This document shows positions 1-8,478 of a stretch of DNA of 8,478 nt, one piece after another. Made by a program: the position numbers and the translations under genes. Where the stretch lies: IMG/VR virus record IMGVR_UViG_2541047850_000013. One strand, given 5' to 3'. Below the pieces are notes generated by a model. That model saw nothing but the letters and a program-made list of their open reading frames with translations, was not told where the DNA came from and made no database searches. How positions within the stretch are numbered: the stretch's first letter is position 1; every line of letters starts with the position of its first letter. This stretch comes from a virus (Duplodnaviria > Heunggongvirae > Uroviricota > Caudoviricetes).

Positions 1-327
1 GAGTGATTCGGATGTCTGGTCACGCAGCTGGTTGTCGCAGTGCCAGCACAACACCATCGCGCCGGTACCGTAACGATGTATGACGATTTCACTGTGATGA
101 TAGTCACCATGAGGCCACTGGCAGGATTTGACATGACGCAACAGCCAGTCAGACAGTGCCCCAGCGCCGCCAGCAGCACGAATCACCCGCTCATCGCTGA
201 AAAATGGCAGTAATGATTTATCCTCCGCCAGCGGCTGGCGAACGGCAGGGACGACTCCGGACGGCAGACCGCGCATGCTTTTCGGTTCAGGCTCCACCAG
301 CACTCGAGGGTTATGAAATACTTGCAT
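1..327 (-). CDS. Hypothetical protein, N-terminal 109 codons only (gene runs off the window start); Cys/His-rich segment suggests possible metal binding
   Basis: ATG at 327..325 on the minus strand; frame stays open to position 1 (hand-translated, no stop). Begins MQVFHNPRVLVEPEPKAMRG and contains CQWPHGDYHH...CWHC. No clear Shine-Dalgarno; family not recognised. Confidence 0.4.
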   Translation of the reverse strand, partial: MQVFHNPRVLVEPEPKSMRGLPSGVVPAVRQPLAEDKSLLPFFSDERVIRAAGGAGALSDWLLRHVKSCQWPHGDYHHSEIVIHRYGTGAMVLCWHCDNQLRDQTSESL

Positions 328-400
328 GGATTCACGGCCCGGCCTAAGGACCACCAGCCCAAGTTCCGGTACCAGAACAGGTCGAAGTAATATCCGCACG

Positions 401-679
401 TTACCTCCAGATCCGTTGCTGGTATGTGCGGGATGGGCGCGGTGGGCGTTCGGAATAAGGGAGCCTGACATAGATTATCCAGTGACGATAATCGAGGCTG
501 AGGGCTTTCTTAACCTCGTATCCGCGCCTGCGGTAACACTGAATTATCCATTCCGCCTGCTCTTCAGTGCATGGAGGATGCTGGAACCAGTCTGATTTGA
601 ATACGTGAAAACGCCGTCCGCGCCTGCTGGCAAAGACGGCAGAATCATTAGAATTGTGTAATTTGGTATCGTGCGCCAT
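401..679 (-). CDS. Hypothetical small protein (92 aa), function unknown
   Basis: ORF-track ORF 401..760 trimmed to the first ATG (MAHDTKL...), because the listed start at 760 is a non-ATG codon lying inside the terminator hairpin. Basic, protein-like composition. Start choice uncertain. Confidence 0.35.
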   Translation of the reverse strand: MAHDTKLHNSNDSAVFASRRGRRFHVFKSDWFQHPPCTEEQAEWIIQCYRRRGYEVKKALSLDYRHWIIYVRLPYSERPPRPSRTYQQRIWR

Positions 680-751
680 CGGTTGTCTCTGCTGGCGCAG
701 CAGGTGCCAGTTGTTCAGGCTGGCGTGCGTATTGTAAACCAGAATGCCAGG

Positions 752-783
752 AAAAAACAAAACCCGCCGAAGCGGGTTTTTTG
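752..783. terminator. Bidirectional rho-independent terminator closing the methyltransferase cassette
   Basis: GC-rich hairpin AAACCCGC-CGAA-GCGGGTTT (760..779) with an A-run on the 5' side and a T-run on the 3' side, so either strand reads stem-loop followed by a U-tract. Sits 12 nt past the methyltransferase stop. Confidence 0.75.
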
Positions 784-794
784 TACATATAGAA

Positions 795-1892
795 TTATGG
801 TATTAATCCAGCTGTTCTTGCTTTATTAATATAATTTTTACAGTGGTTAGCCAAATACTCTGCAAACTTGCATGGAAGTGCATTTCCTATTATGACGCAT
901 ACTTTATCCATCAAAGCTGTATCAAACACATAGTTATCAGGAAAAGTCTGTAGTCTAGCAGCTTCTCGAACAGAAATAGTACGCGTATCCTCAGGATGTC
1001 CATATCGCCCACGGCTTAAAGTTGTGCACCCACCTGTAATCGTAGGCGATACGTCATCCCAAAGCATACGACCATAAACATTACTAAATCCTTTATAGTC
1101 GCCTTTATGGCAATCTGGACGGAGTTCTTCGGGAATACACTCCCAAGACATCCCTGGAACAGCCGCTTGTAACCGCTTTATATTGATCTCAGACAAATCC
1201 CTAACAATATGCCAACTCGACAATGGAAACTTCCCTTGCTTCTTAGCCTGTGAAAGAGTTAAGGGTTTTGGCATATCTCCAATAGCTTCTTTAACAGTTA
1301 CCCATTTGGGTTTCTCTCTTCCATCCTTAGAGTGTGATCCATCAGGCAATGGGATGGCAAATCCTTTTCCTGCCAACAGAACAAGCCTTTTTCTGAACTG
1401 TGGTACACCAAAGTCAGCTACTTGCAAAACTCCATAATTAACTATGTAACCAAGTTTTTTCAATCTCTCAATTACTGGCGAAAGAAGATGATTTCCCCGG
1501 GAAGCTAATCCAGGAACATTTTCCATCATGATTGCTGATGGATTGGTTTCTTCAACCAACCGTAACATCTCGTTAATCAATAAATTACGAGGGTCCTCCC
1601 TTTTATACTTGGCAGTGAGACTAGTAAATCCTTGACATGGCGGGCACGCAGATAAAAGATCTAAATGTTGCTCAGGGATAAGATTTAGGATATCACTCCC
1701 CTTTACAAACCGAATATCTTGAACAAAGAGTTTTGTCTCACGATGATTTGCTTGGAAAGTAGCGGCGGCATGTGCGTCCAGTTCAACGGCAGCTTTGACA
1801 TCAAACCCGGCCATTTTTAGTCCCATGGTTAGTCCCCCACCACCGCTAAATAGGTCAACTGCATTCAAACTGGTCACTGTTTTCTCACTCAT
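795..1892 (-). CDS. DNA (cytosine-5)-methyltransferase, 365 aa
   Basis: All diagnostic C5-MTase motifs in canonical order: motif I DLFSGGGG (aa 13-20, AdoMet binding), motif IV PPCQGF with catalytic Cys86, motif VI ENV (aa 124-126), motif VIII QFRKR (aa 165-169), motif IX RTISVREAARLQTFPDNY, motif X GNALP (aa 336-340). A variable target-recognition region lies between motifs VIII and IX. ATG at 1892 overlaps the upstream gene's stop. Confidence 0.93.
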   Translation of the reverse strand: MSEKTVTSLNAVDLFSGGGGLTMGLKMAGFDVKAAVELDAHAAATFQANHRETKLFVQDIRFVKGSDILNLIPEQHLDLLSACPPCQGFTSLTAKYKREDPRNLLINEMLRLVEETNPSAIMMENVPGLASRGNHLLSPVIERLKKLGYIVNYGVLQVADFGVPQFRKRLVLLAGKGFAIPLPDGSHSKDGREKPKWVTVKEAIGDMPKPLTLSQAKKQGKFPLSSWHIVRDLSEINIKRLQAAVPGMSWECIPEELRPDCHKGDYKGFSNVYGRMLWDDVSPTITGGCTTLSRGRYGHPEDTRTISVREAARLQTFPDNYVFDTALMDKVCVIIGNALPCKFAEYLANHCKNYINKARTAGLIP

Positions 1893-3996
1893 TATTTCCC
1901 AACTTCAACTGTTCTGCCTCATCCAAGAATTCTTGGTGAGTTTGAGTTGTCCTCAGCAAGAACCCTGCCCAATCAACGGGTGTTAGGCGTTTTTCTTCGA
2001 TGTATGCAGTATAAGCTTTACGACGTGCCCCACTCAAGCGCTCCCCATCACTTACCAGCGTAACGTGAAAATCAGATGCTATTGATTTAAAATCATTATG
2101 TCTCTCATCGTTCAAAAACTCCTCGAATGTTTCGAAGTAATTAATAATACGATCCATTTCATCATTGGAAATATAATGATGTGGCTTTTTTATTTCAATT
2201 ATTTGTAATTTTCCATCCTGACTAAACAATACAAAGTCTGGTCTTTTATTTTTTTTATCAAAATCTATAAGAAATATCTCCTCACCAGTTTTCTTTTTAT
2301 AAAATTTTTGAAATTCCCTTTTAAGCGTGGACAACGTTTTATTTGCTGTAACTGGGACCCATTGAGGGTTAACTAGCCACGGAGCGGATGCAATTAGATC
2401 TTGTAACTCATCTTCTGCTGTATCCTTTGCGTCTTTTAAAGACTCGAGACGCTCAATAATCTGAAGACGCTTTTTGACCTTTTGACCAAAACTAACGGTT
2501 TCAGCTAGTTGAGCCGTTGCTAAAATATCGTTGAGAACATTGAGCGGTGTATCCGCTTTACTGGAAGCTTCTATTAACTTCTCATCTAAGGATTGTAATG
2601 GTGCTAACATAATACTTAACTGCACTAAATTCTCGAGTGCATCAGGATCATGTAATTCATCACCTCGTAAAGATTTACCCAACAACTTGGCTATTTTTTT
2701 AGCCTGTGCTCGCATATCCTTTTGACCGGCTCCAGGGTATGCTTGCTCGACCTTATCCTCCACTTGCGCTAATTCGAAGAATTGATTCATCATATTATTT
2801 CTAAGGGGGTCGCGAGTTATTTTACCCACAAGTAAAATAACTTCTTGCCCCCAATTCTGAAATTGCGTTCCTAAATCATCAGACCATAGAATATCCCTTC
2901 TATCAGTTTGGATAAGATCTTCTTTTTCGTCTAACCAGTCAGCATGCAACTCACCTACCAAATATGAACGTATAGAGTGCTCTCCAGTAAAACCAGCTTT
3001 TCTATTAAAAACTGCTGTTTGCGCAGCAAACTTACCTCGGCAATAAATTCTAACACCTGCCATTAACTCGTCCTTATAAGGCTCTTTCGCGTATGCAATC
3101 CAACCTAATATCGGGTAAGCTTTCCCTTCATGTTCAAAACCGGCCTTAACAATTGATGAACGCGTGCCGTCAGGATTAAAAGCCGTATAATCACTTAAAT
3201 CCGTACAAGAATCTGTCGCAATACTTCCACTCATGGAACGAAATTCAATTTTAGAGTTAGGCATAACAGGAACAGTAAACTCTCCGACCTCAACTTCATA
3301 GTCAGGATTAGACTTTGTTTTCGAAGTATCAATCAGTTTAATATTCCAGTTTTTACTCTTCACTCCAAAACGTTGTGAAAGCTGCCGAGATAAATCTTTT
3401 ATTTCGCTAATTTTTCTATATTCAAAATCACTTAATATTATTTTAGTATAGGTCCTGTCACTTAGTGTGCCGTCTAAATCCCCAGTTTCCGGTTTATAAG
3501 ACACTGCAGTATCATCCATTATTTTTTCTTTATCTAGCTGAATATGAGCAACCTCATACCCTTCCTTTCCATCACGACTGATTTTTTCCCCACCGGCACT
3601 TATAATCTCGACCCTTTTACAAACACCAAAAGGTGCTAATTTCCCAACGCCTTTCCGTCCCATGACTTTGCGGTGAAACACCTTCGAGGTTTCACCTCTT
3701 TTTGGATCCTTACGTCTTTCTTTGCCAACAACCAAATAAAAGTTCTGTAGTTCATCAGGCGCCATTCCGACGCCATTATCTTCTACTTCTATTGTGACAT
3801 TTTTTGACCTGACAACACCATCCTGTCTAACAGCCAAGTATTGGCCCATAGGTGCTTTTATAGTGACATTAGTCGCATCTGCATCGTAACTGTTAGATAC
3901 TAATTCGGCTATAACAGCATAAGCCCTGTCATATAATTTCACACCTAATTTATCTACTGTCATCCTTGATATCTGCATTTCATATTGACGCGCCAT
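1885..3996 (-). CDS. GHKL-superfamily (MutL/MORC-like) ATPase with central helical region and C-terminal PD-(D/E)xK-like nuclease motif, 703 aa; candidate restriction/effector subunit
   Basis: ATG at 3996 with AGGA 7 nt upstream. Bergerat-fold motifs: N-box ELVSNSYDAD (aa 31-40), G1 box DNGVGM (aa 73-78), G2 box GRKGVGKLAPFG (aa 113-124). Residues about 440-540 are charged, helix-prone and coiled-coil-like. C-terminus GEEIFLIDFDKKNKRPDFVLFSQDGKLQIIEIKKP gives E573...PD587...E601-x-K603. Stop overlaps the methyltransferase start by 8 nt (ATGAGTGA). Confidence 0.85.
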   Translation of the reverse strand: MARQYEMQISRMTVDKLGVKLYDRAYAVIAELVSNSYDADATNVTIKAPMGQYLAVRQDGVVRSKNVTIEVEDNGVGMAPDELQNFYLVVGKERRKDPKRGETSKVFHRKVMGRKGVGKLAPFGVCKRVEIISAGGEKISRDGKEGYEVAHIQLDKEKIMDDTAVSYKPETGDLDGTLSDRTYTKIILSDFEYRKISEIKDLSRQLSQRFGVKSKNWNIKLIDTSKTKSNPDYEVEVGEFTVPVMPNSKIEFRSMSGSIATDSCTDLSDYTAFNPDGTRSSIVKAGFEHEGKAYPILGWIAYAKEPYKDELMAGVRIYCRGKFAAQTAVFNRKAGFTGEHSIRSYLVGELHADWLDEKEDLIQTDRRDILWSDDLGTQFQNWGQEVILLVGKITRDPLRNNMMNQFFELAQVEDKVEQAYPGAGQKDMRAQAKKIAKLLGKSLRGDELHDPDALENLVQLSIMLAPLQSLDEKLIEASSKADTPLNVLNDILATAQLAETVSFGQKVKKRLQIIERLESLKDAKDTAEDELQDLIASAPWLVNPQWVPVTANKTLSTLKREFQKFYKKKTGEEIFLIDFDKKNKRPDFVLFSQDGKLQIIEIKKPHHYISNDEMDRIINYFETFEEFLNDERHNDFKSIASDFHVTLVSDGERLSGARRKAYTAYIEEKRLTPVDWAGFLLRTTQTHQEFLDEAEQLKLGNNE

Positions 3997-4090
3997 TTAA
4001 ATATCCTTCTAAAAGAGTATTTTTTGCTCAAAAAGGGGAAGTTTATGTTTGACTAACATAGCAAAAAAACTTTCATCTTCAAGAGGTTCA
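3997..4090 (-). promoter_or_regulatory. RBS and AT-rich putative promoter region for the ATPase/methyltransferase cassette
   Basis: AGGA at 4004..4007 (minus strand), 7 nt from the ATG. Upstream sequence is very A+T-rich with weak sigma70-like hexamers (for example TTGAAG-16-TATGTT on the minus strand). No single convincing -35/-10 pair. Confidence 0.3.
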
Positions 4091-4343
4091 CACCAAAAGA
4101 ATTTACCTGGTTCACATAACCAGCTGGATTAGTGTTGAGTTTTGGGTAAACCTGAGGATTGAGAAACCAGTACTGATAAATGGGTATCCGCTGTTTTCGT
4201 CCCTCTCCTGAGCTACCGTGTATTGAAATGGCATCGACACTATTACATGGTAGGAGGTTGTATGTATGGTTTAGATATTTTGCATCTTTCACAGACACTT
4301 TTTACCTTTGCCATATCCTTCCACATTGTTTCTCCGGAAATCA

Positions 4344-4511
4344 CTAACGGTTTGGCATTTGCAGAACCATTATCAGCCATAGCTTCTTGCCGTTAACTTC
4401 GGTTGCACCTGATTGTTGCTCACCTTCAGGCAATGATGGGTTATATACACGGACTGAGCTCACTGCAGTAACAACCTTCCCAGTCAACTTACCTATGCTT
4501 TCAACCATCAT
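4344..4511 (-). CDS. Small hypothetical ORF (55 aa); coding status doubtful
   Basis: ORF-track ORF 4344..4565 trimmed to the first ATG (MMVESIGKL...); listed start is TTG. Weak RBS, and an alternative 46-codon ORF (4240..4380, minus strand) overlaps in another frame. Confidence 0.2.
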   Translation of the reverse strand: MMVESIGKLTGKVVTAVSSVRVYNPSLPEGEQQSGATEVNGKKLWLIMVLQMPNR

Positions 4512-4572
4512 CGTAGCGGCATACTTCCGAATTGCTATTATTTCAATTCTGCACCGTTTGCTCAATGTAACG

Positions 4573-4983
4573 CTACCTAAAACGTCGCCGATAGAACGCC
4601 AGCACGCGCTGCATAACTTCGCTCTTCCGGCACTCGCTACAGATTATGTTCTGACGCCTGTCATAACGACGTATTTCTCCATCAGGTAATGACCAGATAA
4701 GGTCCGGATCAACCGCAGATGGTTTCTTCAGCTTTGCCCTTGAGAGCTTTTTACGGGCATTTTGCCAGTCCTTACGCGCCTGTTCAGACGGGAATAACCC
4801 GTAACTAGGGTTGTATACATCGCCACTGGCAACCAGCTCTCTGGCCAGAACGCTCATCAGATATCTTGTTGCCCCAGTTTTAGCTTCCAGTTGTCGTAAC
4901 GTCTCACGCCCACTCTGGCGTACGAGTTCAAGAACCTGCCCTTTAATTTTTTCCCGCTCTTCTTGTGTAAAAACTTTTGCCAC
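4573..4983 (-). CDS. Ren-like protein (phage lambda ren family) with N-terminal extension, 136 aa
   Basis: GTG start at 4983 preceded by strong AGGAGG 4 nt upstream. Central KTGAT...LARELVASG and C-terminal SECRKSEVMQRVLAFY resemble, from memory, lambda Ren (…ALTGAT…MARAGLL… and …KECRQSAAMKRVLAVY…). Sits directly after the replication gene, as ren does in lambda. Confidence 0.5.
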   Translation of the reverse strand: MAKVFTQEEREKIKGQVLELVRQSGRETLRQLEAKTGATRYLMSVLARELVASGDVYNPSYGLFPSEQARKDWQNARKKLSRAKLKKPSAVDPDLIWSLPDGEIRRYDRRQNIICSECRKSEVMQRVLAFYRRRFR

Positions 4984-5023
4984 AAGCCCTCCTGAAAATT
5001 ACCTCATGACCAGAAATTAACAC

Positions 5024-5986
5024 TTACCCCCTGAAGCCCGGCGGAATTTCAGTGTCCGGTTCAGAAATGTGATTCACGCAACGCTGCGCAGGCGAACGCC
5101 CCAGGCGGATAACCAGTTCATCCCATTTTTCCCGGAGTTTTGCCGGACTCATGATGTTTTTTACCCAGAACGAATCCCGCTGGAGACGCCCAAACATTTC
5201 ACAAATTTGTCTGTGAGTTCTGCCATCCAGCATCCGCATTGTGCGAACGTCATTGGCCCATGCTGTCCAGTTGGGTTCTTTCGGTCTAGTGATCTCGCCA
5301 TCATAGCTGGCCGCCTGCTCGTAAAGACTCACGATTCGTCCCCAGATCCACTGTGCGCACACCAAATCTTCCTGACTTCCCCACTGGCGTTTTTTCGCAC
5401 TGAACACAACCGCGTCAGGGTGTCGGGTTAAAAAATCCTGTTCAGCCGTCTGCGGGTCCGGTTGCGAAGCGTCAGGACAAGAAGATCTTTTATCTGACGG
5501 ATCAGGTTTTAATACTGACGGATCGGGGTCAATCATCGCCCCCCTAATCGGCAGTTTTTTATCAACAGTTGATCCATCAAAATTTGACGGGTCAACCGTT
5601 GAGGGGTCAATATTTGACGGGTCAACTGTTAACGGGTCATTTTTTGCCGGGCTAATTTTTCTTTTCGGTTTATATGACTCACGCGCCGCCGCCGCAGCTG
5701 CTTCGAGTTTTTCCACATTAAGTCGATAGATATTGCTTACATTACGCCCACCGACCTTACGCTCTTCCTTCGTCAGCCAGCCCTCTTTCGCCAGTTCTGC
5801 AATAGCCGATTTCACTGTGGATTCACTTCTTGCACCGATCTGACGCCGGATAGTTTCAATGGCAGGCCATGACACGCCCTCGTCATTGCTGTAGTCTGCA
5901 AGACGGGCCATAACCGCCACCCTGGATAAGATCATGCCGGTGAAGGCGCACCCTTCCCAGACAAGACCATGAAGCTTGCTGCTCAT
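5024..5986 (-). CDS. Phage replication initiator (lambda O-like / replisome organiser) with N-terminal winged-HTH domain and internal repeat linker, about 320 aa
   Basis: ATG at 5986 preceded by G-rich RBS (alternative GTG at 6001). N-terminus MARLADYSNDEGVSWPAIETIRRQIGARSESTVKSAIAELAKEGWL is typical of phage replication-initiator HTH domains. The linker carries 5-aa repeats (VDPSN-like) encoded by 15-bp DNA iterons. Follows the cro-like and YdaT-like genes as O follows cro-cII in lambda. Confidence 0.75.
   Translation of the reverse strand: MSSKLHGLVWEGCAFTGMILSRVAVMARLADYSNDEGVSWPAIETIRRQIGARSESTVKSAIAELAKEGWLTKEERKVGGRNVSNIYRLNVEKLEAAAAAARESYKPKRKISPAKNDPLTVDPSNIDPSTVDPSNFDGSTVDKKLPIRGAMIDPDPSVLKPDPSDKRSSCPDASQPDPQTAEQDFLTRHPDAVVFSAKKRQWGSQEDLVCAQWIWGRIVSLYEQAASYDGEITRPKEPNWTAWANDVRTMRMLDGRTHRQICEMFGRLQRDSFWVKNIMSPAKLREKWDELVIRLGRSPAQRCVNHISEPDTEIPPGFRG
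5569..5675. repeat. Putative origin of replication: six 15-bp-spaced iterons plus adjacent A+T-rich tract, inside the replication gene
   Basis: Direct repeats at exact 15-bp period starting 5569, 5584, 5599, 5614, 5629, 5644: TTGATCCATCAA, TTGACGGGTCAA, TTGAGGGGTCAA, TTGACGGGTCAA, TTAACGGGTCAT, TTGCCGGGCTAA. Each is an imperfect palindrome (TTGAC..GTCAA). A+T-rich tract follows (about 5640..5675). Confidence 0.6.
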
Positions 5987-6008
5987 AAAACCCCCGAACA
6001 CCGTGCTT

Positions 6009-6434
6009 TTAGTGCATCACCACAGCATTCCCTGCCGGGCCGCCGCGATTCATCTGGTCATACAAAACAACCGCTGACGCAACAAAATCATCGACATCCT
6101 TCACCAGCCGATCCCTCCGTTCGACGATCTCACGGTAATATTCAGAACTGTGGCTGCGCATACGGGCCACCAGCAAAGGCGGCATCGCCTTTTCGATCGC
6201 CGGTAACAGAGCCTGCATTTTTTCAACAGCATCAGGGGTGTCTTTATCCAGCCAACGGAAAATTTTCTGGGTATTACGGGCCAGGGCTTCCGGATGGCTG
6301 TCGTCGTACAGTTCAGGGAACGTCATCCCCAGTTCGAAATAAGTCCGGGCTATTTCAGCTGCAGGAACTTTCTCACCATCAGGGTATGCCCAGGCATTCA
6401 TCGCCATGCGGATGTGCTCATGTTTGATTTTCAT
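6009..6434 (-). CDS. ydaT: YdaT-like protein (occupies the cII position; family reported toxic when derepressed in Rac prophage), 141 aa
   Basis: ATG at 6434 with AGAGG RBS; N-terminus MKIKHEHI... recalled as characteristic of YdaT-family proteins. Overlaps the upstream cro-like gene by 17 nt. Family assignment is from memory, not a search. Confidence 0.65.
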   Translation of the reverse strand: MKIKHEHIRMAMNAWAYPDGEKVPAAEIARTYFELGMTFPELYDDSHPEALARNTQKIFRWLDKDTPDAVEKMQALLPAIEKAMPPLLVARMRSHSSEYYREIVERRDRLVKDVDDFVASAVVLYDQMNRGGPAGNAVVMH

Positions 6435-6741
6435 GAATCATTTGCCTCTTGATGCTTCGGGTATGATCGTTTTCGTCATTTGGTTGCTTCATCGACATAT
6501 TCTGCGAATAACATGACGAGCGTCGTAAGTATGTCCAATCAACATCAGGACGAAGTTCTTCACACAGGACACCACCTTTTGTTGCTCGTTCAATCGCAGG
6601 ACATCTCTCAGCAGGTAACTGACGTACACCTTTGATCCATTGATTTACGCTTGGAGGAGATACACCTAAAAGCCTAGCCATTGCTGATTGCCCACCGACA
6701 ACAGCACAAGCTCGTTTGAATGAATAGTTATCTTTTTTCAT
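6418..6741 (-). CDS. ydaS: Cro-like HTH regulator of the YdaS family, 107 aa
   Basis: ATG at 6741 with GGAG 8 nt upstream (ORF-track start at 6762 is GTG and was trimmed). HTH region QSAMARLLGVSPPSVNQWIKG followed by the LPAERCPAIERAT motif recalled from YdaS/Cro-like proteins. Divergent from the repressor gene. Confidence 0.8.
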   Translation of the reverse strand: MKKDNYSFKRACAVVGGQSAMARLLGVSPPSVNQWIKGVRQLPAERCPAIERATKGGVLCEELRPDVDWTYLRRSSCYSQNMSMKQPNDENDHTRSIKRQMIHENQT

Positions 6742-6768
6742 CGAATGAACTCCAAAAAACACGCAACA

Positions 6769-6838
6769 ATATTAGGCTTAGCCTAATGAAATTGTCAATA
6801 GGCTATGCCTAATACATCGAGAGTAGGGATTGCCTAAC
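6769..6838. promoter_or_regulatory. OR-like region: three 17-bp palindromic operators overlapping a leftward sigma70 promoter for the cro-like operon
   Basis: Operators ATTAGGCTTAGCCTAAT (6771..6787), AATAGGCTATGCCTAAT (6797..6813) and degenerate AGTAGGGATTGCCTAAC (6822..6838), centres about 25 bp apart. Minus-strand promoter: -35 TTGACA (complement of 6793..6798), 18-bp spacer, -10 TAATAT (complement of 6769..6774). Confidence 0.65.
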
Positions 6839-6865
6839 GCGATGCGCATAGGAGACTATTAAGCA

Positions 6866-7342
6866 ATGCTTAGTGGTAAAGACTTAGGCCGAGCGATAGA
6901 GCAGGCCATTAACAAAAAAATTGCATCAGGAGCCGTCAAATCAAAGGCGGAAATCGCACGTCATTTCAAAGTCCAACCACCATCAATCCATGACTGGATT
7001 AAGAAAGGTTCGATAAGTAAAGACAAACTTCCAGAACTATGGCGTTTCTTTTCTGATGTGGTTGGTCCAGAGCATTGGGGGCTTAACGAATACCCCATAC
7101 CAACCCCATCCACTTCAGATACAAAAAGTGAACTTTTAGACATAAACAGCCTTTATCAAGCCGCCTCTGATGAAAAAAAAGCAATTGTGGCTTTCATCTT
7201 ATCTGGAAATGCTACGGAGCCTAGTTGGGTTGATTATGACGTTCGCGCCTACATTGCCGCAATGGAAATGAAGGTAGCTAACTATCTGAAAAATCAAGAA
7301 TCAAAACGGAAAAGCCAGAACATCACCAAGACAGGAACTTAA
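6866..7342 (+). CDS. racR: CI-like prophage repressor, RacR-like, without an autocleavage domain, 158 aa
   Basis: ATG at 6866 with GGAG upstream. N-terminal HTH KSKAEIARHFKVQPPSIHDWIKKG. No S24 peptidase (LexA-like Ser/Lys) motifs visible. Divergent from the YdaS/YdaT-like genes and flanked by operator sets on both sides; length matches RacR as recalled. Confidence 0.8.
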   Translation: MLSGKDLGRAIEQAINKKIASGAVKSKAEIARHFKVQPPSIHDWIKKGSISKDKLPELWRFFSDVVGPEHWGLNEYPIPTPSTSDTKSELLDINSLYQAASDEKKAIVAFILSGNATEPSWVDYDVRAYIAAMEMKVANYLKNQESKRKSQNITKTGT

Positions 7343-7355
7343 ACTTATATGGTCC

Positions 7356-7378
7356 GACGGGAAATTCCTAGTTCCCGT
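7356..7378 (+). terminator. Stem-loop just after the repressor gene (possible weak terminator or stabiliser)
   Basis: ACGGGAA (7357..7363) pairs with TTCCCGT (7372..7378) around an 8-nt loop, 15 nt after the repressor stop. No following T-run, so terminator function is uncertain. Confidence 0.3.
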
Positions 7379-7416
7379 TAGTTAACTCCTACTACCTCTC
7401 CCACAAACCATCACCT

Positions 7417-7479
7417 ATTAGGTTGCGCCCAAATTATTAGGCATAGCCTATTGACAAGTAATTAGGCATTTCCTATAGT
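7417..7479 (+). promoter_or_regulatory. OL-like region: operator repeats overlapping a near-consensus rightward sigma70 promoter (pL-like)
   Basis: -35 TTGACA (7451..7456), 17-bp spacer, -10 TATAGT (7474..7479). Operator copies ATTAGGCATAGCCTATT (7436..7452), ATTAGGCATTTCCTATA (7461..7477) and a degenerate copy around 7417..7433. A 22-bp segment (7436..7457) is the exact reverse complement of 6792..6813. Confidence 0.7.
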
Positions 7480-7659
7480 TTTCCCATACCAACCCATCCC
7501 GTCCCACACAATACAGGGCAATACCTCGAGTTACCAGGCAGTGGTCAGGGGTTAAGTAGCCAGCCCGAGGCGTATGAACATGACGGCGGGAACACTTTGT
7601 ATAACAGCGCAGCAGGTTTTTGTTCCGCTACCCCGGCGTTAAGGGGAAATGAGGTCAAC

Positions 7660-7812
7660 ATGGATACTATCGATCTTGGCAACAACGAATCTCTGGTGTA
7701 CGGCGTGTTTCCCAACCAGGACGGCACATTCACCGCGATGACGTATACCAAAAGCAAAACGTTTAAAACCGAAGCTGGCGCGCGTCGCTGGTTAGCAAGA
7801 AACTCCGACTGA
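7660..7812 (+). CDS. Small early protein (50 aa), resembling the DUF1391 YdaF/YdfA-like family of Rac/Qin prophages
   Basis: ATG at 7660 with GAGG 5 nt upstream (ORF-track start at 7597 is TTG and was trimmed). Sequence MDTIDLGNNESLVYGVFPNQDGTFTAMTYTKSKTFKTEAGARRWLARNSD. Family assignment is from memory; size and position next to the repressor fit. Confidence 0.55.
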   Translation: MDTIDLGNNESLVYGVFPNQDGTFTAMTYTKSKTFKTEAGARRWLARNSD

Positions 7813-8225
7813 TGAGGTTGACGATGGAATTTAAAGATTTACCAGTACCATTCCAGGAAATGGCATCGAATGTGGTTCGCTCTCAACTGGCGACTCTTGA
7901 CCTGAGTACCGTAGAAAAAGAAACCATCGATAATATATCCGGTAACGTGCGTCGTACCTTTATCGGGCTGTACGAAGAAAAGTTGCCATTCGGTGGACAA
8001 AATTCGCCTGAAAACAAGAATCAAGCGAATGATGAGAAGCTGAAACACGTTATCGCCTTACTACTGGAAGATGCAAAACGTCTACAGCAACTGGAACCAA
8101 ATGCAGGCACCGAAGCCCGCATCTGGATTGCCATAGAATCACTCAAATGTGAAAGCGATGATTATTTAAAAACCATAATTAAAACAACTCAGCTTTCTGA
8201 AGAGCTACCGAAGAAATTGCCATAA
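7812..8225 (+). CDS. Hypothetical early-operon protein (137 aa; 133 aa if started at ATG 7824)
   Basis: ATG at 7812 overlaps the upstream stop (TGATG); the ATG at 7824 has a better RBS (GAGG 6 nt upstream). Acidic, helix-rich composition. No recognisable motifs. Confidence 0.6.
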   Translation: MRLTMEFKDLPVPFQEMASNVVRSQLATLDLSTVEKETIDNISGNVRRTFIGLYEEKLPFGGQNSPENKNQANDEKLKHVIALLLEDAKRLQQLEPNAGTEARIWIAIESLKCESDDYLKTIIKTTQLSEELPKKLP

Positions 8226-8254
8226 TAATATGTTTTCTTATAGAGGGGTTAGAA

Positions 8255-8284
8255 ATATGGGCCAGCATTATAGCAGGCCCATAT
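8255..8284. terminator. Inverted-repeat hairpin between convergent genes (possible bidirectional terminator)
   Basis: ATATGGGCC (8255..8263) and GGCCCATAT (8276..8284) form a 9-bp stem around a 12-nt loop, between the + gene ending 8225 and the minus ORF ending 8305. No clean T-run. Confidence 0.4.
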
Positions 8285-8304
8285 AACAGAAAGTATTTTA
8301 AATG

Positions 8305-8478
8305 TTACGCCGTATCTTGTGATTGTTTTTTAATATATTCATACAAGCGCACAAGTTGTTTCAACTCTTCAAAGCACATAGCGGAATTTTCAATTTTTCC
8401 AGCGTTGATTAGTGCCAGAAGAGCCTGATGTGCGCAAGCATATGGATCAGTTACAGGGCTAATAATATCAACTTGCAT
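8305..8478 (-). CDS. Hypothetical protein, 57 codons visible (may be complete with ATG at 8478 or the C-terminus of a longer gene beyond the window)
   Basis: Open frame from the window edge to TAA at 8305..8307; hand translation MQVDIISPVTDPYACAHQALLALINAGKIENSAMCFEELKQLVRLYEYIKKQSQDTA. Convergent with the rightward early operon. Confidence 0.35.
   Translation of the reverse strand: MQVDIISPVTDPYACAHQALLALINAGKIENSAMCFEELKQLVRLYEYIKKQSQDTA

What the first reader, a model, noticed from the sequence alone, without database searches (positions are those of the whole stretch)
752..4343. Cassette has the hallmarks of an acquired moron: AT-rich composition, own upstream spacer, strong terminator
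Sampled lines inside 795..3996 look markedly more A+T-rich than the flanking replication and left-end genes (estimated by eye, not computed across the interval). The cassette is preceded by about 350 bp with no convincing gene and followed at once by a bidirectional terminator. This promoter-gene-terminator layout, placed downstream of the replication and ren-like genes, suggests horizontal insertion into a prophage accessory slot and expression during lysogeny.
Basis: partly seen in the sequence, partly recalled or inferred. Interest (0 to 1): 0.5.

Follow-up and report, generated by a model that had tools for sequence, protein, structure and literature searches.

The report
Restriction-modification cassette in prophage cargo slot
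The AT-rich block is a horizontally acquired two-gene restriction-modification system (a cytosine methylase plus an ATPase-nuclease) sitting in a cargo slot of a Rac/Qin-like E. coli prophage that carries different defence or addiction genes in other strains. It is a clear but ordinary example of a phage "moron".

Summary
The cassette is 39.9% G+C, against 51-55% in the adjoining replication and nin-type genes. It is the most AT-rich 3.8-kb stretch of the 25-kb prophage. A hairpin with U-runs on both sides follows it, and 576 bp (not 350) without any recognisable gene precede it.

All genes here are on the minus strand. The cargo is a 703-aa GHKL-ATPase/PD-(D/E)xK nuclease (paraMORC3 / HgiDII-like architecture). 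It overlaps by 8 bp a 365-aa m5C DNA methyltransferase, so the pair reads as a Type II-like restriction-modification system.

Only 21 of 5,426 complete E. coli genomes carry it, always between the ren-like DUF977 gene and the ydfU-side genes. Related prophages carry SIR2, Doc, QueH, DUF4209, ImmA/HTH or SMEK genes there, usually with hokD.

The cassette is 99.6-100% identical across prophages whose flanks are only 89-99% identical. Homologous pairs lie in Citrobacter prophages, beside a phage-type integrase in Serratia, and in a Pantoea conjugative element.

A promoter-like block upstream is 88-95% conserved while synonymous sites are saturated.

Caveats:
- Expression in lysogeny is inferred, not shown.
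- The terminator is the generic hokD-type hairpin already present at this slot.
- The recognition sequence is unknown.

Verdict: a new member of a known kind, of modest interest.

The parts
748..780 (-). Intrinsic-terminator hairpin (stem-loop 780-759, UUCG loop) plus U-run (758-748). It is bidirectional in form and marks the left edge of the exchanged cassette.
   Evidence: for the structure. Homology with cassette-less prophages L002/L003 ends at 778-780. The same 18-nt core follows hokD in relatives and follows the homologous methylase in Citrobacter. It is present in all 5,426 genomes.
795..1892 (-). DNA (cytosine-5) methyltransferase, 365 aa: the modification subunit.
   Evidence: Pfam PF00145, E 6e-58, full length. 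TIGR00675 dcm 154 bits against a cut-off of 100.65. PADLOC MTase_II 9e-91. Motifs FSGGGG, PPCQ, ENV, QFRKR and GNALP are readable in the translation. pN 0.08-0.09 against pS 0.76 versus the Serratia and Citrobacter orthologues.
1885..3996 (-). 703-aa GHKL ATPase + middle (transducer-like) domain + C-terminal PD-(D/E)xK nuclease: the putative restriction subunit (paraMORC3 / HgiDII-like). Its stop codon overlaps the methylase start by 8 bp (ATGAGTGA, 1892-1885).
3997..4119 (-). Leader that travels with the R-M genes across genera. It holds a promoter-like block 4090-4051: -35 TTGAAG (4082-4077), a 16-nt spacer, and an extended -10 TGcTATGTT (4063-4055). The Shine-Dalgarno AGAAGGA lies at 4010-4004.
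   Evidence: Nucleotide homology to the Citrobacter, Serratia and IMG/VR L107 loci ends at 4092-4119. The block is 38/40 (Citrobacter) and 35/40 (Serratia) identical while synonymous sites are saturated at pS 0.76. The consensus scan did not list it because it matches only 8 of 12 positions; the hexamers were read.
4120..4575 (.). Orphan AT-rich spacer. It moves with the cassette among E. coli prophages but is absent from the homologous loci of other genera. No gene, RNA family or repeat was recognised in it.
   Evidence: Found only in the same 21 genomes, at 99.7-100% identity. No PHROG hit for any ORF, no Rfam hit, no notable repeats.
4573..4983 (-). Ren-like DUF977 gene: the right-hand conserved flank and recombination substrate. 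Its last five codons (RRRFR) and stop belong to the cassette side of the junction.
   Evidence: PF06163 3e-29. phrog_142 'Ren-like exclusion protein' 6e-45. Homology with L002/L003 starts at 4576/4590. C-termini differ after ...LAFY in every cargo variant. First differences to the right of the cassette lie at 4617, 4747 and 4788 in three prophages.
401..679 (-). Conserved 92-aa phage ORF (phrog_1212), followed by the DUF968/ydfU 3' part (1-399): the left-hand conserved flank leading to rusA and Q.
   Evidence: Identity to other cassette-bearing prophages drops to 89-96% immediately left of position 730.

Best explanation
Window 757-4575 (minus strand) is a horizontally acquired, self-contained cargo module in the nin-equivalent region of a Rac/Qin-like lambdoid prophage of E. 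coli B2.3. It lies between the ren-like DUF977 gene and the ORF279-ydfU-rusA-Q genes.

Its cargo is a two-gene Type II-like restriction-modification system. The first gene encodes a 703-aa nuclease with an N-terminal GHKL ATPase, an Hsp90/MutL/MORC-like middle domain and a C-terminal PD-(D/E)xK (Shedu-type) nuclease. The second encodes an m5C methyltransferase whose start overlaps the nuclease stop by 8 bp, which suggests translational coupling.

Inferred mechanism:
- A sigma-70 promoter about 60-85 bp upstream of the nuclease gene drives both genes independently of the RacR-repressed early promoter, so the lysogen is methylated.
- Unmethylated incoming DNA is cut. The ATPase probably acts as a dimerising clamp that licenses the nuclease.
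- Loss of the prophage would leave cells under-methylated, so the module also acts as an addiction system. That is the role hokD, relBE or Doc play in the same slot of other prophages.
- The hairpin right after the methylase stops this constitutive transcript from reading into rusA and Q.

The module spreads among prophages by homologous recombination in the conserved flanks.

Shown here: composition, boundaries, rarity, slot variability, domain content, conserved catalytic residues, R-M synteny and purifying selection. Inferred: promoter activity, expression in lysogeny, methylation-sensitive cleavage, the ATPase role and the addiction effect.
For: Identity of the genes.

Obligate pairing. 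In 75 of 78 loci from GTDB species genomes with enough sequence downstream (relatives at 49-63% identity, many phyla), an m5C methylase lies directly downstream on the same strand. The other 3 have one within 6 kb. The same pairing is seen in 8 individually inspected loci, one of them with vsr downstream.

Selection. pN is 0.07-0.09 against pS 0.76 for both genes, and both ORFs are intact in all 21 genomes.

Acquisition:
- G+C 39.8% against 48.7% for the rest of the prophage.
- The R-M pair is 5-14 G+C points below its flanks in eight other hosts.
- Present in 21 of 5,426 genomes while the flanks occur in 4,853.
- The identical cassette sits in prophages with at least four different immunity or replication modules.
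- Identity is 99.6-100% inside 757-4575, against 89-96% just to the left and 94-99% to the right, with variable right-hand crossover points.

Slot variability. SIR2, SMEK with a methyltransferase, DUF5677, Doc toxin-antitoxin, QueH, DUF4209, ImmA/HTH and DUF551 occupy the slot in other prophages, nearly always with hokD.

Own signals. The promoter-like block is 88-95% identical across genera. The terminator is documented.

Precedents. R.HgiDII has a GHKL N-terminal domain (PMC2441816). The paraMORC3 family combines GHKL, an S5 domain and an RE-fold nuclease in R-M contexts (PMC2292703). The GHKL-Shedu protein VcSduA needs both its ATPase and its nuclease residues for anti-phage activity (PMC12137116).
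Against: - There are no expression, methylation or cleavage data for this cassette or any close homologue, and the recognition sequence is unknown.
- The nuclease scores 237 bits against the 550-bit cut-off of the BbrUII/HgiDII equivalog model, so it is a relative and not a member.
- The promoter matches only 8 of 12 consensus positions plus an extended -10, and the scan did not call it.
- No controller protein or other obvious device that would delay restriction after entry into a new host was seen.
- The terminator is not specific to the cassette.
- 455 bp of the module (4120-4575) has no explanation.
Confidence: 0.8

Rival explanations
1. The ATPase-nuclease is a stand-alone GHKL-Shedu (type I-D) immune nuclease like VcSduA. 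On this view it senses infection rather than the absence of methylation. The adjacent methylase would be functionally independent, for example a phage anti-restriction or orphan methylase.
For: The domain architecture is the same as VcSduA's: GHKL plus DUF4263 nuclease, with both activities required. There is a PADLOC SduA hit at 1.7e-5. Pfam SduA_C hits occur in 45 of 60 homologues. Iyer et al. noted stand-alone paraMORC3 genes.
Against: Within this family the methylase is directly downstream in 75 of 78 loci across many phyla and within 6 kb in the rest. The two ORFs overlap by 8 bp. They share the same level of purifying selection and the same G+C deficit. One relative also carries vsr, which is typical of m5C R-M units.
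Confidence: 0.1
2. The cassette is a decaying or partly inactive remnant. For example, only the methylase may still work as a solitary enzyme and the nuclease may be dead, so the module gives no restriction.
For: No functional data exist. The prophage integrase is frameshifted, so the prophage itself may be grounded. No control element for safe establishment was found.
Against: Both ORFs are full length in 21 genomes. All GHKL and PD-(D/E)xK catalytic residues are retained. pN/pS is about 0.1 for the nuclease against orthologues in other genera. The recent spread of an identical copy across different prophages is hard to reconcile with a dead gene.
Confidence: 0.07
3. It is not an acquired moron. 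On this view it is an ordinary, vertically inherited part of the phage early-right operon, transcribed only from the RacR-controlled early promoter during lytic growth, for example to methylate progeny DNA.
For: It lies in the same orientation as the early operon, and no terminator-like site was found between DUF977 and the cassette. Early transcription will therefore read into it as well.
Against: It is present in 0.4% of genomes, against 89% that carry the flanks. There is a sharp step in both composition and identity at its borders. Homologues occur outside phages, in a Pantoea conjugative element and in chromosomes of many phyla. Its own promoter-like block is conserved.
Confidence: 0.03

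Closest known systems
HgiDII / BbrUII-type Type II restriction-modification systems (NCBIfam NF050001)
   Same: The nuclease of about 650-700 aa has an N-terminal GHKL ATPase domain and aligns with the family model over its full length (E 3e-70). It is paired with a DNA methyltransferase. The GHKL N-terminal domain of R.HgiDII is documented in PMC2441816.
   Different: It scores far below the equivalog cut-off (237 against 550 bits), so its specificity cannot be transferred. From my own knowledge, those enzymes recognise GTCGAC. M.BbrUII is an N6-adenine methylase (PMC5829577), whereas the partner here is an m5C enzyme. The recognition site of this system is unknown.
paraMORC3 family (Iyer, Abhiman & Aravind 2008, PMC2292703)
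   Same: GHKL, a middle domain, and a C-terminal RE-fold nuclease with a D...ExK signature. The family is sporadic and laterally mobile, and it is associated with cytosine methylases and Vsr.
   Different: That family was defined by computation only. I did not align this protein with its seed members. A subset of paraMORC3 proteins stands alone, whereas this clade is essentially always linked to a methylase.
VcSduA, a GHKL-Shedu (type I-D) protein of the Vibrio cholerae WASA-1 prophage (PMC12137116)
   Same: A prophage-borne GHKL ATPase plus DUF4263-type PD-(D/E)xK nuclease. The catalytic Glu of motif I and the Lys of the nuclease motif are conserved here (E31, K603). In VcSduA both are required for defence.
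   Different: VcSduA is described as a single-gene system. Here the nuclease is translationally overlapped with an m5C methylase. The sequence relationship is weak: the PADLOC SduA hit is 1.7e-5 over about 100 residues.
Phage morons and prophage defence hotspots (Cumby et al. 2012 on morons; P2/P4 hotspots, PMC9122126)
   Same: Non-essential cargo of deviant composition with its own promoter-like and terminator elements, sitting at a fixed position between conserved phage genes. The content differs from strain to strain and is rich in defence genes.
   Different: The phage type and the slot differ: lambdoid, between the ren-like gene and ydfU/rusA/Q. No empty-slot version was seen, so this is cassette replacement rather than simple insertion.
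relBE-hokD locus of the E. coli K-12 Qin prophage
   Same: By the hokD-rem-ydfU gene order seen, it appears to be the same slot next to ydfU; the K-12 locus itself was not fetched here. Its genes are reported as horizontally acquired addiction modules (PMC6379469). The hairpin after the methylase is the one that follows hokD.
   Different: Here hokD and rem are absent and an R-M system takes their place.

Membership tests
Moron (extra phage cargo unit) | Absent from otherwise syntenic relatives | tested here: met
   The cassette is in 21 of 5,426 genomes and the flanks in 4,853. Breakpoints lie at 778-780 and 4576-4590.
Moron (extra phage cargo unit) | Nucleotide composition differs from the surrounding phage genes | tested here: met
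   39.8% against 48.7% G+C, GC3 0.31-0.32, and the lowest of 216 sliding windows.
Moron (extra phage cargo unit) | Own promoter | tested here: inconclusive
   TTGAAG-16-TGcTATGTT at 4082-4055 is 88-95% conserved across genera while synonymous sites are saturated. It matches only 8 of 12 consensus positions, and there are no transcript data.
Moron (extra phage cargo unit) | Own terminator | tested here: met
   The hairpin at 780-759 with a U-run. It also follows the homologous methylase in Citrobacter, Serratia (a variant) and L107. Caveat: the same hairpin pre-exists at this slot after hokD.
Moron (extra phage cargo unit) | Flanking genes are adjacent in relatives (simple insertion) | tested here: not met
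   All ten comparison prophages inspected carry other cargo in the slot. This is a replacement in a hypervariable region.
Moron (extra phage cargo unit) | Expressed from the repressed prophage | not testable with these tools
   Requires RNA-seq, 5'-RACE or methylome data from the lysogen.
Type II restriction-modification system | Active-looking DNA methyltransferase | tested here: met
   PF00145 at 197 bits over the full length. dcm TIGR00675 at 154 bits against a cut-off of 100.65. Motifs I, IV, VI, VIII and X are present. The best matches among solved structures are Dnmt1, M.HaeIII and M.HhaI.
Type II restriction-modification system | Endonuclease with catalytic residues | tested here: met
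Type II restriction-modification system | Nuclease and methylase genes conserved as a linked pair | tested here: met
   75 of 78 loci have the methylase directly downstream and 3 of 78 have it within 6 kb. The genes overlap by 8 bp here.
Type II restriction-modification system | Sequence-specific cleavage blocked by the cognate methylation | not testable with these tools
   Biochemistry or a methylome is needed.
BbrUII/HgiDII family restriction enzyme (NF050001 equivalog) | Score at or above the curated cut-off | tested here: not met
   237.4 bits against a cut-off of 550, although residues 5-697 align to model positions 1-648 of 659. It is a related subfamily only.
paraMORC3 | GHKL ATPase motifs, an S5-like middle domain and a C-terminal RE-fold nuclease | tested here: met
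   Motifs ExxxNxxDA, DxGxG and GxxGxG are invariant. Residues about 1-500 superpose on Hsp90, GyrB, MutL and MORC N-terminal plus middle domains. Nuclease evidence is as given above. Seed sequences of the family were not compared directly.
Shedu (type I-D, GHKL N-terminal domain) | DUF4263 / SduA_C nuclease domain | tested here: inconclusive
   The window protein hits PADLOC SduA at 1.7e-5. Pfam SduA_C hits 45 of 60 homologues but was not listed for the window protein itself. No Shedu structure appeared among the fold hits.
Shedu (type I-D, GHKL N-terminal domain) | Single-gene system without a modification partner | tested here: not met
   The methylase neighbour is essentially obligate.

The most novel reading that the evidence does not exclude
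Two linked readings remain open.

First, the interval between the ren-like DUF977 gene and ydfU may be a general, so far uncatalogued defence and addiction hotspot of Rac/Qin-like lambdoid prophages. Its right junction is fixed inside the DUF977 reading frame, right after ...LAFY, so each cargo supplies its own C-terminal tail. Its cassettes end in the same terminator hairpin, which could serve as a short-homology crossover point.

Second, its R-M cargo may show that GHKL-Shedu ('type I-D') nucleases and HgiDII-type restriction enzymes form one family. In that family, self/non-self discrimination by m5C methylation would be the common state and stand-alone forms such as VcSduA would be derived.
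Probability: 0.3. Interest if true: 0.45.

Novelty: new member of a known kind. Interest (0 to 1): 0.25.

Why it matters
RefSeq labels the two genes only 'ATP-binding protein' and 'DNA cytosine methyltransferase'. Reading them as an R-M system predicts strain-specific m5C methylation. It also predicts a barrier to phage infection and transformation in the carrying E. coli genomes sampled here, which include human blood and stool and poultry isolates.

The locus is also a clean example of how lambdoid prophages swap defence and addiction cargo at one fixed slot. It offers a methylase-coupled relative in which the unexplained role of the GHKL ATPase in Shedu/paraMORC nucleases could be studied. 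None of this overturns current understanding.

Tried and rejected
- **Rfam.** The permissive scan of the whole window gave only sub-threshold hits, driven by the terminator hairpin (Leu_leader, rsmX and isrK at 646-848, 20-26 bits against cut-offs of 50-56). I rejected them.
- **Spacer ORFs.** Six small ORFs in the 3997-4689 region have no PHROG family, and no notable repeats occur there. No gene is proposed for the spacer.
- **Phage records.** A distant blastn of 752-4600 against 50,697 GenBank phage records found nothing. The cassette is seen only in prophages and IMG/VR contigs.
- **Special recombination site.** I considered whether the hairpin is a dedicated cassette-exchange site. The ImmA/HTH module in L003 and the Doc module in L016 are bracketed by two copies. 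However, the motif occurs in every E. coli genome (median 5 places, including non-prophage sites). Identity of the hairpin is therefore weak evidence, and I kept this only as a speculative reading.
- **Recognition sequence.** I could not infer it. The solved-structure and family searches identify only a generic m5C methylase. Counts of GTCGAC and common m5C sites in the 25-kb prophage are uninformative.
- **Literature.** A search for the three RefSeq protein accessions found no paper.
- **Internal promoters.** Promoter-like sites inside the 3' end of the nuclease gene (2198-2170, 2037-2008) could give the methylase a head start, but they were not pursued because coding constraint confounds any conservation test.

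Full report
**Source and layout**

The window is identical to E. coli strain B2.3 (NZ_CM185023.1 231548-240025, reverse complement), inside a lambdoid prophage. That prophage lies next to a tRNA-Ser gene and mtfA.

All early-right genes are on the minus strand. Reading in the direction of transcription:
- racR, divergent (+6866-7342)
- ydaS/cro-like (6741-6418)
- ydaT (6434-6009)
- an O-like HTH replication gene (5986-5024)
- DUF977 (4983-4573), which is PHROG 'Ren-like exclusion protein'
- a 576-bp gap
- a 703-aa ORF (3996-1885)
- a 365-aa ORF (1892-795)
- a hairpin (780-759)
- a conserved 92-aa phage ORF (679-401)
- the 3' part of DUF968/ydfU (399-1)

In the genome, ydfU is followed by rusA and the Q antiterminator. 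'Preceded' and 'followed' have to be read on the minus strand.

**Observation check**

*Composition.*
- G+C is 39.9% for 795-3996, against 55.3% for 1-751 and 51.1% for the replication genes.
- GC3 is 0.31-0.32 in the cassette genes, against 0.48-0.57 in those flanking genes.
- Over the 25.3-kb prophage, the variable segment is 39.8% against 48.7% for the rest.
- It holds the lowest of 216 sliding 3.8-kb windows.
- AT-richness is not exclusive to the cassette. The immunity region (racR, ydaS) and several small genes are 36-43%.

*Spacer.* The gene-free interval is 576 bp (3997-4572), not about 350. It has no family hit, no RefSeq annotation in any carrier and no Rfam match.

*Terminator.* The hairpin has a 9-bp stem and a UUCG loop, with U-runs on both strands. 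MFE is -14.6 and -12.8 kcal/mol, with z about -3. It starts 14 nt after the methylase stop.

**What the cargo is**

*The methylase.* The 365-aa protein is a complete C5 cytosine DNA methyltransferase. Support comes from PF00145 (E 6e-58) and the dcm TIGR model above its cut-off. PADLOC gives MTase_II at 9e-91. All the classical motifs are present.

*The nuclease.* The 703-aa protein has a GHKL ATPase domain (HATPase_c_3, 7e-19) and a C-terminal PD-(D/E)xK region (HSDR_N_2 at 4e-4; PADLOC SduA at 1.7e-5).
- It aligns end to end with NCBIfam NF050001, 'BbrUII/HgiDII family restriction enzyme' (E 3e-70). However, it scores 237 bits against a 550-bit cut-off, so it is a related subfamily.
- Among 60 homologues at 52-91% identity, the GHKL motifs are invariant: E31, N35 and D38-A41; D73, G75 and G77; G113 and K115-K119.
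- Of the nuclease signature, D587 and K603 are invariant and E601 is nearly invariant, at 90% or more.
- 45 of the 60 homologues hit Pfam SduA_C.
- An AlphaFold model (mean pLDDT 76) superposes over 400-500 residues on Hsp90, GyrB, MutL, MORC2/3 and SMCHD1. This indicates a GHKL domain plus a transducer-like middle domain.

*Published parallels.* This architecture has been described three times:
- R.HgiDII has a GHKL N-terminal domain (PMC2441816).
- The paraMORC3 family combines GHKL, an S5 domain and an RE-fold nuclease (PMC2292703).
- Type I-D GHKL-Shedu proteins include the prophage-borne VcSduA, which needs both its ATPase and its nuclease residues for defence (PMC12137116; bioRxiv 10.1101/2023.08.10.552793).

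**R-M system or solitary nuclease**

The nuclease stop and the methylase start overlap by 8 bp (ATGAGTGA).

In seven individually inspected homologous loci, the methylase follows the nuclease on the same strand, once with vsr behind it. These loci are three Citrobacter prophages, one Serratia locus beside a phage-type integrase, a Pantoea conjugative element and chromosomal sites in other bacteria.

In 80 loci from GTDB species genomes at 49-63% identity, 75 of the 78 with room downstream have an m5C methylase directly downstream. The other three have one within 6 kb.

Both genes are under strong purifying selection: pN 0.07-0.09 against saturated pS 0.76. I therefore read the pair as a Type II-like R-M system whose nuclease belongs to the GHKL-Shedu/paraMORC3 kind. 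The recognition sequence could not be inferred.

**Acquisition and the slot**

*Rarity.* The cassette, including the spacer, occurs in 21 of 5,426 complete E. coli genomes. It is always at this position, and it does not occur on plasmids. The flanks occur in 4,853 genomes.

*Breakpoints.* Against cassette-less relatives, homology breaks at 778-780 on the left, at the 5' edge of the hairpin. It breaks at 4576-4590 on the right, at the end of DUF977.

*Other cargo in the slot.* Nearly all of these prophages also carry hokD in the slot.

| Cargo |
|---|
| DUF551 and small ORFs |
| ImmA/HTH |
| SIR2-family protein |
| SMEK protein with a SAM methyltransferase |
| DUF5677 |
| Doc toxin-antitoxin |
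| QueH |
| DUF4209 |

From the hokD-rem-ydfU gene order seen, this appears to be the slot that holds relBE-hokD in K-12 Qin. Those genes have been reported as horizontally acquired (PMC6379469). No empty version of the slot was seen, so the event is a cassette replacement.

*Backbone diversity.* The same cassette sits in prophages with at least four different immunity or replication modules and with different Q genes.

*Identity step.*
- Identity is 99.6-100% inside 757-4575.
- It falls to 93-95% in 400-756 and 89-96% in 1-399.
- It is 94-99% in DUF977.
- The last difference on the left is at 730 in all three comparisons. The first differences on the right are at 4617, 4747 and 4788.

This is the signature of recent spread by homologous recombination in the conserved flanks.

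*Across genera.* Nucleotide homology of 71-81% covers only about 761-4119. That span is the genes, the hairpin and about 123 bp upstream. In every host the pair is 5-14 G+C points below its surroundings. Citrobacter and an IMG/VR prophage also carry it in their nin regions, upstream of rusA and Q.

**Regulatory signals**

*Promoter.* The conserved leader holds TTGAAG (4082-4077), a 16-nt spacer and TGcTATGTT (4063-4055), which is an extended -10. A Shine-Dalgarno sequence (AGAAGGA) lies 7 nt before the ATG. The 40-nt block 4090-4051 is 38/40 identical to Citrobacter and 35/40 identical to Serratia. By comparison, the 5'-UTR is 63-76% identical, DNA further upstream is at random level, and synonymous sites are saturated. 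This is good comparative evidence for a functional promoter belonging to the cassette, but it is not proof.

*Terminator.* The terminator is real, but it is not private to the cassette. The identical 18-nt core lies about 69 bp downstream of hokD in cassette-less relatives. It brackets the ImmA/HTH and Doc modules in two prophages, and it follows the homologous methylase in Citrobacter. The motif occurs in all 5,426 genomes, with a median of 5 places.

Its likely job at this slot is to keep constitutive cargo transcripts from reading into rusA and Q. That function is my inference.

**Unexplained points**

The 455 bp at 4120-4575 move with the cassette within E. coli, are AT-rich and match nothing else.

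The C-terminal tail of DUF977 differs after ...LAFY in every cargo variant. The right border of the variable region therefore lies at one fixed point inside that reading frame.

**Verdict**

The object is a prophage-borne R-M moron of a known architectural family in a hypervariable cargo slot. It is a new member of a known kind and of modest interest.

Noticed in passing
window 6765-6837 and 7430-7476: RacR is flanked by operator-like palindromes (TTAGGCATAGCCTAT type). Arms 6792-6814 and 7435-7457 are 23 nt long and 100% complementary. Each carries a TTGACA -35 of a divergent promoter-like site: 6798-6769 on the minus strand towards ydaS, and 7451-7479 on the plus strand (11 of 12 consensus positions) towards ydfA. 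They look like the OR/OL pair of this immunity region.
   Followed up: partly
window 759-780; L003 3761-3778 and 5110-5127; L016 1373-1390 and 2220-2237; L013/L014/L018 about 1328-1345: The hairpin after the methylase has the same 18-nt core as the hairpin about 69 bp downstream of hokD in related prophages. The ImmA/HTH and Doc toxin-antitoxin modules are each bracketed by two copies of it. It may act as a recurrent cassette end, but the motif is present in every E. coli genome.
   Followed up: partly
window 4573-4590 (C-terminus of DUF977): The Ren-like DUF977 protein ends differently after ...LAFY in every cargo variant: RRRFR with the R-M cassette, and QGNFEEVVR, QGNFQKVLL, KGNIRTLPR, QGNVRYFRRY or QG elsewhere. 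The variable region therefore always begins at the same codon inside this gene.
   Followed up: partly
window 4120-4575: 455 bp of AT-rich DNA with no recognisable gene, RNA or repeat. It is found only together with this cassette in 21 E. coli genomes and is absent from the homologous loci of other genera.
   Followed up: partly
L001 5256-5795 (outside the window, same prophage): A YfbU-family gene lies on the opposite strand between the HNH/terminase genes and the lysis genes. Its G+C is 39% in a 50-54% neighbourhood, so it may be another moron.
   Followed up: no
L001 8598-8847 and 24249-25299 (outside the window): The prophage carries three tRNA genes (Arg, Arg, Ile) between the Q region and the lysis genes. 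Its integrase is annotated as frameshifted. It lies next to a tRNA-Ser gene and mtfA, and within a few kb of the integrase and ybt genes of the yersiniabactin island.
   Followed up: no
L020 7771-9753; L021 7194-7610; L019 1-3908: In distant relatives the R-M pair has extra neighbours. There is a second HATPase_c_3 protein of 660 aa in a Rhizomicrobium genome, a vsr gene directly after the methylase in another, and a complete Type I R-M system immediately upstream in a third.
   Followed up: no
window 1885-3996: The nuclease matches PHROG 6203 over its full length (E 9e-78). That phage protein family is still labelled 'unknown function', and RefSeq calls the protein only 'ATP-binding protein'.
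   Followed up: yes

Follow-up and report, generated by a model that had tools for sequence, protein, structure and literature searches.

A prophage-borne GHKL ATPase-nuclease and cytosine-5 methyltransferase pair as a probable restriction-modification module of the HgiDII/BbrUII-paraMORC3 kind

Introduction

An 8,478-nt stretch of viral DNA (Caudoviricetes; IMG/VR record IMGVR_UViG_2541047850_000013), here called the window, carries a gene for a GHKL ATPase-nuclease fusion next to a gene for a DNA cytosine-5 methyltransferase. The original prediction, made from the sequence alone, took the two for a restriction-modification-like defence module that was undescribed and whose ATPase relatives were essentially uncharacterised by experiment. 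The question is whether the two genes indeed form a restriction-modification (R-M) module and, if so, whether its kind is new.

Results and Discussion

Gene layout

The cassette occupies positions 795-3996, as had been proposed, with both genes encoded on the minus strand. The restriction component (1885..3996, minus) encodes a 703-aa fusion of GHKL ATPase, transducer, helical region and PD-(D/E)xK nuclease, i.e. a paraMORC3/HgiDII-like protein, and the modification component (795..1892, minus) encodes a 365-aa DNA cytosine-5 methyltransferase; both are also present as CDSs in the PGAP annotation of RefSeq genomes, under accessions WP_021548141.1 and WP_024190764.1. The sequence confirms that the nuclease gene lies upstream of a complete C5 methyltransferase gene and overlaps it. 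The nuclease stop codon TGA (1885-1887) falls within the first codons of the methyltransferase gene, the ATG of which is at 1892-1890, and the shared 8 nt read ATGAGTGA (1885..1892, minus).

The flanks contain a number of putative expression signals, all on the minus strand. A Shine-Dalgarno-like AGAAGGA (4004..4010) is positioned 7 nt 5' of the nuclease ATG, and a promoter-like site, TTGAAG-16 nt-TATGTT (4055..4082), falls within a block that is conserved in alignments of E. coli, Citrobacter, Serratia and metagenomic copies. The site scores below the threshold of a consensus scan, and its function as a promoter is putative. Directly 3' of the methyltransferase stop, both inspection and a scan detected an intrinsic-terminator-like hairpin with a T-run (759..780; 9 pairs, 5 of them GC, followed by GTTTTTTCCT). 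Scanned with Rfam for structured RNA, the complete window gave only sub-threshold chance hits, around this terminator. In E. coli the cassette travels with a piece of unannotated DNA (4100..4572, no strand assigned) which, by genome comparison, is confined to the 21 genomes that also have the cassette. It carries no annotated feature and has no match in Rfam, PHROG or phage databases; neither Pfam nor PHROG has a match for the two small upstream ORFs (4053-4298 and 4344-4565).

Domains and fold of the 703-aa protein

The HMM and structural matches for the locus are strong, far above chance, and they bear out the architecture that had been read from the sequence, i.e. an N-terminal ATPase, a helical middle and a C-terminal nuclease. 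The GHKL (Bergerat-fold) ATPase domain covers approximately aa 1-190 (3427..3996, minus). In a profile HMM check Pfam HATPase_c_3 matches aa 28-140 (E 7e-19), the sequence of the domain matches the N-domains of Hsp90/HtpG, and residues E31, N35, D38, D73, G75, G77, G113-G118 and T184 are invariant in an alignment of 16 relatives. The residues of the nuclease domain are likewise invariant in the same comparison. Next comes a transducer/S5-like middle domain with approximate boundaries at aa 191-370 (2887..3426, minus), and an S5-fold transducer following the GHKL domain is a described feature of paraMORC3. The following linker or clamp region, aa 373-540 (2377..2880, minus), is all-helical in the AF2 secondary structure (helices 373-409, 423-441, 451-478 and 485-521) and corresponds to what had been described as a coiled-coil-like middle. 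The C-terminus (aa 553-700; 1897..2340, minus) is a PD-(D/E)xK nuclease domain, probably of the type seen in Shedu (SduA_C/DUF4263), in which D587 and K603 are candidate catalytic residues.

Sequence searches of the PDB, with the protein itself and with a 16-sequence profile, hit N-domains of Hsp90/HtpG/TRAP1 and nothing else, leaving the middle and C-terminal parts without a match, so a fold search was needed. The AF2 model of the protein is of medium confidence (pLDDT 75, pTM 0.54). Fold comparison gave matches to MORC3 and MutL, as well as to restriction nucleases and Shedu. The C-terminal PD-(D/E)xK-like motif of the original prediction could be aligned with that of an HgiDII-family member. 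A search of the protein against the SduA_C model itself (PF14082/DUF4263) gave no match at E 0.01 or better.

The methyltransferase

The downstream protein is a complete C5 methyltransferase, as expected: PF00145 matches over the full length (E 6e-58), the TIGR00675 cut-off is exceeded, and PADLOC MTase_II matches with E 9e-91. All conserved m5C motifs are present, visible as FSGGGG, PPCQ (C86), ENV, QFRKR, REAARLQTFPD and GNALP. The locus thus has what is generally demanded of a Type II R-M system, separate genes for a nuclease and a complete methyltransferase. The enzyme is 35% and 37% identical, over the full length and including the target-recognition region, to the Dcm proteins encoded beside two nucleases that pass the cut-off of NF050001, the model of the BbrUII/HgiDII family; its best sequence match in the PDB is DNMT1. 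Recognition specificity can therefore not be transferred, and at an identity of merely 35-37% the recognition sequence probably differs from that of HgiDII/BbrUII.

Conservation of the gene pair

We surveyed 80 loci in species-representative genomes that span many phyla. In about 75 of the 78 evaluable loci, the gene that follows immediately on the same strand encodes an orthologous Dcm (48-68% identity), which is not the arrangement of a single-gene Shedu system. The genes overlap in 49 of the 64 measured loci and the remaining pairs are at most 8 nt apart; the divergence of the nuclease and that of the methyltransferase are correlated (r = 0.92, 64 loci). Neighbour clustering over the 80 loci revealed no third component (helicase, Vsr, C-protein) conserved beyond the pair. 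The R-then-M orthologous group occurs in many phyla, and 2397 cluster representatives were found at E 0.001 or better. Three orthologues (L002, L016 and L047) are without a cognate Dcm. At L002 a Vsr accompanies a paralogous pair.

The three exceptions lend some weight to the idea that two independent functions happen to lie side by side. The first would be a stand-alone, VcSduA-like Shedu enzyme that recognises infection by a cue other than methylation, the second a phage "orphan" methyltransferase that shields phage and host DNA from other restriction systems. Orphan methyltransferases are common in temperate phages. Moreover, VcSduA of V. cholerae, which has the same architecture, defends as a single gene without any methyltransferase (PMC12137116), and stand-alone paraMORC3 genes were noted by Iyer et al. 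(PMC2292703). However, adjacency on the same strand is near-universal across phyla, the frames overlap or nearly so, the two proteins diverge in step and no other neighbour is conserved. In addition, both partners are homologous to pairs built around nucleases that pass the HgiDII/BbrUII cut-off. We thus consider independent functions unlikely. The same evidence, a conserved and usually overlapping R-then-M pair with both partners homologous to HgiDII/BbrUII-type pairs, supports the restriction-modification-like reading.

Prophage and mobile-element context

The cassette was expected in an accessory slot of a lambdoid prophage, and its neighbours agree with this: RacR, YdaS, YdaT and DUF977 are upstream, DUF968/RusA/Q downstream. 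The GC content of the cassette is about 0.40 versus 0.50-0.55 in the flanks, and in other prophages different defence genes occupy this slot. The cassette was found in 21 of 5426 complete E. coli genomes; relatives are located in Citrobacter prophages, in a Pantoea ICE, at the end of a Serratia prophage, in Tn7-like cargo and beside type I R-M genes. Taken together, it is likely that the locus is a prophage-borne two-gene R-M module of the GHKL-nuclease (paraMORC3/HgiDII-BbrUII-like) kind, and that a lambdoid (Rac-like) prophage carries it, as a self-contained moron, in its replication-to-nin cargo slot.

An almost exclusive location on mobile elements (prophages, ICE, Tn7-like cargo) could also mean that the pair is mainly an addiction (post-segregational killing) module which stabilises the prophage or the cassette, with phage defence as a side effect; Type II R-M systems are known as selfish addiction modules. 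Such a role is compatible with the R-M reading, as it requires the same biochemistry, but both the cargo slot and the neighbourhoods in which the pair occurs elsewhere are typical of defence, and addiction as the main function seems quite improbable to us. It is even harder to see the pair as a methyl-directed repair or nicking module which, like MutL-MutH or Vsr, would deal with 5-methylcytosine-linked damage (e.g. T:G mismatches) and spare foreign DNA. The MutL-like fold and the Vsr at L002 would suit such a module, and Iyer et al. raise recruitment to repair for some paraMORCs (PMC2292703). On the other hand, a MutS or helicase partner and Vsr are absent from the window and from most loci, the context is that of mobile elements and defence islands, the homologous family takes its name from REBASE restriction enzymes, and the MutL model TIGR00585 gives 25 bits where its cut-off is 180. 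We regard repair as very improbable.

A proposed mechanism

What the analysis establishes is the domain composition, the presence of intact catalytic motifs, the conserved R-M pairing, the homology of the partners and the mobile-element context of the cassette. Protection by methylation, site-specific cleavage and an ATP requirement are inferred. In an R-M module of this kind the methyltransferase would place 5-methylcytosine at its target sequence in the lysogen chromosome and the prophage, and the 703-aa enzyme would use its C-terminal PD-(D/E)xK domain to cut DNA that lacks the mark, such as that of a superinfecting phage or an incoming plasmid. By analogy with MutL, MORC and VcSduA, the enzyme may act as a dimer whose N-terminal GHKL domains would close upon binding of ATP; a clamp made up of the transducer and helical regions would license the nuclease. 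The intact ATPase motifs and the E27A result with VcSduA (PMC12137116) suggest that ATP may matter for cleavage. Against the R-M reading stands the R-then-M order, in which a naive host would have to survive the establishment of the module. A methylation-dependent (Type IV) enzyme was also considered and rejected, because the obligatorily linked methyltransferase would make methyl-dependent cutting suicidal.

We further speculate, tentatively and with considerable doubt, that the enzyme is an ATP-gated clamp nuclease, in which dimerisation of the GHKL domains traps DNA and licenses the Shedu-type nuclease only where the 5-methylcytosine of the partner is missing. To our knowledge HgiDII is an ordinary Type II enzyme for which no ATP requirement has been reported, so ATP gating may not be general. 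If the speculation is true, the 2397 cluster representatives would stand for a mechanistically distinct and widespread class of restriction enzyme, HgiDII-type "Type II" enzymes, paraMORC3 and GHKL-Shedu would be united, and there would be a bacterial model for MORC-type ATPases that read DNA methylation.

There are also practical reasons to point to this locus. PGAP labels the pair only as "ATP-binding protein" and "DNA cytosine methyltransferase", and the PHROGs entry of the nuclease family is "unknown function", so the pair can be missed as a restriction barrier; this concerns E. coli lysogens as well as mobile elements of Citrobacter, Serratia and Pantoea. The PDB sequence search, with its Hsp90-type N-domains, revealed no solved structure of a GHKL-nuclease restriction enzyme, and we know of no study of ATP-dependence in such enzymes. 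The E. coli prophage copy, with its tightly coupled methyltransferase, would be a convenient system for studying the role of the ATPase, and such work would be informative about the coupling of MORC-type ATPases to DNA methylation as well.

Comparison with known systems

It is instructive to compare the pair with HgiDII/BbrUII. NF050001, "BbrUII/HgiDII family restriction enzyme", matches the 703-aa protein over its whole length (E 3.2e-70, aa 5-697 versus model positions 1-648 of 659), and in PADLOC the protein matches the Type II REase (REase_II) models. The NF050001 score is 237.4 bits versus an equivalog cut-off of 550 bits, with positive controls at 794 bits (a Haloplanus plasmid protein) and 751 bits ("ParaMORC3" of phage PhiR44_1); the protein is therefore no equivalog, and it does not follow that it shares the GTCGAC specificity. 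The BLASTP alignment with the Haloplanus protein (25% identity, query aa 7-629, E 9e-37) runs from the N-terminus through the nuclease with the PD...(D/E)xK motifs aligned. R.HgiDII is a REBASE Type II enzyme (subtype P) in which an N-terminal GHKL domain was already recognised (PMC2441816). M.HgiDII, whose target is GTCGAC, and the homologous M.BbrUII are m5C methyltransferases (PMC5867850), although another paper describes M.BbrUII as an N6-adenine enzyme. The common features are thus the N-terminal GHKL domain, the collinear full-length homology, the C-terminal PD...(D/E)xK motif, the homologous m5C partner and, as PhiR44_1 shows, an occurrence in temperate phages. The differences are that identity is only about 25%, that our protein belongs to a separate orthologous group and is some 40-50 residues longer, and that the order is R then M with an overlap, whereas it is M then R in the Haloplanus, Pantoea agglomerans and Yersinia phage P37 pairs and convergent in PhiR44_1.

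The combination of GHKL, S5 and an RE-fold nuclease is the paraMORC3 architecture of Iyer, Abhiman and Aravind 2008 (PMC2292703). The family was defined computationally and has no set threshold, and membership was judged by the described features. The GHKL plus S5 module with intact ATP-binding motifs, the conserved C-terminal RE-fold nuclease with E-D-ExK motifs and the tie to cytosine methylases in R-M-like operons are all found here, and a P2-like E. coli phage has already been deposited with "ParaMORC3" beside "Dcm". Iyer et al. stress neighbourhoods with helicase and Vsr genes as well as members that stand alone (PMC2292703), whereas the present group is a strict two-gene pair. A GHKL type is also listed among the Shedu proteins with enzymatic N-terminal domains (type I-D; bioRxiv 10.1101/2023.08.10.552793). 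Phage defence by VcSduA (A1552VC_00276), which we liken to our protein by its published description, needs ATPase residue E27 and nuclease residue K557 (PMC12137116). Since VcSduA works without a methyltransferase, the same architecture can tell self from non-self by another route; in our group the Dcm is obligatorily linked. MutL and MORC are more distinct in architecture: the C-terminal dimerisation/endonuclease domain of MutL and the CW and coiled-coil insertions of MORC are absent, and the nuclease domain is a different one. MutL/MORC membership was rejected on the HMM score, TIGR00585 giving 25.1 bits over just the N-terminal 60 residues.

The kind is therefore not undescribed, being preceded by the full-length NF050001 and REase_II models, HgiDII, paraMORC3, GHKL-Shedu and the deposited ParaMORC3-Dcm phage; nor is it essentially uncharacterised, in view of the VcSduA residues and of R.HgiDII. 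A match to an already characterised named system, which the original prediction had itself named as decisive against it, exists at the level of kind through HgiDII/BbrUII, paraMORC3 and GHKL-Shedu, and does not extend to the equivalog level. Literature searches found no experimental report on this R-then-M orthologous group. The cassette is a diverged new member of the known HgiDII/BbrUII-paraMORC3-GHKL Shedu kind and not a new class or category.

Organisation of the gene pair

Both genes of the cassette lie on the minus strand. The upstream partner is the 703-aa ORF of the ATPase-nuclease (1885..3996), and its TGA stop lies 8 nt within the 365-aa ORF of the methyltransferase (795..1892), the overlap sequence being ATGAGTGA. 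The same CDSs, with identical ends, are annotated by PGAP in RefSeq genomes under the labels "ATP-binding protein" and "DNA cytosine methyltransferase", respectively. On the same strand, a Shine-Dalgarno-like AGAAGGA is found 7 nt before the ATG of the 703-aa gene, and a sequence scan located a strong terminator-like hairpin (759-780) after the methyltransferase stop. The GC content of the pair is about 0.40, as opposed to 0.50-0.55 in the flanks. The original prediction had omitted the strand; its coordinates and its description of the pair are otherwise correct.

Domains and catalytic residues

The 703-aa protein contains the Pfam domain HATPase_c_3 (aa 28-140, E 7e-19), and the residues of the Bergerat fold (E31, N35, D38, D73, G75, G77, G113-G118 and T184) are invariant in an alignment with 15 relatives (53-91% identity). 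In the C-terminal part the domain matches are weak, i.e. HSDR_N-type Pfam models at aa 552-624 and SduA (Shedu) by PADLOC at aa 507-607; Pfam SduA_C is matched by 12 of the 16 aligned sequences. The nuclease signature E561, D587 and E601-x-K603 is invariant in the same alignment, so the catalytic residues of both domains are intact. The region between them (aa 373-540) is entirely helical according to AF2 secondary structure. PDB sequence searches with this protein returned Hsp90-family N-domains only, and its close relatives are therefore without a solved structure.

The 365-aa protein has all canonical motifs of an m5C enzyme, including the catalytic PCQ (C86), and is complete (PF00145, E 6e-58; TIGR00675 above its cut-off). 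Its best PDB sequence matches (795-1892) are the catalytic domains of eukaryotic DNMT1 (E ~3e-30), while the bacterial M.HaeIII and M.HhaI rank below them; weak similarity extends even into the variable region.

Conservation of the pair

A scan of species-representative genomes identified 80 loci with orthologues of the 703-aa protein (49-63% identity), distributed over Nitrospirota, Acidobacteriota, Planctomycetota, Cyanobacteria, Chloroflexota, Bacillota, Patescibacteria and several proteobacterial classes. The linkage is obligate as a rule: of the 78 loci in which downstream DNA is present, about 75 have a Dcm (48-68% identity) directly downstream on the same strand. Where both gene ends could be placed (64 loci), the genes overlap in 49, and the remaining pairs are at most 8 nt apart. 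The divergence of the nuclease and methyltransferase genes is correlated (r = 0.92). An independent Shedu-like nuclease that happens to neighbour an orphan methyltransferase is thus an unlikely explanation, as the conserved coupling of the two genes speaks against it.

Conservation of the methyltransferase peaks at aa 261-300, within the variable, target-recognition part, which suggests, at the level of sequence, that one specificity is common to the orthologous group in which the nuclease gene precedes the methyltransferase gene. No third conserved gene was found among the neighbours in the 80 loci; these include type I R-M genes, large methylase/helicase proteins, integrases and transposases. 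The exceptions to the downstream Dcm are three loci (L002, L016 and L047). The first, in a Methylobacter MAG (1565-8094), is cargo of a Tn7-like transposon with TnsA, TnsB-like, TniB and TniQ proteins; it has a close orthologue without the usual Dcm, and contains two paralogous GHKL-nuclease genes, one Vsr and, on the opposite strand, a single Dcm with an identity of only 28%. In a conjugative plasmid of S. agalactiae (L091, 884-6084) a HaeIII-type R-M pair adjoins a GHKL "ATP-binding protein" with a Dcm after it; the gene order of the latter two is that of the window, and two m5C systems thus lie side by side.

The cassette in enterobacterial mobile elements

Of 5426 complete E. coli genomes, 21 carry the cassette (identity of at least 99.7%), in every case on the chromosome. 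There it is part of lambdoid prophages, with DUF977, a gene of the replication region, on one side and DUF968/RusA/Q on the other. At least 80% of the whole window is common to only 5 genomes, and gene content differs around identical cassettes: in the window prophage (5024-6762) a 325-aa HTH/DnaD_N-like replication protein is directly followed by DUF977, whereas another prophage (L001, 19205-22419) has additional genes for DUF1627 and a DnaC-like "ATP-binding protein", and its repressor, accompanied by RelBE, is a different one. The lambdoid mosaics around the cassette are therefore not the same. At the same junction (window ~745 and ~4572) other E. coli lambdoid prophages with the same flanks carry quite different cargo, i.e. 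AbiH, an Sll1717-type P-loop ATPase, DUF4209, DUF5677, QueH, an alpha/beta hydrolase or HokD, so the site has the appearance of a hotspot for defence genes or cargo. Copies in Citrobacter (87% identity) occupy a similar prophage slot, the Pantoea ananatis copy is within an ICE and the Serratia copy is beside a prophage integrase; the context is thus mobile and of a defence type.

A block of about 110 nt before the ATG is conserved in the E. coli, Citrobacter, P. ananatis and Serratia copies, and contains TTGAAG-16-TATGTT, plausibly a promoter. Between this putative promoter and the DUF977 stop there are about 470 bp (4100-4572) without an annotated gene, restricted to the same 21 E. coli genomes and without matches in Rfam, PHROG and phage databases. 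Only the proximal part (to ~4245) is common to a metagenomic copy, and nothing of it is found in the Citrobacter or Serratia copies.

Proposed mechanism

We propose that the methyltransferase would mark self DNA with 5-methylcytosine and that the GHKL-nuclease would cut DNA without this mark. By analogy to MutL, MORC and VcSduA, the nuclease may be controlled by ATP-driven GHKL dimerisation and a helical clamp. A mainly addictive role of the pair would be compatible with such restriction-modification, but we consider it distinctly improbable as the principal function. What the ATPase does in a restriction enzyme is the mechanistic question that gives the system its remaining interest.

Comparison with known systems

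R.HgiDII, a Type II enzyme (subtype P) in REBASE, has an N-terminal GHKL domain and an unassigned C-terminal domain; four further GHKL REase subfamilies were described, one with a PD-(D/E)xK C-terminus (Orlowski and Bujnicki 2008, PMC2441816). The methyltransferases M.HgiDII and M.BbrUII are homologues of the m5C type, the former with GTCGAC as target (PMC5867850). The type of M.BbrUII is disputed, since it was also described as an N6-adenine methyltransferase (PMC5829577). The NCBIfam equivalog model for restriction enzymes of the BbrUII/HgiDII family (NF050001) matches aa 5-697 of the 703-aa protein (E 3e-70), though the score of 237 bits falls short of the cut-off (550), and PADLOC Type II REase models match its N-terminal third. 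Bona fide members among annotated records include a Haloplanus plasmid protein (794 bits) and, from the P2-like Escherichia phage PhiR44_1, a protein deposited as "ParaMORC3" (751 bits), each adjoining a Dcm; as its score exceeds the cut-off, the latter is a predicted, phage-encoded restriction enzyme of the GTCGAC type. In PhiR44_1 (L089, 2992-6040) and the P2-like Yersinia phage P37 (L090, 1929-4974) the GHKL-nuclease and Dcm pairs lie beside gpA.

The 703-aa protein shares 25% identity with its Haloplanus homologue over aa 7-629, from the N-terminus through the aligned nuclease motifs, and the window methyltransferase shows 35% and 37% identity to the Dcm partners of the Haloplanus and PhiR44_1 proteins. 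Both partners are thus homologous to pairs whose nuclease scores above the HgiDII/BbrUII cut-off, although by sequence the divergence is too great for equivalogs. Gene order also differs, as the relatives examined are convergent or have the methyltransferase first (the latter also in phage P37 and a prophage-like region of Pantoea agglomerans), while in the window the nuclease gene is first and overlaps its partner. A whole-library HMMER search gave a continuum of 2397 cluster representatives (E <= 0.001, identity from 54% down to ~27%). Current annotation labels conceal a widespread R-M family. A role of the pair in methyl-directed repair is very improbable, given that both homology and genomic context speak against it.

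The same architecture has been described under other names. ParaMORC3 was defined as GHKL, S5 and an RE-fold domain with E-D-ExK motifs (Iyer et al. 2008, PMC2292703), and GHKL is among the enzymatic N-terminal domains listed for Shedu proteins (Gu et al.). VcSduA of V. cholerae, with the architecture of the 703-aa protein, protects against T1-like phages; protection is abolished by E27A (ATPase) and by K557A (nuclease), and the protein was equated with paraMORC3 and Shedu type I-D (Adams et al. 2025, PMC12137116). The original prediction was therefore right as to the kind of system, an R-M-like pair of a GHKL-nuclease and an m5C methyltransferase, but not in regarding it as undescribed, since the class is known from HgiDII/BbrUII, paraMORC3 and VcSduA. 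The pair is a distinct orthologous group inside this known kind of system, and the cassette a diverged, newly found member of the class.

What the first reader, a model, noticed from the sequence alone, without database searches (positions are those of the whole stretch)
1885..1892. Nuclease-first gene order with 8-nt overlap (ATGAGTGA) and no visible controller or separate methylase promoter
The putative effector is transcribed and translated before the methyltransferase, and the methyltransferase start codon overlaps the effector stop, implying translational coupling. I see no obvious internal promoter in the last 100 bp of the ATPase gene and no C-protein-like small HTH gene in the cassette. 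This raises the question of how self-damage is avoided on establishment. Either the effector is inert until triggered, or the methyltransferase is not a simple protective partner.
Basis: inference. Interest (0 to 1): 0.45.

Follow-up and report, generated by a model that had tools for sequence, protein, structure and literature searches.

The report
Nuclease-first restriction-modification cassette in prophage
A small restriction-modification cassette in an E. coli prophage puts the DNA-cutting enzyme's gene just before the gene of its protective methylase, overlapping it; this layout is already known, and a probable separate methylase promoter lies hidden inside the nuclease gene.

Summary
On the minus strand a 703-aa GHKL-ATPase/nuclease gene (1885..3996) ends in TGA inside ATGAGTGA, whose ATG opens a 365-aa C5-cytosine methyltransferase gene (795..1892). 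The cassette has no controller gene.

It is a self-contained insert of about 3.4 kb in a Rac-like E. coli prophage, with its own candidate promoter and a terminator. It is present in 21 of 5426 complete genomes.

Nuclease-first order with a tight junction (-41 to +12 nt) holds in 40 of 49 close relatives across many phyla. It is a family trait, not a local oddity.

The claim of no separate methylase promoter is probably wrong. Its hexamers are kept at all four synonymous positions in six relatives. This is unique among 693 comparable windows.

The establishment puzzle is already described for EcoRI, SalI and Eco29kI, where a promoter inside the nuclease gene solves it.

The nuclease is a full-length but sub-threshold homologue of the BbrUII/HgiDII restriction enzymes. 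It shares the architecture of the stand-alone GHKL-Shedu nuclease VcSduA, so a latent nuclease is not excluded. Its specificity is unknown.

Verdict: ordinary, a new member of a known kind.

The parts
4055..4082 (-). Candidate cassette promoter P_R. It reads TTGAAG (4082..4077), a 16-nt spacer ending in TGc (extended -10), then TATGTT (4060..4055). It would give a 5' UTR of about 50 nt.
   Evidence: Read. It scores 8 of 12 plus the TG, so it falls below the threshold of the scan. The block GAACCTCTTGAAGA..TTTTTTGCTATGTTAG is nearly invariant in 5 of 6 relatives, while the sequence downstream of it diverges. Homology between cassettes in different hosts begins only about 20-45 nt upstream of it. 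This is inference; the promoter is not mapped.
3997..4054 (-). Leader of the nuclease gene. It has a second conserved block, TGAGCAAAAAAT(A/G)CTCTT, at about 4031..4013, and a Shine-Dalgarno sequence AGAAGGA 7 nt before the ATG.
   Evidence: A 9-nt perfect inverted repeat (4020-4028 / 4060-4068) links this block to the promoter spacer. Its role is unknown.
3307..3996 (-). Nuclease gene, N-terminal GHKL (Bergerat-fold) ATPase domain, aa 1 to about 230. E31, N35, D38, D40, D73-x-G-x-G77 and the G113-G124 lid are invariant.
   Evidence: Pfam HATPase_c_3, 7.2e-19. Invariant columns in 16 and 62 homologues. PDB profile search hits HtpG and TRAP1. Foldseek hits Hsp90, MORC2, SMCHD1 and MLH1.
2377..3306 (-). 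Nuclease gene, middle part. A beta-rich transducer-like domain (aa about 231-370) is followed by a long helical region (aa about 371-540).
   Evidence: AlphaFold2 model, pLDDT 78.5. Foldseek alignments of 400-530 columns (two outliers above 800) to two-domain GHKL ATPase modules. The domain borders are approximate.
1885..2376 (-). Nuclease gene, C-terminal PD-(D/E)xK-type (DUF4263/Shedu-like) nuclease domain, aa about 541-703. D587 (2238..2236) and K603 (2190..2188) are invariant; E601 (2196..2194) is invariant in 16 homologues and kept in at least 90% of 62.
   Evidence: PADLOC SduA, 1.7e-5. Pfam HSDR_N_2, 4e-4. PF14082 is on record for several homologues. The model of the domain gives weak matches: MspJI nuclease domain 2e-3, B. 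cereus Shedu nuclease 6e-3, and FokI. The motif is conserved.
2008..2037 (-). Candidate internal methylase promoter P_M inside the nuclease gene. It reads TTGAGT (2037..2032), 18 nt, TATACT (2013..2008), and ends 116 nt upstream of the methylase ATG.
   Evidence: Found by the scan. It sits at the same aligned position in all enterobacterial relatives, and is TATAAT in Citrobacter. Third codon positions are invariant at 13.9% overall but at 4 of 4 within the hexamers. This holds for 1 of 693 same-frame windows. The promoter is predicted, not mapped.
1885..1892 (-). Junction ATGAGTGA. The methylase ATG (1892..1890) overlaps the nuclease stop TGA (1887..1885). A weak GGGA Shine-Dalgarno-like element lies 5 nt upstream.
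   Evidence: Conserved in 4 of 6 near relatives. The junction RNA has no special structure (z = 0.31).
795..1892 (-). C5-cytosine DNA methyltransferase gene (365 aa). Motifs FSGGGG, PPCQGF, ENV, QFRKR and GNA are all present.
   Evidence: PF00145, 6e-58. TIGR00675, 154 bits against a cut-off of 100.65. PADLOC MTase_II, 8.9e-91. PDB matches to DNMT1, M.HaeIII and M.HhaI.
749..780 (-). Intrinsic terminator closing the cassette: AAAACCCGCTTCGGCGGGTTTT followed by a T run.
   Evidence: 9-bp stem with 5 GC pairs. It is conserved in the Serratia and Citrobacter copies of the cassette, and homology ends there.

Best explanation
This is a compact, horizontally mobile Type II-like restriction-modification cassette. 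It consists of a promoter, the nuclease gene, the methylase gene and a terminator, and spans about window 4100 to 750 on the minus strand. It is inserted as a low-GC insert between the replication genes and the nin/Q region of a Rac-like E. coli prophage.

The nuclease is a GHKL-ATPase + transducer + PD-(D/E)xK protein, a sister family of the BbrUII/HgiDII restriction enzymes. The partner is an ordinary Dcm-type C5 methyltransferase that marks host DNA as self.

Both genes are transcribed from a cassette promoter upstream of the nuclease gene. The methylase is translated from the bicistronic mRNA by termination-reinitiation at the overlapping or abutting junction. The methylase is also made from its own promoter inside the 3' part of the nuclease gene (TTGAGT-18-TATACT, 2037..2008). 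Methylase transcripts therefore always outnumber nuclease transcripts. That surplus protects a naive host without a C protein, as in EcoRI, SalI and Eco29kI. It is probably helped by slow maturation of a large ATP-dependent dimeric nuclease.

Shown here: the gene anatomy, the domains, the cassette limits, the family-wide gene order, and the synonymous-site constraint on the internal promoter hexamers.

Inferred: that the promoters fire, that translation is coupled, that methylation blocks cleavage, and the recognition sequence, which is unknown.
For: - Anatomy and overlap.
- Domains: GHKL, complete C5 methylase, and a full-length match to NF050001 'BbrUII/HgiDII family restriction enzyme' at 237 bits.
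- Catalytic residues conserved in 62 homologues. Fold matches.
- Cassette limits, own terminator and low GC (0.35-0.44 across the cassette against about 0.50-0.57 in the flanks).
- The same cassette occurs in a Citrobacter lambdoid prophage, a Pantoea conjugative element and next to a Serratia integrase. It is in 21 of 5426 complete E. coli genomes, always with both genes intact.
- A start for a same-strand Dcm-like gene could be assigned -41 to +12 nt from the nuclease stop in 40 of 49 close-clade loci from many phyla. In six more the methylase reading frame abuts or overlaps the stop. The same holds in L088-L093.
- The internal promoter candidate is positionally conserved. It is the only one of 693 same-frame windows with all four hexamer third-codon positions invariant in four sequences, where the background is 20.8%, and in six sequences, where it is 13.9%.
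- Precedent: nuclease-first operons use an intragenic methylase promoter (PMC3113576).
- M.HgiDII and M.BbrUII are characterised m5C methylases for GTCGAC. Premethylation with M.BbrUII and M.BbrUIII raises transformation of B. breve more than 1000-fold (PMC5867850, PMC5005818, PMC5829577).
Against: - The number of promoter-like sites in the region equals the chance expectation (10 found, 10.0 +/- 3.3 expected). The sites alone prove nothing.
- Both promoter candidates are moderate matches to the consensus and none is mapped.
- The internal promoter is not conserved outside the enterobacterial subgroup. That is expected for a promoter, but it limits the depth of the test.
- No conserved antisense promoter was found, unlike EcoRI and Eco29kI.
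- The nuclease scores well below the equivalog cut-off of the only characterised family (237 against 550). Restriction activity, sequence specificity and methylation sensitivity are therefore extrapolated.
- Same-architecture proteins work without a methylase (VcSduA). A homologue examined in Nocardia has no methylase nearby.
Confidence: 0.6

Rival explanations
1. Latent-nuclease reading. The GHKL-nuclease is a Shedu-type (type 1D) effector. Its ATPase/transducer module keeps it inactive until it is triggered, for example by ATP-driven dimerisation on invading DNA or on DNA ends. Gene order is then harmless whatever the promoters do. The coupled methylase only adds a 'self' mark that limits autoimmunity once the enzyme is switched on.
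For: - The architecture is GHKL + middle domain + DUF4263-like nuclease.
- VcSduA has the same architecture, is a single-gene defence, and needs both the ATPase glutamate and the nuclease lysine (PMC12137116).
- Full-length B. cereus Shedu is auto-inhibited and non-toxic. The GHKL class is listed as Shedu type 1D (bioRxiv 10.1101/2023.08.10.552793).
- A 35%-identical homologue in Nocardia (L078) has no methylase among the larger ORFs within about 2.5 kb. None of five Nocardia loci has a Dcm-like gene in the 5-kb flanks.
- Iyer et al. noted stand-alone paraMORC3 genes.
Against: - In the window's own clade, 46 of 49 loci have a Dcm-like gene directly after the nuclease stop (40 with an assigned start -41 to +12 nt from it), and decayed loci lose both genes. 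This argues that the methylase is needed.
- The characterised relatives HgiDII and BbrUII behave as ordinary site-specific Type II enzymes countered by their methylases.
- The synonymous constraint on an internal methylase promoter suggests selection for extra methylase.
Confidence: 0.22
2. Coupling-only reading. There is no functional internal promoter. A single bicistronic mRNA with termination-reinitiation fixes the methylase-to-nuclease ratio. Establishment is safe simply because the cassette promoter is weak and the nuclease needs dimerisation and ATP.
For: - The tight junction is conserved across phyla, where no particular promoter could be conserved.
- The Shine-Dalgarno-like element before the methylase ATG is weak.
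- The count of promoter-like sites is at chance level.
Against: - The hexamers at 2037..2008 are uniquely conserved at synonymous sites.
- All three nuclease-first systems studied experimentally rely on an intragenic methylase promoter.
- Citrobacter lost the overlapping ATG yet keeps, and improves, the -10 hexamer to TATAAT.
Confidence: 0.13
3. Not a cognate pair. The methylase would serve the phage, for example as anti-restriction or epigenetic marking. The ATPase-nuclease would be an unrelated or modification-dependent enzyme that merely sits next to it.
For: Lambdoid prophages often carry orphan methylases. One lies about 3 kb downstream in L001.
Against: - The two genes travel together as one promoter-to-terminator unit in four kinds of mobile element.
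- They stay adjacent in 46 of 49 close-clade loci.
- A modification-dependent nuclease coupled to its own methylase would be suicidal.
- Vsr genes, which go with m5C methylases, accompany the pair in relatives.
Confidence: 0.03

Closest known systems
BbrUII/HgiDII family Type II restriction enzymes with their m5C methyltransferases (NCBIfam NF050001; GTCGAC)
   Same: - The nuclease gives a full-length HMM match (aa 5-697 against profile positions 1-648 of 659).
- It has an N-terminal GHKL domain plus a long C-terminal part, as described for R.HgiDII (PMC2441816).
- It is partnered with a C5 methyltransferase, and Vsr is often nearby in relatives.
   Different: - The score is 237 bits against a cut-off of 550. 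A true member, the 'ParaMORC3' of phage PhiR44_1, scores 751.
- Identity to the more distant relatives, which themselves score only 226-266 bits on NF050001, is about 35%.
- Their methylases match the window's methylase only weakly (60-85 bits against more than 400 within the clade). The recognition sequence is therefore probably not GTCGAC.
- Gene order differs in those relatives: convergent in PhiR44_1, methylase first in Yersinia phage P37, and nuclease-vsr-methylase in Chloroflexota.
EcoRI, SalI and Eco29kI: nuclease-first Type II operons without a C protein
   Same: - The nuclease gene precedes the methylase gene in one operon, and the genes partly overlap, as in Eco29kI.
- There is no controller gene, and the methylase has no extra DNA-binding domain.
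- A candidate methylase promoter lies inside the 3' part of the nuclease gene.
   Different: - The proteins are unrelated. Those nucleases are small, ATP-independent enzymes.
- No conserved antisense promoter was found here.
- The promoter here is predicted, not mapped.
paraMORC3 / Shedu type 1D (GHKL + DUF4263), e.g. VcSduA of Vibrio cholerae
   Same: - The domain order is the same: a GHKL ATPase with intact motifs, an Hsp90/MORC-like middle domain, and a C-terminal PD-(D/E)xK nuclease.
- The catalytic glutamate near residue 30 and the lysine near residue 600 correspond to VcSduA E27 and K557.
   Different: - VcSduA and classical Shedu are single-gene systems. Here the nuclease is tightly coupled to a methyltransferase.
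- Pfam's own scan of the window protein did not report PF14082. Only weak HSDR_N and PADLOC SduA matches were found.
C-protein-controlled Type II systems (PvuII, BamHI, Esp1396I type)
   Same: Both face the same problem: delaying the nuclease relative to the methylase when the genes enter a new host.
   Different: No C gene or HTH ORF lies within the cassette limits. None was seen next to the pair in any of the annotated relatives.

Membership tests
BbrUII/HgiDII family restriction enzyme (NCBIfam NF050001, equivalog) | Whole-protein HMM score at or above the curated cut-off of 550 bits | tested here: not met
   237.4 bits, E 3.2e-70, full-length alignment. Positive control: phage PhiR44_1 'ParaMORC3' scores 751 bits.
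BbrUII/HgiDII family restriction enzyme (NCBIfam NF050001, equivalog) | N-terminal GHKL domain plus a C-terminal nuclease part, encoded next to an m5C methyltransferase | tested here: met
BbrUII/HgiDII family restriction enzyme (NCBIfam NF050001, equivalog) | Recognition and cleavage of GTCGAC, blocked by m5C methylation | not testable with these tools
   The methylase is only distantly related to those of the more distant nuclease-family relatives (60-85 bits), which argues against the same specificity.
Type II restriction-modification system | Separate methyltransferase with all catalytic motifs | tested here: met
   PF00145 covers aa 10-352. Motifs I, IV, VI, VIII and X are read in the translation.
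Type II restriction-modification system | Endonuclease with an intact nuclease active site | tested here: met
   D587 and K603 are invariant, and E601 is kept in at least 90% of 62 homologues. Matches to PD-(D/E)xK folds are weak.
Type II restriction-modification system | Nuclease and methylase act on the same sequence, and methylation blocks cleavage | not testable with these tools
   Only co-inheritance supports it: 46 of 49 close-clade loci have a Dcm-like gene directly after the nuclease stop.
Nuclease-first operons with an intragenic methylase promoter (EcoRI/SalI/Eco29kI class) | Nuclease gene upstream of the methylase gene on one strand, with no C gene | tested here: met
Nuclease-first operons with an intragenic methylase promoter (EcoRI/SalI/Eco29kI class) | Functional methylase promoter inside the nuclease gene | tested here: inconclusive
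   The candidate at 2037..2008 is conserved at synonymous sites (1 of 693 windows). No transcription data are available.
Nuclease-first operons with an intragenic methylase promoter (EcoRI/SalI/Eco29kI class) | Antisense promoters inside the nuclease gene | tested here: not met
   Within the nuclease gene there is one + strand site (2065..2093). It is not conserved in relatives.
paraMORC3 / Shedu type 1D (GHKL-DUF4263) | GHKL ATPase with intact ATP-binding motifs plus an S5/transducer-like middle domain | tested here: met
paraMORC3 / Shedu type 1D (GHKL-DUF4263) | C-terminal DUF4263 (PF14082) PD-(D/E)xK nuclease domain | tested here: inconclusive
   PADLOC SduA 1.7e-5. PF14082 is on record (weak) for homologues P0007, P0009 and others. 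It was not reported for the window protein. Foldseek match to the B. cereus Shedu nuclease: 6e-3, probability 0.82.
paraMORC3 / Shedu type 1D (GHKL-DUF4263) | Single-gene defence acting without a cognate methylase | tested here: not met
   The methylase is translationally abutted and co-inherited.
C-protein-regulated R-M system | Small HTH controller gene and C-box operators in the cassette | tested here: not met
   No HTH ORF lies within the cassette limits. Only an A/T-rich 9-nt inverted repeat is present in the leader.

The most novel reading that the evidence does not exclude
The nuclease would be an ATP-gated, normally latent Shedu-type enzyme that has been domesticated into a restriction-modification pair. 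The GHKL/transducer module would license cleavage only after a conformational trigger. The coupled Dcm methylation would act as a veto on self DNA. Nuclease-first order would be tolerated across the whole family because the nuclease is intrinsically safe on arrival. This would make the BbrUII/HgiDII-like enzymes a mechanistic bridge between classical Type II restriction and single-gene Shedu immunity.
Probability: 0.2. Interest if true: 0.55.

Novelty: new member of a known kind. Interest (0 to 1): 0.27.

Why it matters
For the question asked, the result is mostly a clarification. The odd gene order is a recognised and largely solved layout, and the sequence holds a good candidate for the usual solution.

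It has some wider value. GHKL-ATPase restriction enzymes have no solved structure, and no biochemical study of the ATPase was found in the literature searched. They are widespread, with more than 1600 homologues. This clade is carried by prophages, P2-like phages and conjugative elements in enterobacteria.

A well-delimited 3.4-kb E. coli cassette is a convenient model. It could show what ATP does in such an enzyme. It could also show how these enzymes relate to the stand-alone GHKL-Shedu nucleases.

Tried and rejected
1. RNA structure at the junction that could gate methylase translation. The fold of 1840..1970(-) is no better than shuffles (z = 0.31). Rejected.
2. Known RNA elements. There is no Rfam match in the window.
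3. The strongest promoter-like hit, 2198..2170 (TTGAAA-17-TATATT, 10 of 12). It overlaps the catalytic I-E-I-K codons and is lost in Serratia. It is not favoured as a conserved element.
4. A second site shared by all four relatives, at 2636..2609. Its -35 hexamer varies and it lies 720 nt from the methylase gene. Not pursued.
5. Antisense promoters as in Eco29kI. None is conserved.
6. Controller or HTH genes in relatives. Simple ORF calling in high-GC MAG loci was too noisy. I relied instead on the Pfam-annotated loci, which show none.
7. Recognition sequence. The PDB search gives only generic C5 methylases. No route to the specificity was found.
8. Solved structures of the nuclease family. 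Only the GHKL domain matches. The fold search with the C-terminal domain gave only weak PD-(D/E)xK matches.
9. Original papers on BbrII (PMC3815753) and the final Shedu paper (PMC11805627) are not held. Citing papers and the preprint were used instead.
10. The idea that the more distant genome loci are the true HgiDII family. Rejected, because they also score only 200-330 bits on NF050001.
Full report
**1. Observation**

All genes of interest lie on the minus strand. The ORF 1885..3996 (703 aa, ATG start) ends with TGA at 1887..1885. The ORF 795..1892 (365 aa) starts with ATG at 1892..1890. The + strand reads TCACTCAT at 1885..1892, which is ATGAGTGA on the coding strand. RefSeq annotation of an identical stretch, in E. 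coli B2.3, gives the same two CDS with the same overlap.

The overlap depends on choosing the first ATG. A GTG at codon 6 (1877..1875) would give a 7-nt gap instead. Relatives show that the start is evolutionarily mobile (section 4).

**2. What the genes are**

The upstream protein has the following features.
- It has an N-terminal GHKL ATPase domain (HATPase_c_3, 7.2e-19). There are weak C-terminal matches to HSDR_N and to the Shedu nuclease SduA.
- It matches NCBIfam NF050001, 'BbrUII/HgiDII family restriction enzyme', from end to end. The score is only 237 bits against a cut-off of 550.
- In alignments of 16 and 62 homologues, the Bergerat-fold residues are invariant: E31, N35, D38, D40, D73-x-G-x-G77 and the G113-G124 lid. 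In the C-terminal D587...E601-I-K603 motif, D587 and K603 are also invariant, and E601 is kept in at least 90% of the 62.
- An AlphaFold2 model (pLDDT 78.5) matches two-domain GHKL modules over 400-530 alignment columns. The matches are Hsp90/TRAP1, MORC2, SMCHD1 and MLH1.
- A separate model of the last 184 residues (pLDDT 78.9) gives only weak matches, though they agree with each other. They are the MspJI nuclease domain (2e-3), the B. cereus Shedu nuclease (6e-3), FokI, NucS and Mus81/XPF.
- No member of the family has a solved structure.

The downstream protein is a complete C5 methyltransferase with all catalytic motifs and no extra DNA-binding domain.

**3. Context and limits of the cassette**

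The window is part of a Rac/Qin-like lambdoid prophage at tRNA-Ser/mtfA. The gene order is racR, then ydaS, ydaT, a ydaU-like gene, DUF977, the nuclease and methylase genes, a hypothetical gene, DUF968, rusA and Q.

The pair has low GC, 0.35-0.44 against about 0.50-0.57 in the flanks. It ends in a strong terminator at 780..759.

The same pair occurs in three other kinds of element, at 78-91% protein identity:
- in a Citrobacter lambdoid prophage, at the same kind of position;
- in a Pantoea conjugative element with ArdC and TraF;
- next to a Serratia integrase.

Alignments of the flanks show where homology runs. It starts only about 100-125 nt upstream of the nuclease ATG and stops at the terminator. 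The mobile unit is therefore a promoter-to-terminator insert of about 3.4 kb with two genes and no room for a controller.

Within the conserved leader the best promoter candidate is TTGAAG-16-(TGc)TATGTT at 4082..4055. It is invariant in 5 of 6 relatives.

The cassette is in 21 of 5426 complete E. coli genomes. In all of them both genes are intact.

**4. Is the gene order a peculiarity?**

It is not. A scan of one genome per species returned 80 loci.
- In the clade at 46% identity or more (49 loci; Desulfovibrio, Nitrospira, Acidobacteria, Planctomycetes, cyanobacteria, alpha- and gamma-proteobacteria and others), 46 have a closely related Dcm-type gene on the same strand directly after the nuclease stop.
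- Where a start could be assigned (40 loci), the junctions run from -41 to +12 nt. The 4-nt overlap is commonest.
- Further metagenomic relatives show +4, +3 and -11 nt.
- Among six near relatives, four keep ATGAGTGA. Citrobacter has lost the ATG and must use GTG or TTG 10-19 nt downstream. Pantoea overlaps by 20 nt.
- What is conserved is the absence of an intergenic space, not the particular overlap. This fits co-transcription and termination-reinitiation coupling. The GGGA element before the ATG is a weak Shine-Dalgarno sequence, and the junction RNA has no special fold.
- In more distant relatives (34-40% identity) the arrangement varies. It can be nuclease-vsr-methylase, a divergent methylase, or no methylase at all. 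In P2-like phages it is convergent or methylase-first.

**5. The 'missing' methylase promoter**

The consensus scan finds 10 promoter-like sites in 600..4700, exactly the number expected by chance. Sites alone therefore mean nothing.

I asked which sites stay in place in the relatives. Two sense-strand sites are present at the same aligned column in all four enterobacterial sequences first compared (E. coli, Serratia, Citrobacter, Pantoea). One of them, TTGAGT-18-TATACT at 2037..2008, ends 116 nt upstream of the methylase ATG. In Citrobacter it reads TATAAT.

The hexamers encode L654-S655 and Y663-T664. Their four third-codon positions are invariant in all six sequences, although only 13.9% of third positions in the gene are. 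Among 693 windows of the same geometry and frame this is the only one with that property. Only 3 of the 693 have 11 or more of 12 columns invariant. The spacer and the neighbouring third positions vary freely.

This is real, though indirect, evidence for selection on the DNA sequence beyond the protein. The site is not kept in relatives at 63-66% identity from other taxa. No antisense site is conserved.

**6. Comparison with what is known**

SalI, EcoRI and Eco29kI are organised 'in a counterintuitive way', with the nuclease gene first, no operator and no C protein. All three have a promoter inside the nuclease gene that alone gives enough methylase. EcoRI and Eco29kI also have antisense promoters that hold the nuclease down (PMC3113576).

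The protein family is also known.
- R.HgiDII was described in 2008 as a GHKL domain plus an unassigned C-terminal domain (PMC2441816).
- Iyer et al. defined paraMORC3 as GHKL + S5 + a restriction-endonuclease-fold domain in R-M contexts, with some stand-alone members (PMC2292703).
- M.HgiDII and M.BbrUII are m5C methylases for GTCGAC (PMC5867850, PMC5005818).

The window's nuclease fails the equivalog threshold. A true member, in phage PhiR44_1, scores 751 bits. The methylases of the more distant relatives, none of which passes the equivalog threshold either, match the window's methylase only weakly. I therefore file the window's system as a sister subfamily of unknown specificity.

The same architecture has recently been shown to work as a single-gene Shedu defence. 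This is VcSduA, in which both the ATPase and the nuclease residues are required (PMC12137116). GHKL-Shedu is classed as type 1D.

**7. Mechanism and verdict**

Most likely (0.6) this is an ordinary R-M operon of the nuclease-first class. The methylase would be supplied both by coupling from the cassette promoter and by its own intragenic promoter.

The main rival (about 0.2) is that the ATP-gated nuclease is latent on arrival, as in Shedu, so that gene order does not matter. The strict co-inheritance of the methylase in this clade, and the constraint on the internal promoter, argue against it. Stand-alone homologues keep it alive.

The finding is real but already explained in kind. It is a new, uncharacterised member of a known family in a known operon layout. 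Specificity, ATP dependence and promoter activity remain to be measured.

Noticed in passing
window 4020-4028 and 4060-4068: A perfect 9-nt inverted repeat (TTTTTTGCT / AGCAAAAAA) with 31 nt between the arms. One arm lies in the spacer of the candidate cassette promoter. The other lies in a second conserved block of the leader. It is kept in L096, L097 and Citrobacter and degraded in Serratia. It could be an operator pair or chance in A/T-rich DNA.
   Followed up: partly
L051, L056, L061, L067, L068, L069, L025 (between nuclease and methylase genes); L046 (between them, on the opposite strand); L090 (upstream); L092 (downstream): A Vsr (very-short-patch repair) endonuclease gene accompanies the nuclease-methylase pair in many relatives, at varying positions. 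The window's cassette has none. This fits the methylase being a real m5C methylase whose deamination damage needs repair.
   Followed up: partly
L078 4956-6992 and flanks (Nocardia; also L073, L075, L080, L081): A full-length homologue of the nuclease (about 35% identity) has no methyltransferase among the ORFs of 150 aa or more within about 2.5 kb in L078. None of the five Nocardia loci has a Dcm-like match in its flanks. These look like stand-alone members of the superfamily.
   Followed up: partly
L094 3492-6540 (Escherichia phage PhiR44_1) and L095 2429-5474 (Yersinia phage P37): P2-like phages carry related GHKL-nuclease + Dcm pairs in the hotspot next to the replication gene. PhiR44_1's 'ParaMORC3' is a bona fide BbrUII/HgiDII family member (751 bits) with a convergent Dcm. 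Phage P37 has the methylase first, with a 4-nt gap.
   Followed up: partly
window 4120-4572: About 450 nt between the DUF977 stop and the conserved cassette leader have no ORF with a family match. They are not shared with the cassette in Serratia, Citrobacter or Pantoea. All 21 E. coli carriers do have them. Their origin and role are unknown.
   Followed up: no
window 749-780: The cassette's strong intrinsic terminator sits inside the prophage's rightward early operon, upstream of rusA and the Q antiterminator gene. Lytic development must read through it.
   Followed up: no
window 3511-3546: This is the stretch of highest synonymous conservation in the nuclease gene (5 of 8 third positions invariant in six relatives). 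It is an A-rich run, GAT AAA GAA AAA ATA ATG GAT GA. It may reflect limited codon choice rather than a hidden element.
   Followed up: no
window 6418-6434: The ydaS-like (6418..6762) and ydaT-like (6009..6434) genes of the prophage immunity region also overlap, by 17 nt. Compared with other carriers of the cassette (L001), this prophage lacks the DnaC-like and DUF1627 genes between the ydaU-like gene and DUF977.
   Followed up: no
L083 6100-6130 (Citrobacter copy of the cassette): The overlapping ATG is replaced by ATT, and a 1-nt deletion follows. The methylase must therefore start at GTG or TTG, 10-19 nt after the nuclease stop. Two gene callers chose different starts (6128 and 6170).
   Followed up: yes

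Follow-up and report, generated by a model that had tools for sequence, protein, structure and literature searches.

The 8,478-nucleotide stretch of DNA analysed here (the window; Caudoviricetes record IMGVR_UViG_2541047850_000013) carries on its minus strand a gene (1885..3996) for a 703-aa protein, RefSeq WP_021548141.1, for which the sole RefSeq label is "ATP-binding protein" and the full-length PHROG match (PHROG 6203, 9e-78) is a family of unknown function. The question raised by this locus is what such a protein does beside a DNA methyltransferase gene, and whether a PD-(D/E)xK-like motif near its C-terminus marks a nuclease. A preliminary description had taken the motif for the active site of a restriction-endonuclease fold which, fused to an ATPase, would make the protein the effector partner of the methyltransferase. 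We consider it probable, at about 80%, that the protein is the R subunit of a two-gene restriction-modification cassette lodged in a Rac-like/lambdoid Escherichia coli prophage. This reading draws on the domain architecture, the predicted fold, the conserved active sites, the strict association with a methyltransferase gene and homology with the BbrUII/HgiDII enzymes, all documented below; we infer that the protein would act as a nuclease, depend on ATP and be sensitive to methylation.

Domain architecture of the probable restriction protein

The gene encodes a GHKL ATPase followed by a transducer, a helical linker and a PD-(D/E)xK nuclease, all read from the minus strand. The GHKL (Bergerat-fold) ATPase domain spans approximately aa 1-165 (3502..3996) and was assigned by Pfam HATPase_c_3 and by fold matches, while the middle, transducer-like domain (approximately aa 166-372; 2881..3501) was delimited with Foldseek. 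Secondary structure in the AlphaFold2 models showed an all-helical linker at approximately aa 373-527 (2416..2880), and the remainder of the chain (approximately aa 528-703; 1888..2415) corresponds to a C-terminal PD-(D/E)xK nuclease domain resembling Shedu/DUF4263, which opens with a conserved E528-L-Q..I...P-W-L motif. No separate DNA sequence-recognition domain was identified in the 703-aa protein.

HATPase_c_3 matched aa 28-140 at 7e-19, above the cut-off, and the fold of the ATPase domain matched Hsp90, MutL and GyrB in Foldseek. With the full-length model, 410-520 columns could be aligned to the N and M domains of Hsp90, MutL LN40, MLH1, SMCHD1 and the GyrB ATPase region. All four Bergerat motifs (ExxxNxxD, DxGxG, GxxGxG and T) were present: motif I as E31-x3-N35-x2-D38, motif II as D73-x-G75-x-G77, motif III as G113..G116-x-G118, and motif IV as T184, just past the range of the ATPase domain. 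Conservation was counted over 197 non-identical family members, and also examined in a 115-sequence alignment; the motif residues were kept in 192-197 of the 197 relatives. Given the N-terminal HATPase_c_3 match and this conservation, the proposed fusion to an ATPase holds. In the middle domain, K322 and R366, both candidates for the basic residue that senses the gamma-phosphate in such ATPases, were near-invariant across the 197 sequences, and a hyper-conserved loop, W354-S372 (WLDE..EDLIQTDRRDILWS; 2881-2937, minus strand), was found, with pLDDT below 50 at aa 359-366.

Predicted fold and active site of the nuclease domain

The AlphaFold2 model of aa 500-703 (pLDDT 86.6, pTM 0.82) showed a helix-strand-strand-helix-strand topology, and the C-terminal domain conformed to the PD-(D/E)xK core fold (helix, three strands, helix, strand), with a conserved Asp where strand 2 begins and the (D/E)xK element on strand 3. 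The model matched the PD-(D/E)xK nucleases N.BspD6I, Shedu SduA, FokI and NucS, the Shedu nuclease domain being the top Foldseek match, in agreement with the restriction-endonuclease-like fold that had been suggested. The FokI and N.BspD6I cleavage domains have no detectable sequence relationship to this one, and they differ in having other recognition domains and no ATPase.

In profile searches the matches of the C-terminal domain and its relatives to SduA_C, HSDR_N and the PADLOC SduA model were sub-threshold, and no Pfam nuclease family reached its gathering threshold. SduA_C (Pfam PF14082, DUF4263) gave no match to the 703-aa protein at E<=1; it matched 21 of 33 relatives at E<=0.01 (best E 1e-5), the tabulated scores of 17-24 bits lying under the 27-bit gathering score. 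The PADLOC SduA model aligned to aa 507-607 (E 1.7e-5) over only part of its length, and PADLOC returned no dedicated system model, only N-terminal REase_II and partial SduA matches. Searches of PDB chains with the single protein and with the 115-sequence profile recovered no nuclease, only the N-domains of Hsp90, HtpG and MutL. When the C-terminal domain was searched as a single sequence against 1.84 billion cluster representatives, 215 clusters were matched. Among the 150 listed, the full-length matches were all proteins of 620-750 aa with the domain at the C-terminus, and all 10 of the full-length matches that were scanned had an N-terminal GHKL domain. No classical Shedu protein of ~400 aa appeared among the matches listed (150 of the 215 clusters), and the link to Shedu is therefore remote.

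Positions 2167-2289 translate on the minus strand to TGEEIFLIDFDKKNKRPDFVLFSQDGKLQIIEIKKPHHYIS. The segment flagged in the preliminary description is present as a 35-mer (aa 571-605; 2182-2286), and the numbering of E573, D587, E601 and K603 was correct. The spacing of these residues, offered as an active-site signature, carried no significance by itself: four matches to PD-x(8-25)-[DE]-x-K were found in the protein (aa 80, 275, 451 and 586), and 30% of shuffled copies of its sequence contained one or more. Because it occurs four times in the same protein, spacing alone proves nothing, and the pattern was rejected as stand-alone evidence; the copy at aa 586 is nevertheless real, because it is conserved among relatives. 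Motif II, P586-D587 (2236..2241, minus strand), lies at the start of a beta-strand and carries the putative catalytic Asp, D587 (kept in 196 of 197 relatives); the residue before it, P586, is P in 161 relatives and A in 31. The (D/E)xK element of motif III, E601-I602-K603 (2188..2196, minus strand), closes the strand that follows (aa 596-602 in the model); position 601 is E in 195 relatives and D in the other 2, and K603 is kept in 196 of 197. The proposal that D587, E601 and K603 are active-site residues is thus well supported, and on these alignments the flagged motif is read as the genuine, strongly conserved nuclease site of a restriction enzyme. R616-x3-Y620 (2137..2151, minus strand), in the helix after motif III (aa 611-629 in the model), has both R616 and Y620 kept in 196 of 197 relatives and probably corresponds to motif IV (QxxxY) of RecB-like nucleases.

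The first acidic residue was a different case. E573 (2278..2280, minus strand), originally placed on a hydrophobic strand as part of the signature, falls outside the conserved site: the model assigns no strand there, and the position is E in just 46 of 197 relatives and otherwise D, T, S, K, A, P or V, which rules it out as the first catalytic acid. E528 (2413..2415, minus strand) would be the best candidate for the acidic residue of motif I: it does not vary in the 115-sequence alignment and pairs with E486, itself invariant, of a distant HgiDII-like group. The alternative is E561 (2314-2316, minus strand), kept in 192 of 197.

The same counts bear on whether the domain cuts DNA at all. Inactive PD-(D/E)xK folds exist, and a distant Pantoea plasmid protein has E-F-M instead of E-x-K, as would be expected if the domain were a dead restriction-endonuclease-fold module for DNA binding or oligomerisation, cleavage being left to another protein or not taking place. 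Such a role is highly improbable given that D587, E601 and K603 are kept in nearly all relatives with only E-to-D changes at 601, that the 3.8-kb cassette contains no other nuclease gene, and that the equivalent Lys of the Vibrio cholerae protein VcSduA is essential for defence (PMC12137116).

Linkage to the methyltransferase and genomic setting

The neighbouring gene (795..1892, minus strand) encodes a C5 cytosine DNA methyltransferase of 365 aa, assigned by Pfam DNA_methylase and TIGR00675 (dcm). Its aa 10-352 aligned to positions 2-323 of the 324 in the Pfam model (6e-58), and FSGGGG, PPCQ, ENV and GNA are visible among its C5 catalytic motifs, as in a complete enzyme. The restriction gene lies upstream and overlaps it by 8 nt, ATGAGTGA (1885..1892, minus strand), from the restriction stop codon to the methyltransferase start codon; judging by this overlap, the two genes should be translationally coupled. 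No controller protein was identified, which, with the restriction gene placed first, counts against the restriction-modification reading, because such a cassette has to become established safely in a new host.

The pairing is not peculiar to this prophage. Eighty related genomic loci from many phyla were compared, two of which are broken by a contig end, and a C5 methyltransferase was present in all 78 that could be assessed; in ~74 loci an orthologous enzyme (48-68% identity) lies directly downstream on the same strand. The nuclease-protein family retains 49-62% identity across >10 phyla, and the methyltransferase diverges in step (48-68%). Nuclease and methyltransferase are found in adjacent separate genes, as in type II systems, and this arrangement is conserved across phyla. 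The effector-partner role proposed for the protein is supported by the overlap, by the methyltransferase in 78 of 78 loci and by collinearity with the BbrUII/HgiDII family. A Type IV (methylation-dependent) enzyme was also considered and was dropped because it would not be compatible with an obligately linked methyltransferase.

The cassette measures 3.8 kb, is low in GC, and was found within the prophage in 21 of 5426 complete E. coli genomes (~0.4%). Its left edge is marked by an intrinsic terminator-like hairpin with a T-run (759..780, minus strand) directly 3' of the methyltransferase stop codon, and prophage backbone common to thousands of genomes resumes at approximately position 779 of the window. 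Upstream of the restriction gene, an unannotated leader of 576 bp (3997..4572, minus strand) belongs to the cassette and is confined to the same 21 genomes. The promoter, with any regulatory elements, presumably lies in this leader. Searches of it for Pfam and Rfam families, repeats and a controller protein found nothing, and promoter-like sites were no more frequent than in shuffled sequence. The cassette DNA had no match among 50,697 phage records (megablast).

A Vsr gene accompanies the pair in 39 of the 80 related loci, and the window contains none. This raises the alternative of a MutL-like repair factor that, together with Dcm and Vsr, would correct T:G mismatches left by 5-methylcytosine deamination (very-short-patch repair) and would not restrict foreign DNA. 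In its favour, the ATPase module resembles that of MutL, a protein that stimulates Vsr in E. coli, the mismatch endonuclease NucS/EndoMS is among the structural neighbours, and about half of the related loci have Vsr; but the other half, like the window, lack it, the cassette occurs sporadically, spreads horizontally and travels in a prophage, as is typical of defence and not of repair genes, and the homologues HgiDII and BbrUII are restriction enzymes. A repair function is accordingly very unlikely.

Relationship to the BbrUII/HgiDII restriction enzymes

The NCBIfam model for BbrUII/HgiDII, NF050001, aligned to aa 5-697 of the 703-aa protein over positions 1-648 of 659 with 237.4 bits (E 3.2e-70), far below the curated equivalog cut-off of 550 bits; a Haloplanus plasmid protein, used for comparison as a true family member, scored 793.8 bits. 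In hhalign, the family aligned with a set of 12 distant members, one of them a true HgiDII-family protein, with a probability of 100% (E 1.7e-85, 622 columns). The D...ExK motif was in register in this alignment, D587 falling opposite D533, which is invariant in the HgiDII-like group, and the true HgiDII-family member has D-L-K at the position of E601-I602-K603. The likeness is thus collinear and full-length, comprising the GHKL domain, the middle domain, the helical region and a C-terminal R-x-D...(D/E)-x-K-R-P, and both kinds of enzyme are paired with a homologous C5 methyltransferase, the one here being 35% identical over its full length to that beside the true HgiDII-family enzyme.

There are also differences. 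Identity between the 703-aa protein and the HgiDII/BbrUII enzymes is only ~24% which, together with the 237 bits below the 550-bit cut-off, makes this a sister family of BbrUII/HgiDII; with a score so far below the cut-off, function is transferred across that ~24% identity. In this cassette R precedes M, whereas the Haloplanus and Pantoea examples have M first, and R.HgiDII recognises GTCGAC, which need not be the site of the 703-aa protein. HgiDII has been recorded as a Type II enzyme containing GHKL, with a C-terminal domain "unassigned to any fold" in 2008 (PMC2441816). Judged by the alignment made here, that domain belongs to the PD-(D/E)xK superfamily.

Relationship to paraMORC3 and Shedu proteins

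The paraMORC3 proteins described by Iyer, Abhiman and Aravind in 2008 combine GHKL, S5 and a C-terminal restriction-endonuclease-fold domain with E-D-ExK motifs, are prevalent in proteobacteria and often neighbour cytosine methylases and Vsr in restriction-modification loci (PMC2292703). Judged against that 2008 description, the architecture and context are those of the 703-aa protein; many nuclease-bearing paraMORC3 genes, however, stand alone (PMC2292703), whereas the family studied here is strictly methyltransferase-linked.

VcSduA, a type I-D Shedu protein from the WASA lineage of V. cholerae, loses defence upon E27A (ATPase) or K557A (nuclease) substitution; it acts as a single gene, and its paper mentions no methyltransferase (PMC12137116). 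By its published description it shares with the 703-aa protein the N-terminal GHKL motifs I-IV, a clamp-like middle domain and a C-terminal PD-(D/E)xK nuclease, and its E27 and K557 correspond to E31 and K603 here. The type I-D layout of an N-terminal enzymatic GHKL regulatory domain followed by a nuclease is therefore present in the 703-aa protein. Classical Shedu SduA from Bacillus cereus (PDB 8ti8/8ti9) is more distant: sequence identity is ~14%, and it carries another N-terminal sensor, forms a tetramer/octamer, and lacks both an ATPase and a methyltransferase.

These likenesses suggest another reading, in which the protein would be a Shedu-type (type I-D) immune nuclease that takes an infection signal through GHKL and does not discriminate methylation, the methyltransferase being independent or serving another purpose. 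It would account for the architecture shared with VcSduA, a working single gene, for the sub-threshold SduA_C and PADLOC SduA matches and for the Shedu domain as top Foldseek match, and Gu et al. placed GHKL-fused proteins in Shedu type 1D. We regard it as unlikely: Shedu is a self-contained single-gene system, whereas the family here always has the methyltransferase, in step with which it diverges across many phyla, the two genes overlap, Vsr stands alongside the pair in nearly half of the loci, the protein is collinear with the proven HgiDII/BbrUII restriction enzymes, and the SduA_C score is under the Pfam threshold.

Proposed mechanism and implications

Under the preferred reading, that of a restriction subunit, the C-terminal ~175 residues would form a Shedu/DUF4263-like PD-(D/E)xK nuclease domain in which D587, E601 and K603 are predicted to bind Mg2+ and cleave DNA, with R616/Y620 and an upstream Glu, either E528 or E561, assisting them. 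The GHKL and transducer module, which is MutL/Hsp90/MORC-like, would most likely dimerise upon ATP binding. The dimer would then close on DNA as a clamp and bring two nuclease domains into position, or license them, to cut both strands. The coupled C5 methyltransferase would modify the host's own sites, and cutting is proposed to be limited, as a consequence, to unmodified incoming DNA.

The conserved GHKL motifs, and the loss of VcSduA defence with either E27A or K557A, make ATP control of cleavage by the 703-aa protein likely by analogy. According to its description, HgiDII is a classical Type II enzyme that was assayed in the absence of ATP, which would argue against a strict ATP requirement. 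A more general proposal, which we put forward tentatively and hold to be somewhat less probable than its opposite, is that HgiDII-type enzymes and the sister family are methylation-guarded Shedu-class nucleases whose MutL/MORC-like GHKL clamp needs ATP binding or hydrolysis to assemble two PD-(D/E)xK domains at a site that lacks methylation. If true, they would constitute an ATP-switched restriction class working by a mechanism unlike that of Types I, III and ISP, and would form an evolutionary link between restriction-modification systems and Shedu immunity.

The kind of enzyme is already known: the prediction of this architecture goes back to 2008 and its test to 2025, so the idea of an ATPase-nuclease is not new, and the assignment of a restriction subunit does not overturn current understanding. 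It does allow the label "ATP-binding protein" to become that of the nuclease subunit of a prophage-borne restriction-modification system, an annotation relevant to phage host range, plasmid uptake and transformability of the ~0.4% of E. coli strains concerned. The family links the classical BbrUII/HgiDII enzymes with paraMORC3 and type I-D Shedu proteins, and its high conservation over so many phyla, combined with the compactness of two genes, makes it convenient for studying how a GHKL module controls a nuclease.

Conservation of the flagged motif and predicted nuclease fold

Translation of the window yielded an ORF of 703 aa (1885..3996, reverse strand; hereafter the window protein), in which the C-terminal segment earlier flagged as a PD-(D/E)xK-like site (2167-2289, reverse strand) reads TGEEIFLIDFDKKNKRPDFVLFSQDGKLQIIEIKKPHHYIS; the 35-mer in question corresponded to aa 571-605, with E573, D587, E601 and K603 correctly numbered. 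The spacing of these residues, which the preliminary description had taken as the sign of an active site, was weak evidence by itself: PD-x(8-25)-[DE]-x-K was matched four times in this protein (aa 80, 275, 451 and 586), and approximately 30% of its shuffled versions had at least one match. It was conservation that singled out the copy at aa 586. D587, F588, E601, I602, K603, R616 and Y620 were invariant in the homologue alignments (n = 33 and n = 115), and among 197 non-identical family members, drawn from protein and genome searches, D587 was kept in 196, E601 in 195 (D in the other two) and K603 in 196, which evidences purifying selection on the site; the proposal thus holds for these three residues. 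A catalytically dead nuclease domain is extremely improbable given this conservation, the statistics of linkage to a methyltransferase and the mobile, sporadic distribution of the gene. The fourth residue, E573, was rejected as part of the nuclease site, since the position varies freely and is E in only 46/197 members. Judging from the alignments, two others would fit the upstream acidic position better: E528, invariant within a conserved E-L-Q..I...P-W-L element at the start of the nuclease domain, and E561 (kept in 192/197).

AlphaFold2 modelled the full-length protein with moderate quality (pLDDT 74.5); for aa 500-703, with 115 homologues as input, the quality was good (pLDDT 86.6, pTM 0.82). 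The latter model showed a helix (553-570), two strands (589-593 and 596-602), a helix (611-629), a strand (642-648), a further helix, a strand (671-674) and a last helix, with D587 directly before the first strand and E601 and K603 at the end of the second. This alpha/beta model bore out the proposed restriction-endonuclease-like fold. Its structural matches included N.BspD6I, Shedu SduA, FokI and NucS, and further down AF1548, LlaBIII and MspJI; in Foldseek, 8ti9, a Shedu nuclease domain, ranked first (E = 5.8e-4). Sequence profiles agreed with a nuclease fold, yet under curated thresholds, both in the window protein (HSDR_N_2, E = 4e-4; PADLOC SduA model against aa 507-607, E = 1.7e-5) and among 33 relatives (SduA_C in 21, HSDR_N_2 in 13). 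No nuclease was found when the family profile was compared with PDB sequences, so that kinship to solved structures is at the level of the fold only.

ATPase and middle domain

HATPase_c_3 matched aa 28-140 (E = 7e-19), and the Bergerat-fold motifs (E31-x3-N35-x2-D38, D73-x-G-x-G77, G113..G116-x-G118 and T184) were kept in 192-197 of the 197 family members, purifying selection thus being evident at this site as well. In Foldseek searches with the full-length model, 410-520 columns aligned to ATPase modules of two domains, those of Hsp90/HtpG/TRAP1, MutL LN40, MLH1, SMCHD1 and GyrB/ParE, so the middle domain that follows the ATPase is predicted to be transducer-like. It holds a near-invariant lysine (K322) and the most conserved stretch of the entire protein, W354-S372 (WLDE..EDLIQTDRRDILWS; aa 354-372, window 2881-2937, reverse strand), in which D356, D360, Q363, T364, D365, R366 and D368 were near-invariant and whose loop was poorly modelled (pLDDT < 50 in the full-length model). 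The stretch resembles the GyrB QTK loop and the catalytic-loop Arg of Hsp90; by analogy, it may be a sensor of the gamma-phosphate of ATP, or a switch loop. A long helical region (aa 373-527) separates the ATPase/middle module from the nuclease.

Membership of an HgiDII-like superfamily

Almost the entire window protein (aa 5-697) aligned to positions 1-648 of 659 in the NCBIfam model "BbrUII/HgiDII family restriction enzyme" (E = 3e-70), scoring 237 bits, under the model's cut-off of 550 bits. A Haloplanus plasmid protein, which at 794 bits is a true member, aligned with it over the full length (24% identity) and carries R-L-D...I-D-L-K where the flagged motif sits. Each of ten distant full-length relatives matched the model (190-344 bits), and aligning the close family with 12 distant members in hhalign gave a probability of 100% (E = 1.7e-85, 622 aligned columns), with KRPDFV...QIIEIKkP opposite R-x-Dfv...vivEiKrP. 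From this shared register, the flagged motif is the site conserved throughout the HgiDII-like superfamily, with the window protein in a sister branch. One distant relative, on Pantoea agglomerans plasmid pPagL15_1 (locus L002, 4001-5986), lies among phage-like genes and adjoins a methyltransferase; its motif III is E-F-M-R instead of E-x-K, and its lysine may have been relocated, or the protein may be inactive.

Linkage to a C5 methyltransferase

The next ORF downstream is a complete C5 cytosine methyltransferase (795..1892, reverse strand; Pfam E = 6e-58), whose ATG overlaps the stop codon of the restriction gene within ATGAGTGA. Scanning genomes, one for each species, retrieved 80 loci (49-63% identity) from Proteobacteria, Nitrospirota, Acidobacteriota, Planctomycetota, Cyanobacteria, Chloroflexota, Firmicutes, Verrucomicrobiota, Patescibacteria and others. 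A C5 methyltransferase was present in 78 of them, the remaining two ending at a contig edge right after the nuclease gene; in approximately 74/80 it was orthologous (48-68% identity), directly downstream and on the same strand, and in three loci (L010, L024 and L055) a nearby methyltransferase was of another kind (just 26-28% identical). The same arrangement was found in four more homologues checked one by one and in three distant plasmid relatives. Such an obligate, co-diverging pair is the hallmark of restriction-modification systems, and together with the homology to known restriction enzymes it sustains the claim that the nuclease is the effector partner of the methyltransferase. A Shedu-like nuclease indifferent to methylation is unlikely: these statistics, the gene's mobile, sporadic distribution and its conserved catalytic residues all speak against it. 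The very-short-patch repair gene Vsr occurred in 39/80 loci and was absent from the window; a MutL-like repair factor working with Dcm and Vsr is very unlikely on the same three grounds. At a Rhizomicrobium locus (L007), approximately 500 bp separate the methyltransferase from a second HATPase_c_3 protein further downstream (660 aa; 7771-9753), which may be another enzyme of the GHKL type within that island.

The cassette within the prophage

A Rac-like/lambdoid prophage in E. coli B2.3 matched the window at 100% identity. The two genes are bordered to one side by replication and Ren-like genes and to the other by those for DUF968, RusA and an antiterminator. The Ren-like gene (DUF977) immediately precedes the insert, which occupies the position of the lambda ren/nin hotspot, where accessory genes are found. 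The insert spans about 780-4572, as delimited by a shared distribution in 21 genomes, a common flanking backbone and a drop in GC (0.35-0.41 within the cassette vs. 0.50-0.57 in the prophage around it). Of 5426 complete E. coli genomes, the same 21 contained both the cassette and the 576-bp leader upstream of it (99.7-100% identity), while the backbone was found in thousands. These 21 genomes came from humans, chickens, dog, cattle and lake water, and the near-identity of the cassette across hosts suggests recent spread on related prophages. Close to the cassette, several of these prophages had an extra insert of approximately 2 kb that encodes a further "ATP-binding protein" and contains a DUF1627 gene.

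The leader (3997-4572), without annotated gene in RefSeq, is part of the insert, as it was found only in the cassette-bearing genomes; small ORFs within it had no Pfam match, Rfam gave none either, and neither repeats nor a promoter could be convincingly made out. The promoter may nevertheless lie there, along with some element that holds back the restriction gene, which precedes the methyltransferase in the cassette; a controller was not found. Directly 3' of the methyltransferase stop codon, at the junction with the common backbone, lies a strong hairpin of the intrinsic-terminator type (AAAACCCGC-TTCG-GCGGGTTTT, then a T-run; 759-780, reverse strand). Annotations conflicted for the gene at 6009-6434 (reverse strand), a "toxin YdaT family protein" in RefSeq and a "CII-like transcriptional activator" by its best PHROG match (2e-47).

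Proposed mechanism and relation to known systems

The window protein is probably the restriction subunit of a system whose methyltransferase would put 5-methylcytosine on the host's own sites. Where DNA is unmodified, two subunits would bind ATP and pair through their GHKL modules, in the manner of MutL, MORC and Hsp90, and the middle domains would clamp the DNA, so that the two C-terminal nuclease domains are positioned or unlocked and cut via D587, E601 and K603 with Mg2+. Sub-threshold profile scores and a nuclease fold taken from a predicted model are points against this explanation, as is HgiDII, which was reportedly studied as an ordinary Type II enzyme with no ATP added. The original interpretation was essentially correct, with ATP gating of cleavage likely.

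Comparable proteins are on record. A PD-(D/E)XK C-terminus was reported for R.VeiORF1182P, another GHKL restriction enzyme (PMC2441816), and paraMORC3 was described as GHKL, S5 and a C-terminal restriction-endonuclease-fold domain with E-D-ExK motifs, paraMORCs being placed near cytosine methylases and Vsr in restriction-modification gene neighbourhoods (Iyer, Abhiman and Aravind 2008, PMC2292703). GHKL-fused DUF4263 proteins were classified as type 1D Shedu (Gu et al. 2023). One of these, VcSduA of Vibrio cholerae, has the same architecture as the window protein and defends against T1-like phages, defence being lost with either E27A (ATPase) or K557A (nuclease); such proteins were termed former paraMORC3, and a methyltransferase is nowhere mentioned (Adams et al. 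2025, PMC12137116). VcSduA is standalone, whereas the family of the window protein is obligately paired with a methyltransferase. The type of M.BbrUII is disputed between PMC5829577 and PMC5867850 (N6-adenine in one, 5-methylcytosine and homologue of M.HgiDII in the other).

The architecture was already predicted in 2008 and tested in 2025, and the window protein is a new member or a sister family. [quoted passage not shown]

Follow-up and report, generated by a model that had tools for sequence, protein, structure and literature searches.

A GHKL ATPase-nuclease fusion linked to a C5 cytosine methyltransferase: a probable prophage-borne Type II-like restriction-modification cassette

INTRODUCTION

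Fusions of a GHKL ATP-binding domain with a nuclease are established in restriction-modification (R-M) and defense loci, where they are represented in REBASE, NCBIfam, and PHROGs and have been described as paraMORC3 proteins and as Shedu type I-D. The GHKL domain of R.HgiDII, together with four other subfamilies of GHKL restriction enzymes, was described in 2008 by Orlowski and Bujnicki, R.HgiDII being tabulated as an orthodox Type II enzyme of subtype P (PMC2441816). In the same year, Iyer, Abhiman, and Aravind described MORC and paraMORC1 to paraMORC5 proteins in R-M systems (PMC2292703). GHKL-Shedu fusions were catalogued in 2023 by Gu et al., with GHKL-DUF4263 proteins constituting Shedu type 1D (PMC10441436). 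More recently, Adams et al. (2025) reported that VcSduA, a Shedu type I-D protein of Vibrio cholerae, defends as a single gene without a methylase, and that phage defense is abolished by the E27A substitution, designed against ATP hydrolysis, and likewise by K557A, designed against nuclease activity (PMC12137116). In the literature, we found no biochemical paper on a methyltransferase-linked GHKL restriction enzyme, no paper on bacterial MORC defense, and no paper addressing the role of the ATP-binding module in a methylase-protected restriction enzyme.

Here, we analyzed a stretch of 8,478 nucleotides (referred to as the window) of the Caudoviricetes record IMGVR_UViG_2541047850_000013. A sequence-only reading had reported a complete set of Bergerat ATP-binding motifs at positions 3592 to 3924 and had suggested a dimerizing ATP-dependent clamp in a DNA-targeting immune system. 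This interval corresponds to residues 25 to 135 of a 703-amino-acid (aa) open reading frame, which is an uncharacterized member of a known family and probably the restriction subunit of a two-gene R-M cassette. The interval lies on the minus strand, which the sequence-only reading had not stated.

RESULTS

Relationship of the 703-aa protein to described systems

The 703-aa protein begins with a GHKL ATPase, continues with a transducer-like middle domain, which with the ATPase would make up a module of the MutL/MORC type, and then with a helical linker, and ends in a PD-(D/E)xK nuclease (Table 1). Its RefSeq record (WP_021548141.1) carries the annotation "ATP-binding protein," an identical copy is found in 21 of 5,426 complete Escherichia coli genomes, and phrog_6203 matches it along its full length (E 9e-78). 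The full-length AF2 model was of moderate quality only (pLDDT 74.5, pTM 0.54).

The NCBIfam profile NF050001, "BbrUII/HgiDII family restriction enzyme," aligned with residues 5 to 697 over profile positions 1 to 648 of 659 (E 3.2e-70). Since the score of 237.4 bits is below the 550-bit equivalog cut-off, the protein is not an equivalog of HgiDII/BbrUII. A homologue from phage PhiR44_1, annotated as "ParaMORC3" by its depositors (PV340563.1), passes NF050001 with 751 bits, and hhalign of the 703-aa family against it returned a probability of 99.7% over 545 columns. The window protein resembles HgiDII/BbrUII by its full-length homology, its N-terminal GHKL domain, the RPDF...EIK nuclease motif, and its C5 methyltransferase partner, whereas it is ~23 to 25% identical to the passing member. 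This low identity and the score below cut-off place it in a separate subfamily, and its recognition sequence need not be GTCGAC.

Several features are also shared with the paraMORC3 proteins, namely (i) a GHKL domain followed by a second domain, putatively of the S5 type, and a C-terminal RE-fold nuclease with an E-D-ExK pattern (here E561, D587, and E601-x-K603) and (ii) a sporadic, laterally mobile occurrence, either standalone or accompanied by DNA methylases and Vsr. On the basis of architecture, motif pattern, and homology to the annotated member, the window protein appears to match paraMORC3. By its published description, VcSduA is likewise similar, with GHKL motifs I to IV, a clamp-like middle region, and a C-terminal DUF4263 PD-(D/E)xK nuclease; its E27 corresponds to E31 of the window protein (the motif I Glu) and its K557 to K603 (the nuclease Lys). 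The class of ATP-site mutant that the sequence-only reading had proposed has, in fact, already been made in VcSduA as E27A, with loss of defense (PMC12137116). The 703-aa protein carries the nuclease domain of Shedu type I-D, but it does not occur as a single gene, as VcSduA does without a methylase: its gene and that of a C5 methylase that has diverged with it form one operon, an arrangement found in 75 of 78 informative genomes.

Other systems differ in architecture. The Bacillus cereus Shedu protein SduA (8ti8, 8ti9) has an N-terminal sensor region unrelated to the GHKL ATPase. Set against eukaryotic MORC3/MORC2 and SMCHD1 and bacterial MutL, the window protein lacks a CW zinc finger, a coiled-coil insert, and a hinge, as well as the C-terminal endonuclease/dimerization domain of MutL; it bears a PD-(D/E)xK nuclease instead. 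A true MutL or HtpG was rejected, the scores being far under the family cut-offs: TIGR00585 (MutL) gave 25.1 bits against a cut-off of 180, with only residues 23 to 85 aligned, and the HtpG models PRK14083 and PRK05218 gave 39.7 against 455 and 24.5 against 371, respectively, with only the N domain aligning. Pfam returned no MutL_C hit in the 703-aa protein.

Table 1. Features of the nuclease-methyltransferase cassette, with positions in the window
Feature	Residues	Position (nt)	Strand	Basis or remark
Restriction-type nuclease gene	703 aa	1885..3996	-	ORF list
N-terminal segment MARQYEMQISRMTVDKLGVKLYDR	1-24	3925..3996	-	Highly conserved, precedes motif I
Bergerat-fold ATP-binding domain	about 25-200	3397..3924	-	Encloses interval 3592-3924
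Motif I / N-box ELVSNSYDAD	31-40	3877..3906	-	Translation, alignment
Motif II / G1 box DNGVGM	73-78	3763..3780	-	Translation, alignment
Motif III / G2 box GRKGVGKLAPFG, ATP-lid hinge	113-124	3625..3660	-	Translation, alignment
Motif IV region TYTKIIL (family consensus TGTxIIL)	includes T184	3433..3453	-	Position and pattern only
Middle (transducer / S5-like) domain	about 201-372	2881..3396	-	
Invariant stretch RIYCRGK, middle domain	316-322	3031-3051	-	
Invariant stretch QTDRRD, middle domain	363-368	2893-2910	-	
Helical linker, long helices 373-409 and 484-522	about 373-545	2362..2880	-	AF2 secondary structure
PD-(D/E)xK nuclease, Shedu/DUF4263 type	about 546-703	1888..2361	-	Profiles and fold search
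Candidate catalytic Glu	E561	2314-2316	-	
Candidate catalytic Asp, in RPDFV	D587	2230-2244 (RPDFV)	-	
Candidate catalytic E-I-K	E601-I-K603	2188-2196	-	
C5 cytosine DNA methyltransferase	365 aa	795..1892	-	Pfam, PADLOC
Leader of ~120 nt that moves together with the cassette; presumed to hold promoter and RBS		3997..4119	-	Citrobacter similarity, AAGGA
Terminator-like hairpin, 9-bp stem and T-run, 15 nt past the methylase stop		759..780	-	Consensus scan only

The N-terminal region is a GHKL ATP-binding domain

As the sequence-only reading had noticed, the N-box, G1, and G2 motifs are present in the expected order, and the residue numbers that it gave for N35 and D73 are correct in the translation of the minus-strand ORF. 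In the G2 box, glycines and lysines read G113-RK-G116-V-G118-KLAPF-G124, a stretch of low pLDDT in the AF2 model. The profile search and fold prediction proposed as checks both returned GHKL, with profile matches to Pfam HATPase_c_3 (E 7.2e-19, 68.6 bits against a cut-off of 25) and Pfam HATPase_c (E 1.5e-6). With hhalign, the family profile aligned E31, N35, and D73 with E29, N33, and D58 of E. coli MutL (probability 90%), and E31 and N35 with E34 and N38 of HtpG, the G2 lid being paired with GQFGVGFYSAF (probability 93%). These alignments ended before the middle domain, at residue 84 for MutL and at residue 139 for HtpG, and no meaningful alignment was obtained with E. coli GyrB.

Ten residues (E31, N35, D38, D73, G75, G77, K115, G116, G118, and T184) are invariant among 42 homologues of 52 to 91% identity and also among 10 relatives of 20 to 40% identity; in both sets taken together, K119 is invariant, and G113, G124, and G183 are nearly so. 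The ExxxNxxD and DxGxG signatures, the glycine-rich GxxGxG lid, the motif IV Thr, and the Bergerat fold are all found in the 703-aa protein. The motif set is, therefore, not a chance match, and the GHKL Bergerat-fold domain is confirmed. By motif assignment, E31 is a candidate general base, N35 a candidate Mg2+ ligand, and D73 would contact the adenine.

Altogether, profile searches, residue alignment with MutL and HtpG, and fold comparison agree with the proposed MutL/MORC-like arrangement rather than a P-loop. A P-loop ATPase was rejected, since no P-loop family is among the listed Pfam hits for the 703-aa protein and NCBIfam gave only a marginal match to P_loop_sacsin (E 6e-4), whose 20 bits fall short of the cut-off of 50. 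Despite its name, this model represents the ATP-binding-like N-terminal domain of sacsin.

Ahead of motif I, residues T13, D15, K16, L17, G18, V19, L21, Y22, and D23 of the N-terminal segment are invariant in the 42 homologues, and hhalign of the family profile pairs this segment with SLYSNKEIFLRELISN of HtpG. From what is known of the GHKL family, residues 1 to 24 could form a dimerization strap. In the middle domain, RIYCRGK and QTDRRD are candidate gamma-phosphate sensors. The helical linker had no family match; as modeled, it could serve as a clamp arm or as a DNA-binding surface.

The C-terminal region is a PD-(D/E)xK nuclease of the Shedu type

PADLOC SduA matched the 703-aa protein (E 1.7e-5), Pfam HSDR_N and HSDR_N_2 matched it weakly, and Pfam SduA_C, with E values down to 7.6e-7, was found in 20 of the 21 family members, the window's own copy giving no match at an E value of 0.1 or better. 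The model of the nuclease domain reached a pLDDT of 83, and in a PDB fold search its best match was B. cereus Shedu (8ti9_C, E 5.8e-4), with MspJI, N.BspD6I, and FokI next in rank. A profile of the C-terminal domain matched no PDB sequence, Shedu included, and the full-length profile matched only the N domains of Hsp90 and MutL; the nuclease assignment thus comes from the PADLOC and Pfam models combined with the fold search. The E561, D587, and E601-x-K603 pattern is conserved in homologues and, among relatives of 20 to 40% identity, D587 and E601 do not vary and at least 90% keep K603. Pfam, PADLOC, and NCBIfam detected no modified-base reader domain (SRA, EVE, PUA, or DUF262).

The nuclease gene is linked to a C5 methyltransferase gene

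The downstream gene encodes a C5 cytosine DNA methyltransferase (Pfam DNA_methylase, E 6e-58; PADLOC MTase_II, E 9e-91), whose translation displays FSGGGG, PPCQGF, ENV, QFRKR, REAARLQTFPD, and GNALP. Its ATG and the nuclease stop codon overlap within 8 nt (ATGAGTGA, nt 1885 to 1892). An orthologous methyltransferase (48 to 68% identity) lies directly 3' of the nuclease gene in 75 of 78 informative species genomes from many phyla, with a median gap of 16 nt, and the other three carry a divergent C5 methyltransferase inside the 5-kb flank. Among nine sampled remote relatives (20 to 40% identity), seven adjoin a C5 methyltransferase, with gene order and orientation differing between loci; Vsr is also present at two of the seven and an HhH-GPD glycosylase at one. 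No methylase adjoins the other two relatives (P0145 and P0136). Vsr is absent from the window and from most loci. The window methyltransferase is 37% identical, variable region included, to the partner of the enzyme that passes NF050001, suggesting that the R and M genes diverged together. The linkage between the nuclease and the C5 methylase is tight and ancient: the two genes adjoin and are co-inherited, as in Type II R-M systems, and the methyltransferase is best read as the cognate partner of the nuclease.

The gene pair forms a low-GC cassette in a lambdoid prophage

The GC content of the cassette is 0.395, compared with 0.47 to 0.55 in its flanks. Different Citrobacter prophages carry this gene pair at the same place in the nin region, and DNA similarity to the Citrobacter prophage copy (78% identity) extends from position 4119 to position 835 of the window and ends there. 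The gene pair is best read as a low-GC R-M moron that an E. coli lambdoid prophage carries in its nin region. A putative ribosome-binding site, AAGGA, is located 8 nt 5' of the nuclease ATG. The promoter scan found 10 sites for 10.0 expected in shuffled sequence, and hence no promoter is claimed. The hairpin past the methylase stop is likely the end of the cassette transcript. Rfam had no match within the window, the small ORFs upstream of the nuclease gene (4053 to 4298 and 4344 to 4565) had no PHROG hit, and no controller (C) protein was identified.

DISCUSSION

We consider it likely that the 703-aa protein is the restriction subunit of a prophage-borne, two-gene, Type II-like R-M cassette, the nuclease of which would be gated by a MutL/MORC-like ATP switch. 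This proposal builds on the domain identities, the conservation of catalytic residues, the HgiDII/BbrUII homology, and the methylase linkage established in this study. The sequence-only reading had seen in the motifs a DNA-targeting immune protein, and the C-terminal PD-(D/E)xK nuclease and paired C5 methyltransferase bear this out; its terms "dimerizing ATP-dependent clamp" and "motor" could be extended to the 703-aa protein by analogy with the behavior of the family. We propose a model in which the translationally coupled C5 methyltransferase would mark host and prophage DNA, while the nuclease domain would cut incoming DNA lacking methylation. ATP binding would shut the lid and make the N-terminal modules dimerize in the manner of MutL, MORC, and Hsp90. 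This dimer would be the switch that brings the two nuclease domains to a cleavage-competent arrangement on DNA, and ATP hydrolysis would then reset the enzyme. The ATP dependence, dimerization, methylation sensitivity, cleavage chemistry, and sequence specificity of the enzyme are features that we infer. More doubtful, and put forward tentatively, is the idea that methyltransferase-linked GHKL nucleases may constitute an unrecognized class of ATP-dependent restriction enzymes, in which a MutL/MORC-like clamp would have to bind ATP and close on DNA before Shedu-type cutting.

An ordinary Type IIP enzyme requiring only Mg2+, in which the GHKL domain would be a structural, dimerization, or DNA-binding scaffold and not an ATPase switch, is unlikely. 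The named relative R.HgiDII was tabulated as an orthodox subtype P enzyme, and we found no published ATP requirement for HgiDII/BbrUII-type enzymes. Assays of HgiDII-like orthodox Type II enzymes were done without ATP. Hence, the ATP switch may not be obligatory for cleavage in vitro. Nevertheless, the general-base Glu, the Mg2+ Asn, the adenine Asp, the lid, and the Thr of motif IV stay unchanged even in relatives of 20% identity, a pattern difficult to account for unless nucleotide is bound or hydrolyzed, and the loss of defense in E27A of the architecturally equivalent VcSduA also speaks against a passive scaffold.

The Shedu type I-D systems suggest a self-contained nuclease whose GHKL domain senses an infection cue, the methylase being independent (orphan or anti-restriction). 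VcSduA, of the same domain architecture, defends alone, GHKL-DUF4263 proteins were placed by Gu et al. in type 1D, and P0145 and P0136 have no methylase next to them. With VcSduA methylase-free and two of nine remote relatives in this situation, architecture alone does not imply R-M. The genetic organization, however, makes this explanation quite improbable here: the nuclease stop and the methylase start overlap, the orthologous methyltransferase follows the nuclease gene in nearly all informative genomes of many phyla, the linkage is kept at 20 to 30% identity despite shuffled gene order and is accompanied there by Vsr or glycosylase genes, and R and M seem to have diverged together.

A role as a MutL-like accessory of very-short-patch or mismatch repair at 5mC sites, rather than as a restriction enzyme, is highly improbable. 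MutL stimulates Vsr in E. coli, and both the MutL-like ATPase module seen in the fold comparison and the Vsr or HhH-GPD glycosylase adjoining some relatives would suit such a role, but the MutL C-terminal domain is absent (25 bits against 180 for TIGR00585), the protein has its own conserved PD-(D/E)xK nuclease of the defense/restriction type, it is homologous over its full length to a named restriction enzyme family, and most loci, the window included, have no Vsr. Finally, a modification-dependent (Type IV-like) nuclease acting on foreign modified DNA, next to a methylase of different specificity, recalls the proposal that some Shedu classes are Type IV-like (PMC10441436) and the modification-dependent MspJI as second-best fold match of the nuclease domain, but we give it almost no credence, given that no SRA, EVE, PUA, or DUF262 reader domain was detected and that obligate association with a C5 methylase that diverges along with the nuclease is what marks a system protected by modification, as opposed to one dependent on it.

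The sequence-only reading had considered GHKL ATPases rare in bacterial DNA-targeting immune systems, which is overstated in view of the descriptions published in 2008 (PMC2441816, PMC2292703), 2023 (PMC10441436), and 2025 (PMC12137116). As GHKL-nuclease fusions have been catalogued since 2008, the window cassette adds no new kind of system and is a further case of a lambdoid prophage with a defense moron in its nin region. In a methylase-protected enzyme, the ATP module might serve as an obligatory switch, as a clamp through which sites communicate, or as a regulator delaying cleavage. With two genes in ~3.4 kb, native to a tractable host, the cassette is a convenient model for this question. 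If the ATP-dependent class proved true, its mechanism would differ from that of Type I, Type III, McrBC, and CglI-like systems, with their helicase, AAA+, and SF2 motors, and would tie classical R-M evolutionarily to the single-gene Shedu systems and to the eukaryotic MORC and SMCHD1 chromatin clamps.

Results

ATP-binding motifs and the predicted ATPase module

The sequence-only reading had placed a complete Bergerat motif set, in a MutL/MORC-like arrangement, at 3592-3924. While the plus strand of this interval contains no ORF of note, its minus strand translates as residues 25 to 135 of the 703-aa nuclease, and the three motif strings are all present there at the residue numbers first quoted (see table). 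These motifs are far from a chance match, as argued by the Pfam matches (HATPase_c_3 at aa 28-140, E 7.2e-19; HATPase_c, E 1.5e-6), by residue pairing in the alignment of a 42-homologue profile (nuclease E31, N35, and D73 with E29, N33, and D58 of Escherichia coli MutL; E31 and N35 with E34 and N38 of E. coli HtpG; the G2 box with the GQFGVGFYSAF lid of HtpG), and by the invariance of ten residues (E31, N35, D38, D73, G75, G77, K115, G116, G118, and T184) both in the 42 homologues (52-91% identity) and in ten relatives at 20-40% identity.

By sequence, the closest proteins of solved structure are N-domains of Hsp90. The AlphaFold2 model of the nuclease, computed from the 42-sequence alignment (mean pLDDT 74.5), had only GHKL ATPases as top PDB matches in Foldseek (TRAP1/Hsp90, MLH1, SMCHD1, GyrB, MutL, and MORC2), with alignments of 400-500 columns, which argues for a predicted two-domain MutL/MORC-type ATPase module in the first ~290 residues. 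The arrangement proposed from the motifs was thus borne out by the model and by the profile alignments. The second domain holds the invariant basic residues R316, R320, and K322 as well as a Q363-T-D-R-R-D368 loop, any of which could be the gamma-phosphate sensor. Residues ~373-545 form long helices in the model and had no family match.

Coordinates of the features in the window and of the phage PhiR44_1 homologue
Feature	Position	Strand	Basis or remark
Nuclease, 703 aa	1885-3996	minus	E. coli prophage ORF
ELVSNSYDAD	aa 31-40	minus	Translation of the nuclease ORF
DNGVGM	aa 73-78	minus	Translation of the nuclease ORF
GRKGVGKLAPFG	aa 113-124	minus	G2 box; translation of the nuclease ORF
Motif IV threonine	T184		Nuclease
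C5 cytosine methyltransferase, 365 aa	795-1892	minus	Pfam DNA_methylase, E 6e-58
Terminator-like hairpin	780-759		3' of the methyltransferase; scan
Sigma-70-like match	2170-2198	minus	TTGAAA, 17 nt, TATATT; 10/12
Stretch of ~450 nt	4120-4572		Between Ren-like DUF977 gene and cassette leader
O-like replication gene	5024-6001	minus	
Tandem 15-nt units	5562-5660		About five to six, TCAACAGTTGACGGG-like; inside O-like gene
YdaS/Cro-like gene	6418-6762	minus	
158-aa ORF	6866-7342	plus	cI-repressor position, divergent from YdaS/Cro-like gene
PhiR44_1 nuclease homologue	PV340563.1, 7111-9069		P2-like phage; depositors' annotation 'ParaMORC3', neighbour 'Dcm protein'

The nuclease domain and the family

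The C-terminal domain is a Shedu-type PD-(D/E)xK nuclease whose catalytic residues are intact. The canonical set lies in the last ~160 residues (E561, D587 in RPDFV, and E601-I-K603), and the PADLOC SduA model matched aa 507-607 (E 1.7e-5). Pfam SduA_C matched 20 of 21 family members and did not match the window's own copy. A separate structure model of aa 501-703 (pLDDT 83) had the Bacillus cereus Shedu nuclease domain as its best PDB match (8ti9_C, E 5.8e-4), followed by the nuclease domains of MspJI, N.BspD6I, and FokI.

The NCBIfam model NF050001 ('BbrUII/HgiDII family restriction enzyme') aligned to aa 5-697 (E 3.2e-70) at 237 bits, below its 550-bit equivalog cut-off, which the PhiR44_1 homologue passes with 751 bits. 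Alignment of the window's family with the PhiR44_1 protein (545 columns, 99.7% probability) covers the N-terminal segment, all the ATPase motifs, and the RxD...EXK nuclease motif. Taken together, both alignments place the window nuclease as a sister subfamily in the superfamily holding R.HgiDII and R.BbrUII. The family's PHROGs entry is phrog_6203, of 'unknown function'. At E 1e-30 or better the family has 217 cluster representatives, rising to 1083 when the threshold is relaxed to 1e-10; plasmids carry it as well, haloarchaeal ones included. In the P2-like phages PhiR44_1 and Yersinia phage P37, distant homologues (23-26% identity) are located in the variable region beside the replication gene gpA, and each is accompanied by a C5 methylase of its own.

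A methylase travels with the nuclease

The methyltransferase start overlaps the nuclease stop codon (ATGAGTGA), and all the classical C5 motifs are readable in its translation (FSGGGG, PPCQGF, ENV, QFRKR, REAARLQTFPD, and GNALP). We sampled 80 loci from species-representative genomes of many phyla, 78 of them informative: an orthologous methylase (48-68% identity) lies directly downstream on the same strand in 75, separated by a median of 16 nt, and in the remaining three the 5-kb flank holds a C5 methylase that is divergent. Among nine sampled remote relatives (20-40% identity), seven adjoin a C5 methylase, upstream, downstream, or convergent, two of these also with Vsr and one with an HhH-GPD glycosylase; two have no methylase. 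The window methylase and that of PhiR44_1 share 37% identity, the variable region that separates motifs VIII and IX included. Together, the locus survey, the methylases of the remote relatives, and this identity suggest that the restriction (R) and methylase (M) proteins diverged as a pair.

We regard Vsr and HhH-GPD glycosylase companions as typical of 5mC restriction-modification systems. In some of the remote relatives, which are metagenomic (L089, L095, and L096), a Vsr endonuclease or HhH-GPD glycosylase, i.e., a T:G mismatch repair companion, stands beside the methylase; the window's cassette has no gene for either.

The cassette in its prophage

The cassette sits in a lambdoid prophage, between an immunity/replication block (YdaS/Cro-like, YdaT, O-like, and Ren-like DUF977 genes) and the ydfU/RusA/Q region, and the GC content of the gene pair is 39.5% versus 47-55% in the flanks. 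An identical pair occurs in 21 of 5426 complete E. coli genomes, where its genes bear no more than the annotations 'ATP-binding protein' and 'DNA cytosine methyltransferase', and different Citrobacter prophages carry an 87%-identical copy in the same nin-region slot, with DNA similarity that spans window positions 4119 to 835 and ends there. The pair behaves as a mobile moron, since a related phage has small toxin and hypothetical genes in that slot instead.

Around the cassette, the stretch at 4120-4572 holds no ORF with a family match and no Rfam match, is not shared with the Citrobacter cassette, and may be a regulatory spacer or what is left of a displaced moron. The best sigma-70-like match of the region falls within the nuclease gene, with the methylase start ~280 nt further downstream, and as a candidate promoter could allow independent methylase expression; promoter-like sites in the region were no more numerous than in shuffled sequence. 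The tandem units in the O-like gene encode a repeated DPS(N/T)xD peptide and resemble origin iterons of the lambda type, here placed within the initiator gene. The 158-aa ORF shows by eye an HTH-like stretch (KAEIARHFKVQPPSIHDWIKKG); neither Pfam (E 0.01 or better) nor PHROG (E 0.001 or better) gave a match for this ORF.

Discussion

The ATP-dependent clamp or motor put forward in the sequence-only reading is a candidate behaviour, inferred from the family. The sequence-only reading had also held GHKL ATPases to be rare in such systems, which overstated the case. Orlowski and Bujnicki (2008) found the GHKL domain, besides R.HgiDII, in four other restriction enzyme subfamilies, one with a PD-(D/E)XK C terminus (PMC2441816). 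Iyer, Abhiman, and Aravind (2008) assigned MORC and paraMORC1-5, which combine GHKL and S5 domains, to restriction-modification systems, paraMORC3 being defined by a C-terminal RE-fold nuclease with E-D-ExK, alone or with methylases and Vsr (PMC2292703). The clustering of HATPase_c_3 proteins with C5 methylases was noted again in 2021 (PMC8011034), and Gu et al. listed GHKL (HATPase_c_3), an Hsp90/MORC-like middle domain, and DUF4263 as one Shedu type 1D class (PMC10441436). The window nuclease represents an uncharacterised subfamily, and the family around it goes by several names (HgiDII/BbrUII-type restriction enzymes, paraMORC3, and Shedu I-D); no biochemical work on a methylase-linked member came up in our literature search. 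As for M.BbrUII, published accounts disagree, one describing a 5mC methyltransferase homologous to M.HgiDII (PMC5867850) and the other N6-adenine methylation (PMC5829577).

The nuclease combines a MutL/MORC-type ATPase module, its catalytic residues intact, with homology to a named restriction-enzyme family; its co-inherited C5 methylase is apparently active, and the cassette is carried as a prophage moron. We consider it quite probable that the nuclease is the restriction subunit of a restriction-modification pair. We propose a model in which the methylase would mark resident DNA and the nuclease would cut unmarked incoming DNA. ATP binding would close the lid and dimerise the N-terminal modules, a switch by which the nuclease domains would take up an arrangement able to cut, and hydrolysis would reset the enzyme.

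That ATP is obligatory for the window enzyme we hold only slightly likelier than the converse. On the other side stand the listing of R.HgiDII among the orthodox subtype-P enzymes (PMC2441816) and the finding that the VcSduA architecture can work without methylation (PMC12137116). A less probable rival is a structural GHKL module. Vibrio cholerae VcSduA has the GHKL-middle-DUF4263 architecture and defends both E. coli and V. cholerae against phages; this defence is lost in the E27A (ATPase) mutant and in the K557A (nuclease) mutant (Adams et al. 2025, PMC12137116). VcSduA needs no methylase, whereas the window nuclease is paired with one; a standalone Shedu beside an unrelated methylase is an unlikely rival, against which the locus survey speaks. 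A repair accessory and a Type IV enzyme are further, improbable rivals; the restriction-enzyme homology speaks against the first and the methylase pairing against the second.

The interest left is mechanistic, namely, the role of a GHKL switch in a methylation-protected restriction enzyme, for which this compact E. coli cassette is a convenient model.

Follow-up and report, generated by a model that had tools for sequence, protein, structure and literature searches.

An array of short palindromic repeats at positions 5569-5655 of the 8,478-nt stretch of DNA analysed here (the window), probably together with a GATC-containing pair of sites at 5494-5527, is a candidate for the replication origin of a Rac/lambda-like E. 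coli prophage and, judging from sequence comparisons, we consider this reading likely to be correct. The putative origin is embedded in the linker-coding part of the prophage's own initiator gene. None of the GenBank/RefSeq records inspected carried an origin annotation at the array, and the literature searched held no description of the origin of this initiator family; the review by Weigel and Seitz (2006), which may cover it, lay outside that search. The initiator gene and its parts are as follows:

5024..5986, minus strand: replication initiator gene, lambda-O-like (ORF list, PHROG 391, Pfam HTH_36, RefSeq)
5675..5986, minus strand: coding region of the N-terminal winged-helix DNA-binding domain, aa 1-104 (AF2, Foldseek, Pfam)
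5087..5530, minus strand: coding region of the lambda-O-type C-terminal domain (BLASTP against lambda O)
5027..5089, minus strand: coding region of the C-terminal tail, QRCVNHISEPDTEIPPGFRG, which resembles the extreme C-terminus of host DnaT

With the ATG at 5986 as its start, the initiator has 320 aa (in the mechanical ORF the start is a GTG at 6001), and its homologues begin MSSKLHG. PHROG 391, "replication initiation O-like," matched it over its full length (E 2e-115), while the RefSeq label for the 963-nt gene is "helix-turn-helix domain-containing protein." We are confident that the N-domain, as modelled, is a winged helix: AF2 predicted a helix-helix-helix-helix-beta-hairpin-helix order with pLDDT 82-93, the best Foldseek matches were winged-helix dimers of the ArsR/SmtB, MarR, and PadR types, and Pfam HTH_36 matched the same domain (E 2e-6). 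Lambda O has been assigned HTH_36 by HHpred (Brezellec et al., 2017, PMC5509034). Pairwise BLASTP found no similarity between the N-domain and the N-terminal part of lambda O, so any relationship of the two N-domains would be at the superfamily level only. The C-domain shares 35% identity with lambda O over 148 aa (E 5e-26, BLASTP), and positions 5024-5491 are 86% identical at the DNA level to phages mEp460, HannyBb, and PhiR42_1. In the C-terminal tail, 14/20 residues are identical to residues 160-179 of K-12 DnaT (BLASTP), and phmmer matched the tail to PDB 2ru8_A, 6aep_A, and 9zbt_D; the DnaT literature searched assigns no binding partner to DnaT residues 154-179. The interdomain linker, which holds the array, had pLDDT <50 in the AF2 model and is predicted to be disordered.

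The array consists of six 12-mers at an exact 15-bp spacing (5569-5655), four of them good palindromes and two degenerate, with a half-site at one end:

5554..5565, no strand: terminal half-site, ATCAA arm only
5569..5625, no strand: four well-formed iterons, 12-bp imperfect palindromes TTGAY-NN-RTCAA (TTGAC-NN-GTCAA type) at 15-bp spacing
5569, plus-strand letters: iteron 1, TTGATCCATCAA, arms 5/5 complementary
5584, plus-strand letters: iteron 2, TTGACGGGTCAA, arms 5/5 complementary
5599, plus-strand letters: iteron 3, TTGAGGGGTCAA, arms 4/5 complementary
5614, plus-strand letters: iteron 4, TTGACGGGTCAA, arms 5/5 complementary
5629..5655, no strand: two degenerate units, arm complementarity 3/5 each
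5629, plus-strand letters: degenerate unit 5, TTAACGGGTCAT, arms 3/5 complementary
5644, plus-strand letters: degenerate unit 6, TTGCCGGGCTAA, arms 3/5 complementary

Tandem Repeats Finder reported a 15-bp tandem repeat of 5.2 copies at 5562-5660 and, in the same array, a super-repeat of period 30 (2.3-2.5 copies, 82-84% matches), and a repeat-family search recovered five copies at spacings of 15, 15, 15, and 15. Self-identity at lag 15 was 52/75 at 5561, a value reached in 0/300 dinucleotide shuffles of the window (32.0 +/- 1.8, maximum 39), and the array was the top periodic signal of the whole window when lag self-identity was compared with shuffles. A preliminary description had claimed six repeats of exact 15-bp period, and these three analyses confirmed it; the palindromic form that it ascribed to every repeat was borne out for four (arms 4/5 to 5/5), whereas the other two are degenerate. 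Its claim of 5-aa protein repeats in the initiator linker also held, for the array lies in frame within the minus-strand gene and encodes PLTVD/PSNID/PSTVD/PSNFD/GSTVD. Half-site centers are 7-8 bp apart and units 15 bp apart, i.e., about 1.4 helical turns. This geometry does not fit the one-turn dimer arrangement of a lambda iteron, which counts against the origin reading. A promoter reading of the TTGAC hexamers was rejected, no sigma-70-like site being present in or near the array. Compared with the consensus sequences of FNR (TTGAT-N4-ATCAA), CRP, and IHF sites, the repeats do not appear to fit in spacing.

The array is common to initiator homologues from ~70-80 Enterobacterales species, which share its motif, 15-bp phasing, and position in the gene; 73/78 full-length homologue genes carry 2-9 units of period 15. 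Sites of the form YTGAY-NN-RTCAR occur at 10.1/kb in the linker vs. 0.033/kb in the rest of the loci, a difference of about 300-fold. With respect to position, the array occupies nt 332-418 of its gene and the lambda iterons nt 349-435 of theirs, which is the same place. Rac YdaU (array at gene nt 353-444) and lambda O each have their own, different array at this position, as does mEp460, in which the C-module is shared with the window, the N-domain is different, and the array is made of ~23-bp palindromes. The iterons of lambda, mEp460, and ydaU are variably spaced and were missed by Tandem Repeats Finder and recovered by the repeat-family search. Conversely, two E. coli alleles, L002 and L003, have the N-domain and array in common with the window and differ in a diverged C-module with a DnaC-like partner. 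The exchange can be located as follows:

5456..5491, no strand: mosaic junction zone, with the N-domain-plus-repeats module on one side and the C-terminal module on the other (allele alignment, mEp460-type homology)

In the allele alignment, near-identity upstream of column ~533-546 gives way to divergence downstream, and homology to mEp460-type phages stops at 5491. Exactly one 15-bp unit differs in copy number between alleles, a unit around 5629..5655 of the window being missing from other E. coli alleles (indel seen in L002 and L003). Across these swaps (mEp460, L002, L003, YdaU, and lambda), the repeat sequence is co-inherited with the initiator N-domain. Since initiators with other N-domains carry different arrays at the same place, the reading of the repeats as iterons of an origin is well supported.

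Two further elements adjoin the array:

5640..5675, no strand: moderately A+T-rich tract, 69% A+T over 36 bp, A-rich on the sense strand
5494..5527, no strand: GATC-containing iteron-like pair, CTGACGGATCAGG and CTGACGGATCGGG (sense strand GATCCGTCAG), 21 bp apart

The A+T-rich stretch that the preliminary description had placed by the repeats is present, but it is unremarkable and homologues do not conserve it. It overlaps the weakest repeat, and in a scan of 40-nt windows its instability was equalled or exceeded at 17% of the positions of the whole window. The lambda tract, by comparison, is 78% A+T, departs much further from its local mean, and lies on the 3' side of its array, whereas the tract in the window is on the promoter-proximal (5') side in gene sense; weaker A+T segments occur on both sides of the array. 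Averaged profiles of 73 homologues contained no extended tract above 70% A+T on either side; A+T content was about 57% in the array itself and reached 60-68% in a short segment close to the GATC pair. A conserved A+T-rich unwinding tract was accordingly rejected. No convincing DNA-unwinding element was found, an observation that also counts against an origin. The lambda-type arrangement proposed earlier thus stands for the array in the initiator linker and its lambda-like position in the gene, and fails for the side, richness, and conservation of the A+T tract.

The GATC pair is conserved: GATCCRTCA is present in one to two copies in 74/78 homologues (gene nt 397-550), GATC density in the homologues is 10.9/kb in the linker vs. 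3.2/kb in the rest of the genes, and four GATC sites fall within 5484-5574 of the window. Two other candidate signals were discarded. A DnaA box, TTTTCCACA, at 5709-5717 (2 matches vs. 1.07 expected) is created by codons that are not conserved in homologues, and an oriC-like 13-mer, GATCTTTTATCTG, at 5484 is at chance level (9 matches vs. 5.2 expected). An Rfam search of the window returned zero structured-RNA matches.

The array might instead comprise control sites for the initiator or for some other regulator encoded by the phage or the host, with the true origin elsewhere; autorepression or roadblock of the replication operon, handcuffing copy-number control, and Dam/SeqA-dependent timing are examples. 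The lack of a clear A+T-rich unwinding element beside the array, the conserved GATC sites adjoining it, and a 15-bp phasing unlike that of classical iterons speak for such a role. However, in lambda and the Stx phages an array at this place in the gene is the origin (PMC7466680), and the repeat type follows the N-domain, not the neighboring regulators: genes of the YdaS/YdaT/RacR type are common to the window and K-12 Rac, yet the two arrays are different. Moreover, the motif forms no second cluster anywhere in the window or across 481 kb of flanking sequence, and no promoter was found in or adjoining the array. We therefore judge a purely regulatory array to be improbable.

If the repeats were a protein feature only, the DNA having no role and the array encoding a flexible, repetitive linker rich in Asp/Pro/Ser that joins two domains, this would agree with the in-frame units encoding 5-aa repeats, the predicted disorder, and the D/P/S/K-rich linkers seen in homologues too. 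However, conservation is stronger at synonymous positions than in the amino acids. The serine codon of the linker motif D-x-S was TCA in 370/398 cases (93%) vs. 26/142 (18%) elsewhere in the genes, an enrichment seen in 76/77 genes (Fisher p = 9e-82), and linker Ser codon identity between distant genes was 83% vs. 32% at conserved degenerate residues of the N-domain; these tests drew on related sequences, so the cases counted are not independent of one another. The unit logo was anchored on TCA, whereas the D-x-S codon counts, TCA enrichment, and codon-identity tests were defined on the peptide and hence are not circular. The peptide itself is loosely held: the middle residue of D-x-S varies freely (P, A, T, G, R, V), and the residue preceding D is chemically unconstrained (S, F, I, V) while its codon keeps the pattern xYT. 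Within the subgroup to which the window belongs, some sites read TTGACCCCTCAA and others TTGAGGGGTCAA, the exact reverse complement, and such a flip of the site turns D-P-S into E-G-S, a non-conservative change of peptide. Within the initiator family, subgroup A has RTTGAC sites and subgroup B TCTGAC sites, and the viable phage SfII has the same array and GATC pair as the window. As far as sequence comparison can tell, these patterns show that selection acts on the DNA of the array, not on the peptide, and that the encoded repeats are a by-product within the predicted-disordered linker; a role as protein linker only is very unlikely. Scarcely credible, too, is a recombination or slippage hot spot at the mosaic junction, kept uniform by concerted evolution and having no binding function, for although one unit is inserted or deleted between alleles, the module junction is about 80-110 bp from the array, and many database homologues are truncated in the linker, concerted evolution homogenizes units within one gene only, the core TGA-N4-TCA, its phase, and its position are kept across genera while other synonymous sites are randomized, and the junction lies outside the array.

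The surroundings of the array allow a mechanism to be proposed for the origin. Upstream of the initiator in gene sense lies a promoter:

6769..6798, minus strand: pR-like sigma-70 promoter, TTGACA, 18-nt spacer, TAATAT

Its reading path covers the cro-like gene (YdaS), the cII-like gene (YdaT), and the initiator gene with the repeats inside it, the three genes lying on the promoter's strand, and no terminator-like site was found in 5000-6900. From this layout, transcription from the promoter would express the initiator and cross the origin. The winged-helix N-domain would then bind the dyad-symmetric TTGAY-NN-RTCAA sites as iterons, and the initiator may assemble as a multimer on the array, forming a nucleoprotein complex over roughly 90 bp; what the sequence comparisons show is DNA-level selection on the sites and covariation of site type with N-domain type. 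Neighboring DNA of low stability would melt; the segments available for this are modestly A+T-rich, lie on both sides, and are not conserved. The C-domain and DnaT-like tail could finally recruit the host helicase DnaB, presumably as DnaB-DnaC, since a phage loader gene is absent after the initiator. There, no P-type or DnaC-type loader gene directly follows, the next gene being DUF977/Ren-like (4573-4983). The ST131 prophage, mEp460, and SfII are arranged in the same way, while a DnaC-like gene is present in L002, L003, and phiP27. The missing helicase-loader gene is a further point against the origin reading.

More speculatively, and in our estimation with only a modest chance of being right, this widespread initiator family could have an origin architecture unlike that of lambda, with a chain of winged helices spiralling over about 90 bp, no dedicated A+T element, control through Dam-methylatable GATC sites, and direct capture of DnaB-DnaC by the DnaT-mimicking tail. 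In such a spiral, the inverted half-sites 7-8 bp apart may be bound as a contiguous chain, not on one face. If true, this would make it a variant of the lambda scheme that dispenses with a loader and mimics the host.

Lambdoid origins lie in the middle of gene O and comprise iterons and an A+T-rich tract (PMC7466680). As in ori-lambda, the window has its dyad-symmetric array midway along the initiator gene, where the linker is encoded, and at matching gene coordinates (PMC7466680, PMC6022878), the initiator C-domains are homologous, the encoded peptide is in a flexible linker, and the order is pR-like promoter, cro-like gene, cII-like gene, and initiator. Unlike lambda, which has four 19-bp iterons at 20-24 bp, the window has 12-bp palindromes in strict 15-bp phase and of unrelated sequence; the A+T tract is weaker (69 vs. 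78%), flanks the array on the opposite side, and is not conserved; and the initiator is not followed by a P gene and has a DnaT-like C-terminal tail, of which BLASTP found none in lambda O. The Stx-phage origins 933W and P27 are also lambdoid, lie inside O, and have six iterons, of which the outer ones are weak or degenerate and the number varies between relatives (Kozlowska et al., PMC7466680). Their iterons, however, are near-identical to those of lambda and are used with O plus P, while the sites and N-domain of the window differ. The GenBank record of phiP27 (NC_003356) encodes an initiator of the window's family, followed by DnaC-like and DnaB-like genes.

The prophage neighborhood is the same as that of oriJ in K-12 Rac (ydaU-ydaV region), with a RacR-size repressor, YdaS, YdaT, an initiator, and DUF977/YdaW. 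The Rac origin is active (PMC3945230; Potrykus et al., 2000, as cited in PMC11014345). A YdaU record matched the DnaT-like tail weakly (68% identity, E 0.1). Unlike the window initiator, YdaU has a DUF1376 N-domain and AAGCAGATGTTCAA repeats and is followed by the DnaC-like YdaV, absent in the window. In plasmids, the typical iteron measures about 17-22 bp and recurs at intervals of roughly two helical turns, and the iterons are located outside rep, beside DnaA boxes and a clear A+T-rich element. Near the window array, in contrast, there is a single DnaA-box-like match, at chance level. Iteron plasmids (pSC101, R6K, RK2, F, P1) resemble the window in their winged-helix initiators and tandem cognate sites, and Dam/SeqA control at GATC sites is possible in both (PMC4980987, PMC5043065). 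DopC, of the domesticated lambda O/P genes DopC/DopE, combines an HTH_36 N-domain with a DnaT C-terminal motif, as the window initiator does, but a C-domain of the lambda-O type is missing and those who described DopC found it to have no iterons (Brezellec et al., 2017, PMC5509034), whereas the initiator gene of the window retains the two features.

The analysis provides a precise candidate origin and a site consensus, YTGAY-NN-RTCAR in 15-bp phase plus the GATCCRTCA pair, for an initiator family that is present in many Enterobacterales prophages, including those of ST131 and ST648 E. coli, and in the Shigella serotype-converting phage SfII; about 1500 E. coli genomes have the gene in full length. 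The array is also a natural case of a DNA signal overprinted on coding sequence, in which the synonymous positions are selected and the peptide is free, and such overprinting helps in annotation and in locating origins through anomalies of codon usage. It is a new example of a textbook arrangement, the lambda paradigm being repeated in principle. Finally, the loader-less layout and the DnaT-like tail suggest a possible route by which some temperate phages recruit the host helicase.

A 15-bp-phased array of 12-mer sites lies in the linker-coding part of an O-like initiator gene, downstream of the early promoter; its sites are dyad-symmetric, selected at the DNA level and specific to the initiator's N-domain. 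E. coli chromosomes (ST648, ST131 and others) match the window at 99.7-99.9%, and its location is a lambdoid, Rac-like prophage. The features concerned, beginning with the leftward gene order, are as follows.

6798-6769, minus strand: pR-like promoter, first element of the leftward order
6418-6762, minus strand: YdaS/Cro-like gene
6009-6434, minus strand: YdaT/cII-like gene
5024-5986, minus strand: initiator gene
4573-4983, minus strand: DUF977/Ren-like gene
5569, 5584, 5599, 5614, 5629 and 5644: starts of the six 12-mers
5494-5506 and 5515-5527: GATC-containing pair, 21 bp apart, from a repeat search of the window
6866-7342, plus strand: repressor-sized gene, 158 aa
Plus strand: DUF1391 gene
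1885-3996, minus strand: 703-aa protein with a GHKL ATPase domain (Pfam HATPase_c_3) and an HSDR_N-like domain
795-1892, minus strand: C5 cytosine methyltransferase, overlapping the gene for the 703-aa protein

PADLOC type II restriction-enzyme models match the 703-aa protein, and the pair at 795-3996, cargo in the prophage early region, is probably a restriction-modification or defence module. Between this pair and the DUF977 gene, the ~570 bp at 3997-4572 contain just short ORFs; none matched a known family, and an Rfam search of the region gave no match. The 158-aa gene occupies the repressor position and equals K-12 RacR in length; searches of Pfam and PHROG gave no match.

The preliminary description had proposed six imperfect palindromes at an exact 15-bp period, encoding 5-aa repeats and followed by an A+T-rich stretch. 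The period was confirmed by Tandem Repeats Finder (5562-5660; period 15, 5.2 copies, plus a period-30 super-repeat), by a repeat search that returned five copies spaced exactly 15 throughout, and by a lag-15 self-identity of 52/75, attained by none of 300 dinucleotide shuffles (32.0 +/- 1.8, maximum 39). Across the whole window, the array was the top periodic signal among lags 4 to 60. Its sense-strand units, of the form xTT GAC CCG TCA Axx, do encode five-residue peptides (PLTVD, PSNID, PSTVD, PSNFD and GSTVD) in the linker, residues 111-169, where pLDDT is below 50. Four of the six 12-mers are palindromic (TTGAY-NN-RTCAA, arms 4-5/5 complementary), but those at 5629 and 5644 are degenerate (3/5). 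The A+T-rich stretch exists (5640-5675, 69% A+T) but is unremarkable, since 17% of the window's positions are no more stable in 40-nt windows; lambda's own tract, at 78% A+T, lies ~12 kcal/mol below local-mean stability, compared with ~4 here. One exact 15-bp unit (5621-5635) is missing from two other E. coli alleles, L002 and L003, a within-species copy-number polymorphism of the array.

A one-genome-per-species scan with the N-domain as query yielded 80 Enterobacterales loci with 42-65% amino acid identity. YTGAY-NN-RTCAR sites occur in nearly all homologues in the same frame (gene nt ~305-480), at a density of 10.1/kb in the linker vs 0.033/kb in the remaining 481 kb of the loci (~300-fold). 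Two to nine units at period 15 were present in 73 of 78 full-length genes. Of the spacings between successive in-frame TCA codons, 304 were 15. The typical unit, NNR TCA AAA TCT GAC, encodes x-S-K-S-D; the window-like subgroup carries RTTGAC and the rest TCTGAC. Protein hits of the same query (P0001-P0054) were short (60-193 aa), many were annotated 'partial', and many aligned hits stop within the repeat-encoding linker, as might be expected if assemblies break or frames shift at the array.

A second conserved element, GATCCRTCA, is found 3' of the array in one or two copies in 74/78 genes (gene nt 397-550, with a usual spacing of 24 nt). GATC density in the linker is 3.4-fold that of the rest of the genes, and four GATC sites fall within 5484-5574 of the window. 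These GATC-containing sites look like iteron variants incorporating a Dam site. That the array serves control only, through autoregulation, handcuffing or Dam/SeqA timing, is unlikely; such a role could coexist with origin function.

The conservation pattern, as read from sequence comparison, is that of a DNA site, and a purely protein-level repeat is very improbable, being contradicted by codon bias, codon identity, a free middle residue and reverse-complement sites. The Ser codon of D-x-S was TCA in 370/398 linker cases vs 26/142 elsewhere in the same genes. For Ser codons as a whole, TCA made up 583 of 1135 in the linker and 243 of 1480 outside it (Fisher p = 9e-82), an excess present in 76/77 genes. 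Between gene pairs <60% identical, the codon was shared in 83% of linker Ser comparisons, compared with 32% at conserved four-/six-fold degenerate residues of the N-domain. Since the genes are related to one another, none of these counts represents independent events. The unit logo was anchored on TCA, but the D-x-S, TCA-share and codon-identity tests are peptide-defined and free of that circularity. The middle residue of D-x-S varies (P, A, T, G, R, V), and the position preceding Asp holds S, F, I or V, its codon always xYT. Members of the window's subgroup (L007-L015) have TTGACCCCTCAA in alternation with TTGAGGGGTCAA, its exact reverse complement, a flip that turns D-P-S into E-G-S.

The likely partner of the sites is the N-domain, as three natural swaps of modules indicate. 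Phage mEp460 has its C-terminal module in common with the window (86% nt identity over 5024-5491, also by protein alignment); its N-domain differs, and so does its array, at the matching gene position (nt 330-459). L002 and L003 are nearly identical per base to the window in N-domain and array, save the one unit, and diverge from gene nt ~533 onward. K-12 Rac (L006) has regulators similar to the window's (RacR, YdaS, YdaT); its initiator, YdaU, is DUF1376. Their repeats are as follows.

mEp460 (L005) 3507-3636, initiator linker: about five 23-bp palindromes CATC...GATG, CATCAGGCCATTTTGACCCGATG-like, at ~23-bp spacing
K-12 Rac 3972-4063, ydaU nt 353-444: four AAGCAGATGTTCAA-like copies, spacings 33, 33 and 12 bp

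A 12-bp repeat in three copies (L005 3468-3503) adjoins the mEp460 palindromes. Lambda's four iterons occupy the matching gene position. The ydaU repeats, which have no annotation in the K-12 record, are candidates for the iterons of oriJ, the known Rac origin. SfII, a viable Shigella phage, has the GATC pair and, among four units phased at 15 bp, three sites that match the strict motif. Since mosaic junctions (window ~5456-5491) lie directly 3' of the window's GATC pair, that pair is inherited together with the N-domain and the array as a single module. To read the array as a recombination hot spot and nothing else is far-fetched, since this leaves unexplained why core, phase and position are conserved across genera.

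The initiator is covered over its full length by PHROG 391 ('replication initiation O-like', E 2e-115), and lambda O aligns with its C-terminal 148 aa (35% identity, E 5e-26). Its N-terminal 104 aa match Pfam HTH_36 and are predicted to form a winged helix (pLDDT 82-93), whose nearest solved folds are dimeric ArsR/SmtB, MarR and PadR regulators. In the window, the ST131 prophage, mEp460 and SfII, the initiator is followed by a DUF977/Ren-like gene and not by P or a DnaC-like gene; L002, L003 (closely related alleles) and phiP27 have a DnaC-like gene instead, and phiP27 additionally a DnaB-like gene. The phiP27 locus (NC_003356, 10334-11260) encodes an HTH_36-family initiator with a degenerate array. 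This seems to conflict with the O/ori of lambda type described for 'P27' (PMC7466680); the two may be different phages.

The initiator C-terminus, QRCVNHISEPDTEIPPGFRG (5027-5089, minus strand), is identical at 14/20 positions to residues 160-179 of E. coli DnaT, its extreme C-terminus; BLASTP found no match to this tail in lambda O. The same tail ends replication proteins with varied product names in at least 46 phage records, the weakest matches being marginal (e.g., a Rac YdaU record, E 0.1), and is the probable reason for the annotation 'primosomal protein I' among them. Its role may be that of a docking motif, common to these proteins, for a replication protein of the host. DopC likewise fuses an HTH_36 domain to the DnaT C-terminal motif (PMC5509034).

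By analogy with lambda and Stx phage origins (PMC7466680), the winged-helix N-domain would bind the sites in an O-some-like complex, DNA near the array would melt, and the C-domain would bring in the helicase, host DnaB-DnaC perhaps being recruited through the DnaT-like tail. The arrangement is lambda's, with a probable origin inside the initiator gene and specificity in the N-domain-plus-iteron module. The array has the lambda-type position (initiator nt 332-418, vs nt 349-435 of O for the annotated lambda iterons), but two other lambda-type features, a lambda-like A+T tract and an adjacent loader, are missing here. Neither the window nor the homologues revealed a conserved A+T-rich tract for unwinding. 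Site size and phasing also differ from lambda's: the spacing is 7-8 bp between half-site centres and 15 bp between units, which puts successive sites on different faces of the helix. The missing tract, this geometry and the lack of a following P or DnaC-like gene all weaken the analogy. No annotation or paper on the origin of this initiator family was found in the records and literature searched; Weigel and Seitz 2006, the principal review of replication modules in phages, may list it. What chiefly stands out is how cleanly the DNA signal is overprinted on the coding sequence, together with the 15-bp geometry, which is unusual, and the DnaT-like tail.

Follow-up and report, generated by a model that had tools for sequence, protein, structure and literature searches.

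Two mirror-image operator-promoter modules flank racR in a Rac-type prophage and probably place both early operons under one repressor

The DNA analyzed here, a window of 8,478 nucleotides from the viral record IMGVR_UViG_2541047850_000013, very probably carries the immunity region of a Rac-type lambdoid prophage of E. coli, in which RacR silences both of the flanking early operons. The locus is 100% identical to E. coli B2.3, and it shares gene order and 87% DNA identity with the Rac prophage of K-12. The product of racR matched the RacR equivalog of NCBIfam with 244.6 bits (cut-off 200) and is 90% identical in amino acid sequence to K-12 RacR. Divergent ydaS and ydaT were assigned in agreement with the RefSeq annotation of identical and near-identical loci, and the ydaS product additionally matched P22_Cro in Pfam (1e-8) and PHROG 35, a transcriptional repressor. 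The YdaT-box, read on the minus strand, is exactly the K-12 reference box (PMC11879457). A tRNA/tmRNA scan found none. The genes and the box are located as follows:
6866..7342, plus strand: racR, prophage repressor of 158 aa (open reading frame; NCBIfam NF049929)
6418..6741, minus strand: ydaS-like gene, analogue of cro, at the head of the PR-like operon (Pfam PF15943 YdaS_toxin, 3.8e-30)
6009..6434, minus strand: ydaT, CII analogue (Pfam PF06254 YdaT_toxin, 2.8e-10; PHROG 163 CII-like activator, 2e-47)
6424..6441, minus strand: YdaT-box ATGATT-n6-AATCAA at the 5' end of ydaT, with one mismatch to TTGATT-N6-AATCAA
7660..7812, plus strand: first gene of the PL operon, DUF1391 (YdaF/YdfA family), 50 aa (Pfam PF07151, 2.2e-29)

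RacR is a small helix-turn-helix repressor that lacks a self-cleavage domain and in this differs from the lambda CI type; an S24/LexA-like domain is absent from its 158 residues, and the Pfam search gave no family at E <= 0.01. In the literature it is grouped with the small, SOS-insensitive repressors of the Gifsy/DicA type, which are inactivated by antirepressors (PMC3121763; 10.1101/2023.04.14.536235). A preliminary description of the sequence had called the region a lambda OR/OL-like bistable switch. Two operator-promoter modules and a divergent cro-like gene are indeed present, but the bistable and lambda-like induction labels are unsupported because RacR has no LexA-type cleavage domain.

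To map the operators, all 8478 bases were scanned for TAGGC-N3-GCCTA with at most two mismatches. The scan returned 8 matches, 7 of them within 6773-7475. On the left of racR the cores lie at 6773 (0 mismatches), 6799 (0), 6824 (1) and 6860 (2; TAAGC-AAT-GCTTA, across the racR ATG), and on the right at 7438 (0), 7463 (1) and, in degenerate form, 7419 (2). The proposal of operator sets on both sides of the repressor gene thus stood up to the motif scan of the window and related loci, in which the sites cluster around racR and are kept in relatives. The counts changed: the left set, described as three, has four members, one of them over the racR start codon, while the right set of about three comes down to two solid sites, the third being degenerate with a right half that varies among relatives. 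The sites, given without strand, are:
6771..6787: left operator covering the PR -10, ATTAGGCTTAGCCTAAT, a perfect 17-bp palindrome with half-sites invariant among relatives
6797..6813: left operator abutting the PR -35, AATAGGCTATGCCTAAT, inside the left arm of the 23-nt repeat
6822..6838: left operator in the racR promoter region, AGTAGGGATTGCCTAAC, one mismatch, invariant in 13 E. coli-type variants
6858..6874: operator across the racR ATG, ATTAAGCAATGCTTAGT, O3 in the K-12 literature, two core mismatches, palindromic at 7 of 8 positions
7417..7433: doubtful third right site, ATTAGGTTGCGCCCAAA, two mismatches, left half-site alone retained
7436..7452: right operator abutting the PL -35, ATTAGGCATAGCCTATT, the same in homologue locus L007 and the Proteus homologue locus, one base off in Mixta
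7461..7477: right operator over the PL spacer and -10, ATTAGGCATTTCCTATA, with an equivalent site in homologue loci L006, L007 and L009

The operator over the racR ATG holds the same position in every homologue, those of Achromobacter and a Nitrosomonas bin included. The relatives from Mixta, Proteus and a metagenome bin have not kept the doubtful site at 7417-7433. Substitutions among relatives are unevenly distributed: 3 of 72 half-site positions vary, compared with 41 of 87 positions in spacers and central triplets (Fisher p = 2.5e-10), and none of the 16 positions in promoter hexamers does.

Each operator set is interleaved with an outward-facing promoter, and the hexamers and spacings claimed for both, TTGACA-18-TAATAT leftward and TTGACA-17-TATAGT rightward, were recovered by the promoter scan:
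6769..6798, minus strand: PR analogue (PydaST), -35 TTGACA at 6798-6793, 18-nt spacer, -10 TAATAT at 6774-6769, score 10/12
7451..7479, plus strand: PL analogue, TTGACA-17-TATAGT, score 11/12, hexamers invariant in 9 variants

These two are the only promoters in the window with a perfect -35, and the PL analogue is the best sigma-70 match of the whole window. Their geometry is mirrored: the distance from an operator centre to the centre of the -35 is 9.5 bp in either module, and that from another operator centre to the centre of the -10 is 7.5 bp.

The RacR operator system as such is already known, and its left module is established experimentally for the K-12 orthologue. Binding of K-12 RacR was demonstrated there by EMSA and ChIP-qPCR (PMC5700373), and another study gave a DNase I footprint, operators of the form (T/A)TAGGC-n3-GCCTA(T/A), a mapped PydaST, a leaderless racR promoter and the operator over the ATG, named O3 (PMC9638921). 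All four left sites of our window (6773, 6799, 6824 and 6860) fit this published consensus. A further account describes "four operators" and PydaST as TTGACA-18-TAATAT (PMC11879457); primer extension and mutagenesis in K-12 had mapped the same hexamers and spacing as found here (PMC9638921, PMC11879457). PydaST is reported to be nearly silent in vivo even without RacR (PMC11879457), and therefore further control layers exist.

Combining these reports with the arrangement in the window, we propose that RacR, most likely as a dimer, binds 17-bp pseudo-palindromes of the form ATTAGGC-N3-GCCTAAT. At the left module, two sites, one over the -10 and one next to the -35 of the strong leftward PydaST, would allow it to keep the replication genes silent together with ydaS (Cro-like) and ydaT (CII-like); the two further sites, over the racR promoters and start codon, would serve autoregulation. 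The right module would repeat the -35-abutting and -10-covering layout, in mirror image, on an even stronger rightward promoter, predicted to head the early-left operon, which begins with the DUF1391 gene here and in K-12 Rac continues with kil, recET, xis and int. A single protein, RacR, would in this manner silence both early operons. Looping of RacR from OL to OR across ~640 bp is speculative, a guess because no report of the oligomeric state of RacR was found in the literature. The centre-to-centre distance of the modules is 639 bp here and 614-641 bp in relatives, and helical phase is not conserved.

The predicted right module of this prophage, at which RacR would bind and repress, is strongly supported by comparison. 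Left and right modules occur together in 14 of 14 RacR-type viral contigs, and the right module recurs behind racR homologues of 57-63% identity in Mixta, Proteus mirabilis and a metagenome bin. In these relatives two sites spaced by 25 bp are found 90-110 nt past the stop codon, interleaved with TTGAC(A/T)-17-TAATAT or TAACAT. No such pair was found within 1.5 kb downstream in the Klebsiella homologue locus (L008) or in four loci whose homologues share only the N-terminal domain (L010-L013), and therefore the right module is not universal. Expression data from K-12 agree with a repressed rightward operon: when RacR was lowered, ydaF, ydaG, ydaE, racC, kilR, ralA and ydaC rose 40- to 70-fold (PMC6765115, PMC11014345), and a racR CRISPRi study reported a change in the same direction (10.64898/2026.09.06.749655). 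There is also a precedent in the related CP-933P prophage, for which a PL/OL set was demonstrated (PMC8630535). We found no description of the right module in the searchable literature, beyond which an older account may exist, and searches with the operator and leader sequence strings gave no relevant paper; one K-12 paper states that the RacR regulon is still uncharacterised. The modest gain is an explicit map of the right OL/PL module, backed by comparison, which would explain why kilR, recET, ydaF/ydaG and the excision genes rise jointly with ydaS/ydaT upon loss of RacR.

It is possible, though on balance doubtful, that the Cro-like YdaS also uses these sites or is even their main user, in which case the two modules would form a true two-repressor bistable switch like that of lambda. 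YdaS is a member of the P22_Cro/YdaS family and autorepresses in K-12 (PMC9638921, PMC11879457), and in CP-933P the footprints of YdaS and PaaR2 overlap, both proteins regulating PR, PRM and PL (PMC8630535). However, a K-12 study reported no repression of racR by YdaS, in contrast to lambda Cro (PMC9638921), and our literature search gave no YdaS footprint on TAGGC-N3-GCCTA sites. A contribution of YdaS would in any case supplement RacR control and not replace it.

The second alternative concerns the RNA made from the rightward promoter, and the regions that bear on it are:
7356..7379, plus strand: hairpin past the racR stop codon, stem of 8 pairs (the terminal one G-U), 8-nt loop (folding, z = -1.73)
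7380..7415, plus strand: rut-like stretch of the racR 3' UTR, rich in C and free of G (13 C, 0-1 G per 30 nt)
7486..7655, plus strand: conserved non-coding PL leader of ~165 nt, found by comparison, outside the coordinates of the preliminary description

The hairpin had been noticed earlier, after the repressor gene and between the modules, and is present. Its stability is marginal, and its pair G7361-C7374 is A-T in K-12, one compensatory change. We rejected it as an intrinsic terminator, as it is marginally stable and without a U tract, and a terminator scan of 6300-7900 found nothing. The tract that follows it may be inferred as a candidate Rho loading site.

Just beyond the right module lies what is a more novel item than the operators themselves, the apparently structured PL leader. 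It is conserved from the first base predicted to be transcribed, even behind unrelated immunity regions. Of 5426 complete E. coli genomes ~4100 carry it, as do more than 120 viral contigs; the matches in strains derived from K-12 point to two copies, one in Rac and one probably in Qin. Its first ~40 nt are C-rich and nearly G-free (16 C, 1 G per 30 nt), and invariant cores lie at 7554-7571 and 7576-7587. At least two hairpins covary, including H1 (7513-7518/7534-7539, loop CAAUACCUCGAGUUA) and H5 (7632-7634/7644-7646). Covariation was judged on named helices with slid controls; all-against-all column covariation in alignment A3 was uninformative, one diverged clade making nearly all column pairs covary. 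The fold is no more stable than that of shuffled sequence (z = +0.8). An Rfam search of the whole window with all families (E <= 1) found nothing in 6700-7700 and weak chance matches elsewhere, no paper quoting the leader sequence was found, and the leader motifs occur in a single copy in the window, with no second copy on the PR side. A small ORF was rejected, since the 22-codon frame seen here is broken in relatives by a start-codon change and indels, read by eye.

Very tentatively, and at a probability we regard as low, transcription elongation in the early-left operon of Rac/Qin-type prophages could be under the control of this leader as a cis-acting RNA not described before, perhaps a processive antiterminator or a Rho-loading/anti-Rho switch. 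Rather unlikely, too, is the alternative in which the main product of the rightward promoter is a short RNA, regulatory or leader, that Rho stops ahead of the toxic genes in lysogens, repression by RacR being one of two locks. The C-rich start of the predicted transcript, almost without G, and the conserved leader that follows it are in line with this alternative, as is the report that rac kil is kept silent by Rho-dependent termination (PMC4150792); the published Rho terminator trac, however, is located within racR, outside the leader. The leader has the larger potential value; being extremely widespread in E. coli prophages, it would lend itself readily to tests as a regulatory RNA.

The mirror relationship of the two modules is closest at their -35 regions. 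The exact reverse-complement match reported for 6792-6813 and 7436-7457 was confirmed and extends by one more base, to 23 nt (repeat search with shuffle control):
6792..6814, no strand: left arm of the exact inverted repeat (PR -35 and operator)
7435..7457, no strand: right arm of the exact inverted repeat (operator and PL -35)

This is the longest exact inverted repeat with separated arms in the window; in 300 shuffles the longest one measured 12.3 nt on average and never more than 17 nt, and the chance expectation for 23-nt pairs is ~6e-7. The repeat would be the composite "operator plus TTGACA" that serves both promoters, its arms being held identical by the joint constraint of RNA polymerase and repressor, possibly with help from gene conversion. 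We consider it very unlikely that the right sites arose from the left module by duplication or gene conversion and have no function, with the downstream operon controlled by other means. Recent gene conversion could account for the exact 23-nt identity, and E. coli Rac-type loci carry one left-hand unit more than their relatives, which points to duplication events; but the site pair and promoter are retained in genera whose RacR is ~60% identical, substitutions avoid half-sites and hexamers, and the downstream genes are derepressed when RacR drops (PMC6765115).

Exact inverted repeats around a regulator-bearing segment are the typical look of invertible switches, and here a regulator gene does lie on a 620-bp segment between such repeats; nevertheless, that the arms are crossover sites flipping racR is scarcely credible and largely refuted, as the predicted inverted junction (coverage >=80%) was seen in 0 of 1074 E. 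coli genomes matching parts of the query, no recombinase gene is among the neighbouring genes, and the K-12 repeat is broken by one mismatch. The half-sites of that K-12 repeat are still intact, and therefore conservation tracks operator and promoter logic.

Silencing of both operons by RacR, the reading we prefer, resembles several characterized systems. Like lambda OR/OL (CI, Cro), the region has a divergent repressor/cro pair and, spaced 25-26 bp apart, several 17-bp pseudo-palindromic operators that overlap PR as well as the promoter of the repressor gene; downstream of that gene, another set of operators lies over a PL that points outward. A repressor mRNA without a leader (reported for K-12 racR) and a CII analogue with a PRE-like promoter are also shared with lambda. 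It differs from lambda in that RacR has no S24 self-cleavage domain and is not SOS-inducible (a literature grouping, PMC3121763), in the number of sites (four on the left and two solid ones on the right, where lambda has three on each side), in an OR-OL distance of ~640 bp instead of 2.3 kb, and in YdaS being reported not to repress the repressor gene. Also unlike lambda, the region has neither an N gene nor a site recognisable as nut: no N-like gene lies downstream of PL, where the genes are DUF1391 and a PHROG of unknown function, and on the PR side there is no room for a nut-type site between ydaS, ydaT and the next gene.

The PL leader occupies the slot of HK022 putL and lambda nutL, directly after the PL start, and phages Tritos and 666R9 carry HK022-type operators followed by this leader at the putL position of HK022. 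It differs from HK022 put in having no second, PR-side copy and no boxA/boxB-like element. Its identification as an HK022 put antiterminator RNA was rejected, as it has no likeness to putL/putR of AF069308 and position alone is shared.

The Gifsy GfoR/GtgR and Qin DicA systems with Rem (PMC3121763; 10.1101/2023.04.14.536235) likewise have a repressor of ~140-160 aa without a cleavage motif; they differ in that no antirepressor is known for RacR, and none is visible in the 8.5-kb window. CP-933P (PaaR2, YdaS, YdaT; PR, PRM, PL933P; PMC8630535) has the same YdaS/YdaT partners and a lambda-like layout; its PL, which was tested by experiment, has the same -35 and -10 as its PR and is accompanied by OL1-3. 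Its repressor PaaR2, however, is unrelated, its operators consist of GTTTAGTAA repeats, and a toxin-antitoxin pair lies downstream of the repressor.

The closest relative is the racR-ydaS-ydaT region of K-12 Rac (PMC5700373, PMC9638921, PMC11879457), with an orthologous repressor and the same gene order, operator consensus, ATG site, PydaST hexamers and spacing, YdaT-box, right-hand site pair and right promoter. The two loci diverge by 13% in DNA and in the central triplets of the operators. Furthermore, the operators next to the -35 mirror each other exactly between the two modules here and are one base apart in K-12; in K-12 Rac, unlike our locus, a small additional gene, ydaG, separates the leader from ydaF; and a cytosine methyltransferase and a BbrUII/HgiDII-type enzyme stand here at the place of ydaV/ydaW in K-12.

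The 158-aa ORF at 6866-7342 passes the NCBI equivalog model for RacR (244.6 bits, cut-off 200) and is 90% identical to E. coli K-12 RacR; a Pfam search with this protein returned no domain, in particular no S24 peptidase domain. The gene divergent from racR encodes a YdaS/P22_Cro family protein and is followed by that of YdaT, a CII analogue, while the first gene rightward encodes a DUF1391 (YdaF/YdfA) protein. Over region 6400-7700, identity is 100% to E. coli strain B2.3 and 97-98% to further strains, an O157:H7 genome among them. Against Rac of K-12 strains, whose annotation names the genes racR, ydaS and ydaT, it falls to 87%. Of the 5426 complete E. coli genomes, ~1085 contain most of the region. 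On the minus strand, 6424-6441 carries the YdaT-box known from publication (ATGATT-n6-AATCAA). The system is an already known one, namely Rac immunity.

The preliminary description had placed three operators on the left of the repressor gene and about three on its right. When the window was scanned for TAGGC-N3-GCCTA with up to two mismatches, seven of the eight matches fell between 6773 and 7475, confirming clusters on both sides, with four sites on the left and two good sites plus a partial one on the right. Both proposed outward promoters were also recovered.

Operator sites (motif scan) and promoters of the left and right modules
6773, left operator site
6799, left operator site
6824, left operator site
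6860, left operator site, variant TAAGC-AAT-GCTTA spanning the racR start codon
6798..6769, minus strand, leftward promoter TTGACA-18-TAATAT
7419, right third site, left half-site alone kept
7438, right operator site, good
7463, right operator site, good
7451..7479, plus strand, rightward promoter (PL) TTGACA-17-TATAGT

No other promoter was matched in a scan of 6300-7900; these two alone carry a perfect -35 in the whole window, of which the rightward promoter is the best match (11/12). The geometry is mirror-imaged: in each module, the -35 hexamer and one operator are 9.5 bp apart, centre to centre, and the -10 hexamer and the next operator 7.5 bp. The exact inverted repeat reported earlier proved one base longer (23 nt, 6792-6814 versus 7435-7457). 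Among 300 shuffles of the window, the longest exact separated-arm inverted repeat was 17 nt (mean 12.3), and ~6e-7 such 23-mer pairs are expected analytically.

Published mapping and footprinting in K-12 show that the left module is orthologous to an operator-promoter region already characterised by experiment. Krishnamurthi et al. described three GCCTAA/TTAGGC repeats in the racR-ydaS interval, demonstrated that RacR binds, using thermal shift, EMSA, which gave three complexes, and ChIP-qPCR, and found silencing of the ydaS promoter to be RacR-dependent (PMC5700373). Transcription starts were mapped to three racR promoters, the strongest being leaderless, and to a single PydaS with TTGACA and TAATAT, and a DNase I footprint of RacR defined operators O1-O3 as (T/A)TAGGC-n3-GCCTA(T/A), with O3 over the racR ATG (PMC9638921). 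The same study noted an isolated TTAGGC within racR; a lone half-site of this sequence also lies within racR here, at 6884-6889. Another report counts four operators, agrees on the 18-bp spacing, and demonstrates activation of a reverse promoter by YdaT via the YdaT-box (PMC11879457).

Only for the right module, a plain OL/PL analogue, did we find no explicit published description. RacR sites downstream of racR are not discussed in the openly searchable literature, though an older description may exist; PMC9638921 mentions none of ydaF, ydaG, kilR and sieB, PMC11879457 mentions kilR once and neither ydaF nor ydaG, and literature searches by sequence string gave no match. Comparative evidence strongly suggests that the module is functional. 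K-12 retains both sites and the promoter amid diverged surrounding sequence. RacR homologues of 57-63% identity (Mixta mediterraneensis, Proteus mirabilis and a metagenome bin) have a matching arrangement 90-110 nt past the stop codon, in which two TAGGC-N3-GCCTA sites 25 bp apart are interleaved with a promoter (TTGACA or TTGACT, 17 nt, TAATAT or TAACAT). In a sample of 120 viral contigs originally fetched for another purpose, 14 had a RacR-type PL, and all 14 had a RacR-type left module too. Among distinct E. coli-type variants, half-sites varied at 3 of 72 positions versus 41 of 87 for inter-operator spacers and central triplets (Fisher p = 2.5e-10), and promoter hexamers at 0 of 16. The site pair was absent within 1.5 kb of a Klebsiella homologue, and at loci of proteins having the N-terminal domain alone in common. 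Lowering of RacR in K-12 raises ydaF, ydaG, ydaE, racC, kilR, ralA and ydaC 40- to 70-fold (PMC6765115, PMC11014345), and a racR CRISPRi study reports a change in the same direction for recE, recT, xisR and intR (10.64898/2026.09.06.749655). A PL/OL set has been demonstrated in the related prophage CP-933P, its -35 and -10 being identical to those of its PR (PMC8630535).

In non-Escherichia relatives, the three left-hand sites lie over the -10, adjoining the -35 and over the ATG, and the -35-proximal one, TAGGAATTGCCTA, resembles the third Escherichia site, TAGGGATTGCCTA; this likeness indicates that Escherichia loci have one extra unit of ~25 bp. The unit consists of TTGACA and TAGGCTATGCCTA and is a mirror copy of the right-hand composite; in K-12 this copy has a single-base difference, in the central triplet. 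The 23-nt repeat is best explained as a common "operator plus -35" composite that double constraint would hold alike, perhaps with gene conversion also helping. An invertible DNA switch was rejected, as the predicted inverted junction occurred in 0 of 1074 genomes.

The hairpin proposed after the repressor gene is present (7356-7379, 8 pairs). Its stability is only marginally above that of shuffles (z = -1.73; 11 of 200 equally good), and no U tract follows it. One of its pairs has undergone a compensatory change (G-C to A-T) in comparison with K-12, and it has no recognisable counterpart in the Mixta, Proteus and metagenome-bin loci. Directly 3' of it, the tract 7380-7415 (plus strand) is C-rich and G-free (13 C and 0-1 G in 30 nt). 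Given that Rho-dependent termination is known to block read-through from racR towards kil (PMC4150792), we may reasonably infer a Rho-based insulator between racR and PL; Rho may load at this tract and so shield PL and kil from transcription continuing out of racR. The ~18 nt past the racR stop (7343-7360, AACTTATATGGTCCGACGG) recur in similar form as AACTnATnTGGTCnnAnGG across the compared racR-homologue loci (L001, L006-L009) whose proteins are ~60% identical; the remaining 3' region of these loci is unrelated. An exact 13-nt direct repeat, CCCATACCAACCC, at 7094-7106 within racR and 7483-7495 at the start of the PL leader may be due to chance.

Conservation restarts at the predicted transcription start, ~7486, and reaches the DUF1391 ribosome-binding site, the conserved leader spanning 7486-7655 (plus strand). 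Copies of this ~165-nt leader, 85-94% identical, follow repressors and operators of quite different kinds, among others HK022-type operators in phages Tritos and 666R9 and a DicA-type repressor in another phage. About 4100 of the 5426 E. coli genomes match 6400-7700; in those without racR, the match is confined to the leader and the first part of the DUF1391 gene. Reading frames are not kept among relatives, so the leader is non-coding; Rfam gave no match to it, and the window has one copy. The first 40 nt are rich in C and nearly devoid of G. In 63 non-redundant sequences, hairpin H1 (7513-7518 with 7534-7539) has a conserved 15-nt loop, CAAUAC-NNN-GAGUUA, and a stem that varies while complementarity is kept (CUGAG/CUCAG, CGAAG/CUUCG, GGA/UCC); hairpin H5 (7632-7634 with 7644-7646) shows swaps between C-G and G-C. 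Together, seven of their nine pairs have double-sided changes, versus 1.9 +/- 1.0 in shuffles (0 of 500 reach 7) and 2-4 in slid controls. In the window H1 has three Watson-Crick pairs only, most E. coli copies carry tandem A-G/G-A mid-stem, and a single-sequence fold of the leader was no better than shuffles. Invariant cores lie at 7554-7571 and 7576-7587; conservation is built in for the core that served to retrieve the sequences. The leader holds a position equivalent to lambda nutL and the slot of HK022 putL, and is unlike putL/putR in sequence. A structured, conserved PL leader is a lead, not a result, and merits separate study.

Elsewhere in the window, 795-3996 (minus strand) is a restriction-modification cargo of the early-right operon: a C5 cytosine methyltransferase gene (795-1892) overlaps the end of that of a 703-aa GHKL-ATPase protein, whose match to the BbrUII/HgiDII restriction enzyme family scores 237 bits, short of the curated cut-off of 550. 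This arrangement occurs in only 21 of 5426 E. coli genomes, and K-12 Rac has ydaV/ydaW in its place. A strong terminator-like hairpin (757-782, AAAACCCGCCGAAGCGGGTTTT), bidirectional with U tracts on both strands, lies a short way downstream of the methyltransferase gene and accounts for weak chance Rfam matches there. Between the restriction-enzyme and DUF977 genes, ~575 bp (3997-4572) hold no convincing ORF; a hypothetical protein is annotated thereabouts in RefSeq. Another hairpin, ATGGGCC-N11-GGCCCAT (8250-8290), lies between a rightward 133-aa gene (7824-8225) and a convergent ORF (8305-8478, minus strand), in a neighbourhood resembling the K-12 ydaF/sieB arrangement, and PL transcripts would have to traverse it to reach later genes.

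As a mechanism, RacR dimers would occlude the -35 edge and the -10 at both early promoters, and the further left-hand sites, over the racR promoters and ATG, would serve autoregulation; in vitro, the leaderless racR promoter is stimulated by low RacR and protected by higher RacR (PMC9638921). YdaT acts like CII through the YdaT-box. Looping by RacR between the modules is possible but unsupported; they are 639 bp apart here and 614-641 bp apart in relatives, with no conserved phase. Regarding the proposed bistable switch of the lambda OR/OL type, the architecture stands, but bistability and the likeness in induction were over-stated. K-12 YdaS reportedly does not repress racR, and since RacR has no cleavage domain, the lambda route of induction is impossible. 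Published work places RacR alongside the Gifsy and DicA repressors, for which removal is by antirepressors (PMC3121763; 10.1101/2023.04.14.536235).
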